Shown here: positions 1-64,000 of the stretch, in pieces | How positions within the stretch are numbered: the first letter of the stretch is position 1 | Layout: every line of letters starts with the position of its first letter | Origin: Eledone cirrhosa | Taxonomy: Eukaryota | Assembly (NCBI GenBank): GCA_964016885.1 | Contig: OZ024742.1 | Coordinates: forward strand, 328,600,001 to 328,664,000 | Direction: 5' to 3' | DNA: 64,000 nt | Notes under the pieces: generated by a model | The model's input: the letters and a program-made list of their open reading frames with translations, nothing else | Told to the model about the DNA's origin: nothing | Databases searched by the model: none | Translations under genes and position numbers: made by a program

Positions 1-119
1 ACTTTCCCCTTCCCTAAAAAAATATTGGTCTTGTGCCTGAATCAGAAACCATTATTTCCTCATATATATTCGTCTTTTCACACTCGTCATATATATTCTC
101 CTTTAACACTATATATACA

Positions 120-630
120 TGTGCTGAGTGCAATGTCAACTCTGGATGTCGGTGAGCATGTCCAGCTAACCCCAGTCTCCTCTGTGTCACTTTTGAGCTG
201 ACGTTTGGGAGGCTCCCATACAGCCCTGAGCTTTACATCCTCAGTGTATACTGATTAATGTTCAGAGCCATCCTCACCATTCTCGTGTAGCACCCATCCA
301 CCATCTGAGTGAGTTTCTTGGTCAGTGTCCAAGTCTCAGACCCGTACAGTAGCACAGACTCCACTACAGCAATCAAGAGGTGGATTTTCAGATATTTTGT
401 TTTAGTCTCATTCATTCTCAGCTCCACACTCATCGACACAGTCTCAACCTCCTGCATCAAATCCTCTACATGGACACACTGGAAGAGGACGACCAAGGAG
501 CCCGAAGGACAGACACTGGTCTGTTGGAGACATGGCAGCAATAATGAGGGACAGAGACCGCTGGAGAGAACTCGTCCGTGGATCTCGGGAAGTTTACCCG
601 CCCTAGAAATACATGTACTACGTAGCTGAT
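120..630. mobile_element. RTE-clade LINE 3' fragment, apparently with an internal inversion
   Basis: The minus-strand ORF 233-541 has ESVLLYGSETWTLTK..DGCYTRMVRMALNI, the typical RTE post-RT region. The plus strand at ~480-610 reads GRGRPR...MRDRDRWREL, the RTE C-terminus. Confidence 0.75.
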
Positions 631-1001
631 TTCCAATAGTGTGTCTGCCTTCTTTTCTATCTCACATCGTTATGTCTTGCCTATAATATTTACAATTTAT
701 AGGGGTCTTGATAATAACATTCCATCAATACTATTTTATATGTTTGAGTATGCCCTACATATCATTGTGATGTTTGACATATTATCTTCAGTACTATCTT
801 TTCTCCGGATTAAATTAAATAGTGTTTTAGCCATTACATCATGCCCCATGAGCAAATAGTGCCGGGATGAATTCTTCGAACAGCTGCTTAAGATTGGTGA
901 CATCCATCAGACATTGCAAAATAGAGTTCTTTACTGCTGCTCTACACCCCGTTATTTTCGATGGATACTATGTATTTATGTATGTATGTATACATACATA
1001 C

Positions 1002-1067
<66 letters not shown>

Positions 1068-1349
1068 ATGTGTGTGTGTGTGTTACTGGTAACATGTAAC
1101 CCTGTACAACCTGTCTCATGGTAAGGTCGTCGACGACGACTATACCGGCAACCCCACCAAGCTTGCTTGATGAGGAGGGTAATATTTGGTGGACACTCTG
1201 CGAGATGAAATACAAGACCCGGCAAAGGGCGGAAGAACAAAGTCAACGGCCATTCAAATAGTACTTTCTTTTCTACCTGGGAGTGAAAGGCCCCCAGAGG
1301 GAAACTTTGAAAGAAAAAAAAAATGCGGCTTCGGAAGCATCCGATGATG

Positions 1350-1516
1350 TTGACAAGTTCTCCTTTTCGGGTAGTGTTTTCGATGCTCAGAGAGTGGGAT
1401 TGGTCGAGTGAAAGGCCTTTCCCCACTTAAAAAAGACCTTCAAAGCACAGGCATTGGTTGTTCAGGATCTGTTACAAGCGATTGCAATACTCTTAGCAGA
1501 GTCTGCAGCCATCATA
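1350..1516. repeat. Unclassified repeat family also at ~24780-24910 and ~26592-26725
   Basis: Reverse complement shares CAATGCCTGTGC with both other loci, TCCCACTCTCT and GTCAACATCAT with the 24.8 kb copy, and GAGTATTGCAATCGCTTGT with the 26.6 kb copy. All copies abut (TA)n. Confidence 0.6.
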
Positions 1517-1542
1517 TACATATATATATATATATATATATA

Positions 1543-1846
<304 letters not shown>

Positions 1847-2251
1847 TGTGTCTGTATGTCTGTGTGTGTAGGGAAATATTAGAGAAAAACTGAAGATGTA
1901 TGCGTTTTTTTCTATATACTTGCAAATTTACACAACGTAAACAAATTAGTTTATATGAAATAGATTATAGTTTTTATACTCAAACACACACACATACATA
2001 CTCACATAATAAGAATATGTATATAAATATATATGTGTGTATGCGAAACTTTGTCTGTGAGAATAGTAAATAGAAACTGAATGTAATAGAAATAAAGAAA
2101 ATTATTGTGTTATAGAATTATGATTAAAAGAAATTGTGTTGAAAGACTCCAGTAACTCTTGAAACATATTTGTTCAAATTTATCTCGCTATTTTAAACAT
2201 TTAAAACTGTAAATAGACATGAAAAAAATCAACCATACAAATGAATCTCTC

Positions 2252-2322
<71 letters not shown>

Positions 2323-3630
2323 ATTGTTTGTGTGTGTATGTTTGATGTGTGTATGTGTGTTTGCATATATAAATAGAGTGAGAGAGAGAGATACACGTAT
2401 ATGCACATCCAAACACATATACACACATACATACACACACAGATACATACATACACACACACACATTCACACATATATATAAACCAAACCGCGAACCCTA
2501 GTAGTTTCGGCTTCTATATAGTATGTTTTCTCAGGGTTAACACTTGAGAGTCTGCTTGGCGTTAAGGTCGGGTTTATACCTTCATCCCCACTCTGTCCCT
2601 TCCCCTGCAGAGTAATACCCTGATTTGTGGTCGACTCCGTCTCGGCATTGCAGAATATCTCTATTATACTACTGCTTCATCTGGGGCACTGCTTATTCGG
2701 CCGGGGTCACAGTATCTGGCAAAACAGTTATTTTTGCTTGTGGCAGTTATAATAATATTATAGAGATAAAAATGAAATCAGCCATACAAAGGAATGATGG
2801 ACTGTTACGATGTGAGAGAGGCTAGAAGACAACGTATTGCTCGTACGATCTGTTTTTGGCTTGGTTTTCTACTGTTGTATGTCTTCCTAACGCCAACTAC
2901 ATTCAACGAGGTCTGAAAGCTTTTTCTTGAACCACCATTACCATATTACTAGGTGGGCTGCGCCCATTTTTGTGTCAACACCACTACCACCGTATGAGTT
3001 ACACTGGCGGCTGTCTGTCGTGCTTCAAGCTCTGTATGAGAGGAGCAAGCGACGGGTCAATTGGTGTTGCCTTGAAGAAAGTTAATTACGCTTGGCAGTG
3101 TATTGCGGGGGGGGGGGTCTGGTTTCTCATGGTTTGGATGGCAAAGGTTTATCTGAGGTGTGACAGGGATTATGGAGAATACATCATCACCATCGTTAAA
3201 CGTCTAATTTATTTCCCTAGGCCAGACAGGCTGTCATGCTCTGAAATTAGGTCGAATGTTACACATCAAGCCAATATTTTTAATTCTGGCGTGGCCTTCA
3301 CAGCTGGATGCCCTTTCCAACGCCATCCGAGCATTTTATCGTGGTACCTGGTGGGGCATGCTCGGCTTTACGTTACATCTTCTAGCATCGACTTTGCCTT
3401 TCTTCATTCTTTGGACGATACAATAAAGTACAAGCCTGGTACTGGGTTACTCTAATCATGTTTCCGTCCCCACAAATTTCTGACTTTGTATTAGCCTTTA
3501 TAATCGATAACAAGTTGAAATAAACAAACACTATTTTTTTAAAATATAATTTTGCTTCCGTAAACATTAAATGATTCTTTTATTCAGTGCATGTTTAGTG
3601 TATTTGTTACACAAACGCAGAAGCGGGCGA

Positions 3631-3717
<87 letters not shown>

Positions 3718-3989
3718 AACATACATACACACACATATATATATTAGATTAGATTATGAATATAAGCTACATCTCATGGGTTCAATATAACGTATGCTGA
3801 TCTATAAAATATCGCATAAATTAATAATCTTTACAACTGCAAGTTTATTTTTTTTGTTTTGTTTTTTTGTTATTTTGTGGGAGGGAGATTCACACTTTTC
3901 TTATTAAAATTAATAAAAAGTAATTCTTGTTACAGTAAAAGGGCGGAGACAAATAACCGCACGCACACACTCTCTCTCACACACATACA

Positions 3990-4116
<127 letters not shown>

Positions 4117-4356
4117 GTATGTGTGAAACACCCACTATAAAATTGTGAATCTACAATGTACTCTCTCATAGTATACTATTCTTTTCACACATACATAGAC
4201 GCGCATACACAAATGCGTGCGCATTTGTGTATGTATGTGAGTGTGAGCGTCTATAGATGCGTGTGTGTGTAAGAATAGTATACTACGTACGAAAATGAGA
4301 GAGCTCATTGTAGATTTGCAATTTTATTGCAGTTGTTTCACACACACAAACACACA

Positions 4357-4394
<38 letters not shown>

Positions 4395-5324
4395 TATATA
4401 TATATATGTGTGTGTGTGTGTGCATGTGTGCATGTGTGCGTGAGTATATCTGTGTAAGCTGTGTATTTCTGTATGCGTCTTTGTTAGTATGTATATGAGA
4501 ACTTGTTGGAGACATGTATACATAAGTTACCTCTTACCAAAGGGCTATGTAAATGATATGTCGGTCGAGCATTCATTCATCTGCGTTAGGGTCAAAGAAC
4601 GGTCAAAATCTGCCTTTGTACCTACCAGCAATGATTCGCCATTTTGCACGTAACGTACTGGACGCCTTTCAGCTGCAAATATCCTTTATCGCTATGCCTT
4701 TTTTTTATTCTCTCGTCTAACACGACTGGCTATTCTGTTGTTAATGGCTTAGGAGATCCTTTTGGCTGTTAATGGTGCTAGGATGTTCGGCCTGAAAAGC
4801 GTTGCTGTGCAGAAAGCGAGCGGATCAATTCACAAGTGAAACATTAGGTTAGATATTATACAGAAGCAACACTTAGAGTTCATTCTATGTTCCTTCGGAT
4901 CCCTCTGATCTCTGTCTGATCCTGACACACGTTTGTCTTTTAGACGATAATAACTTGAGATCTTCGTGTCATAATTCTCGTTCCTATCAAAGACTCAACA
5001 ATCCACTGTGTATTTGTGTGAATATGTTTGTGTGCGTATGTGTGATTGTAGGAACTGAATATTTATCGCTTCTATGAATTGATAAGAATGGGTTTCTTTT
5101 GTGAATGAATGAAGTGAATTGGACTTCAGCACAACTACGTAGACACACGCGCGTATAAATATGTACGCTCACATGAACACATGCACGCATACGCAGACGC
5201 ACACATTTATGCGCAAACTCACACTTTAATACTCCTATATTCATTTGTTCATAAATATTTATATACATATTATCTGCATCTGCATGTGCAGATGCATGTA
5301 TGTATGAGCGCATATCATACACAG

Positions 5325-5404
<80 letters not shown>

Positions 5405-5800
5405 AGTGTGTGTGTGAGTGGGGGACGCATGTACTACAATGATGAACACATACATATAGAATTTCAACAATATAAACTTCCTCATACATTGATACGCAGA
5501 CACACACGCAGTCACATGCACTCATGCACGAATATGTGTATATATTTTAATGTATTCATCACACACAAACATACATACCCGCTCTCAGTATCACATACAC
5601 GCAAACACACACACATGAATGTATGTATATGTATATTCCATATTCATATCGGAAACACTATCTTTTGAGACCCTTTAGTTCTAACCCTTACACAAAATTT
5701 TGATTGTTCGCGATACTTCTTCAGGAGGAACATTAAAACAGAACATATTCTCCCCCAATATATATATGTATGTATATATATATATTTAGACACACACACA

Positions 5801-5860
<60 letters not shown>

Positions 5861-5892
5861 CACGCACACACACATACACCACACGCACACAC

Positions 5893-6031
<139 letters not shown>

Positions 6032-6614
6032 CGTGGTACACTCAAGAAAGTTAGAGACTTCTTTTTCCTGTCAGGCAATTTTAATTGAGCTATTAACTTT
6101 CACACTAATACATCCTTGATATGGTTATAGCATAACCTGCCAAATCTTCTATTTACAGGTTAATGTTTCGGGCCGCTAAAGCACTTTAAACATTACGCGT
6201 CATACACGTCTTGCCACAGCTGATTGGTTCCACAAAGCAGTCAGGACGTGAGGACAACGTGGAGGCTCGGTGATGACAGCAGGGAGATTGTCGAGTAGAT
6301 CAATTCTAAATAGAATTCCATGTAAAACATAGCGAACAACTATGAAGGCACTACCGATATAAGAATATAGATATAATTTTAATATACAGATGCAGCATAC
6401 AGGGACCCAAATATATTACCTACCAATCTACAATCCTGCGGATATATAAACCAGGCATCTACGATCTCCTACTATACCCATGATACTTTACAATACGCCT
6501 CTGTTATGACTACTCAGATTTTGAAATTTCAGTTGTGTTGGCTTCGAAACGATAATACAAACACATAAACATAAATATCTAATAAGTAAATACGAAAATC
6601 CTTAGTAGATATAT

Positions 6615-7203
6615 TGGTTTCTACTTTAGGCACACGGTCAACAATATTGGGGGAGGGAAAGGTTGATGAAATCGACCCCAGTTCATTGCTGGTACATTAT
6701 TTTATCGACCCCATAAGGATAAAATACAAAGCTTACATCAGTGGGATTTGAATTCTATGTCAATCCTCCGCCAATCCTCCGCCCTTAATAAAAATAATTG
6801 TTTCTACTTTTGGCACAAAGCCAGCAATTATCCAGTACATTACTGGTACTTTATTGTATCGACCCCGTAAGGATGAAAGGCAAAGTTAACCTTGGCGGGA
6901 TTTGAACTCAGACCATAAAGGGCCGTAACTATTTGCTGCAAAGCATCGCGTCCCTCTTTCTCTCTACTGATACTGCCAATCCACTGCCCTTAATAAAAAT
7001 AATTGTTTCTACTATTGGCACAAGGCCAGCAACTACCCAGTACATTACTGGTACTTTATTTTATCGACCCCGTAAGGATGAAAGGCAAAGTTAACTTCGG
7101 CTGGATTTGAACTCAGAATGGCAAGGGCCGTAACTCTATGCGTCAAAGCATGGCGTCTGACCCTCTACCGATACTGCCAATCTACCGCCCTTAATAAAAA
7201 TAA
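6615..7203 (-). mobile_element. Three tandem tRNA-derived SINE copies (Nin/Deu-like core)
   Basis: Repeated TTCTGAGTTCAAATCC (B-box-like) followed by CTTTGCCTTTCATCCTTACGGGGTCGATAAAATAAAGTACCAGT on the minus strand; unit about 200 bp. Confidence 0.8.
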
Positions 7204-7299
7204 TGAAACTTGTGCACAATCGTATTTTCGATATGACATGTTTGAGAGAAAATCTGTTCAATAGTTATATATATATATATGTCCATCTAAGTTATATCT

Positions 7300-7378
<79 letters not shown>

Positions 7379-7416
7379 TGTGTATATGTGGTGGACGTGG
7401 GTGTTCCCCCTCTCTA

Positions 7417-7480
<64 letters not shown>

Positions 7481-7519
7481 TATATACATATATACATATA
7501 TATATGTATATATACATGC

Positions 7520-7598
<79 letters not shown>

Positions 7599-7625
7599 TA
7601 CATATATATATGTATATATATATGC

Positions 7626-7717
<92 letters not shown>

Positions 7718-8067
7718 GTATTTGGACTTGCAGTTTTGTATATGATCTAAATGCGTTTAATTGTACACCACATATACTCTTTTATGAATGTCTCTTTTTG
7801 TGTTAGTATGAAGGTAGCAGATCTTCAACGTCACTATATATAGGTGGTAATATAACAGTAATGTGCCAAATAAGGTGTGAAATATCTCTGCTATTATTAT
7901 ATAGCACGTATATCTCCTTTATTGAACAATAACTAGTCACAAAGACTGTTATATTGTCACTTAGTGATAGCTCTGTCTTGTGTGTTTAAGGCGTACGCAG
8001 CGATGTAGTGCTAACAAGGAAGTGAGGGAACGCATTACTATGAAGATGAAATCATGGCTGTTTGGCT

Positions 8068-8170
8068 TAGGAGATCACTTCAAAAGCATGTAGATCCGGG
8101 TTCAGTCTTGCTGCGCGGCATCTTGAACAATCATTTCCTTCTATAGCTGCGGTGTGACCAATGACTTCAT
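8068..8170 (+). mobile_element. Degenerate tRNA-derived SINE, second family (related copy ~49780-49950)
   Basis: CCGGGTTCAGTC B-box-like head followed by GCGGCATCTTGAACAA...CTATAGC. Confidence 0.5.
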
Positions 8171-9178
8171 ATGTGTCTTTAAAATAGTTTTTGTTGTTAT
8201 ATATTTATTCAAACATTGACTGATTAAGCACTTAATACTGGTGGGTAGAGTATAGAAATTTATTTTCTAAGTATAAGAGTGACAGCGATTTTGGTCGTTT
8301 CAATCCGTAACTAGTCTCTGTGATTATTTCCCCTATGACGTAGAGGTTCGACAAAAAAGGTATCGGTAAAATAAGTTCCAGGCTTGAAACAATATGCACT
8401 GAAATCAGCAACAGACCAAGACACAGTGGTGTAACTAGCCTTTAAAGCCAGTGGGGGGGGGGGGCAAATTCGATCTAAAGGGGGCCCCACCAATTCCATA
8501 CGCTCATTTCCATCGGCTGCAAGGAAATATGTTCATTCACGCATATAGAATAGATAATAATTTATAATAGAGTAGACAGCATCATAGATTACAGAGTTAG
8601 CATGTTCCGTGAAAACTGTATTAACTGCGAAGACGGGGGTCTATCTTCAGGAAAAAAAACAACATCCAATAAAACTAGTTTACAATCGATTATTCACCAA
8701 CAAACATTCGTATGTACAACAGATTGTCCATCTAAAACTTTACTTTCACATTCGAGCACATCACTATAGTTCTAATTTGCGATGTTTTACTTTAGAAAAT
8801 ATTTAAATCACGATGCTGAAGTCAATTTTTTCAACGAGTTTTCGCTCTATGTACATCATTGCCAGAGCATTCAACCGCTCTTCACTCATCGTACTACGCA
8901 AATAATTCTTTATCAGTTTGAGCCTGCTGAAGGTTCGCTCAGCCTGCGCCGAACTAACCGGAATAGTTATGGTATAAGGCAAACACGTTCGGATAGGCTC
9001 TATCTAAGTCATTAGAAATCATAAACGGAACGATCTCAGAAATCGATATGGATTTATCTAAACACACTTCCTTGTAAAAATCTTTGAATGATAAATACTC
9101 GTCGAAGATAGTGTCATTTTCGATGTCACCCTTTCAACGTCACCCTTTCGATGTTCCTTAAGGGTTAAAAAAAAAATG

Positions 9179-10878
9179 TAACCCTTGGGGAACATATGTT
9201 CAAATTTAATGGAAAAACATATGCCCAAGAGGAGGTAGCAGCCATTGGTGTTAGCATTGCAGGCGACATAGCTAACCTATTCATGGTATGGTGGGACAGT
9301 AGACTTAAACTTAAACTTAAAGAACAATTATAAGACCCCTTAACCCTGATAATGTACTCCCGCTACGTTGATGATATAAACATCGTAGTTAAAACACCCC
9401 CACTAGAGAACAGTCAGGAATTAGAGAAAAACACAATGGAAAGCATCCAGCAAATAGCTAACTCCATCCACCAGAGTATTAGAGTTACTATAGACTACCC
9501 AAGCAAACACCCCAACCATCGATTACCTGTACTAGACACAGAGCTCTGGTTAGATACCATTAATAAGAAAAAACAAATCCTCCATTCCCATTATACCAAA
9601 CCCATGTCTTCCAAATATCTGATCCACCGAAACTCAGCTGTTTCGGACCATACCAAAATCAACATACTGATTGCGGATTTGGTACGGGTGATGAGAAACG
9701 GGTCCCGCATGTGCAACCCCGAAGAACTAGAGAGACACATACAACACTTCATCCACCGTATGCAGTTCTCTGGTTACAATTAGAGAGATAAAATCAGAGT
9801 GTATAGAGGAGCCAGAACCAAATGGGAAACAATGGTAAATAATGACACAAATGGGACCTGCCCCTTGTATAGGAGCAAATTTTGGAATAGAATAGAAAGA
9901 ACTAGGAATAAGGCTAATAGAATAAACTCATGGTATGATAGCAATAAATACCATCGATACAACCCCTAGAGGTGAATTAGCTTACAAATTTAGAAGGGCC
10001 CTAGATAAACATAAACTCAATATTAAGATAGTAGAAAGACCAGGTACCTCCATAAAAACACTTATTAGCAAGACATACCCTTTTCAAAGACCTCCCTGTA
10101 TAGATAAGAAATGTATAATCTGTAAATTAAGCCCCCATATTAACTGTAAAACTAGAAATGTAGTATATAGCATAAGATGTACTGAAGGACAATGTAGAGA
10201 TAAAAATATAGTGTACATAGGTGAGACAGCACGTAGTATAGGGGAACGGATAAATGAACACTGGCGAGACCTTCAAGATAGTAAAGAATCATCTGTACTC
10301 TATCAACATGCTAAAATAGAACATAAGGGTAAATTAGAGAACATAGAAATAAAAATAGAATCTACACACAGAAAAGACGCAATGTTTAGACAAATCGCAG
10401 AGGCAATAAACATAAGTGAATTACAACCAAAATTAAATAGAAAACATGAGTGGAACAGCAACATCACAACTTACAATTAAGGACAAAATGAAAACACACA
10501 CGCACATAGAACAAACAACCAACCAGTAACATGTAAATAAACAAATAAATAAACGAATATAAACACACACAGACACCCGGATGTAACACGTGCGAAAACT
10601 AAGCACACAACACACACACAAAAACAAGATGGCGTAGGACAGAACAAAGGAGAGGCACAAAAAACAAAGAAAAGAATCCCCAGTCACTGAAGAGGTAACA
10701 TAATGTGTGACGAAAGAACTTTGACAATATATAAACAACCATCTGGTTGTGGAACCAACCAACCAACCGGAAATTTATAAATTCCTAAATTTATAAATTT
10801 ATTATAATAAATTGAAGTGAAAGCAAATGGTGCGTGTGTTTCTTATTGGCAACATGACCCTCCCAAAGTATACCAATG
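9179..10878 (+). mobile_element. PLE family A, 5'-truncated degenerate copy (RT C-terminus, GIY-YIG, pLTR)
   Basis: SRYVDD at 9358 and NVVYSIRC..YIGETAR. Colinear with 21505-23340, with stops and a deletion. Confidence 0.95.
10683..10725 (+). ncRNA. Minimal type I hammerhead ribozyme in PLE-A pLTR (core intact)
   Basis: gtca-CTGAAGA-g-stem II (gtaaca..tgtgac)-GAAA-gaac-TT-tgac; stem I is gtca/tgac. Confidence 0.75.
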
Positions 10879-10880
10879 TA

Positions 10881-11072
10881 TAATAAATGTGAAGACTAAA
10901 ATCCGAAGAGGGCTCGATAACGATAATATATATATAATAGATATAAAACAGTAGAGCAAATATTTATTAAAATAACAGATTAAAGTTTAAGCTTTCACCC
11001 TTAACAGGATCTTCAGAAGATTCCGCTAAGAGTAAAGCAGTGATTCTTTGCTTATCCTTAATCTGTTATTTG
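10881..11072. mobile_element. Small non-coding fold-back element with a hammerhead-like core (second copy at 50185-50340)
   Basis: 10881-11016 is the reverse complement of 50188-50340. The minus strand reads CTGAAGA-T-CCT-gttaa-GGG-T-GAAAGC. 11014-11072 is an inverted partial copy. Confidence 0.6.
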
Positions 11073-11153
<81 letters not shown>

Positions 11154-11286
11154 CGTTATAGGTAATCCAGTTAGAGGTTTTGAATACTTCTTATTATGGA
11201 TAGTTTTAGCGTACTGCGTTGTTTGACTCAACAAGAGTTTATGATTTCACTTGTATTCCTATGTAAGTTTATCTTGGAGCAATAAA

Positions 11287-11608
11287 ATTGAAAAAATGGA
11301 GAATAACATGGTCAACAGTACAAACAAGGGGATTTATTTACAGTCCAACAATTGTTTCACTGATAAAAATGTCTAAAAATTGCTGAACACTAGAAGCAGT
11401 GCCATTCAATTTTAGATACGATGTTAGCTCGATCAGATCTACTACAGTTTCTGAAGATCTGATCGAGCTATTATCATATTTAAAATTGAATGGCACTGCT
11501 TCTAGTGTTCAGCAATTTTTAGACATCTTTATCAGTGAAACAATTGTTAGACTGTAAATAAATCCCCTTTTTTGTACTGTTGAACATGTTATTCTCCACT
11601 TTTTCAAT
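11287..11608. repeat. Imperfect palindrome with ~150-bp arms (fold-back non-autonomous element)
   Basis: 11287-11440 is the reverse complement of 11456-11608; (TA)n follows. Confidence 0.9.
11443..11556 (+). ncRNA. Type I hammerhead ribozyme with a ~67-nt loop 2
   Basis: tacagttt-CTGAAGA-T-CTGAT..ATCAG-T-GAAA-CAATTG-TT-agactgta; 8-bp stem I with one G.U pair, palindromic loop 3. Confidence 0.75.
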
Positions 11609-11796
11609 GATATATATATATATATATATATATATATTGAAAATTACGATTCGTGCTCTCAAATAGCGATGTATACATGCATAGCATATTTGGCAATATA
11701 CTGTATGCTTAATTAAAAACATTTTGAAGACCTTGTGCTATTATTTTAAAGTAGTGACTAACTCACTTACTTCTTTTTTCAACAAACAAAGGGAAA

Positions 11797-11842
11797 TAAG
11801 CTGACAGATCTGTTTCACACTGTTGGTGATCATCAGAGCTTA
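11797..11842 (-). ncRNA. Type I hammerhead ribozyme, family X (complete)
   Basis: taagct-CTGATGA-T-CAC-caaca-GTG-T-GAAA-CAGATCTG-TC-agctta: perfect 6-bp stem I, GUC cleavage triplet, palindromic stem/loop 3. Confidence 0.9.
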
Positions 11843-12098
11843 GCACTCGCCGATGCCTGTTGAAAATTATAGATGCTGGATTCTTATAGTAATAATCAGG
11901 AACTGATTATACAGAGCGATTGCCGGTCCCACAAAAAATGTCAACTAGGATTGGTGCTCTGAAATAGCGATGTATACATGAATACATGTATAGTATATTT
12001 GGCAATATACCGTATGCTTAATTAAAAACATTTTGAAGACCTTGCGGAATTCTATAAGAATCCAGCATCTATAATTTTCATCATGCATAGGCGAGTGC

Positions 12099-12144
12099 TA
12101 ATCTCTGATGATCACCAACAGTGTGAAACAGATCTGTCAGCTTA
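12099..12144 (+). ncRNA. Type I hammerhead ribozyme, family X (inverted arm)
   Basis: Same core as 11797-11842 with one stem I mismatch. Confidence 0.85.
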
Positions 12145-12250
12145 TCTCCTTTTGTTTGTTGAAAAAAGAAGTAAGTGACATAGTCACTACTTTAAAATAA
12201 TAGCGCAAGGTCTTCAACATGTTTTTAATTAAGCATACAGTATATTGCCA

Positions 12251-12346
<96 letters not shown>

Positions 12347-12470
12347 TGAAGGCGTGTGGCGGAGTGGTTAGAGAATTGGATTCGCAATCGTAAGGTTGTG
12401 AGTTCTATTCCTGGACCAGGTGATGCGTTATGTCCTTGAGCAAGACACTTTATTTCACGTTGCTCCTTCT
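12347..12470 (+). mobile_element. tRNA-derived SINE (related copy ~54925-55235)
   Basis: A-box TGGCGGAGTGG, B-box GTTCTATTCC, then GTCCTTGAGCAAGACACTTTATTTCAC. Confidence 0.75.
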
Positions 12471-12577
12471 ACCTGGAGTTGCGACCGACCGACTTTATAT
12501 ATATATATATATATATATGAAGTAAAAATAACGGAGCAAAGGACTCGCGTATAATCCTGTAATTAAATGAGCTCAAA

Positions 12578-12828
12578 TTTAAAATACAATATATAGAGGG
12601 GAAAGACACAGAAAAGTGTGTTTTTCATCACTAGCGTGAAGAGAATATAAGCTACTAGAGGCATTGGTAAAACATTAAAATTAAAAGTATAAATTTAAAT
12701 GAGAAACCATCCTCACCTGGGCACTTTAAAATACAATATATAGAGGAGAAAGACACAGAAGAGTGTGTTTTTCATTACAGGAATTGCAAACCAGCAGCGT
12801 GAAGCGAATATAAGCTTCTAGAGGCATT
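12578..12828. repeat. Direct repeat (~90-100 bp, two copies) between microsatellites
   Basis: TTTAAAATACAATATATAGAGG..AGAGGCATT at 12578-12665 and 12725-12828. Confidence 0.7.
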
Positions 12829-12836
12829 ATATATAG

Positions 12837-12902
<66 letters not shown>

Positions 12903-15209
12903 ATGTGTGTGCAAATTAAAGCGAAGGCACGAATGGGATTCATATAAATTAGGAATGCAGAGAATGTAAAATAAATAAATGCAATTAAATGCAATAAATA
13001 AGTTAATTGATGTGAAATAAATATAAATAAGCATTTGAAATGCCTGTGTCCTAAACATCATAATAATAGTTTATCAATAATAGGTTAGAATTTCAGGTAA
13101 ATTACCCTCAAGACGGTAAAATTTAACAAAAGCCCCGAATCCCACTTTTTCCTGTCTCCGACTTTCTCAACTATTAATTATAGGGATCTATAATTAATAT
13201 GGTTATTTGCATTGGGACGTATATATTACAAATTTCAAATTATCTTAATGTTTCTGATATCAAATGTTTTGTTTTAACATGCGCATACGTAGACAGCCTC
13301 AACTATGAATGTTATTGATGCACCAATTAAAATGACTTTATGCAAAAGGACGGTTTATATATTTACTAGGTGAGGGCGACGTCACCTAATTCTTTATGTC
13401 TCACACACGCATTCTCTCTATATCTCCCCCTCTCTCTCTAAACAAATGACGTTCATTTTCGTTCTCTAGTTATGTACATCTCTTTCGCTTGTCGCTCCCT
13501 CTCTTTCTATATAGATGAGGGCTACATCATAACCTTCTGTCAATCTACCTCTTTCTGTCACCTTGAAAGCACACGGTGTTCCCTTTTCTTTCTCCATCTA
13601 TGTACATATCTCTCGGATGGTGCTCCCCCTCTATATAAAAGCTGAGCGTGACGGACGGATAGACAGACAGCGCTCTTATTATAATATAGATTTCTTCCCC
13701 ATATGTTCGTACAAATAAGAACACAGCTGAATTCTTCGAAACAAAGAGAAGAAATAAGCGAGAGAGAGAGAGAAAGGGGAGATAGAGAGAGGTAGAGAGA
13801 GAGAAAGAGAAAGAGAGCTTGTGTGTGTGTGAGTGTGAATGATGGAATGAGAAAGAGATAGAGTGTGTGTGAATGATGGAGTGATAGAGAGAAAGTGAGA
13901 TGTTGAGGAAGAGAGGATCCCAGTCCTGTAATGGTACTTCACTTATCGACCACGAAATGATGAAAGACAATGTTAAAGCCCAGCGAGTCGAAGAGAATAC
14001 CGCAAAGCATCCAATCCTACATTCTAATGACTCAGTCAATTCGCTGATATACAAGGTTAAAAGTACTCTGTTCCTGCTAATACGTATCGATTAACATATG
14101 GTACATAAAATCTTAATATTCACTTTAATATAGAAGGACCATAAGAATGTGTATGTATATGTATGTATACATACACACAGGGTCACATTGACTATAATGA
14201 AAGTGTGAAACACTGAAAAGGATACGTATCTATATGTAAAGCATATTTATCTAGTGATGCAAAACTAAAGTAATTATATATTATGAAACAACAAATGTTT
14301 AAATTAGATAATTACAGGATGTCTCAGACGGTAGACTGTCTATTCTGTTAAATTTGGCAGACTATAATAACATTTTGTATTGGTGGTGTTGCACTTCCAG
14401 CCAATGTTAAGAGCAGTCTGTAATAAGCAGAAGTACGTTTAATCTAGTTTATTTTCAAGCCACTGCTTGAGTGTCCACATCTCTCAGACCTATAGCAAGA
14501 CAGATTCAGTCGCCGTCAAAGAGAATCTATTCCCATTACACATCTTTCGGAATGACATCCAGATCTTTGATGGTTTATGACATTTTTGCCAGGCAATTGC
14601 TTTTCATTTATATGACTGGCGCTCCAAGCTCCAAAATATTTGAAATGTTAACGAATTTTCGTTGGTGTCCAAATTTTGAGTTTATGATCACTACGTCGGT
14701 ACATTGTATTATATAAGCTCTGTCTTCATAGTATTGGTGAGCAGACACACTCAATTTTTCCTTCTTTCCTTCACTCTTTCTCTTCCACCTACCACTTCGT
14801 ACCTCCCCACCCTCTCTCTCGCTCTCGTTTTATATATATATATATATAAACAAACTCATTCTCATAGTAACATACACACACATATATGTGCGTGTGTGTG
14901 TGTTGGGATATCTTTGTGTGTGTGTGTGGGGGGGGGGTTACTTTCTAGTGTGCTTACTAATGTTTTATTTGAAGTTATATAATTTAACCTTCCTCACTTT
15001 TCAAATCAACATGTTCCATTAACACCGTGGTGAACGGAGAAGCCGTGATATGAACATAAAGAGACCCACACATATACATTCGTACTGAACCACACATACC
15101 TACATATGTACATACATACACATTCCACTGAGGCTCACATGCATATACACATTCATACAAATGCACATGCATACACACAAAGAAATATACTTACAAACTT
15201 AAATTCAGA

Positions 15210-15305
<96 letters not shown>

Positions 15306-15387
15306 CATATATATATACATATTGTAAGTGTATGCCTATGATTGTGGATATGTATCAAGGTGGGGTACATATGTATATATATATATG

Positions 15388-15453
<66 letters not shown>

Positions 15454-16886
15454 TATATATGTATGTATGTATATGTATATGTATATAAATATATATATAT
15501 ACATATAAATATATATATATGTATATATATATGTATATATATATATAATTTATATATATACATATATATGCGTGTGTGTGTGTGTGTATGTATGTATGTT
15601 TGTGTGTGTGAACGAGAAGTAAACGGAAAAAACAAGTCAAGCCATACAGTAAAAAATGTAAACATATACATAGAAAAAGTAAATGAAAAATATCAAAGTA
15701 AATAATACAGTACAATATATATATATATATATGTAAATGAATGTAAATATAAAAGGAAACCATAAACAACAAGGGACACACTACAGTATTATATATATAT
15801 ACATGTATGTGTGTCTGTGCGCGAAGCCATACTCATATATATAGGTATATGTGTATATATGCGTGAATGTGTGTGTGAATCGGTGGAAATCTTTTACTAA
15901 TAGGAATAGTTTGATTGTAAATTCGCTACTTTTAGTTCCTCCACCATCCCCAAATATTAAAGCCACACTCAAACACACCCAAGATATGCACACACATACA
16001 CTTAAACATTCAAATTCATCCCCATACACTAACTCAACATACATATATCTAGACTCTACATACAGACCCATGTACAAATAGAAACTACCATTATGCATCA
16101 TAACTATAATAAAGGGAGGAGTGCGGGACTGCGTTCCGAATATATTTTTGTGTCCCTTTAGTAAAATAAGTTAGATTACTTTGAATAAATAATGAATGAA
16201 TATTACATAATGTATCTACTAAATTTTGTAACTGTTGATTAAACATAAATATTCTAATATATAATGATTGCTTATTTTAAGATTCACTTCTTTTAAAATT
16301 TTCAAATGTCTACACTTCCGGGTAGCGTCCGTTATATCATAACGCTTATTACATTCCTTATGTAAACATCCATATATTTGCATCGTTATATATTTCATTA
16401 CGTTTCACCGTAATGCAGTTTATATATAATATCGTCTTTTTTAAATGTATCATGGATTACTTTACTTACAGAAGAGAGTGTGACAGAGTCTCTCTTTAAT
16501 TTCTGTGCATACTGTCAATTACGATTTTATTTGACATATCATATCTACATGCATATTTGTTTGCATATAATATAAACATGCACACTACACATGCTAGCAG
16601 AAAACCACCTGGAGGGTGGTTTTTCTGCTAGTATACATAATAGAGTCACCCATCTACTACTATCCATATGTAGATAAAAGTAAAACAATCGGCTGTTTAT
16701 TTTATGGTGTCAGTCAGCAATGGTGACTTAGACTTGTTTAACAGTTGGGGCTGGTTATAAAGTGTTTCTCAGAAGTATATATAAAACATACATACACACA
16801 CACACACGCATACTCACATTTGTGTGTATATATATATATACTATATATATTATATATACATATATCATACATATATATATATATAT

Positions 16887-16972
<86 letters not shown>

Positions 16973-17155
16973 TTCAAAGAAAAAGAGGTCTTAGATTTGT
17001 TGAACAGTTGTGTTTCATTATATGTGAAGTGTTTCTTAAAAATCTGAAGTTAAGGATAAAAGCAAGCCACATTATAAAGATTCCCGAAATGGCTTCATAA
17101 ACGTGTACTAATTATGTTTTCAAGCACACAGAAATATTTCATAGGGCCATAATAC

Positions 17156-17269
<114 letters not shown>

Positions 17270-19283
17270 TTTCTGAATTTGTTTAGCAAGATTCTTTATC
17301 TGAAATCGTGTGTTGAAACCGATATTGTTATACTTTGTGAGGGTCATGTTGCCAATAAGAAACACACGCACCAGTTGATTTCACTTCAATTTATTATATA
17401 TCTATAAATTTATAAATTTACAAATTTACAAACCTATAAATTTCTGGTTGGTTGGCTGGTTCCACAACCAGATAGTTGTTTATATATAGTCATAGTCCCT
17501 TCGTCACACACTCTGTGACCCCCCAGTGACTGGGGACCCCCCTCTTTGTTCCTGTGCCTCTCCTTTCTTCTATCCCACGCCATTCTGTTTCTGTGTGTGT
17601 GTTGTGTGCTCAGTTTGCGCATGCGCCACATCCGGGTATCTGTGAGTGTTTGTGTTCATTTATCTATTTGTTTATTTATTTATTTATTTATTGTTGGTTG
17701 GTTGTTTGTTCTATGTGTGTGTCTGTGTTTTCATTTTGTCCTGTGTGTGTTTTCATTTTGTCCTTAATTGTAAGTTGTGATGTTGCTGTTCCACTCATAT
17801 TTTCTATTTAATTTTGGTTGTAATTCTTTTATGCTTACTGCCTCTGCAATTTGCCTAAACATTGCATCTTTTCTGTGTGTGGATTCTATATTTATTTCTA
17901 TGTTCTCTAATCTACCCCTGTGCTCTATCTTTGCATGTTGGTAGAGCACAGATGATTCTTTATTATCTTGGAGGTCTCGCCAGTGTTCATTTATTCGTTC
18001 CCCTATACTACGAGCTGTCTCACCTATGTACACTATATTTTTGTTTCTACATTGTCCTTCAGTACATCTTATGCTATACACTACATTTCTAGTTTTACAG
18101 TTAATATAGGGGCTTATTTTACAGGTTATACATTTCTTATCTATACATGAGGGTCTTTGGAACGGGTATGTCTTGCTAATAAGTGTTTTTACGGAGGTAC
18201 CTGGTTTTTCTACTATCTTAATATTGAGTTTATGTTTATTTAGGGCCCTTCTAAATTTGTAGGCTAGTTCGCCTCTAGGGGTTGTATTGATGAACATTAC
18301 ACTCTGGTATTTATTGCTATCATACCATGAGTTTATTCTATTAGAAAGACCAGGTACCTCCGTAAAAACAGTTATTAGCAAGACATACCCGTTCAAAAGA
18401 CCCTCATGTATAGATAAGAAATGTATAACCTGTAAAATAAGCCCCCATATTAACTGTAAAACTAGAAATGTAGTGTATAGCATAAGATGTACTGAAGGAT
18501 AATGTAGAAACAAAAATATAGTGTACATAGGTGAGACAGCTCGTAGTATAGGGGAACGAATAAATGAACACTGGCGAGACCTCCAAGATAATAAAGAATC
18601 ATCTGTGCTCTACCAACATGTAAAGATAGAGCATAGGGGTAGATTAGAGAACATAGAAATAAAAATAGAATCCACACACAGAAAAGATGCAATGTTTAGG
18701 CAAATTACAGAGGCAGTAAGCATAAAAGAATTACAACCAAAATTAAATAGAAAATATGAGTGGAACAGCAACATCACAACTTACAATTAAGGACAAAATG
18801 AAAACACACACAGGACAAAATGAAAGCACACACACACACATAGAACAAACAACTTACAATTAAGGACAAAATGAAAACACACACAGGACAAAATGAAAAC
18901 ACACACACACATAGAACAAACAACCAACCAACAATAAATAAATAAATAAATAAACAAATAGATAAATGAACACAAACACACACAGACACCCGGATGTGGC
19001 ACATGCGCAAACTGAGCACACAACACACACACAGAAACAGAATGGCGTGGGATAGAAGAAAGGAGAGGCACAGGAACAAAGAGGGGGGTCCCCAGTCACT
19101 GGGGGGGGGGGGTCACAGATTGTGTGACGAATGGACTATGACTATATATAAACAACTATCTGGTTGTGGAACCAGTCAACCAACCAGAAATTTATAGGTT
19201 TGTAAATTTGTAAATTTATAAATTTATAGATATATAATAAATTGAAGTGAAAGCAACTGGTGCGTGTGTCTCTTATTGGCAAC

Positions 19284-22200
19284 ATGACCCTCCCAAAGTA
19301 TAACAATATCGGTTTCAACACACGATTTCAGATAAAGAATCTTGCTAAACAAATTCAGAAACGAAATATCGTAAGCCTTAGCCAGGCTAACAAGATACTG
19401 AAAACCACCATGTTCTGTTGTCTACGAAAAACCATAACATCTCGACAACTGCACTTCATAAAACTAAAGTGGCTTAAACAGGCAAAGCTAAATCGGGATA
19501 CTATAGAGTATACCAATAGATATCCCGACAAAATTGACGGTATCAACATGGCCGACACCTCATTATCAGAAGAGTTCAACAACGAAAATACCAACATTTA
19601 TGGAAACACGGAAATAGATAATAATGAAATGTCTGTGTTATGTCTGCCGCCCAAATTTGCGACATTCAAGAAGGTAAATATGATTAGTTGTCTGTCAGAA
19701 ATAGAAAAATCATTTACAAAACTACGCTGGAGCATCAAAAACAAAAGCAACAATATACGCACACACATATACAACACACATCCCAACAACAACAGACACA
19801 CAGACACAAACAACAATAACAATAAAACACACATCAACAACAACAACAATAGCAACATACCCAGATACAACAACAACAGACACGCAGACACAAACAACAA
19901 TAACAACACACAGAACAACGATAACACACACGGAGACAACAATAACAACAACACACACATCAACAACAACAACAATAGCAACATACCCAGATACAACAAC
20001 AACAGACACGCAGACACAAACAACAATAACAACACACACAACAACGATAACACACACGGAGACAACAATAACACACAACAACAACACACATCAACAACAA
20101 CAACACACACGCATTCAATGCCTCTCACCACCACCACAATCTTAACAAACACACATACACAGAAAACAAGTAATGACAGTAGCACAGAAATTAGAGAAAT
20201 AAGGGAAGGAAATAGGATTAAAAGGAAAAGGAGATGGGAGACTAAGGACAAAGAGAATAACGAAGACGAACACACAGACACACAAAATAGGGTAGATAAC
20301 AACATTGAGCCAGTGGAAAGAGACAGGAGTAATTATGAGAGACATAGAAACAAACATGAGGCTGTTGGTAGAAATAGAAATAGAAACAACACAACTAACA
20401 ATAATAATAGCACTAGTACATTTAAAGCAGCAGCCTGGAACTCTCCGTTTTATAACCCCTCCGATAAATCATTCGACCTACGACGAGTTCACGCCACGAC
20501 TTACCCATTTAACAAACGCACGCAGTTGCCGTCGCAGGTCGATGAACAAACAGAAGCACAATTTAGTATAGCTAAATCCGAACTTAGAAATATTATAGAA
20601 CAGTATAGCAAGAAGCATAATAGAATAGAGGCCCAGCAACTGGGAGAAAAATCTGCAAATGGCTTGCGTAAGTTCATGCAGCGCTCGCGTAATGGAGAGA
20701 TAGCATGTTTTCCAACAGACAAGTCTGGCAGAATGTCGGTTGACAGCCTGCCAAACTACATCCAGGCAATGCAACCCCACATCACTAACACAAGAGAGGT
20801 AACACCACAGGAGCATGAGGATAGAGAAAAAGCCGTCAATGCCCATATGGTGATGTGGACGAATATAATGCAGCCCAACAAAAGGACTGCCAACAACTTC
20901 CAGGCCTGGAACAATGACGTGCCGGCGTTGTATGGGCTTCGAAAAGACCATAAAACGGGCTGGGACCCTGTCGCGGGACCACCAACACGGCCAGTCTGTG
21001 GGGCTAACATTGCTAGTAACTACAGACTGTCCTACTTCCTCTCCCTGATCATACGCCCCATCATTGAGTTGTCCCCAGACGTATGTGACAGCACGGAGGA
21101 CCTCCTCAGCAGAATCGGCGCGGGTAACCGATCTGGGGACCTAACAAACTGCATAATAGGCAGTATCGATGTTGTGTCCCTGTATCCATCTATTGACGTG
21201 GATTTTGCTGTGGAGAAATGCGTAGAAATGATCAGCGAGAGCAAGGTTGAGTTCCGTGGGATTGATAACAGTGAGCTGGGACTTCTACTTAAGCTTACCC
21301 ATAGTAATAGTTACCTAGACACTTATGACCTTAGCAACCTGTGCCCTACAAGACCAGCAAGAGGCAGACCACCTACCATTACCTCAATGGCCAAGAAAAC
21401 CCACACAGTTAGATGGAACGGGTGGACCAGAGCCATACGGACACCCGAAAACCACGATGAACTGAAGAAAATGATTGCACATGCGGTAGGGGCCAGCATA
21501 AAATTAACCCTTAAGGAACATATGTTCAAATTTAATGGCAAAACATATGCCCAAGAGGAAGGAGCAGCTATTGGTGTTAGCATTGCAGGCGACATAGCTA
21601 ACTTATTCATGGTATGGTGGGATAGTAGACTTAAACTTAAACTTAAACTTAAAGAACAATTAGAAGACCCCTTAACCCTGATACTGTACTCCCGCTACGT
21701 AGATGATATAAACATCGTAGTTAAGACATCCCCACCAAAGAACAGCCATGAACTAGAGAAAAATACAATGGAAAGCATCCAGCAAATAGCAAACTCCATC
21801 CACCAGAGCATTAGAGTTACTATAGACTACCCAAGTAGACACCCCAACCATCGATTACCTGTACTAGACACAGAGCTCTGGTTAGATACCATTAACAACC
21901 AAAAACAAATCCTCCATTGCCATTATGCCAAACCCATGACTTCCAAACATCTGATCCACCAAAACTCGGCCATTTCGGACCATACCAAAATCAACATACT
22001 GATTGCGGATTTGGTACGGGTGATGAGAAATATGTCCCGCATGTGCAACCCCGAAGAACTAGAGAGACACATACAACACTTCATCCACCGTATGCAGTTC
22101 TCTGGCTACAATCAGAGAGATAGAATCAGAGTGTATAAAGGAGCCAGAACCAAATGGGAAAAAATGGTAAATAATGACATAAATGGGACCTGCCCCTTGT

Positions 22201-22826
22201 ATAGGAGCAAATTTTGGAATAGAATAGAAAGAACTAGGAACAAGGCCAATAGAATAAACTCATGGTATGATAGCAATAAATACCAGAGTGTAATGTTCAA
22301 CAATACAACCCCTAGAGGCGAACTAGCCTACAAATTTAGAAGGGCCCTAAATAAACATAAACTCAATATTAAGATAGTAGAAAGACCAGGTACCTCCGTA
22401 AAAACACTTATTAGCAAGACATACCCGTTCCAAAGACCCTCATGTATAGATAAGAAATGTATAACCTGTAAAATAAGCCCCCATATTAACTGTAAAACTA
22501 GAAATGTAGTGTATAGCATAAGATGTACTGAAGGACAATGTAGAAACAAAAATATAGTGTACATAGGTGAGACAGCTCGTAGTATAGGGGAACGAATAAA
22601 TGAACACTGGCGAGACCTCCAAGATAATAAAGAATCATCTGTGCTCTACCAACATGCAAAGATAGAGCACAGGGGTAGATTAGAGAACATAGAAATAAAA
22701 ATAGAATCCACACACAGAAAAGATGCAATGTTTAGGCAAATTACAGAGGCAGTAAGCATAAAAGAATTACAACCAAACTTAAATAGAAAATATGAGTGGA
22801 ACAGCAACATCACAACTTACAATTAA
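19284..22826 (+). CDS. Penelope-like polyprotein: N-terminal domain, Asn-rich spacer, reverse transcriptase, Cys linker, GIY-YIG endonuclease
   Basis: Uninterrupted frame with TDKSG, LYGLRKDHK..RPV, DVVSLYPSI, QEEGAAIG, SRYVDD, LPVLD, CIDKKCITC and VVYSIRC..YIGETAR..RINEH. The ATG at 19284 (MTLPKYNNI) is conserved in family B. Confidence 0.93.
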   Translation: MTLPKYNNIGFNTRFQIKNLAKQIQKRNIVSLSQANKILKTTMFCCLRKTITSRQLHFIKLKWLKQAKLNRDTIEYTNRYPDKIDGINMADTSLSEEFNNENTNIYGNTEIDNNEMSVLCLPPKFATFKKVNMISCLSEIEKSFTKLRWSIKNKSNNIRTHIYNTHPNNNRHTDTNNNNNKTHINNNNNSNIPRYNNNRHADTNNNNNTQNNDNTHGDNNNNNTHINNNNNSNIPRYNNNRHADTNNNNNTHNNDNTHGDNNNTQQQHTSTTTTHTHSMPLTTTTILTNTHTQKTSNDSSTEIREIREGNRIKRKRRWETKDKENNEDEHTDTQNRVDNNIEPVERDRSNYERHRNKHEAVGRNRNRNNTTNNNNSTSTFKAAAWNSPFYNPSDKSFDLRRVHATTYPFNKRTQLPSQVDEQTEAQFSIAKSELRNIIEQYSKKHNRIEAQQLGEKSANGLRKFMQRSRNGEIACFPTDKSGRMSVDSLPNYIQAMQPHITNTREVTPQEHEDREKAVNAHMVMWTNIMQPNKRTANNFQAWNNDVPALYGLRKDHKTGWDPVAGPPTRPVCGANIASNYRLSYFLSLIIRPIIELSPDVCDSTEDLLSRIGAGNRSGDLTNCIIGSIDVVSLYPSIDVDFAVEKCVEMISESKVEFRGIDNSELGLLLKLTHSNSYLDTYDLSNLCPTRPARGRPPTITSMAKKTHTVRWNGWTRAIRTPENHDELKKMIAHAVGASIKLTLKEHMFKFNGKTYAQEEGAAIGVSIAGDIANLFMVWWDSRLKLKLKLKEQLEDPLTLILYSRYVDDINIVVKTSPPKNSHELEKNTMESIQQIANSIHQSIRVTIDYPSRHPNHRLPVLDTELWLDTINNQKQILHCHYAKPMTSKHLIHQNSAISDHTKINILIADLVRVMRNMSRMCNPEELERHIQHFIHRMQFSGYNQRDRIRVYKGARTKWEKMVNNDINGTCPLYRSKFWNRIERTRNKANRINSWYDSNKYQSVMFNNTTPRGELAYKFRRALNKHKLNIKIVERPGTSVKTLISKTYPFQRPSCIDKKCITCKISPHINCKTRNVVYSIRCTEGQCRNKNIVYIGETARSIGERINEHWRDLQDNKESSVLYQHAKIEHRGRLENIEIKIESTHRKDAMFRQITEAVSIKELQPNLNRKYEWNSNITTYN
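19740..20420 (+). repeat. (AAC)-rich in-frame low-complexity region with an internal 120-bp duplication
   Basis: THINNNNNSNIPRYNNNRHADTNNNNNT occurs twice. Confidence 0.85.
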
Positions 22827-23123
22827 GGACAAAATGAAAACACACACAGGACAAAATGAAAACACACACACACATAGAACAAACAACTTACAATTAAGGA
22901 CAAAATGAAAACACACACAGGATAAAATGAAAACACACACACACATAGAACAAACAACCAACCAACAATAAATAAATAAATAAACAAATAGATAAATGAA
23001 CACAAACACACACAGACACCCGGATGTGACGCATGCGCAAACTGAGCACACAACACACACACAGAAACAGAATGGCGTGGGATAGAAGAAAGGAGAGGCA
23101 CAGGAACAAAGAGGGGGGTCCCC

Positions 23124-23175
23124 AGTCACTGGGGGGGGGGGGGGTCACAGAGTGCGTGACGAAAGGACTATGACT
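23124..23175 (+). ncRNA. Inactivated hammerhead (CUGAAGA changed to CUG(G)n) in the 3' pLTR; same at 19094-19143 and 17488-17531 (minus)
   Basis: Stems agtca/tgact and gtcac/gtgac are retained while the core is a G run of 14, 12 or 6 G. Confidence 0.75.
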
Positions 23176-23500
23176 ATATATAAACAACTATCTGGTTGTG
23201 GAACCAGCCAACCAACCAGAAATTTATAGGTTTGTAAATTTGTAAATTTATAAATTTATAGATATATAATAAATTGAAGTGAAAGCAACTGGTGCGTGTG
23301 TTTCTTATTGGCAACATCACCCTCCCAAAGTATAACAATATATATATATACCTATCTATCTATTTATCTGTCTCTCTCTATCTATCAATCAACCTATCTA
23401 TCTATCTATATTTCTCTCTCTCCCTCTCTTTGTCTCCCTCTCCCTCTCTCTCTCTATCTCTCTGTCTGTGTGTGTATGTGCATATGTTTATGTATATATA

Positions 23501-23532
<32 letters not shown>

Positions 23533-25012
23533 CATGTATATATATACACGATGTCTCACGACAAATTGCTACTAACCTAAACTATGCAAAAGGCACCGCA
23601 TAAATATATATCTGTATAGAGAGTGTAAACGAGACGGGACAAACTTGTATAAATATACATACATATCTAATATGTAGGCTTGTAAACATGACAGAAAATA
23701 CGAATTTCCTTGTAAATTGAAGAAATGATAAACATGTTTAATCGATTTTCGGACATTATTGGATGATATATGCGTTTTCTGCTCAGGATCCACACTCTGT
23801 ATTAATACAGATACAAATTTATCATTCGCTATAACACTTACTCCGATATATCTTAATTAATTACCAAAACCAGCGCTAATTATATGCCATTTCCAATTAA
23901 TAGTCCATTTCCGAATATTACTGAGAGCGAAAGAGTATATATACCCATCAAATACATGTCGCCTTGTTGCTGAATGTATGATATACATGTCTTCTGCTGA
24001 GAATTCAATATGATCCGAAAATCCTTTAAAGACGTTTATCAGTTTTTCAATTTACTGGAAAATTCCTATTTTCTGGCACGTTTACATGCTTACATATAAG
24101 ATATGTGTCTATATATATATTTATACACGCTGGTGCAGTCTCATTTGCATATTCTGCATCCATGGTTTTTTTACCGCTCTTGGTGGAGGAAAACCTCTCT
24201 GGTTGACCTTTATCGCTTTCTGTTTGGTTTTGGACATGTCTTCGGGAACGTAGCTGTCGCACCTCACTTGGCCAATTGCGGGTTGGTGATGCTATTTAAC
24301 TCAGAGATGGTGTGGATGGCTGCTGACTACGCAGTTTATCCGTCCTTTTAATGGTTCTTGATTATTTGTGGTGCTGGGGTTCCACGTACCCTCCTCAGCA
24401 GGCCCTGGTCTGGTGAGGAAGCCAGTTGAATTGCCGAACACTAGATCATTAAGCATGTTTTACTGTCTTACATGGTACTAGTAGCAGGCACAAACCTGAC
24501 ACTAACACACACACACATATATATATATATTAATATATATATATATATATATACACACATACCCACCTATAGATATATACATGGTGGCTGCCAACTCGTT
24601 TTCGAGTACGGCCACTACTTTATATCCATGTAGGAGAACCCCTACCGAAGCGCTGAACGAGTGTGACCTTTTAGTCCAGCCAGCGACTTGAAACCTCTGG
24701 TAAAAACACTACACTTGTGACAATTATTGACACATAGTGCTGGGCCCATGGTACCATGTGACGACAAGTGCAGAGAGATCTCCAGATACAAAGCAATGCC
24801 TGTGCCATGAAGCTTTTATAGTGAACAAAGGCACTGCACAAATCCAGTCCCACTCTCTTAACCAAGATGATATTTACCAAAAAGAAGAACAAGTCAACAT
24901 CATTGGATATATACATACATACATATATACATACATACATATGTATATACATACATATATATATACATACATATATACATACATACATACATATATACAT
25001 ATGTATATATAT

Positions 25013-25123
<111 letters not shown>

Positions 25124-25177
25124 CATATATATATATATATATGTAAAATATATGTGTATATATATATGTATGTATAT

Positions 25178-25357
25178 GAGTACGTGGGGCTGATGAAAGC
25201 CAACCAGCGTGAAAGAGACTGTCAGTTTCTCTCCCTTCTTTCGCCGAAAAGAAGTAAGGGACAGGCACTACATTGAAACTGATAGCGTTTGATTTCTAAA
25301 TGTTTTTAATTAAACATTCGGTGTATTGCCAAATATACTATACATACATTCATGTAT
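25178..25357 (+). mobile_element. Family X fragment with hammerhead motif at 25184-25229
   Basis: CTGATGA-a-agc-caacca-gcg-T-GAAA-gagactg-TC-agtttc, followed by the same downstream sequence as 12145-12250. Confidence 0.75.
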
Positions 25358-25362
25358 ATATA

Positions 25363-25551
<189 letters not shown>

Positions 25552-25572
25552 GTATATAAATATATATATATT

Positions 25573-25721
<149 letters not shown>

Positions 25722-25736
25722 GTATATATATATATA

Positions 25737-26099
<363 letters not shown>

Positions 26100-26117
26100 A
26101 TACATATATATATATAA

Positions 26118-26385
26118 GGATTGTGCTCTGAAATAGCGATGTATACATGAATGTATGTATAGTATATTTGGCAATATACCGTATGTTTAATTAAAAACAT
26201 TTTGAAGACCTTGCGCTATCATTTTTTAAAGTAATGAATCTGTCAGCTTCTCTCCCTTCTTTTGCCGAATAAAGAAGTAAGTGACATAGTCACTTCTTTA
26301 AAAATGATAGCGCAAGGTGTTCAAAATGTTTTAAATTAAACATACGGTATATTGCCAAATAAACTAAACATACATTCATATATCT
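26118..26385. mobile_element. Family X fold-back fragment
   Basis: 26118-26235 matches 11948-12045 and 11653-11745; 26238-26385 is in the opposite orientation. Confidence 0.85.
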
Positions 26386-26391
26386 ATATAT

Positions 26392-27127
<736 letters not shown>

Positions 27128-27332
27128 TGCGTGTGAGTATGTGTGCATTGTCAGTATGTCTGACTGTTTCGATCTATCTCTGTTCGGAAACTGCTATTGG
27201 GGTGTGTGCTTTGTTGTTATTGTTGCTCTTATCCGAAGATAGGTAGGTTTGTTGGTAAGTAGATATACAGCTATATAGTTAGATAGATAGATAGATAAAC
27301 AGACAGATAGAGAGATAGAGTGATAGATATGT

Positions 27333-30300
27333 TTCTTTTATTTGCCACCAGGGCATCAAAAGTGGGCAAGTACAAAGGGGGGGGGGAGTTTACACAAAAA
27401 GGCGTCCTCAATAAGGAGGAGGCAATAATAAAATATAAAAATAAAATAAAATATAACAAAAAATAAAATTTATAACAAAATCCTCAATAGAGAGAAGGCG
27501 CCTTGGGGGGTCGCACACACCCCCGAAAAAAGTGTGCAACCCTTTTCCTCAGGAGCACAGAGAGGGGGTGCTCCCTCGTTCCTTCCTCCTTTCCACCTAC
27601 AGGCTTATGTAAAGAGAAGGCCCATTCACACGGGCCATTCTTGCCACTTTCACCCACCTTTCATAAAAACGACTGGGGTGGAGCACCTCTCTCTCCATCC
27701 TGATCCTTCTTCCGAAATGATATCGGAAGAAACGGACCAGTTGTTGGCCAGAGAGAAAGGTGCCTGACCTCAGTCCTTTCAGACGCGTCCACCATACAAC
27801 CTCTTTCGCCATGGCTATTACGCAGAGAAACACCGCCTCTGCTTCATCTTTGAAGGGGGGAGGCGGCTTGATCATTACAATAGACTCGGTGGTCAACCGG
27901 ATCGGTCCCACCCTTGACAGCAGTTGTTCGACATAGCCCCACAGATTGGCTACGCCCGAGCAGTGTACCAATGCGTGTGCAACGGTTTCCTCGTCGCACA
28001 CGCATCTGGGACAGATCTTTTTGGCGGGGTCCCTACCCGGGCGCCCGTGTCTGTAGAGCCTTTCTCGAACGGGTAAAGCCCCTCGGTAGCACTGCCAGGC
28101 CAGGGACTTCTGGAAGTTGTCCATAGGTCCCGGGCTGAATGTCCTACCGAACAGGCTGGCCATTTTGTCCTCCTCCATGTCTAGGGCTTCTCCGAGGGCG
28201 TCGTCGCACCTGCTGCGTACCAGCCCTCTATAGAATGTTGCGGTGGAGTCTCCACTGATAACCGGATCCGCCTGCCAGAGGGCGGTGAGCGCCTGGGCAC
28301 ACTCAGTGTGCCAGGCGCCCAGTTTTCTCGGTCTTTGCTTGACCCAGGATTGCAGCTCGGTGAGTGAGACGAGTCTGGGAAAGGTTCGTCTCACAAACGA
28401 GGCCCACACCGGTTGACCGGTGAGGAATACGTAGAGGTGCCGTAGCCTTAATGCGTGTTTACGCATCATTAGCCACGGCATCCCCAGCCCTCCTTTCGAA
28501 GGGTGTTGACAGCAGATGGATCTCCTCACCATAGGAGCCCGCCTCTTCCAAAGGAATTGGAAGAGTGCGCGCTCCATCTTGGTGAGGGTTTCCCTTGGGC
28601 AGGGCACTACGGTCAGGCGGTAGTAGATGACGGACGCTATGTAGGTGTTCGCCACCTCCGCCCGACCTTTCAGGGATAGTTTGCAACTGGCCCACTTCTG
28701 GGTCAGTGCAAACACCCTGTTCGTAACCTCCGCCCAGTTTTTCTCCACCTGGAGGTCCGGTCCGAACCAGACCCCGAGCAACTTCACCGGGCCCTCCGTC
28801 CAGCGTCCGACGACGCCATCGGAGGGCATCGGTCTGCCCCTCCACGTGCCGAGTTGCAAACCGATTGACTTGTCCCGGTTCAGCTTAGTCCCTGTGAACT
28901 TTTCGTACTCCTCCAGTAAGGTGCCGACCGCCTCGATTTCGGAGGCCGTCGACACCATTACCGTCACGTCATCGGCGTAGGCCGACACCGCTTTCCGCAA
29001 TCCCGGTTCCAAAGGGATGCCCTGCAACAACTCCAACTTCCGCAGTAGTGGCTCGAGAGTCAACACATACAGAAGGGAGGAGAGAGGGCACCCTTGTCGG
29101 ATGGACCGCGCGATTTTGAACGGCTCCGAGAGGTAGCCGTTCACCTTTACCCTAGAGCAGATGCGGCTGCTGTGCATAGCAGTGATCCAGCCCCTGAAAA
29201 CGGGTCCGAAGCCTGCCGCCGCTAGCACCGCATCCAGGTAACCATAGTCGACCCTATCGAACGCCTTAGATTGATCCAAGTTGATCAGAGCCCCACCAAA
29301 GCCGGGTTCGTTCCCAACCCTCTCTATGATGTATCGCATGAGGTGGAGGTTATCGTGGATGGACCTGGACGGGATAGCACATGTCTGCGCATCTCCCACC
29401 AGGTTGCCCACGACAAGCGCCAACCTCTTTGCTAGCACCTTGGCCAAAATCTGTAACTCTGTATTTAGCAGAGTTATGGGCCTGAAGTTACTTATTTCGT
29501 CCCCCTTGTTCTCGTCCTTCCTCACTAGCATGACTACGCCCTTGGTCACAGTACAGGGAATTCTCCCGTTCTGTTGCCAGTTGCAGTAGACCGCCTCGAG
29601 GAGATTGGGGAACAAGTCCGGCATAGCTAGATATAATTCGTAAGGAAGACCATCGAGACCCGGGGATTTGCGTTTGCCGCATTGGCTCAGCACGTCCTCT
29701 ATCTCAGCGGCCGAAATCGGCTCCTCGCAGGACTTCGCCTCCCTGTCCGAGAGGCGCGGCAGGCCGTCGAGATATGGACCGAAGTCCACGTTCCCAACCG
29801 GCTCCCCGTCCCTCCCGAACAGTCGGGCAAAGTGCCTTTGAAAGGCCTCACACATCTGCTTAGGCTCAAGAATCGCCCGTCCATCCAGGTCTCGCAAAGA
29901 CCGGATGGTGGATTTAGTTCCACTGTTGGCCTCTGTCACGCGGGCCCAGCTAACAGCTTTGGTCCCCTCGTTCTCTAGAGCACGTATTTTACTTCGGACA
30001 ACGCAGCCTTCGTGCTTCGCGTCGAAAAACTGGCTCAAAGCCGTTCTCGACGCTAGCACTCTGGCCACGTCGCCGCTTCTAATAGCCTCTTCTACTCTAT
30101 CTATTAGCTCCCTTTCCTTCCTATTCCTATCCGCAGCTAGAACCTTACTAAATTCTATCGAGACTACTCTAATCTCTCTCTTTAGAGATACCCACCACCT
30201 GCTGTTGACGATCGCTCCAGTCAACCGTTCCGTAACTAACGTAATAATCCGATCCCTGTAGGCTCTACTTGCCGGCAAGGACAAGTTGAGCTTCCAGTAA

Positions 30301-30898
30301 CCGGGGCCCTGTCTATGCGTTCTATCAAGGTTGACCATGCAGGTCACCAACTTGTGGTCTGAATAGCCAACCATGAGCATTTCTGAACAACTTAAAAAGT
30401 CCCTGTCCTTATTTCTAACTAAAAATCTATCTAGGTACGACCTAGATGATCCGCTGCGATTTGACCAAGACCAGGTTGGCACCGTCGGAAAATCTAGTCG
30501 AAATCTATCGGCCAGGTCAAATCGGCCGAGTAACCCCTTGAGGCTGTTGCACCCCTCTCTATCGGGACATGCCCCTGCATAGTCCCAACGTGCATCCAGG
30601 ATACCATTCCAATCCCCCACTAAAAGCAGGGAACGGGACGTCCCTAGAAAAGACTCCAGACGCTGGAAAAAGTCGGGCCGCTCAGTCCCAAAAGGGGCAT
30701 ATGCGGCTACCAGCCTAAAGGCTCTACCTTCACCACTGCCAAGGTCCAGCACCACCAGTCGACCCCCTGGGTCCAAGTGAACTATCTGTGTTGCAAGGCC
30801 CATATGTTTTTTCAGCAGAACGACAACCCCACCCCCACCTCCGGGCTGACAGAGAGATGCGTGCATCTCAAAGTCGTCAAAGGTGGGGGCTAGCTGTA
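27333..30898 (-). mobile_element. L1/Tx1-clade LINE, 5'-truncated, with an 11-bp candidate TSD
   Basis: GC-rich insert. 3' end GCCCTGGTGGCAAATAAAAGAAA. GATAGATATGT at both 27322-27332 and 30899-30909. Confidence 0.93.
27597..30866 (-). CDS. L1/Tx1 ORF2: APE endonuclease (N-truncated), RT, C-terminal Cys/His zinc knuckle
   Basis: VGDWN, SYLDRF, SDHK, GPGYWKLN, KSPGLDG, NFRPITLLN, DQSKAFD, RQGCPLS, AYADD, CPRC..ETVAHALVHC; no stops in 1089 codons. Confidence 0.93.
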   Translation of the reverse strand: MHASLCQPGGGGGVVVLLKKHMGLATQIVHLDPGGRLVVLDLGSGEGRAFRLVAAYAPFGTERPDFFQRLESFLGTSRSLLLVGDWNGILDARWDYAGACPDREGCNSLKGLLGRFDLADRFRLDFPTVPTWSWSNRSGSSRSYLDRFLVRNKDRDFLSCSEMLMVGYSDHKLVTCMVNLDRTHRQGPGYWKLNLSLPASRAYRDRIITLVTERLTGAIVNSRWWVSLKREIRVVSIEFSKVLAADRNRKERELIDRVEEAIRSGDVARVLASRTALSQFFDAKHEGCVVRSKIRALENEGTKAVSWARVTEANSGTKSTIRSLRDLDGRAILEPKQMCEAFQRHFARLFGRDGEPVGNVDFGPYLDGLPRLSDREAKSCEEPISAAEIEDVLSQCGKRKSPGLDGLPYELYLAMPDLFPNLLEAVYCNWQQNGRIPCTVTKGVVMLVRKDENKGDEISNFRPITLLNTELQILAKVLAKRLALVVGNLVGDAQTCAIPSRSIHDNLHLMRYIIERVGNEPGFGGALINLDQSKAFDRVDYGYLDAVLAAAGFGPVFRGWITAMHSSRICSRVKVNGYLSEPFKIARSIRQGCPLSSLLYVLTLEPLLRKLELLQGIPLEPGLRKAVSAYADDVTVMVSTASEIEAVGTLLEEYEKFTGTKLNRDKSIGLQLGTWRGRPMPSDGVVGRWTEGPVKLLGVWFGPDLQVEKNWAEVTNRVFALTQKWASCKLSLKGRAEVANTYIASVIYYRLTVVPCPRETLTKMERALFQFLWKRRAPMVRRSICCQHPSKGGLGMPWLMMRKHALRLRHLYVFLTGQPVWASFVRRTFPRLVSLTELQSWVKQRPRKLGAWHTECAQALTALWQADPVISGDSTATFYRGLVRSRCDDALGEALDMEEDKMASLFGRTFSPGPMDNFQKSLAWQCYRGALPVRERLYRHGRPGRDPAKKICPRCVCDEETVAHALVHCSGVANLWGYVEQLLSRVGPIRLTTESIVMIKPPPPFKDEAEAVFLCVIAMAKEVVWWTRLKGLRSGTFLSGQQLVRFFRYHFGRRIRMEREVLHPSRFYERWVKVARMARVNGPSLYISL

Positions 30899-31139
30899 GA
30901 TAGATATGTATAAATATATGTCCCAGGATAGATGCATCGATAGGTAGATATAGGTAGATGTTTTTTGACTCATGGATATCTTTTCAACTCTGTTTTGTGA
31001 GAAAGAGGTGGAGAGTTAGCTATAAAAGTGCCTCTTCTTAAACAAAACTTGCACAATGTTGTCATGTGACTCTTGCGTTTTATTATAACATATAGATGGG
31101 TCGGTGTATGTATTTTGAATTGTGTTTGTGTGTATGTGT

Positions 31140-31193
31140 GTTTGAGGGAATATGCCATGTATGATGGCGATGAAGATAATGTGATGATGTTGT

Positions 31194-31239
<46 letters not shown>

Positions 31240-32345
31240 AACGAGGAATTGTAATGAGTGTAATAAAGTTTTCTTGAAGTGGTGGCGTTGATTACGGTGG
31301 TTAATGAGGAAAAGCGGAGATGAGCTTTGCTATAGGTGTCGCTGTTGCAGCATGTGAAATTCAAAATCAATAAAACGTTCTATGAGTCGGAATTCACACC
31401 TCAGTACTGTAGTAATGGACTGACTCATCAGTGAGGTAGGATGGAATGGAGAAGTGATGGGGAGGTGTATATTGGGGTTGATGGGAGATCGGTATATTGA
31501 TGACGGTAGGGAGGGTGCTGTAGTTGTGGTGGAGGTTGTGAGGGGTGTAGTGTTGAAGAGGTGACTATGTAGTGATGATTTTGATAGTAATGCTAAAGAT
31601 GGTGGTTGTAGTGCTGATGTTTGTGATACTGCTGTTGATGATGGGGCGGATGGTGGCAGCGGTTGTGGTGGAGTTGGAGTTGGGGAGGCCGTGGCTTTCA
31701 TGTGGTGATGCGGTCTTGTGACGGTGATGTTGTAGTAATGGTAGTTAGGGAGATGTTTTGGTAATGGTGGCGTGGTGTATTACTGTCGTTGTTGTTGGAG
31801 GTGGTGGATGTTGTGGTGGTGTTGCTGTTGGTGGGGGCGTTTAGGTAATAGGAGTAGTTTCCCGTATGTAGTAGGGCTGTGTTGGTGTAGATAATATTCT
31901 GGTGATGGTGCTATATAAATATTAACGTCGTGGTGGTGTAGTCGTGGTGATTTGGTAATAGTAGTATCGATTTAGCAATGGTGGTGTGATATATCGTTTG
32001 AGGTAGTGATTTGGCGGTGATATTTGTTGGTGATGTTTTGGTGGTAAAGTTTTGGTGGTGCTGTTTTGATGCTACTGTTGGTAGTTTATTGTTAGTAACG
32101 TTGATGTGTAACAGTGGAGATTTTGTAAAATAGCAGTGATGTGGTGGGTATGATAGTTTTGATGTTTTGGTTAGAGTTCTACTTTGGTGATGATGATTAA
32201 GGTGGTACGTTGGTAGTATGTGAGAGGTGTTGTACTCGTGTACGTTTAATAATGTTAGCAGTTGCAGGGACTGTGGCGGTTGCAGTTGTGGAGTTTTGCT
32301 TATGTTAGTAGTATTTATTGTAGTTGTTGCTGCTTTTGTTGTGGT
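31140..32345. repeat. GT-rich (GGT/GAT/TGT) low-complexity tract; similar tract at 33650-34910
   Basis: Degenerate trinucleotide repeats with no credible ORF. Confidence 0.7.
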
Positions 32346-32499
32346 TTACCATCAGGTAAACCTTGATCGTGTTGTCAGAGAGTCAAATAAGTCGAGATCA
32401 TCCCATTTTTTCCTATGTGCAAAGCACCAGGATCAACTTCTCCCACATTTACTTTTTTAAAGACGACTAGCTTGACATATGTTACTGGCAAAACCAACT

Positions 32500-32763
32500 G
32501 GCAGTAGACCCAGGAGTAGACCCCGAGTAATATGGTTCGATAACATCCATGAACTCGTTTGGTCTCGATTACGGATTCAGTCTGATCAGTCGGAGACGGT
32601 TGCTTCTGGCAAGACCTGCTGGAAAGTGTGTTTGAGGTCTCTGTCCTCCCAGTAATAGGTTGACGACAACGACGACGTCGAAGAAGAAGACGAAGAAGAA
32701 GAAGAAGAAGAAGAAGAAGAAGAAGAAGAAGAAGAAGAAGAAGAAGAAGAAGAAGAAGAAGAA
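32500..32763 (+). mobile_element. RTE LINE 3' end with (GAA)n tail
   Basis: RPRVIWFDNIHELVWSRLRIQ; homologous to 53320-53470. Confidence 0.75.
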
Positions 32764-32766
32764 AGA

Positions 32767-32834
<68 letters not shown>

Positions 32835-32835
<1 letters not shown>

Positions 32836-33534
32836 GAAGTGGTTGAAGCACCATATCTACAAGGAGGAGGCTAGCCCACTGTGCAGGATCTGTGGAGAGA
32901 GAGAGGAGACTGTGGCTCACATTGTGTCCGAGTGTAAACACCTAGCCCAGACCCACTATAAGGGCTGGAGACACGATGGCAGGGTGATGGGCAGGGTGAT
33001 CCACTGGCACCTATGCAAAGTAAACAATTTATCACATTCTGAGAAATGGTATGAGCATAGGCCAGAGGCGGTAATGGAGAACAATCAGGTGAAGGTGCTG
33101 TGGGATTTTAGGATACAGACGGACAAAAAACTGGAACACAATAGACCTGACCTGGTGGTTGTGGACAAAGAAAAAAGATCGTGTCTGATTGTGGATGTGG
33201 CCTGCCCGTTCGACACGAGAGTGCAAGAGAAGGAGAGGGAGAAAATTAACCGATACCAGGACCTAAAGTGGGAGGTGAAAAGGATTTGGAACTGCCATGA
33301 AGTCAAAGTGATCCCGATTGTCATAGGCGCACTGGGGACTATCTCCAAAAGTTTCCAGGGATGGTTAAAGAAAATCGGCCCCTTCACGCTTTTTGGAACG
33401 CTTCAAAAGGCATGCTTGCTTGGAACAGCAAGAACCCTCCGATACGTCCTGAATATCTGAGGCTGCAGGTAGTGGCTTGATATTCAATCCAACGGACTTT
33501 CCAGTTAACCAACATCAATGACTGAGATTCAAGG
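32835..33534 (+). mobile_element. R4/Dong-like non-LTR retrotransposon 3' fragment (CCHC knuckle plus RLE endonuclease) in (TAA)n
   Basis: CRICGEREETVAHIVSEC, WRHD, RPDLVVVD..IVDVACPFD..EKINRY; frame open to 33460; (TAA)n on both sides. Confidence 0.9.
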
Positions 33535-33543
33535 AATAACAAC

Positions 33544-33645
<102 letters not shown>

Positions 33646-34169
33646 AAGAAGAAGAGTGCGATATGGAGATGTGGCCTCTATGTTCAGCGTGTTGAGTAAC
33701 CATGTACAGGCTGCTTGTGGCATTTGTGTTTAGGAAATGTTGAATTAGTATCTTTTGTTGTGATATTTTAGTTATGATCGGAGCTATGTACTATTGGTAG
33801 TGGTGAGATGTAATGGTATAGGTTTTTGATTGGGAGAGGTAGCATCTTGATGGTAATGCTACATTGATAGGGGACTTGGTGATACATTCGTGGTTGTTGT
33901 GAACATAAGTTGGTGATGGTGGTAGTCACAGTGGTGTTTTGTAATATTTACATGGTGTCTCTTATGGTGCTGTTAGTATGTTGTTAGGATATATTAGTAG
34001 TTATGTTGTTGCCGTGCAGTTTTAACAGGGTGTCGAAAGAAAGGAAAGTGTTGTTAGGCTGTTACAGTGATGGTGTGGTCGTGGCGGAGTTGCTAATCGT
34101 ATTAGTGATAGGATAGTAGTGGAGTTAGAGGTAGTTTTTATTTTTTATTAATTGTGGTTGTTATTTTTG

Positions 34170-35500
34170 TTTTTGTTTAACCCCAACTCAGCGCTGAGAC
34201 CTATCTGAATATAATTACAACTGTGACCACCTCTTCTTGTTATGTGCATTGAATCTACGACCAGATTATTGAACGTCCTCTTTAAAGTCGATAGGAATTT
34301 TATAGAGACTTGGCTGCTATTTCTAGCAGGAGAAATGACTACGTAGAGGGTCGTTTGTTAGTTGATGCTGGTAGTAGAGGTGGAGTAGCTGTGTTGTTTC
34401 TAGTGGGGATGTAATGGCGTATGGGTGAATGTAACGGATTTATGGTCTAGTAATAATATGATGCATTGATGGTGTGTGATGGTGTATTGGTCGTGTGTCT
34501 TGGTTTAATGGTGGCGTGCGATGTGGTAGTGCTGGGGTGTTACGTTTTAATAGTGGTGTGAGGTTTTGGTGTTGTGTCGAAGATGTGAAGTAGCCATGGT
34601 GATTGTGTTAGGGTCTGTGTGTAGTGTAGATGGTTTGGTGTTGGAGTAATGGTATGGTGTTGATGTAATGGTATGCTGGCATATTTCTGTAGCAGTTGTG
34701 ATGGGAAGATGCTGGAGGTGACGCTTTTGATATGATGTGGTGGTGATGGTGATTTTATAGGTGTTGTTCTTGTTGGTGATGGATTCGGATTTGGGGATGG
34801 CGGGGTGTTGTAAAGCTAATGGCTAAAGGTGTGGTGGTGTATTGCTGTCATAATTTGTTGTTGGTGGTGGTGGTGCTGGTCGTCGCTGTGGTGGTGATGG
34901 TGGTGTTAACCCCTAGGTCAGCCCTGATTGAGCAGAAATATGATCAAAGGTGCTACAGCTGTGACCTTCTGTCAAAATTACATTATCTAATCAGCCATTT
35001 CTTTTTAGTTGATACTGTTGTTTAGCACAGGGTCAATCCCTGTTCAACAGAACTATGAGCGAAAGGTATTCCAAATGTAATTAACCAGTCGTTTTCTCGT
35101 AATTCTACATTGTACAATATCGTTTACTTATTCACTACATTCTAATGTCTGATGTGCTTATAAAAGACGGTCTTGTTTGAAATAAATATTGGCATTTTTA
35201 TGGTATATTGTGCGACAATGAAGAGACCACTCCCTCGTTCAGTTGACTTGCTTTTTATAAATATAACGTAGATTATGGTTTGTGGAAGATTTAGCAGTTA
35301 TTTCACGAAGACTGTGTGATCATATACAGGTTTGCTGGTTGACTTGATATTCTTTTTAAGAGAGATTTGGAAGCTATTTCTAGTATATCAGCTGACTGTT
35401 AAGAGGCTCTGCCGTTGGATTGATTTCCTTTATTGGTTTGACCTGGATGTGGCTGCTTTATCTAGAAGGTTGTGTGACCATGTAGAAGCACAGACAATAG
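34170..35500 (+). repeat. Cluster of degenerate short interspersed repeats
   Basis: Recurrent TTAACCCC/TAGGTCAGCCCTGA and GATTTGGCTGCTATTTCTAG-like blocks. Confidence 0.5.
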
Positions 35501-36538
35501 TGAATTTAAGAATTCTGGTTGAGGGTAAGCAAAGAAAAAGTGTATAGGATGTTGATTAAGTGACAATGAGAGGATGAGAGCTAAGAGGTTCAGGAGTGTG
35601 AAGAAATGAATAATATGGGAGAAATATAACAGGTATAAGGGTGGACAAAGGTAGAGCGATGGTGTAGTTTTGAAGGGCGTTAACATGTATCATGGTACGA
35701 CAACCAGAGATACCAGAGTGTCATGTTTGTGGACGCTACCCCTGGAAGGAAATTAGCTAACCAGTGTAGAAAGGCCCTGAGAAAGACCCACTTAAAGATT
35801 AAGGTGGTAGAAAAGCCAGGAACCACCATAAAATCCCTGATCAGCAAAACCTACCCTTTTAAGAAAACCGACTGTACTAATAGGAAATGTATCATATGTA
35901 AGGTAAACCCCCGGATAAACTGTAAAACTAGAAACGTAGTCTATAGCATAATATATACAGAGGGTACTTGCAGAATCATGACAACAACATACATAGGCGA
36001 GACAGCTCGTAGCATAGGTGAAAGGATAGACCAACACTGGGGGGAACTAAAAGGACGAAAAAACGGTTCAGTGCTATACGAACATGCTAGACCACAACAC
36101 GACGGTAACATAGACAACATAGAAATTAGAATAATATGTAAACATAGAAATGACCCAACAGATAGGCAAATCAGAGAGGCCAGTGAAATAGAACTTAGAA
36201 GGCCAAGGCTAAACTGAAAAAATGAATGGTATAACAACAACACCCAAACAAACAAGACTGACTTAAGAGAAGTATAAATAAATAAATAAATAAATAGTTA
36301 AATAAATAAATACATACACAAGCACAATAACAACAAACACATATAAACACACACTAGTAAAGATAGAATACATTAACCAATACACAGTCACCCAAACACG
36401 AACACACGTCAAACAAAACACTATACACACACGCAAACGCATGCGCAAAGAAGACAAAAAAAAAACAAATAAATAAATATATAAACAAACTAAATAAAGA
36501 TGGCGTAGACATAGAATGCAACGGGAGGAAACAATAGC

Positions 36539-36580
36539 ACCACTGACGATGTTGCAGATGTGCAACGAAAGAATTTTGAT
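36539..36580 (+). ncRNA. Minimal hammerhead in PLE-B 5' pLTR
   Basis: CTGACGA-T-GTTGCA-gatg-TGCAAC-GAAA-gaat-TT; weak stem I. Confidence 0.7.
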
Positions 36581-36759
36581 AGACTAATATATGTGTTTGT
36601 GTCTATATTGTATCTGTATTTTTGACCGTTGGTCAGTCAATGGCAACATTGAGGACCGAATACATTAGATTACTGATATAAAAGACACAGAAGCGAAAAG
36701 CGAAAACCAACCAAACAGTGAGTGTGTTCTGTTATTAATTCTGGAAATATTACACAAAT

Positions 36760-39700
36760 ATGACCCTCCCCAAGTATAACAATATTTGTTTCGACACACG
36801 ATTTCATATCAAAAACCTCGCAAAACTAATTCATCGCCGTTATGGCATTAGCTTGTGCCAAGCTTAAAGGTTATTGAAAGACACTGTTTTCTGTTATATA
36901 AAAACGACAATAACAACAGAACAAATCCGCTTCTTAAAACACTCTGTTTCCTCCAAAATATACACAACAAACATATCAAAACAAGTAAATAATTTATTAT
37001 TGGACAAGACACAAGCTGAACGACTAAAACACACAATAACAGTTAATATGAAAAGAACAACATACACAAAAGTCAACGAACTTTACAGACAGAAACGCAT
37101 TAACGGTAAGGAAGCCGAAATCTCACCACACCAAACGAGAGGGGTGACTTCATGAGCGTCATTCGACGTGAAACGAAATACGCCCGAAACGAATACAATA
37201 GGCATTTCAATAAGAAATTAGAATGGATGAATAAAAAAAAACTAGAAGAAAGAAAAATAGAATATTCTCAAAAATACCCAGATGACATCAACAATATCCG
37301 TATGACTGATGTAAAACTACCGGAAGAATTTACCAATGACCACACAGTAAATATTTATGGGAACACTTTAATCAGTGAACAAGAACAACATATCCTGCAG
37401 CTACCACCAACATTTGCTATCTACAAAAATATTAACCCTATTGAGTGCAAAACGGAGCTGGAAAAGTGTTTCACAAAAATACGTTGGAAAGTAAACAACA
37501 ACAACAACTATACGGACAACAACAACAATAATAACGGTAGTAGTAATATAAACAATAACTCTGAGTATAGAAATAACAGCTATAATAGTAATAGTCATAA
37601 CAATAACAATAGCAGGAGAGTGAGAAATAGTATTAATGGTAATAATATTAACGATAGACAGAACAACAACAACAACAACCACAATAATAATTGTTTCTAC
37701 TATTGGCACAAGGCCAGAAAATTACCCAGTACATTACTGGTACTTTATTTTATCGACCCCGTAAGGATGAAAGGCAAAGTTAACCTCGGCATAATAATAA
37801 TAATAGAAACATTAACTACAGATACAGCAGCAACGACGACAGTAGTAATAACGGTAACAATACGAATAACAACAACAACAACCACAGTGGTAATAATAGA
37901 AATAATACATGTAGCACATTAATGATAAACACAACAAAAACAAGAAACATAATAAAAGTAACAACCACAATGGTAGAAATAACAGTAAAAACAACAATAA
38001 CGGCGGAGAAAACAACAACAATACATCTAACAATCACAGCAACAATACATCTAGCAATCATAACACCAATACATCTAACAATCACAGCAACAATACATCT
38101 AGCAATCATAACAATAATAATAATGCTAATGATAGGAACAACAACAACCACCATAATAACAATAATAGCAACACACACAACTATGACGATAGATATAATG
38201 AAAACCCCTTAGAGAAACTATTCTTCAACCCAGCTGACAAAACATATAAGATGGGTAATATCTATTCTACGAGGTTACCCTTTAATAAAAGAGTTTGCAT
38301 ACCACAACAAATAGATGACGAGACAGAGGCACAGTTCACCATAGCTAGAAATAAGATTAGACAAATAGTAGACCAGTATACTAAGAGACAGAGCAGACCA
38401 GAGGTCCAACAACTTGGGAGGAAACATGTAGAAGGCTTGGTTAGCCTCAAGCAGCTCACAAGGGATGGTGAGGTAGTATGTCTACCCACGGATAAGTCTG
38501 GTAGGATGTCAATAGAGAGTATGCCGAACTACATCAAGGCTATGCAACCCCACATCACCCACACGAGTGAAATTGCACAGCAAATACATGATGGGAGAGA
38601 GAAAATCCTTAACGCTCACATGATGATGTGGACCGACATCCTAAAGCCAAGCAGACGCACTGCCAATAACTTCCAGGCGTCTAACAATGGCATACCACCC
38701 TTGTATGGGCTCCGCAAAGACCACAAGACAGTCGACGACCCGACAACAAGACCCGTATGCGGTGCAAATATAGCTAGCAACTACAGGATCTCCTACTTCC
38801 TCTCAATGGTTATACGCCCCATAATCAAAATGTCCCCAGATGTATGTGACAGTACAGAGGACCTCCTCAGCAGAATCATTGAGTGCAACAAAAACAGGAA
38901 CCTATCCAACTGCATAATAGGCAGCATGGATGTGGTATCACTGTAACCATCCATTAACATTGATTTTGCTGTGTTAAAATGTGAGGAGATGATCATTGAG
39001 AGTGAGGTGGAGTTCTGTGACGTCGACACAGACGAACTGGTCCTCCTACTTAGACTTACCTACGACACTGACTACCTAGACAGCCATGACCTTAGACGTT
39101 TCTGCCCCAGTAGACCCATAAGACGTAGACCCCCCACCATAACCTCAATGGCTAAAAGGACTCCCATGGGAAGGTGGATTGGGTGGACCAAAGCTATACG
39201 GAACCCCAAAAACAATGATCAGGTAAGAAAAATGGTCGCACATGCAATAGGGGCTAGTATCAAAACTACCCTAAAGGGCCACATATTCAAGTTCAACGAG
39301 AAGATCTACGCCCAAAATGAGGGAGCAGCCATTGGCGTCAGCATAGCTGGTAACGTTGCCAACCTTTTTATGGTATGGTGGGAAAGGAGACTTAAAGATC
39401 TCCTTGATGAGAGCTCCATAGACCTCATCATATACTCTCGTTACGTAGACGATATCAATATAGTAATAAGAACATCCCCACAAGAGAACACTAACAAGTT
39501 TAGAACGTAGCACAATAGAAAGCATCCAGCAGATATCTAATTCCATACACCAGAGTATAACTGTAACTATCGACTACCCTTCAAAACACCATAACAATAG
39601 ACTACCTGTATTAGACACGGAACTCTGGATTAACACTATAGACGAGAGAGCCCAAATTCTTCACTCACACTATGCTAAACCCATGGCCTCCAAATACCTG

Positions 39701-40581
39701 ATACTCAAAACTCAGCAATGTCCAGTAGTGCTAAGTTTAATATTCTGATCGCAGACTTGGTACGAGTGATGAAGAACGTGTCCAGCATGTGCGACCCAAC
39801 AGAAATGGAAAGACACATCCAACATTTCATCAACCGCATGCAGTTCTCTGGCTACAACCAAAGAGACAGAGTCAGAGTATACGAAGGAGCCACGGAGAAG
39901 TATAAGACCCTCATAGAACTGGACATGAAAGGAATTTGCCCATTATACAGGAGCAAATCATGGAATAGCTTAGATAGGGCAAGACATAAGGTAGGAAAAG
40001 CCACCTCATGGTACGACAACCAGAGATACCAGAGTGTCATGTTTGTGGACGCTACCCCTGGAGGTAAATTAGCTAACCAGTGTAGAAAGGCCCTGAGAAA
40101 GACCCACTTAAAGATTAAGGTGGTAGAAAAGCCAGGAACCACCATAAAATCCCTGATCAGCAAAACCTACCCTTTTAAGAAAACCCACTGTACTAATAGA
40201 AAAGTTATCATATGTAAAGTAAACCCCCGGATAAACTGTAAAACTAGAAACGTAGTCTATAGCATAAGATGTACAGAGGGTACTTGCAGAATCATGACAA
40301 CAACATACATAGGCGAGACAGCTCGTAGCATAGGTGAAAGGATAGACCAACACTGGTGGGAATTAAAAGGACGAAAAAACGGTTCAGTACTATACAGACA
40401 GGCTAGACAACAACACGATGGTAACATAGGCAACATAGAAATTAGAATAATATCTAAACATAGAAATGACGCAGTATATATACAAATCTGATAGGCCAGT
40501 GAACAGAACTTAGAAGGCCAAGGCTAAATAGAAAAAATGAATGGAATAACAACAACACCCAAACAAACAACACTGACCTAA
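36760..40581 (+). pseudogene. PLE-B RT plus GIY-YIG ORF, disrupted by frameshifts, stops and a SINE
   Basis: MTLPKYNNICFDTRF, TDKSG, LYGLRKDHK, SMDVVSL, SRYVDD and YIGETAR occur in successive ORF pieces. Confidence 0.92.
37690..37790 (-). mobile_element. Truncated SINE inserted in the (AAT) tract of the PLE-B ORF
   Basis: Nearly identical to 7000-7100. Confidence 0.85.
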
Positions 40582-40851
40582 GAGAAGTATAAATAAATAA
40601 ATAAATAGTTAAATAAATAAATACATACACAAGCACAATAACAACAAACACATATAAACACACACTAGTAAAGATAGAATACATTAACCAATACACAGTC
40701 ACCCAAACACGAACACACATCAAACAAAACACTATACACACACACTAACGCATGCGCAAAAAAGACAAAAAAACAAAACAAATAAATAAATATATATACA
40801 GACTAAATAAAGATGGCGTAGACATAAAATGCAACGGGAGGAAACAATAGC

Positions 40852-40893
40852 ACCACTGACGATGTTGCAGATGTGCAACGAAAGATCTTTGAT
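40852..40893 (+). ncRNA. Minimal hammerhead in PLE-B 3' pLTR
   Basis: CTGACGA-T-GTTGCA-gatg-TGCAAC-GAAA-GATC-TT; palindromic GATC loop 3. Confidence 0.8.
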
Positions 40894-41193
40894 AGACTAT
40901 ATATATGTGTTTGTGTCTATATTGTATCTGTATTTTTGACCGTTGGTCAGTCAATGGCAACATTGAGGACCGAATAAATTAAATTAACCGATATAAAAGT
41001 CACAGAAGCGAAAAGCGAAAACCAACCAAACAGTGAGTGTGTTCTGTTATTAATTCTGGAAATATTATACAAATATGACCCTCCCCAAGTATAACAATAT
41101 TTGTTTCGACACACGATTTCATATCAAAAACCTCGCAAAACTATATATATATATATATATTAGAAAATGTGTGAGATCCTTGGTACAGTTAGG

Positions 41194-41337
41194 TATATTT
41201 GAAAAAAAGGAAAATAATGACTTCACTTGTAGTTCTAAACAAATTCATTTAATTTTATAATATTATAGTATTATAAAATTAAATCAATTTATTTAGAACT
41301 ACAAGTTAAGTCATTCTTCTTATTTTTTTCAAATATA
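41194..41337. repeat. AT-rich imperfect palindrome
   Basis: TATATTTGAAAAAAA..CTTGTAGTTCTAAA pairs with TTTAGAACTACAAG..TTTTTTTCAAATATA. Confidence 0.75.
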
Positions 41338-41487
41338 TATATATGAGGATCCGCTAAGCTGAAACAATTGATCTCGGTATGCTGAACTAACTGTTGTGTA
41401 ACCACTTCTACCTAACTGGTCCCTTGGACTGAGTGCTCTACCACTACGTATATTACCTTCCTGTGTTCCACCACTATATATATATAT

Positions 41488-41855
41488 ATTAGGATTGGTT
41501 CTCTGAAATAGCGATGTATATATGAATGTATGTATAGTATGTTTGGCAATATACCGTATGTTTAATTAAAAGCATTCTGAAGACCACACGCTATCGGTTT
41601 TAAAGTAGTGACTATCTCACTTACTTCTTTTCGGCGAAAGAAGGGAGAGAAGCTAACAGTCTGTTTCACGCTTTTTGGCGATCATCAGTGCCACGCACTC
41701 CCTGCTCCCGCCGAAAATTAAAGAAGCTGGATTCTTATAGAATTCCAGTAATAATCGGGAGCTGATTATAGAGAGCGATTGCCGGTCCAGCAAAAATTAG
41801 GTATTAGGATTGGTGCTCCGAAATAGCGATGGATACACTCGCAATATACCGTATG

Positions 41856-41862
<7 letters not shown>
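41488..41862 (-). mobile_element. Family X element: one ~315-bp unit plus a partial second, hammerhead at 41650-41693
   Basis: TAGGATTGGT..GAAATAGCGATG at 41490 and 41805. The minus strand reads CTGATGA-T-CGC-caaaaa-GCG-T-GAAA-CAGACTG-TT. Confidence 0.85.
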
Positions 41863-41904
<42 letters not shown>

Positions 41905-42204
41905 TTTGGTCGTTTTGGAAGCCTCAACAATGCAGATGGGTAATTCTCCGGGTAACTGGAATCGGTGGTGAAGAGAGAGATGTAAGGGAGTGTAGAATGA
42001 GATGTAAAGTGTGTAGAGGAATGTAGGAAAGAGCGTAAAAAATAAAAACAATAACACGAGATAGAGTTACCTTGGGAGAGATATAATTGTCCCTATATAT
42101 CGGATTCGCATCCATCAACTGGGGTTTTTTTCCGGGGTTGGGGTGGGGGTGGGGGGTTATCTGTCGGAGAGGAATGGAACATGTCCTCTGTTTTGGCTGT
42201 TTGT

Positions 42205-43110
42205 GTCTAATTGAGGTATTAGGCCAGCAATTATCCCACTTGATTACCGGTGCTTTATGTTATCGACCCCGTAAGGATGAAAGCCAAAGTTAACCCTAGC
42301 GGGATTTGAACTCACACGGCAAAGGGCTGTAACTCTATGCTGCAAAGCTATCGCGCTTAAGATTTCCTCCAATAAGATTGAGAAGGCAAATTATTTGTTA
42401 TATATTGGAGTTCAATATAATTGACTGCAGCCCTCCCTCAGGTCTTGCGGCTCTGCTAGAAAAGATTATTTGGCGAAATCTACCGAAATATTTAGCGACC
42501 GATGTTCGGAAGAATGACATGCTCTCAATGTCAGGAATAACATTTTATAGAACTGTCTTATACATAAAGCAGAATCGGTAGAGCGTCGGACACCATGCTT
42601 AACAGCATAAAGTTACCGCCCTTTATGTTCTGAGTTCAAATCACACCGATGTTATAGCTTTGCCTTTCATCCTTACGGAGTCGATAAAATAAAGTACCAG
42701 TAACACACTGGGGTCGATTTAATCAACATTCCCACTCCCCAACCCCCCAAAAAATTGTTGGCCTTGTGCCAGAATAAGAAACCATTATATAGAACTGGCT
42801 TATACATAAATCCTTACATTATTTAGTTCGGTAGAAGGTCGGACGCCATGCTTTGACGCATGGTATTACGGCCCTTGTCATTCTGAGTTCAAATCCAGCC
42901 GAGGTTAACTTTGCCTTTCATCCTTACGGGGTCGATAAAATAAAGAACCGGTAATGCACTGGGGTAATTGCTGGCCTTGTGCCAAACGCAGAAACAATTA
43001 TTTAGTTTCATTAACTTTGCCTTTCATCCTTACGGGGTCGATAAAATAAAGTACCAGTAATGTACTGGGGTATTGCTGGCCTTGTGCCAAAAGTAGAAAC
43101 AATTATTTAG
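42205..43110. mobile_element. Cluster of SINEs (same family as 6.6-7.2 kb): one minus copy at 42205-42350 and three plus copies at 42570-43110
   Basis: CTTTGCCTTTCATCCTTACGGGGTCGATAAAATAAAG core. Further copies at 1-55, 44340-44735, 48350-48550, 49385-49530, 53930-54130 and 56248-56345. Confidence 0.8.
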
Positions 43111-43433
43111 TTTCATCTCCTTACAATCTGAATTCTAATTCTAACAATGTTGATATTTGCTTTGGAGTAGAAACGATAAATGACCATAGCATAGACATAT
43201 TACTTATTCCATTATCATTATTTACTTTCCGTGATGTAGTGCACTCCGCCCCGACCCATGGGTGGTTCCAGTAACATATCAATTTTTCTTTAAGAAATTG
43301 CGAGCACCTCGCTGAACCTTTCTCCCTTTCCAAAGAAACCGATAGTGTGTGCCTTTCCACTACCTTATCTGTAGTGTAGAGTAATCGAGACCGACAGAGA
43401 GAGGAAGAATAGAGAAGAAAAACCAGCAGCAGC

Positions 43434-43464
<31 letters not shown>

Positions 43465-43526
43465 GAATCACTAGCCTCCTAATTTATATATCTATTATAT
43501 ATATGTGTGTGTGTGTGTATATATAT

Positions 43527-43612
<86 letters not shown>

Positions 43613-44019
43613 TAAAGATATATATATGTATATATATAGAGAGAGAGAGAGAGACAGAGAGAGAAAGCGAGATCCATAGATATTATATCACGTACGCTCG
43701 GGTCTCAAAATCACCCCCAACCCCCTTCTGCTGGTTAATTTTTCAGATATTTTCCACCACCTCCTTTCTCTTACTGCATCCTACAATCACATGGTTCTGG
43801 TTTTTAAAAAAAGGGTCAGCCTAGAAAAATTACCGATTTTCCAACCCCCTCCCTTATCTTCTACCCCCAACCTTTATTATTTGGGCTCCGAGAGTAGAGG
43901 ATTAAGGAAACAATATAGACGGTAATAGTAGTAGTGTGGATGTCGATTTTAGTAGTTGTGTTACTGTATTTGTGGTGTTGGTCTTATTGTTGGTGATTGT
44001 GTTGGTGTTGGTGGAATGA

Positions 44020-44240
44020 TGTGGTACTTTTGGTGCTGCTGGGGGGCTGTGGTACTATTGATGTTGATGGAGTGATGTGGTACTGTTGGTGTTGGTGGAG
44101 TGATGTGGTACTGTTGGTGTTGGTGGAGTGATGTGGTACTGTTGGTGTAGGTGGAGTGATGTGGTACTGTTGGTGTTGGTGGAGTGATGTGGTACTATTG
44201 GTGTTGGTGTAGGTGGAGTGATGTGGTACTGTTGGTGTAA
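44020..44240. repeat. ~27-bp minisatellite
   Basis: GGTGGAGTGATGTGGTACTGTTGGTGT(T) repeated about 6-7 times. Confidence 0.85.
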
Positions 44241-44824
44241 AGCATAGTGCTGGTGATATATGGTTTTCGATATTGCCAATAAAAACAAAAGCAACATCAA
44301 CACAAAAATTATCACGTATGTGACCTACACTCATTACATAGCATATTTACATTCTGAGTTCAAATCCCGCCGAGGTTAGCTTTACCTTTCATCCTTACAC
44401 GCTCGATAAAATAAATCACTAGTAATGCACTAGGGTCGATTTAATCGACTTTTCCCTCTCCGTAAATTGCTGGGCTTGTGCCTATAGAATAAACCATTAT
44501 TACCGTCCACCAGGGCAGTGGATTGGCAGTAGCTGTAGAACGTCGGATAACATAATTTGCACTATATAGTTACGAACCTTTACGATCTGAGTTCAAATAC
44601 CAGCGAGGTTAACTTTGATTTTCACCCTTACGCGGTCGATAAAATAAAGTACTAGTTACACACTGGGGTCCATTTAATCGTCTTTCTCCCTCAACCTATA
44701 AATTGCTGGCCTTGTGCCAACTGTAGAAACAATTAGTACCACACACACATCCTCTCTATCATCACCAATAGCAATAATAACAACGATAACAACAACAAAC
44801 AACACCCTCAACACAATCACTGTC

Positions 44825-45240
44825 ACCACCTTTACTACCATCTCTACAACCAACACCTCGACCACCATCACCACCAATAACACTACCACTATCACCACAA
44901 CCACCAACACCACCTTTACTACCATCTCTACAACCAACACCTCGACCACCATCACCACCACTAACACTACCACTATCACCACAACCACCAACACCACCTT
45001 TACTACCATCTCTACAACCAACACCTCGACCACCAACACCACCACTAACACTACCACTATCACCACAACCACCAACACCACCTTTACCACCATCTCTACT
45101 ACCAACACATCGACCACCAACACCACCACTAACACTACCACTATCACCACAACCACCAACACCACATTTACCACCATCTCTACAACTAACACCACCACCA
45201 CTAACACTACCACTATCACCACAACCTCCAACACCACCAC
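44825..45240. repeat. 84-bp minisatellite (5 units) inside an (ACC)-rich tract extending to ~46180
   Basis: TTT anchor at 44831, 44915, 44999, 45083 and 45167. Confidence 0.9.
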
Positions 45241-47430
45241 CATCGCCACCACCATCACTGCCACCACCATCACCACCATTAACACTACCGCTATCAGCAC
45301 AACCAACATCACCACCACCGTCACCCCTTATACTAACACCATCACCACAACCACACCAACACCGCCACCATCGCCACCACCATCACCAACACCATCACAC
45401 CACCAACACCACCACCATCACCACCACCATCACCAACACCATCACCACCACCAACACGATCACCATCGCCACCACCATCACTGCCACCACTAACACGACC
45501 ACTAACACCACAACCAACATCACCACCACCATCACCACTAACACTACCACTATCATCACAACCACCAACACCGCCACCATCATCACCAACACCATCACCA
45601 ACCCCAACACCACCACTATCGCTGCTCCCACAATCACCACCAACACTACCACTACCACAAGCAACAACACCACCAAACCACTACAAATATAACCATCATC
45701 TTTGCTACCTAACAACCGTCATCAACACCACAATCACCATCACCACCACCCTCATCACTACCACTATCACTAAATCGCAACTACCACCAACACCACTGCC
45801 ATCACTACCACCATGACCAACACAATGAACACCACCATCACCTCTATCATAACACCATCACTGACATTACCGCCACCCCAACTAGAACCACCAACAACAG
45901 TACAACTAGTTCCAACACCACCACCGTCGTCACTTCTACCACAACCAGCTACGTTGTCATTATTACCACTACCACAACACCCAGCACCAACACTACTACT
46001 ACCACCATCACCGACATAACCGCCACCTCAACTAGAACCACCAACAACAGTACAACTAGTTCCAACACCACCACCATCATCACTTCTACCACAACCAGCA
46101 ACGCCACCACTAGAATCATTACTACAACCAGTATCACATCACAGCCACCACCATCAGCTCTATCGCCATCACTACTATCGATATCGACACGTTTCCTATA
46201 TTGACAACATGCATGAGACAATTTAAGATCAATAACAGTATTTTGTGTTGTTTAAATTCTTAATAACAAAACAATTATTTGTAAATCATATTCAAATCTG
46301 AATCGAACTCCGAGTGCAAAATTCAGGGAGCCGCGTCGTTAACAACATTCACAAAATGGGTCAAAATTAAAGGGTAGATTTTTCAAGGGAAGTAACTAAA
46401 TATTTGGTCATTTGGGTTATTTCCCTTCGCCTACAAAACATCTATAATATTTCGACACTATTTATAACGAAAGATGCATATCAACATATCAACACATTTT
46501 GACAGTCCGGTGTTACTTTTGAACTGACCGTTGTGACTTATAATAAAAATAGCTGTATATAATATCTGTGACTAAATATTAAGTATTGCTTGACCCAAGC
46601 CCTCTCCTTGCCATTAACGCCAATTTAGCAGCAATTGTTAAATAATCACAGTTTTATATATACAGGCGGTTCCCCCAAAATGTATACACACTTTGATTAT
46701 CCGACTGGTGAATTGCGTATATATTTTTTATATATTATTGTATATATTATTTGTATAATTAAATCAAATGTATAAGATCATGTGATCGATAAATAAATCG
46801 CGTAGCGGGGTTGTAGAAATACCAAAGGTGATGGAGATGGTTATATCGTGTTATGACATGTTACAATCACTTGGCGTTGGTGAGTTTAGACAGTGTATTG
46901 GAAAATATACAATTTTCTAAATATAGACAGGATGAGAAGTAAAAACGACGAGATGCTTAACTGTAAATTGAAATCATTTTATCTGGTAAAATATATCGCA
47001 TTACTGAGAGAAAGAGGCGTACATTGTAGAGCAATTTAAGGGCGTTCAATATTCATGCACAGGTGATGACAAAATGAAAATACTAGAGCATGTCTTTGAC
47101 TAAGTACCAGGCATTGACTCAGACTTTCCATTCTGTGACGGTCGCCATTGAGAATTCCACCGTACTCGATTGCCGGACTGCTATTTCCCTCTACTAAATC
47201 GGAACGGGGTTACGAGGCGCGAGCCACATCATTTGAAATGGCTGATGCAGCTGGTATCGCTGGCTTTTCTTTACGACACTGTTTTTGTTATCTGCTCTCC
47301 GTGACGCAACTACTATCCAACCAAGGGTGTTGTTGCATCCCACTCCTCTCCCCCTCTATATCACTCACTGTCTCTCCGCCGTCTATTTCTCATTCTCCCA
47401 CTCTCTCTCTCTCTTTCTCCCTCTCACTAT

Positions 47431-47467
<37 letters not shown>

Positions 47468-47481
47468 CATATATATATAAA

Positions 47482-47830
47482 CGGAAAAAATGAAACGAAA
47501 TTTCATTTCCCACTCTTAGTACGGCTGTTACTTAAATATAAGTATGTACACGTACATACATATATGTATACAGACGTACAGTAGTATGTATATATATATA
47601 TACATACATGCACACATATATATATATATATATGTACGTATGGATTCACCGAACATTTATTTTAATGCTCGGTGTGTTTGTAAACAAACATCCCGTATTA
47701 AGCCGTAGTGTCTAGCAACCAACGTTGCTCGTTTGTACAACACTGACAAAGGAACGCTGTACTAGTTTCAAGCTTATTAGCTATCGTCAGCAACGTATAC
47801 ATTCCTGCCAGATTGTTGAACGTATATACT
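47482..47830 (-). mobile_element. Non-autonomous hammerhead element family Y
   Basis: Reverse complement of 50755-51070; flanked by (TA)n. Confidence 0.8.
47754..47796 (-). ncRNA. Minimal type I hammerhead, family Y (complete)
   Basis: acgttg-CTGACGA-T-AGCT-aata-AGCT-T-GAAA-CTAG-TA-cagcgt. Confidence 0.88.
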
Positions 47831-48099
47831 TACTTCTGAGTCCAGAATTAGCCGTCGAAACGGCTTGAGCTCAGCCGTCGAGGTCCTACTCGTTCCTATT
47901 ACCCACTCTACTACCCTAAGTATTGATTACTTTGGTGCGTTATGGTCCACCTGGTTCCTTACCACATTTCCTTCGTTATATATATATATATATATATAAT
48001 GTATTTTCAGAATTCCCCTTTCTTGTAATTCACATAAATGGTGAATCAGTGAGGAGTACCCCGCGAAGAAAGACATCAACTTCACTACTCACTTTGCAT

Positions 48100-48340
48100 T
48101 CAGTTCCACACTGAACGCACTCTGGTACACAGTTTCACGTGTGATATTCCACCTGCAGGTTATGTGCCAAAGTATAGGCCAACTGCAAATGCTCATCCAA
48201 TTGCTTCCAATGCACAAAGCCACTGGCCTTGACAATGTATTTTCCATTATACTCAAACAATGTATCTCAGACCTTCACTCTATACTCATCACTATTTCTC
48301 AATCTCTGATGAAAGCCACTGGCAAGGATATTTCATAAGC
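48100..48340 (+). mobile_element. Degenerate LINE (CR1/Jockey-like) pre-RT fragment
   Basis: LLPMHKATGLDNVFSIILKQCISDL resembles the KA.G.D motif. Confidence 0.55.
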
Positions 48341-50184
48341 AAGATGCGGTATTTGAACACTAAAAGCACTGTGTGAGATCAAATATCGCAAAGCCTCTTG
48401 TCCTAATCTCTATATGTACTGCCAATCCATGACGCTTTAGATTTGTTATTTATTCATCCACCGCGAAAGGATGAAAGTTGACCACAGCGGCATTTGAACT
48501 TGAAATGCATTTAATCCGACTTTCTGACGACTCTTTTAATTTGTCGCTTAGGTGAGAAAGAAACTTGAAGTGATTAAGTACTCTGATGCGAGTAGACAAC
48601 CTAAATCATTAGACCTATGCAAACTATCAAACTTGAAACTTCTCTCCGGTCAAGTCTGTCAGAATGAATTATATCAAGCGCCATGAACGTTGTACCATGT
48701 AATGTATAATCTAGAGTCACTTTACTCAAATATTAAACCTATGATAGATTCAACTAAAGAACTCTCTTCGCATTACGGTTTCTATTCATGTCTGCCTTAA
48801 TACACTACGCATTAAGCGGGATTAGCAAGCAATGTACCATGAAAATATTAATTTATACGAGAATACCCTGTACATTCATAATGAATTGCGAAAACTTACT
48901 AATAAACATAAGACACATTCAACTCTGGAATTCATAGAGACATCCACCTAAATATGTTGCAATCGAACATCAACTGACTTATATCATTAGCCAGATGTCA
49001 CTCGTGCTACAACATTAATTGACCAGACAGCTATATCTAATATAAAGGATTTTCAAAGAAATGCAGCTTGATCATAGAAATTATATACTAAGCTATGTTT
49101 ACCTGTATATCAGGCTAGTTCATCAGTAAATACAAAACTAACGTCAAGTTTGGTTCCATGACAAACGAGCTTTTAAATTCATGAGATTATATTTTTAAGT
49201 TACGTAATTTAATACATCAGAATACAAACACTAGTTTATTGAAGCAAGATCTATCTATCTATGGTCCCTTAAAACTGGTCAAAGTCGTATGAACGCAGTC
49301 ATGACTTGCGATTTATCATCCTATTTGTCTGAACACAGCCGAGAAAAAAACCAAGAGTGTGAATGAGAGGAAGTGAGAGAGATATATTGGGAAAATCATC
49401 ACGAGTTATGTATTTATCAACCTCGAAAAGATGAAAAGTACAATTCAGCTCAGTGTGTATTTGAACTCAGAACACTGGACGCCGGAAGGTGTACCATTAA
49501 TCAATATCAACGACATAGTTAGGAATCTGGCATTTCTTTGACTAGAAGATGATCCTGTGAATGACACAAACGAAAAAATACAATGTCTGAGAGTGAAATC
49601 AGTTGAGTAAAAACATCAGCAACATAAATCTTATTAATTAATCAACGTTAATCGTCTCACCTGCAAGCTCTTCCGCTATCCAGAATTTGCATGGATTTTT
49701 TCTGGATCTCCATAAAAAAAAGGAAGATCGATTTTGCAACTCAGTTCGTAGTAATCTGACTGAACATAAAAGATCTCTAAGGCGTGATAGTGTTATTAAG
49801 AAACATGCTTCACAGTTATGTAGTGTCGGGTAGCAATCTCGCAGCTCAGCACCAATGGCCAGTGTCGACTATTATGGCTAAAATAGTCTCGAGTCGACAA
49901 AAATCTAGTGAATAAAATTTCGTCTGCAGAATATGAGGAAGCGTGTTATATAAATATATGTAAATAAGGCAGTCGATTACCGCCCCCTATATTTTACGTT
50001 TTGATGTGGTAGCTAAGTATATGTTATGTTTATACCATTACTTATTTGCATAGGTAAGTGTATATTACCTGTATGTTTTGTGAAGGGAACGTTTCCACGA
50101 ACCAAAGTATCGTCTTCCTGTCTTCCTCCGGTTGCAACGTTTTTTGAAATATCCACTTCTGCGTTTACAGATTGACTTTGTTAG

Positions 50185-50340
50185 TTTCAGAAGATCCAGT
50201 TAAGGGTGAAAGCAGCGATTCTTTTCTTAAACTTTAATCAGTTATTTTAATAAATATTTGCTCTACGGTTCTTATATATTTGATATATATTTATCCTTAT
50301 CGAGCCCTCTTTGGATTTTAGTCTTTAAATTTATTATTAT
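50185..50340 (+). mobile_element. Second copy of the 10.9-kb element (decayed hammerhead CAGAAGA-T-CCA..GGG-T-GAAA)
   Basis: Homology to 10881-11016. Confidence 0.65.
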
Positions 50341-50399
<59 letters not shown>

Positions 50400-50402
<3 letters not shown>

Positions 50403-51065
50403 GTACATAAATATATGTATACAGACGTACAGTAGTATGTATATATATACATACAAACACACATATATATATGCACGAATCGGTTTACCGAACATTTATT
50501 ATAATGCTCGAATTGTTTGTTTGTAAACAAACAAACAGCCCGAATTACGCCGTACAGTGTTTAGGCAACCACGTCACCTTTTTGTTTTTTGTTCAACACT
50601 GACTTAAGTAAGTGCCGTACTAAGAGTGAGAAATGAAATTTCGTTTCATTCTATTCCATTTATCGTTTTCGGTGCGCCCGGCTGACTGAACTTACTCGAT
50701 ATGCAAATTAGGCTGCTCAGCCGTTAATATGCATAAGGAAAATATATACTTTCAGACGTTCAACCATCTGACAGGAAGGTATACGATGCTGAAAATAGCT
50801 AATAAGCTTGAAACTAGTACATCGTTCCTCTGTCAGTGTTGAACAAAAAGGTGACGTGGTTGCCTAAACATTGTACGGCGTAAAAACCGGGCATTATAAT
50901 AAATGTTCGGTAAACCGATACGTTCATATATATATGTGTGCATGTATGTATATATATATACATACAACTGTACGTATGTATACATATATGAATGTACGTA
51001 TACATACATACTTACATTTAAGTAAGTGCCGTGCTAAGAGTGAGAAAGGAAATTTCGTTTCATTC

Positions 51066-51070
<5 letters not shown>
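50400..51070 (+). mobile_element. Family Y element: inverted arm (50400-50603), then a ~413-bp unit with a terminal direct repeat
   Basis: TTAAGTAAGTGCCGT..CATTCTATTC at 50604-50656 and 51018-51070. Confidence 0.85.
50783..50825 (+). ncRNA. Hammerhead, family Y (G8 to A core change)
   Basis: acgatg-CTGAAAA-T-AGCT-aata-AGCT-T-GAAA-CTAG-TA-catcgt. Confidence 0.75.
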
Positions 51071-51139
<69 letters not shown>

Positions 51140-51149
51140 ATATATATAT

Positions 51150-51952
<803 letters not shown>

Positions 51953-51994
51953 AGTTTGTGTGAGTATATATATATATGTATATATGTATATATG

Positions 51995-52077
<83 letters not shown>

Positions 52078-52398
52078 ATGTAGTATATACAGGACACTCA
52101 TTCTCTCAGAACACGCGTATCATATACCTGTGTGCGTGTGTTGAGCAGATTTGAGCGTGTGTGACTGTACAAATGTGTATGTACATATAACTGTAGTGTG
52201 TGTACGTAGAAGCGACAATAATGCAGCATCAAAATTTAATTATAGTTTAAAGACACTTGAGAATTCTACATTCAAAACGATATTTAGCCATTAAATATTG
52301 AGTTAAATCTCTCGAGATTAAGGAGGAATGTAATAAATTACTGGGAGGTATATAAGCAAAAAGCATTAGTATTAAGAGTATACGTACATATACATACA

Positions 52399-52462
<64 letters not shown>

Positions 52463-53129
52463 CTGACAGACATAGAGACGCAGATATACGTGCACATAGA
52501 CGCGCACACACACACTCTCACACACACATACACACACACGCACGCACACACACATATATATATATATATGAAACACACACATATATATATGAACACACAC
52601 ATACATATTCACTTCATATATATATATGTGTGTGTGATTTTGTTTCTGTGTGAGTGTATGTATATATGTATAGATAGCTAGAGAGGTAGATAGATAGTGG
52701 TAGGGGGAGAGAGAGATTAGGGGGAGAGGGGGGGGGGGGGCAGAGAATGAGAAAGAGGATGGACGAGATGAAAACAGATACTGTGACAGAAAAAGAAAAA
52801 TGTGTATACGTTTGAGTGGGTGAATGATTTATGAAGAATTCAATATTGTAATTGATTATCGATATATCTAAGAATCAACTGAACGTCTCTAACACAAAAA
52901 TGGCGATTAATCTCAAAATCTAACAGGAGTGTAATCTTATGTAAAATATTTGTCATTTTATTGCTGGATTAAGTGTAATAATTGTAGGAGCTGGTGCAGT
53001 AATGCACCAGCTTTAGCATCCGGTAATCAGAATGGGGGTAAGTGTAAAAGCTAAACTCACTATATTCACTTCAGTATTCGTTCCAACCTCTGGTCATTAA
53101 TTTTGGGCAATGACCAAAAGAGTACGATG

Positions 53130-53591
53130 GCAAATACAAGCGGTCGAAATGGTATCCCTCCGAAGGGTCTTTCGTGCAAAGTTACTCGATAGAGTTCATT
53201 GCTCGGAGACCATAGAGTCACTCCAGGTAGAACCACTACTTCTCCGGTATTATGAACATGTGGTTAGAATGTCTTAGGAAATACCCTGAGACAGGTGTTA
53301 CGAGCAAAATCAACCGGTAAGAGACCCAGGGATAGTACCCAAGCAGGACGGTTGGATAACATCCATGAGCTCGGTTGGTCTCTTTGGGGATCCAGTCTGA
53401 TCAGTTGGAGCGAGTTGCTTCAGACAAGACCCGCTGAATGGAGTTTTTGAGGACTCTGTCCCCAAGATCCGCTCAGGAATATGTTGGAAATATAGAAGAA
53501 GAAGAAGAAGAAGAAGAAGAAGAAGAAGAAGAAGAAGAAGAAGAAGAAGAAGAAGAAGAAGAAGAAGAAGAAGAAGAAGAAGAAGAAGAAG
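53130..53591 (+). mobile_element. RTE LINE 3' end with (GAA)n tail
   Basis: HVVRMS..KSTGKRPRDS..LDNIHELGWS; homologous to the 32.5 kb copy. Confidence 0.75.
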
Positions 53592-54279
53592 ATTTCGAAT
53601 CTCTTGGGGTTTACCTATAGATTTTCTCGTGTGATGCTTTTAGTACTTTATTCCCTTACTGTTACCATATTCAAGTTATTTTGCCAATCATGAACACAGC
53701 TACGGATTCAAAAGAAATCACACTCAGGCATACACTATCATACCCACACCCGTACACAAACATATATAAATAAAATAATAACTGATTTGAATATTTCTGC
53801 CGTTATTTTAGTTAAATGTCTTAAACTATTTATAAATATCAACGTCCATAATTTAGGTACAATTTGTGGTTTTCCATGATACTTAAGCTTGTCTGCAAGG
53901 TAGTCCAAACTTTTGTAAATGTGTATTGTGCTCAGGTGGCGAATTGGTAATGTCGCCAGGACGATGGAATTATTTGCAGTATTATTGTGGTTATCTGCGC
54001 TCTACTTTCATAGTCTAACGATAACATCTTTACTTTTCATCCTTGCGAGGTAAATAGAGTAATTATCAGTTGAGCTCTAAGTCAATTATTCCTCTGTATC
54101 TCTTTCTCACTTCCAATTAATCGCCGAAAGAAATCAACTGTATTCCAAACCATTGTCCGAATAGGTTGCACCGGGTTTTTAAAATCATACCCCCACAATG
54201 CCTTCTCCCGTTATAGCTACCCCCCACCCCCAACCCCAATAACTCCACCAAGATTTACGTGTCCATCCATACATACGTG

Positions 54280-54740
54280 ATGTTCTCATCGACTAACTAT
54301 AGAGATGGTGTTGTCTTTGATTAAATCAAACGTAATATCTGAAAGGTTAGCTAATTTTAGGTAAGTGGTACTGGTGATATATAACTTAAATTCCTTAAAT
54401 ATTTCGATTAAAACATTTCTAAATTTTCTGATGATGTATAACATTACCAAACTATCATCTCTCAACATTCAGATGTTATATTGCTGGTTCAATGTTTGAC
54501 TGTTTATGATGAATCCTGACGAAATCCGTTGCGCCGTCACGGCAACACTTTAAGTCCATTTGAGATTTATCATCTTTATTAACAGTTCACATCGTCATGG
54601 CATGTGAGATAATTCCGTGTTAGTTATCATTGTAATATCGAGATCTTGGTTTGTATTCAAAGCATTGAATATAATGACGCTGCAGTTACATTTTCGTAGT
54701 CTTGTAATATTTGTAACTGTAAGATAGATTAGGTCGGTCA
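54280..54740 (-). mobile_element. Highly decayed RT fragment of a third, unrelated PLE-type element
   Basis: LRDDSL..IEIFKEFKLYIT..NLSDITFDL resembles the YRDDGL..NFLDVTFDL motifs. Confidence 0.55.
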
Positions 54741-55651
54741 TGAATACACTTGCTCATAACTCTCAATTCCCATGTCAAGTAGTTAATTAACATATACTTG
54801 GGATTTGAGGGGAAATTGATCTTATGGTCATTAAGGGTGATATATGTATTGTGTATAAGTAGGCACATGACGTATTTGTCTATTTTATGTGTAAGGCTAA
54901 TTCTTTTGCAATGGTGCAGTGTAAAGGCACCTGGCTTGGCAGTGAGAGTGCTGAGCTCATGGTCTGTAAATTCGATTCCCGGAACAGAGAGCGCATTGTG
55001 TCCTTGAGCCAAACATTTTATTTCACATTATTCTAATACACTATTCTGGCTCAAATAATTTGCGACGCTGGTCCCAAGCTCTATTGGGCTATGCTTTTTC
55101 CTTAGACAACATTAGTGACATGGAGATTGGAAATGTGAATGTATGGGCAACTCTTGTTCTTCTATAAAACACCTTGGCTTGGCTTGCGTCATAGAAAGGA
55201 ACTTTCTAGGTACACGTCCTTCGTCAGTCATGACAGAATTCTGCATGTTTCTAGTGGAATATGGGTTTTATGAAGGTTTGGATTGTATAAGGAAGTTTAG
55301 GTTTTGTTACGACGTTTATCTCTCTCTATAAAACATTGTGTGTATCTTTTCACTACAGCTATTGAGATATCAGCTATGAGGAATTACATAATATGTAGGT
55401 TTTAGTGGTAAATCAAATTCTATCGGAAAGAATTCAAAATGTTGTCCTCATCAAAATGTAATATCACCTTTTTAAGCAAATCCTTATTCCTTTATACATA
55501 ATATGCGTATGTTTGTATATATGCGAATTTGTGTGTGCCTATGTGTGTGTGTGTGTGCTTGTGTGTATATGTGTGTATGCTGATAAGGACATTGAATATA
55601 CAAATACATTTTCTGCATGCGTAGTGTTTATTCCTCAAGCCTATATTACAA

Positions 55652-55763
<112 letters not shown>

Positions 55764-56029
55764 TTAATTAATTCAAACGTCTGTGTAGAGCTAGTAAGCC
55801 AAATCAGAAAAGGGGTAGTGTCTTCTTACACCCAAGAAAAAAAAAACATGGCTGATAGAGATAAGTGAATATAAACATAAAAATATAAATTTAAATAACA
55901 AACATTAAATAAAATTATTTATCGATGGGTGGCAAAATATGCATAAAATATATAAAGAAAGGATAGAAAGCAAAGGAAGCTATAAAGCAGCTAGAAATTC
56001 TGATGTTAAATATTTTCGTAACCTCCATG

Positions 56030-57860
56030 TACTCAAAGATTTTGTTTACATTTGGTAGCTCTTTTACAGTACGTTTATCTCCAATCTTGATAGTTTATTT
56101 AATAATCGGCTTAAAGATATCCCCTCTCTCTCTCAGACTAGTATTTTTACATTCGAACAAACAGTAAAGTGTTTCTGAGAAGTCACTACATGAACATAGA
56201 AGTGATTCTCTACGACCTGTTCATGATAATCTGTAATTCAATGGTATAATTGTTTCTACTTTCGGCACAAGGCCAGCAATTATCCCAGTGTATGACTAGT
56301 ACTTTATTGTATCGACCCCGTAAGGATGAAAGGCAAAGTTAATACCAGTTAGTCAGCATAGTTTTTTTTTAAATTTATTATTAACATTGCTCTGTGTCTG
56401 ATGTTTTAAATTTTGACAGATCTGGTTGAGAGCCTATCTCTAGAATTTTCCCAAAATTTTCCCCAACCTTGATTAATAAAGTCTTCAATAAATAATTTAA
56501 TTTGAGATATATTTTGGATGTAGCATTTGTACGTTTGGTAATTCATCCGCTTTCTTCTTTCCTCTACTATCTCTATCACCTGGTATCCAAATCAATAATA
56601 TTTGTTTATTATTCTCTGAGAAGTAGTTATCTATTCTTAGCAGAGCACTCTCGATATTTCTAGGCCGATCCCTTTCCCTTCCTTGAAATAGCACTAGGTT
56701 CCTGGCATTTCTTTAGCTGAACCTATGGATAATATAATTCCGAACTCCCACTCTGCGTCAAATGTGAAATCTTGATTATTATTTTTGAAAGACCAAATAA
56801 CTCCACACACAAATCCCTTGTCTGAGTGTGCCCCATCTGTGCAACTGATCAATTTTCTAAAACTGATTGACTGTGTGATGAAGTTATGGAATAACTTTGC
56901 TTCTTCTTTTGAGATTTCCAACCTTATTTTAAACGATTTTAATTGTTTTACCCTCGGAGGTATCCGAATATCATGCTATTTCCTGCTTCATTTAAACTGA
57001 ATAGTTACCAGTCTACCTTTCCGAGACTCAGCAAGGGTCTAGGGGTAAACCCTGCTTCGGGAAAAATAGACATTTTGGGAGTAGATCTTAGACATCCCAA
57101 TACAGTTTTGCCAATTCGTGTACGAAATTCATTGGTCGCTTGAATATAGCTATACTTGTGTGTCACCAAATCTAGCTGCCATACAAAAGGTGATCGGTAA
57201 TAATTCCCTTATAATACAATCTCAAGTGTTTATACATTAGTCAGTGAAATGTCTTTGAAAAAAATGTAATTACATATCATGTTGAGGTCAATTTCTTTCA
57301 GTGAGTAGTTGGTTGAGATGACTTTCCCATTTCAAGTCAGTTTGTAAGTAAATACTACTGGTTTTTAAGGATATTTGCGGTATCAACAGTTGGTTCATTA
57401 AGTATATTCGTTACATAGATAACTGATAGGTTGAGGATTATGGAAGTGAATCAATTGTGTTATAAAGGAATCAAATTGTTGACAATTTATTTTTGCTAAT
57501 TCAGTCGCAGTAGATAGGGCTGTGCATAATTTGGATTTGTTGTTGATGATACTAGATGAAGTATATAAGTTGATATCACCTGCAAAATCTGATATTTCAA
57601 CAATTTTATTTTGATACGTAAACTTCGATGTGTAATATAAAAAGAGAATGGCTGAGACTGAATAACCCTGTGGAAGATATAATTAAGAATATATCTTTAG
57701 AGAAAGGGAAGTGTGCCACAATTAAATAAGGTAGTCAACACATTAGTAGATTAGGTGCCTGCATATTTCATAAATAATCTAGAGAAATAATAGAGCTGTT
57801 CCGTTCGTTTGAAATTATCCATAATGTCAGATACCGTTGGTCAACCTCGATATTTATAAA
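56030..57860 (-). mobile_element. Decayed LINE with RT and RNase H (I-group-like)
   Basis: LPQGYSVSAILFLYY (~57660), FAGDINL (~57580), CTDGAHSDKG and IWIPG..RG..KADEL (RNase H). Confidence 0.7.
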
Positions 57861-58144
57861 TTTATTTTCTTATTTTTCTCTTCCCCAAAGAAATAAATAA
57901 TACCGAACTTAACTAATGTTATCTGACATTCATGATTAGTTCACACGAATGAAACAGTTATGAAAGCCATTTCTATATAAAACACACACACACACACATA
58001 TATATCTATATAATTGTATATAAAAGAGAGATAAACACAGATATAAACATATATGTGTTCAAATCGTAAGGGACCAAATTCGCTAGGGTGAAAAAAGTAC
58101 TAACTATAAACAATATATACATATACATATATATATTCAATTAT

Positions 58145-58185
<41 letters not shown>

Positions 58186-58211
58186 TTTGTTGTGGCTAAA
58201 TTGTGAGTTTT

Positions 58212-58248
58212 GTTACTCACCTGCGTACTCGCAGGATCATCAGACATA
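58212..58248 (-). ncRNA. Partial hammerhead-like motif
   Basis: CTGATGA-T-CCTGCG-agta-CGCAGG-T-GAGT; GAAA and stem III are absent. Confidence 0.4.
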
Positions 58249-58729
58249 TATATATATTTGAGTGTGTATGTCTATATGAATGTGTATATATATCGTTGAC
58301 TTTCACCCCCCCCCACTCTCTCTCTCTCTCTCTCTTTGTCACTCACACTCTCTCTCACTCACTCTCCCTCTGCGTCTAAGCGGGATGGCACGATATATAT
58401 ATATGTTAATAGATTGCTAGCGATATCTTCAAATTATAACTAATTACAAATCTACGCTACACAAGCTATTTATTCTCTTTCTTTCTTTTTCTCTTTCTTT
58501 CTTTTTTTTTCTTCTTTTTTTTCTTTCTTTTTCAGTTCTTCCTTTGAATCAATCTTTCGTTTGATTTATTCATGATATCTTCTCGGAATTCATTCAACGA
58601 ATGTTATTCTCTCCAGCTAGATTAATTTTTTCTTACTCTCTTACTGCCATTGCTAATACCTCTTTCGCCCTCTGTTTATTTCAACGTTAATGTCTCTATC
58701 TTGCTTGCTCTCTTGCTTTTACCCTTTCT

Positions 58730-58809
<80 letters not shown>

Positions 58810-58818
58810 GTGTGTGTA

Positions 58819-58871
<53 letters not shown>

Positions 58872-59504
58872 TTCAGTCTCTCAATGTCATTACTATTGAT
58901 TCTTTCAAGCTCACACTGTATTTTCACCGTCAGGTTTTCCATCTTGTTCTCTTGGACGTTCTTTCTCGCTGTCTCACCTTCTCGTACTTTTTCGTTTGTC
59001 TCTTGCTTTCCAGATCTCTACGTCTTTCCTCGCCATCTATCCCTGATTTTGTAGTTTTTTGTCTGTCTTTCATACTCTTTTCCTCACCTTTTCCATACTT
59101 CCCATGTCCCTTTCTCTCTATCTATCTCTATCACTATCTTTTTCTCTCAGTATAACTACTTCTCTGTTTTTTCAGCCACCCACATATATTTCATGGTTTA
59201 TCTCTTTTATTTTCCACTCAACATTTTACCAGCCCACCTTAAACTAATGGCTTTGTTGGCATTTGAATAATTTTGTCTATAGGTATCATATTCACTCTTA
59301 GCTGTTGTCTTTAATATAGATTCATAGCTATTGCAAATTTCAACAGGACCCCCAACAGTCATGGCCGTCAAGTTTATTTATCAAGGTCGTCTCTTTCACT
59401 TATCTCCAGTCTCCGCTTCCATACAGACATCCTACAAACCAGCCAACCAACCATACAACAAGTCAGGAAACCTTAACATCAGTCCTCACATGACGTGCTA
59501 TATA

Positions 59505-64000
<4,496 letters not shown>

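What the first reader, a model, noticed from the sequence alone, without database searches (positions are those of the whole stretch)
11647..12251. Family X: ~300-bp tandem unit with a textbook hammerhead and stem II covariation
Seen: unit period is ~301 bp here and ~315 bp at 41.5 kb, with no RT coding between repeats. Stem II is CAC/GTG here but CGC/GCG at 41.67 kb, a compensatory double change. Four loci occur within 30 kb. Inference: RNA structure was under selection in the master elements, making this the best retrozyme candidate in the window.
Basis: partly seen in the sequence, partly recalled or inferred. Interest (0 to 1): 0.75.

Follow-up and report, generated by a model that had tools for sequence, protein, structure and literature searches.

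The report
Aged two-armed hammerhead retrozyme copy
This stretch is one older copy of a protein-free jumping repeat with thousands of copies in this animal genome; its predicted self-cutting RNA fold has been kept through paired mutations across five subfamilies, and its back-to-back layout suggests it was likely pasted in by a Penelope-type retrotransposon enzyme, probably from a small RNA circle.

Summary
The feature is real, but 11638-12251 is not a tandem dimer. It is one two-armed insertion in a TA/CA microsatellite: 1.3 units on the minus strand, back to back with 0.65 unit on the plus strand. The family unit is about 316 bp; 301 here reflects two 8-bp deletions. The family has thousands of loci and five subfamilies (63-89% identical). 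Across them 7 of 8 hammerhead pairs change on both sides, including the core pair C3-G8 to U3-A8, and helix III stays palindromic in four, so selection on ribozyme structure in the source elements is well supported. None of 126 loci is the end of an RT/endonuclease gene. Two fixed 3' ends, diverging arms and (TA)n targets match Penelope-like insertion. A young sister subfamily forms arrays of one haplotype each, one of them unique to a 20-unit locus, which favours rolling-circle copying. This copy itself probably cannot make a circle. Cleavage, expression and the partner enzyme are untested. Verdict: a new member of the known non-LTR retrozymes; the scan already noted the young 310-nt subfamily and its two-armed arrays elsewhere in this genome.

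The parts
11638..12046 (-). Left arm of the insertion, subfamily A: a 5'-truncated partial unit (about 11948-12046) followed by one full unit with two 8-bp deletions; its 3' end is the long (tailed) end, here running about 13 nt past the usual end point
11797..11842 (-). Predicted type I hammerhead, intact: helix I UAAGCU/AGCUUA, core CUGAUGA at 11836, helix II U.U + CAC/GUG with loop CAACA, GAAA, palindromic helix III ACAGAUCUGU, GUC with C17 at 11803
11776..11866 (-). Long extension of helix I around the ribozyme; covaries across subfamilies
12046..12251 (+). Right arm: inverted, 5'-truncated partial unit (0.65 unit), 95% identical to 11691-11889; it stops some 25-30 nt before the usual short end; 1-nt overlap with the left arm at 12046
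12099..12144 (+). Second hammerhead copy: core at 12105, GUC with C17 at 12138; core and helices II/III intact, one mismatch in helix I
11610..11637 (.). (AT)n target microsatellite at the left end
12252..12344 (.). (AC)n then (AT)n microsatellite at the right end
25178..25361 (+). Single 5'-truncated family copy with a damaged hammerhead (core at 25190), between microsatellites
26117..26387 (.). Small two-armed family insertion (minus arm 26117-26281, plus arm 26238-26387); both arms are truncated at or after the ribozyme, so there is no core
41490..41868 (-). Subfamily B copy, 1.2 units; hammerhead core at 41688, helix II CGC/GCG, GUU triplet, non-palindromic helix III, mismatch at the first helix I pair

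Best explanation
The stretch is one two-armed copy of a non-coding, 311-319-bp dispersed repeat family with a covarying type I hammerhead fold, and it was likely written into a (TA)n tract by a borrowed Penelope-like reverse transcriptase/endonuclease, probably from a circular RNA monomer. Inferred cycle: source loci with two or more same-strand units are transcribed; neighbouring hammerheads pair through the palindromic helix III, cut at NUH and release a monomer; a host ligase closes it; a Penelope-like protein cuts both strands of (TA)n DNA and primes at two fixed sites some 20-35 nt apart on the RNA; each cDNA runs round the template and stops at random; the two cDNAs are joined at their truncated ends, giving diverging arms with one long and one short outer end. 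Shown here: anatomy, copy numbers, covariation, fixed ends, target, no attached ORF, one haplotype per young array. Inferred from published systems: cleavage, dimer mode, circularisation, identity of the enzyme. This copy has only one ribozyme per strand and a read-through RNA is predicted to fold into a 200-bp hairpin that buries it, so it is probably a dead offspring.
For: Covariation; by hand on the tree at least 10 independent double-sided changes among five subfamilies against one broken pair (U.U in A and B). U3-A8 cores have 1,027 exact genome matches. Within subfamily A, of 100 listed of 101 exact cores, one helix II pair is C-G in 41, U-A in 55, U.G in 4, C.A in 0 (hand count). Helix III is a perfect palindrome of different sequence in A, C, D, E, as in dimer-cleaving type I hammerheads (PMC4209133, part 1 read). 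Whole monomers fold better than shuffles as circles (sense z -2.6 to -6.8) and 18 of 54 consensus pairs show a double change. Anatomy: 46 of 85 older loci are two-armed, all 46 diverging, 35 of 46 with one long and one short end (hand count), 72 of 85 with (TA)n at an end; 22 of 26 young arrays are two-armed and all 22 have one long and one short end. The autonomous Penelope-like family in the window shows the same two fixed ends in (TA)n, and a purified Penelope-like protein cuts and extends both strands and starts at two internal RNA sites (PMC11167929, parts 1-2 read). Rolling-circle signs: in 26 arrays (233 full units) every variant is either in all units of both arms or in one unit only; one haplotype fills 20 units at one locus and no other array (the six other hits are on other backgrounds); arm 5' ends are not enriched at the cleavage site (2 of 44, 2.4 expected).
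Against: No cleavage or expression data. In the one in vitro Penelope system the hammerhead was not needed and uncleaved RNA was the main template (PMC11167929). The second variant tested for privacy is shared by many arrays (819 matches), so only 1 of 2 tests points to a single-molecule template, and a donor array could be missing from the assembly. In five further arrays one variant occurs in two units three apart, and two short older arrays are mixed. At the finding itself the two arms are no closer to each other (95.0%) than to the best other copies (96.5-97.0%) and share only one difference from the subfamily majority. No partner element shares sequence with the family, and the window's Penelope tail is 60 nt, not 20-35. 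Subfamily B spread with GUU, a non-palindromic helix III and a weak helix II. Antisense monomers also fold better than shuffles (z -2.6 to -4.4). The number of pairs with a double change was not above shuffles for the core alone (151 of 500).
Confidence: 0.72

Rival explanations
1. Same non-autonomous Penelope-mobilised element, but the template is a linear, uncleaved multimeric transcript of an existing array; the ribozyme serves another step (transcript end formation or control) and no circle is copied.
For: Hammerhead mutants did not affect insertion in vitro and unprocessed RNA was the main substrate (PMC11167929, part 2). Most haplotypes occur in many arrays, so homogeneous arrays could copy homogeneous donors. 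Older subfamilies have short insertions (median 1.65 units).
Against: One haplotype fills 20 units in two arms at one locus with no donor array in the assembly; no ordered pattern of variants recurs between the 26 arrays; the catalytic C3-G8 pair is kept by a compensatory change.
Confidence: 0.18
2. The unit is the pseudo-LTR of an autonomous Penelope-like element and the copies are its 5'-truncated insertions.
For: Insertion anatomy (partial tandem, inverted copy, tail, microsatellite target) is that of Penelope-like elements (PMC8557442 passages); vertebrate retrozymes are related to pseudo-LTRs (bioRxiv 10.64898/2026.07.22.740005, parts 1-3 read). Only 30 of at least 10,597 GIY-YIG candidates were inspected.
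Against: In the 60 best-hit loci nothing beyond the unit is shared; upstream of a unit lies the end of the previous unit; 0 of 126 loci continue a coding region; none of 30 GIY-YIG loci ends in the unit; helix II is 4 bp, not the 7-8 bp of pseudo-LTR minimal hammerheads (PMC4209133).
Confidence: 0.06
3. A satellite or foldback DNA repeat amplified at DNA level; the hammerhead is a relic passenger.
For: Tandem arrays exist; single copies do carry core mutations (23 of 1,144 core positions).
Against: Identical arrays on many chromosomes with two fixed ends and random inner truncation; the youngest subfamily has the longest arrays; neighbouring units do not share variants in 26 arrays; compensatory changes in all three helices and the core.
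Confidence: 0.04

Closest known systems
Metazoan non-LTR retrozymes of coral, mussel and axolotl (Cervera and de la Pena 2020, PMC7229834; parts 2-4 of 6 read)
   Same: 150-450-bp non-coding repeat, low GC, type I hammerhead per unit, tandem copies; axolotl HHR_Amex2 also has U.U at the base of helix II; palindromic helix III with dimer cleavage; proposed copying of circles into tandem cDNA by a Penelope-like RT.
   Different: New sequence family; mostly dispersed two-armed insertions with two fixed ends, which the parts read do not describe; five subfamilies with a core U3-A8 switch; cleavage and circular RNA not shown here.
Vertebrate non-LTR retrozymes as non-autonomous Penelope derivatives (Li, Clavereau and Pollet 2026, bioRxiv 10.64898/2026.07.22.740005; parts 1-3 of 5 read)
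   Same: Monomer, dimer and multimer copies; co-occurrence with Penelope-like elements; most tested copies there were inactive (1 of 9 cleaved).
   Different: No homologous pseudo-LTR was found for this family; that survey holds no mollusc; this locus fails its criterion for an active copy (two consecutive intact ribozymes).
Penelope-like elements and their pseudo-LTR minimal hammerheads (PMC4209133 part 1; PMC8557442 passages; PMC11167929 parts 1-2)
   Same: Partial tandem plus inverted 5'-truncated copy, optional tail, AT-rich or microsatellite target; U3-A8 core covariation already reported in a Schistosoma Cercyon element.
   Different: No ORF; hammerhead has a 4-bp helix II with a CAA-rich loop, not the minimal type; arrays of up to 26 unit pieces in one insertion.

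Membership tests
Metazoan non-LTR retrozyme | Type I hammerhead motif in the repeat unit | tested here: met
   Core, three helices and NUH present; covariation; Rfam match weak
Metazoan non-LTR retrozyme | Short unit of 150-450 bp, GC under 50% | tested here: met
   311-320 nt, GC 0.33-0.37 for five natural monomers
Metazoan non-LTR retrozyme | Occurs as head-to-tail repeats with two or more ribozymes | tested here: met
   Met for the family; not met at this locus, which has one ribozyme per strand
Metazoan non-LTR retrozyme | Non-autonomous: no RT or other ORF, no LTR pair | tested here: met
Metazoan non-LTR retrozyme | Self-cleavage of the transcript | not testable with these tools
   needs in vitro transcription
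Metazoan non-LTR retrozyme | Expressed as monomeric linear and circular RNA | not testable with these tools
   no RNA holder listed
Metazoan non-LTR retrozyme | Target-site duplication, where present longer than 4 bp | tested here: inconclusive
   ends lie in (TA)n, so a duplication cannot be read
Penelope-like element insertion (works like) | Partial tandem, inverted 5'-truncated arm and optional tail between two fixed 3' ends | tested here: met
   same pattern in the window's autonomous element
Autonomous Penelope-like element (pseudo-LTR of one) | Repeat flanks an RT + GIY-YIG ORF | tested here: not met
   0 of 126 family loci; 0 of 30 GIY-YIG loci out of at least 10,597 candidates
Autonomous Penelope-like element (pseudo-LTR of one) | Minimal hammerhead with long (7-8 bp) helix II | tested here: not met
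   helix II is 4 bp in all five subfamilies

The most novel reading that the evidence does not exclude
One retrozyme lineage has persisted through five subfamilies that rebuilt every ribozyme helix and even the catalytic C3-G8 pair, and its insertions record a Penelope-type enzyme copying a single RNA circle round and round from both ends of a DNA break, the step proposed for animal retrozymes but not shown in the papers read.
Probability: 0.55. Interest if true: 0.7.

Novelty: new member of a known kind. Interest (0 to 1): 0.5.

Why it matters
The class is known, and this copy is probably inert. The value lies in the family. It gives a natural series of five hammerhead variants with compensatory changes, including a core U3-A8 switch, that can be assayed side by side. 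It also ties an old dispersed subfamily to a very young one whose arrays allow a direct test of whether retrozyme circles are reverse transcribed by rolling circle and by which Penelope-like protein. No paper on octopus or cephalopod retrozymes turned up in three searches; that the animal is an octopod is my inference, not a tool result.

Tried and rejected
Rfam over the whole window gave only microsatellite-driven microRNA matches among the 150 rows shown. No RNA holder listed; the three runs of unknown kind from one sample were laid as contigs and say nothing on expression. First privacy pattern was too short and caught two other subfamilies (181 matches); this led to subfamilies D and E. 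Second privacy test failed (819 matches). Search for a donor monomer of the private haplotype among the six other hits found none on the same background. Search for an autonomous partner: no homology to the two window pseudo-LTRs above shuffles, none in 30 GIY-YIG loci beyond one separate insertion and weak AT-rich hits. Idea that the two arms at the finding are provably from one template: not supported at this age. Idea that arms end at the cleavage site, as a linear cleaved template would give: rejected (2 of 44). The permutation P of 1.2e-6 ignores relatedness of subfamilies and is not used as a probability. Subfamily E is out of register by one column in the helix I extension of alignment A1, so undercounts pairing there. 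Minimum-energy folds of the isolated subfamily A ribozyme do not give the active three-way junction, as expected for a weak helix II/III, so folding alone is no proof. R-scape was not available. Supplements of the papers were not read; Supplementary Figure S9 of PMC7229834 and the tables of the 2026 preprint may bear on novelty.

Full report
Setting. The window is G000:C3:328600001-328664000 in a 3.0-Gb assembly, rich in microsatellites. I take it to be an octopod cephalopod from recalled genome features; no call names it.

What is at 11647-12251. Self-comparison shows a direct repeat of period 301 (11647 and 11948) for about 100 bp and an inverted repeat of 199 bp at 95% (11691-11889 against 12052-12250). 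Read on the ribozyme strand, the insertion is a left arm of 1.3 units on the minus strand (11638-12046) and a right arm of 0.65 unit on the plus strand (12046-12251), truncated ends meeting in the middle, 3' ends facing out into (AT)n and (AC)n(AT)n. The unit here is short by two 8-bp deletions against a natural 317-bp copy. Each arm holds one hammerhead: core at 11836 (minus) and 12105 (plus), GUC with C17 at 11803 and 12138. Rfam gives Hammerhead_HH9 as best match but far below its gathering score. The other three window loci are at 25.2, 26.1 and 41.5 kb; all are damaged or lack the core.

The family. Genome searches gave 2,962 and 3,461 candidates for the 11.6-kb and 41.5-kb units, 40 scored each. 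A 17-mer has 18,090 exact matches, control 0. Eighty evenly spaced 10-kb stretches held 4 clear insertions and 1-2 weak ones, about 5 per Mb, so the window is locally enriched roughly tenfold. Clustering 176 distinct near-full units gave five subfamilies, 63-89% identical: A (the finding), B (41.5 kb), C (311 bp, young), D and E. These loci were chosen as best hits or first pattern places, not at random.

Covariation. Helix II reads UCAC/GUGU (A), UCGC/GCGU (B), AUUC/GAAU (C), GUAC/GUAC (D), GCAU/AUGC (E); helix I and its long extension also change in pairs; D and E have U3-A8 in place of C3-G8. In 31 natural copies 92.5% of 359 cells pair (shuffles 80.3%, 0 of 500; slid partners 20-44%), with double changes at 7 of 12 pairs, a count that shuffles often reach (151 of 500); with the extension 14 of 25 pairs (19 of 500). 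At subfamily level 38 of 40 cells pair; by hand parsimony on that call's tree this needs at least 10 independent double changes, with one broken pair. U3-A8 cores number 1,027 exact matches; this variant is known from a Schistosoma Penelope element (PMC4209133, part 1), and the C3-G8 pair is needed for cleavage with rescue by the double mutant (PMC11167929, part 2). Helix III is a palindrome of different sequence in A, C, D and E but not B, which fits cleavage as dimers. Individual copies decay: 23 of 1,144 core positions against 1,345 of 34,134 other positions differ from their majority (biased by how copies were chosen).

Not attached to an RT. The 60 best-hit loci share nothing outside the unit except scattered other repeats. 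Of 126 loci, 17 have Penelope coding sequence in the fetched flank; the nearest same-strand cases (549 and 836 bp) are insertions behind a (TA)n, one of them the terminal (TA)n of another Penelope element. Thirty GIY-YIG loci do not end in the unit.

How it moves. Of 85 older loci 46 are two-armed, all diverging, 35 of them with one long and one short outer end; 72 touch (TA)n; median length 1.65 units. Of 26 young arrays 22 are two-armed, all 22 with one long and one short end. The intact Penelope-like element in the window (ORF 19254-22823) and its relatives also end at two fixed points in (TA)n, 60 nt apart. This is the tail and inverted-copy signature of Penelope-like elements (PMC8557442 passages), explained in vitro by cutting of both strands and two internal start sites (PMC11167929). 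So a Penelope-like enzyme is the likely mover; which one is unknown.

Circle or line. In 233 full units of 26 young arrays each variant is in all units of both arms or in a single unit (19 singletons), never in a subset. One haplotype fills 20 units at C3:221.70 Mb and no other array; the six other genome hits are single or paired units on other backgrounds. Arm 5' ends are spread evenly over the unit. This favours rolling-circle copying of one monomeric circle, the model proposed in PMC7229834 (Discussion). Against: the second variant tested is common, a donor may be unassembled, one further array has a variant in two units, and uncleaved RNA was the preferred template in the only in vitro system.

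This copy. One ribozyme per strand cannot release a monomer, and a read-through transcript folds into a long hairpin that pairs each ribozyme with its antisense copy. It is probably a dead offspring of subfamily A, although both cores are among the 101 exact A cores in the genome.

Novelty. The class, the U3-A8 variant and the Penelope anatomy are each in print. Searches found no cephalopod retrozyme paper, and search 53 none with head-to-head retrozyme arrays. Earlier notes of this scan already describe the young 310-nt family and its two-armed arrays in this genome; I read them after my own analysis and they are not independent support. A look-up by the finding's sequence returned nothing. 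What this report adds is the link of the old 316-bp family to that young one and the five-way covariation. Verdict: new member of a known kind, interest 0.5.

Noticed in passing
window 19254-22823 (+), with repeats 18339-19309 and 22375-23341 and an inverted arm from 17262: Intact 1,190-aa Penelope-like ORF (RT motifs and C-terminal GIY-YIG seen by eye; no Pfam hit for the whole protein, but sister fragments hit GIY-YIG). Its copies end at two fixed points 60 nt apart in (TA)n. Candidate source of enzyme.
   Followed up: partly
window about 35690-41143 (+): Second, broken Penelope-like element about 70% identical to the first, with minimal hammerheads in both repeats (cores at 36543 and 40856); it ends 350 bp before the 41.5-kb family copy.
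   Followed up: partly
window 9173-10882 (+) and 60194-64000: Further truncated copies of the first Penelope-like family; the one at 9-11 kb has a hammerhead-like core at 10687 and ends about 750 bp before the finding.
   Followed up: partly
window 27600-30980 (-): 1,127-aa stop-free frame with AP endonuclease, RT and zf-RVT domains: an apparently intact LINE.
   Followed up: no
window about 11290-11608: A palindromic element of about 300 bp directly left of the finding, unrelated to the family by BLAST; may be a foldback or another two-armed insertion.
   Followed up: no
L132:455-3400 (G000:C11:15.0 Mb): Seven tandem hammerheads at about 482-bp spacing: a different retrozyme-like family. In all, 33 hammerhead-like motifs of several families were seen in 0.8 Mb of sampled DNA.
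   Followed up: no
L291-L295: The same G-to-T change recurs on four different haplotype backgrounds of subfamily C, and 4 of its 6 sporadic cases lie in the outermost unit of an arm; possibly an error hot spot of the first round of copying. Numbers are too small to test.
   Followed up: partly
L049:1890-2182: Subfamily B copy in which the ribozyme segment is inverted inside the unit, suggesting template switching across helix I.
   Followed up: no
L063:5216-5449: Weak two-armed match to the 3' third of the unit; may be a sixth, distant relative.
   Followed up: no

Follow-up and report, generated by a model that had tools for sequence, protein, structure and literature searches.

Does a Penelope-like element (PLE) need its self-cleaving ribozyme in order to insert, and what can erase the ribozyme from a copy that has inserted? 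The question is raised by one locus in a 64,000-nucleotide stretch of Eledone cirrhosa DNA, termed here the window, which occupies C3:328,600,001-328,664,000 in an assembly of 3.0 Gb. Positions 17262-23341 hold a composite, full-length Penelope-like insertion, flanked on both sides by (TA)n, and in each of its three pLTRs the core of a hammerhead motif reads as a run of G. The features of the insertion, and of two unedited hammerheads elsewhere in the window, are the following.

17262..18342, minus strand: inverted, 5'-truncated arm of the same insertion (blastn of the element against the window, and alignment), with (TA)n to its left; it contains a 60-nt tail (17262-17321), a pLTR with a G6 core (C run 17519-17524) and the ORF 3' end
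18339..19309, plus strand: 5' pLTR, a second, partial unit (ORF 3' end and UTR), with the A>G cluster and G12 at 19101-19112
19251..22826, plus strand: open ORF of 1191 aa (Pfam GIY-YIG and RVT_1; substitution counts)
22375..23341, plus strand: 3' pLTR, with (TA)n adjoining its right end (blastn of the element, flank inspection)
23111..23120, plus strand: GAGGGGGGTC (family GAAAGGAATC), four A>G changes, upstream of stem I and outside the ribozyme core
23124..23175, plus strand: dead minimal type I hammerhead (sequence, family majority and the descriptor of PMC4209133, partial text); stem I AGTCA 23124-28 and TGACT 23171-75, C3-U4 23129-30, G14 23131-23144 replacing GAAGAGG, stem II, GAAA 23161-64, predicted cut after CUA 23170
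23175..23184, plus strand: TATATATAAA, a candidate TATA box of a putative pLTR promoter
10683..10725, plus strand: unedited hammerhead in an older subfamily copy (9173-10882), core complete, one stem II mismatch, cut triplet CUU
60840..60884, plus strand: unedited hammerhead in a different copy, whose core is disrupted by the point change G12>C at 60870

The insertion has the properties of an EN+ PLE. A single ORF joins a reverse transcriptase to a C-terminal GIY-YIG endonuclease; scanned piecewise, the 1191-aa ORF gives GIY-YIG at E=6.8e-5, over the Pfam cut-off, and RVT_1 at E=7e-4, under the cut-off, and sequence searches with the whole protein gave no Pfam or PDB match. Two cysteines are found between the motifs GIY and YIG (VVYSIRCTEGQCRNKNIVYIG in the ORF translation), the CCHH arrangement by which EN+ PLEs are defined (PMC8557442, partial text). 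The pLTRs formed via a partial tandem, the inverted 5'-truncated copy and the tail at one end are also those of EN+ PLEs. The linker CIDKKCITC precedes the endonuclease, and this linker (CX2-5CxxC) and the (TA)n targets are the features of the Neptune/Nematis type. Among 93 family arms sampled by a 3' motif, 82 have their 3' end at 23341 or at the tail end. A TATA-like motif similar to the candidate listed above occurs in the pLTRs of Adineta (PMC3846280, partial text).

Purifying selection on the open ORF is ruled out by its 39 private substitutions, 11 of which are synonymous against 10.3 expected; the probability of the frame staying stop-free is ~0.15, as calculated from substitutions alone. 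The substitution spectrum of the ORF is mixed, unlike that of the A>G-only cluster at 23070-23135. A short in-frame insertion relative to most family copies is present in the RT region (21637-21644), where the protein reads LKLKLKLK. The window has four further pieces of this family, insertions or fragments (1536-1712, 9173-10882, 59589-61188 and 61438-64000), together with an older related Penelope family at 35690-41141 (plus strand; partial tandem, ORF broken, identical to the main element at ~70% in DNA and 61% in protein) and an open LINE-type ORF of 1128 aa with endonuclease, RT and zf-RVT domains at 27597-30983 (minus strand).

The family majority motif, AGTCA-CTGAAGA-G-GTCACA..TGTGAC-GAAA-GGAC-TA-TGACT, fits the pattern of a minimal type I hammerhead, CUGANGA-N-stem II-GAAA-short helix III-UH-stem I; metazoan PLEs carry such minimal hammerheads, in which one additional base separates positions 9 and 10.1 (PMC4209133, partial text). 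An exact intact 25-mer around the core occurs 14,513 times genome-wide, and the family therefore has at least 14,513 pLTR cores. The hammerhead family is absent among the 150 of 226 Rfam matches listed, where only microsatellite-driven miRNA matches appear, and single-strand folding z-scores of the hammerheads are unremarkable, as is expected for a dimer-type motif.

The copy at 23124-23175 lacks the required core of A6, G8 and A9, its core being CT(G)14. CT(G)6, CT(G)12 and CT(G)14, which the initial annotation had described in the three pLTRs, are indeed present, at the C run 17519-17524 (minus strand), 19099-19112 and 23129-23144, respectively. Other parts of that description need adjustment. 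The change of GAAAGGAATC to GAGGGGGGTC precedes every G run in the three pLTRs, but it is not a part of the type I hammerhead, in which the GAAA is located downstream. Cores at 10687 and 60845 were taken as intact references; the first is complete (10683-10725), but the second carries G12>C (GACCAAAG, 60870). The stems were said to persist, and mostly they do, stem I being intact, but in the 3' copy a private T>C at 23155 alters stem II. In the GAAA, at position A15.1 (23164, an editing hot spot), the 3' copy reads A, the 5' copy T and the inverted copy G. Elsewhere in the genome, a lone A6>G (CTGGAG) is carried by 34 copies (L031-L060); the majority are of older subfamilies and resemble either a small core-dead lineage or a recurrent change.

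The G runs lie in a cluster of A>G changes. Between 23070 and 23135 (plus strand), 11 of 32 A residues in 66 nt have become G, with zero other substitutions relative to the majority of unrelated genomic copies, and identically in all three pLTRs; the 7-nt core in the cluster consists of G only. With ~0.004 changes per A in background copies, 11 of 32 has P ~5e-19 for this 66-nt tract alone. One of the 11 changes, at 23095, is the normal base in another subfamily, and a further private A>G at 23207 is shared by the pLTRs. Altogether the three pLTRs have in common 15 A>G changes, three of which also occur in the family at 4-35%, a C>T that is common and a T>A (22658) that is private; they differ by 4, 12 and 10 private changes of mixed types. 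A hyper-edited flank is also present in an independent public contig set (X1, with a loose end at 23131); contigs spanning 23062-23130 occur in none of the runs X1-X4. Shared A>G changes, few and mixed private changes and the neutral changes of the ORF indicate that the three pLTR copies were made together from a near-majority template that carried the cluster, and later decayed by ~1%. The shared cluster was most probably left by RNA editing of a single template molecule, which was then written back into inherited DNA.

Similar insertions are found across the genome. Patterns that fix one or two A>G changes brought up 27 insertions with A>G clusters, including that of the window. One edited insertion (L008/L166, with 38 A>G inside the ORF only) was found without such a pattern, among 65 loci (L004-L030, picked for likeness to the edited pLTR, L066-L074 and L082-L110). 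With matches that show only the pattern-fixed change excluded, the total is 28 independent insertions, 27 besides the window element, each with its own pattern; the count does not represent an unbiased rate, since the patterns were chosen for A>G. The 60 loci selected for a single A>G at 23307 included no hyper-edited copy. The longest tracts are near 1 kb with close to 150 changes (L111/L112), and up to about one-third of the A residues are changed (L112, L144). A>G makes up 710 of the 807 private substitutions within the edited spans of the 28 insertions, pattern-fixed sites removed.

A mirror control with the same 31-mer shows the strand bias: two fixed A>G changes give 6 matches and two fixed T>C give 0, whereas one fixed A>G gives 21 matches, 6 of them with more changes, and one fixed T>C gives 8, 1 with more. 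The neighbouring bases are also biased. The edited fraction is 0.44 after A, 0.36 after T, 0.25 after C and 0.21 after G (pooled, 94 of 446 sites with 5' G are edited versus 616 of 1696 of the rest, p=4e-10), and is 0.44 before a 3' G versus 0.25-0.32 before other bases (p=8e-7). It should be pointed out that background A>G is likewise lowish after G (1.9 versus 4.0 per 1000 after A), and part of the 5'-neighbour signal is therefore nonspecific. At the window locus alone the 5'-G depletion is not evident, as 4 of the 11 edited A residues follow the disfavoured 5' G. Depletion of 5' G is the ADAR hyper-editing motif common across animals, and the 3'-G preference is weaker in invertebrates (PMC5625713, partial text).

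In three fold-back insertions (L116, L135 and L153) a double-stranded substrate is apparent. Their antisense arm shows T>C and their sense arm A>G, i.e. A>G along one physical strand, and they appear to be hairpin RNAs edited on both sides and copied whole. They are located at 1313-2059 of C1574 (L116), at C4:162.09 Mb (L135/L174) and on C19 (L153); L174 contains a second hyper-edited copy with 49 A>G, 1.5 kb away. Genes with the adenosine-deaminase domain (PF02137) are found at several genome loci; this domain family takes in ADAT1 as well. The A>G clusters have the appearance of traces that ADAR-type editing left in RNA and that reverse transcription then fixed. None of the longest tracts (L112, L113, L064 and L144) goes past 23269, and they reach neither the tail nor the final 72 nt of the pLTR. 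Protection of a priming zone at 23270-23345 against editing is no general rule, as L147-L153 carry edits there.

The arms of single insertions reveal how the edited RNA may have been copied. Ten other inverted pairs have the same sense-strand A>G in both arms, with Jaccard indices of 0.63-1.0; between insertions the mean is 0.15 and the maximum 0.35 (45 comparisons). Arms disagree more at edited sites than at genuine G residues (25 of 386 versus 16 of 1202), and without CpG contexts and a repeat-rich stretch the difference is retained (12 of 268 versus 14 of 1023, p=0.003), although the discordance may include some residual alignment error. Greater discordance at edited sites is expected for separate passes over inosine, and the findings fit separate passes over one inosine-containing sense RNA, perhaps primed from both target strands. 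A model with an antisense template has been raised (PMC3846280, partial text); arm-shared edits argue against it, as the edits say sense. In a few pairs the arms are identical. L161 (4219-4614) and L162 (5392-5787), at C2:324.75-324.76 Mb, are edited pLTRs on opposite strands, 10 kb apart, with 21 of 21 edits in common, and the L143/144 and L156 arms are likewise identical across ~1 kb; this identity suggests conversion or direct arm-to-arm copying.

At the window insertion, the edits in common and the neutral decay that followed suggest that a single edited RNA served for all three copies, through a circle or a template jump. Sharing between the 5' and 3' pLTRs implies that one physical pLTR was read twice, either in a unit-length circle or by a jump through terminal redundancy. 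Private shared edits are all at or before 23207, and for a jump the starting 5' end would lie immediately behind the TATA motif at 23175. A counter-example is the full-length insertion L165/L167 (C1:2.08-2.09 Mb), where the 5' and inverted pLTRs have 31 edits in common and the 3' pLTR, which is another variant, has none. Thus, tandems can also come from two templates.

A fully edited core is a G7, and it is kept as such in four arms of three insertions (L061, L064 and both L143/144 arms). Expansion is recurrent, as it is found in three of the six insertions with a fully edited core: G10 in L121, G18 in L113 and G6, G12 and G14 in the window insertion, lengths as assembled. The sequence of events put forward in the initial annotation, editing followed by slippage of the homopolymer, is therefore well supported, with the G7 intermediate in three other insertions and expansions in two others. 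Copies that retain G7 are at least as diverged as the expanded ones, which favours stuttering by the reverse transcriptase over gradual slippage in DNA. Editing also creates a CCCCAG/CUGGGG hairpin across the 5' part of the G run; speculatively, it might pause the reverse transcriptase.

In all, the G run is most probably a DNA fossil of ADAR-type A-to-I editing on PLE sense RNA, likely copied three times into one insertion by the element's own reverse transcriptase, which stuttered on the G/I run. The process can be envisaged as follows. Sense PLE RNA would pair locally, over the pLTR, with antisense PLE RNA, a likely source of which is the family's many head-to-head inverted copies. ADAR would then deaminate about one-third of the A residues in the duplex, core A6, N7 and A9 among them. 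The edited RNA would still be reverse transcribed, with priming at 23341 and at the tail end, the two 3' ends of the family. The right arm would represent a 4.03-kb full unit plus 0.97 kb, made by passing the single edited pLTR twice (circle or terminal-redundancy jump), and the left arm would have passed it once. Inosines would become G, and the resulting G7 would slip to 6, 12 and 14. Finally, the copy would decay neutrally (~1%) and leave no daughters. The editing would be a by-product of double-strandedness, untargeted to the ribozyme.

Other readings have to be weighed against this one. An error-prone DNA step, i.e. a Y-family-like polymerase placing G opposite T at second-strand synthesis, or RT errors with skewed dNTP pools, also predicts strand-biased A>G at integration, and the 5' G at 4 of 11 window sites agrees with it. 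However, tracts near 1 kb with up to one-third of the A residues changed, the switch of fold-backs in the middle of the hairpin, with T>C before it and A>G after it, and above all the same sites in both arms of inverted pairs and in three pLTRs are not what independent errors would leave, and this explanation is largely refuted and highly improbable. It is less improbable, yet still doubtful, that the editing belongs to an earlier generation, in which an edited copy was fixed in DNA, had both pLTRs edited by self-insertion or early gene conversion, and was remobilized with a dead ribozyme. The private T>A at 22658 common to all three copies, the near lengths of G12 and G14, as from a single expansion, the open ORF, and the normal insertion of hammerhead mutants in vitro (PMC11167929, partial text) can be cited in favour. 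Against this, the edit pattern occurs at no other assembly locus, the ORF changes are neutral and an open frame has a probability of ~0.15 from substitutions alone, the inverted arm has G6, and private differences are kept beside the tract. If true, such a history would be direct in vivo evidence that cleavage is dispensable. A third possibility leaves the A>G changes as real and takes only the G12 and G14 lengths as assembly homopolymer error or late DNA slippage. Runs of at least 10 are prone to slippage, and G12 and G14 are known from the assembly alone; but two further insertions in the same assembly have G10 and G18, and exact G7 stands in four arms of three insertions whose divergence is equal or greater. 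It is unlikely, if the least unlikely of the alternatives.

The initial annotation had also asked whether ADAR acts as a host defence against the ribozyme and whether the G tract forms a G-quadruplex. Core A residues are edited somewhat more often than their neighbours (40 of 82 versus 223 of 613, p=0.04); among the 19 edited insertions that were selected on grounds other than a core edit, 14 have a core A changed, and 14 are edited on both sides of the cut. G4Hunter-type maxima are 2.12 for the G14 copy and 1.84 for the G12 copy. But the core preference is modest, and the edits extend far beyond the ribozyme, hundreds of bases through ORF and UTR, and in L166 they are confined to the ORF. RNAs with a dead core did integrate, and edited cores number in the tens, compared with 14,513 exact intact ones. 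Only the copies with G12 and G14 are predicted to form a G-quadruplex, which competes with the CCCCAG/CUGGGG hairpin and would be found at a single, decaying locus. Neither a ribozyme-directed ADAR defence nor a G tract selected as a G-quadruplex is upheld by these data, and both are very remote.

With RNA editing of one template as the preferred reading, the opening question can be answered in part. Cleavage was unneeded after editing; as to the broader suggestion that self-cleavage is dispensable for PLE mobility, it is only compatible with the data. None of the arms that start at 23130-23200 begins at the predicted cut, 23171 (93 arms sampled, 59 extending past the cut). A 5'-end peak at the hammerhead cut was considered, as six alignment starts fall within 5 nt of it, but among the inspected copies with starts at 23130-23200 none is at 23171. 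Hammerhead mutants of the anole PLE insert normally in vitro (PMC11167929, partial text), and whole PLE clades are without the ribozyme (PMC8557442, partial text). General dispensability is nevertheless unproven, because the dead variant has no daughters and because editing could come after cleavage and ligation, in a circle. Pattern searches found no daughters of the dead variant and no other assembly locus with this edit pattern. A dispersed ribozyme-dead subfamily was likewise rejected: the eight CACTGGGG matches are three in the window insertion, two truncation junctions (L058/L065 and L062) and three independent edited copies. The dead ribozyme is thus a one-off, non-propagating copy.

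Of wider significance is that a retrotransposon repeatedly writes RNA editing into the inherited genome, as an RNA-stage counterpart of APOBEC-edited retroelements. Edits are random and therefore barcode single template molecules, so that questions of Penelope replication become testable from assemblies alone: sense versus antisense template, the origin of the inverted arm and the 5' pLTR (here the same edited molecule), and the use of the hammerhead. There is perhaps an even chance that the edits can be read as single-molecule barcodes of the whole Penelope cycle in vivo, whereby a sense, uncut or circular one-pLTR RNA is copied by both primed target strands and for more than one round, pLTRs arise by re-reading, cleavage is unneeded when the element integrates, and RNA editing acts repeatedly as a germline mutagen that gives rise to new G homopolymers.

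Several known systems show partial likeness. A literature search that covered few subscription papers turned up no account of Penelope copies edited by ADAR and integrated in a genome. The avian retroviral A-to-G cases (RAV-1, Felder 1994; avian leukosis virus, Hajjar and Linial 1995) are alike in their clustered A>G, attributed to ADAR action on RNA that is later reverse transcribed (as cited in PMC8586724, partial text); here, in contrast, the element is a non-viral retrotransposon, there are at least 28 independent insertions in an assembled animal genome, and the edits are common to repeats of one insertion. APOBEC-edited LTR retroelements likewise carry a clustered, strand-biased deaminase footprint in integrated copies, but theirs is G>A from C-to-U on cDNA, in vertebrates, whereas A>G here comes from the RNA stage (PMC4866542, partial text). 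That work filtered for G-to-A and reported invertebrates as devoid of it. Lizard Penelope RNA is a heavy ADAR substrate with >40 K sites; these are RNA reads, and here the edits are in integrated DNA copies (PMC5625713, partial text).

With the metazoan PLE hammerheads (PMC4209133, partial text) the family shares a short helix I, a long helix II, the extra nucleotide between 9 and 10.1, G10.1-C11.1, a tiny self-complementary helix III and the pLTR location; the family motif is a predicted ribozyme, and the core of the window copy differs in being a G homopolymer. The Anolis Poseidon element PAc (PMC11167929, partial text) also has a pLTR-ORF-pLTR order with a tail, two 3' ends, extension of both target strands, and hammerhead mutants that insert. 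The PAc findings are in vitro only and its hammerhead is at the ORF start, while in the family described here the hammerhead is ~150 nt upstream of the ATG and the linker is CX4CxxC, of the Neptune/Nematis type. To these systems the window locus adds a full-length element with tandem and inverted pLTRs that carry one barcode, and the genome adds a recurrent step from G7 to a long run and a two-template counter-example.
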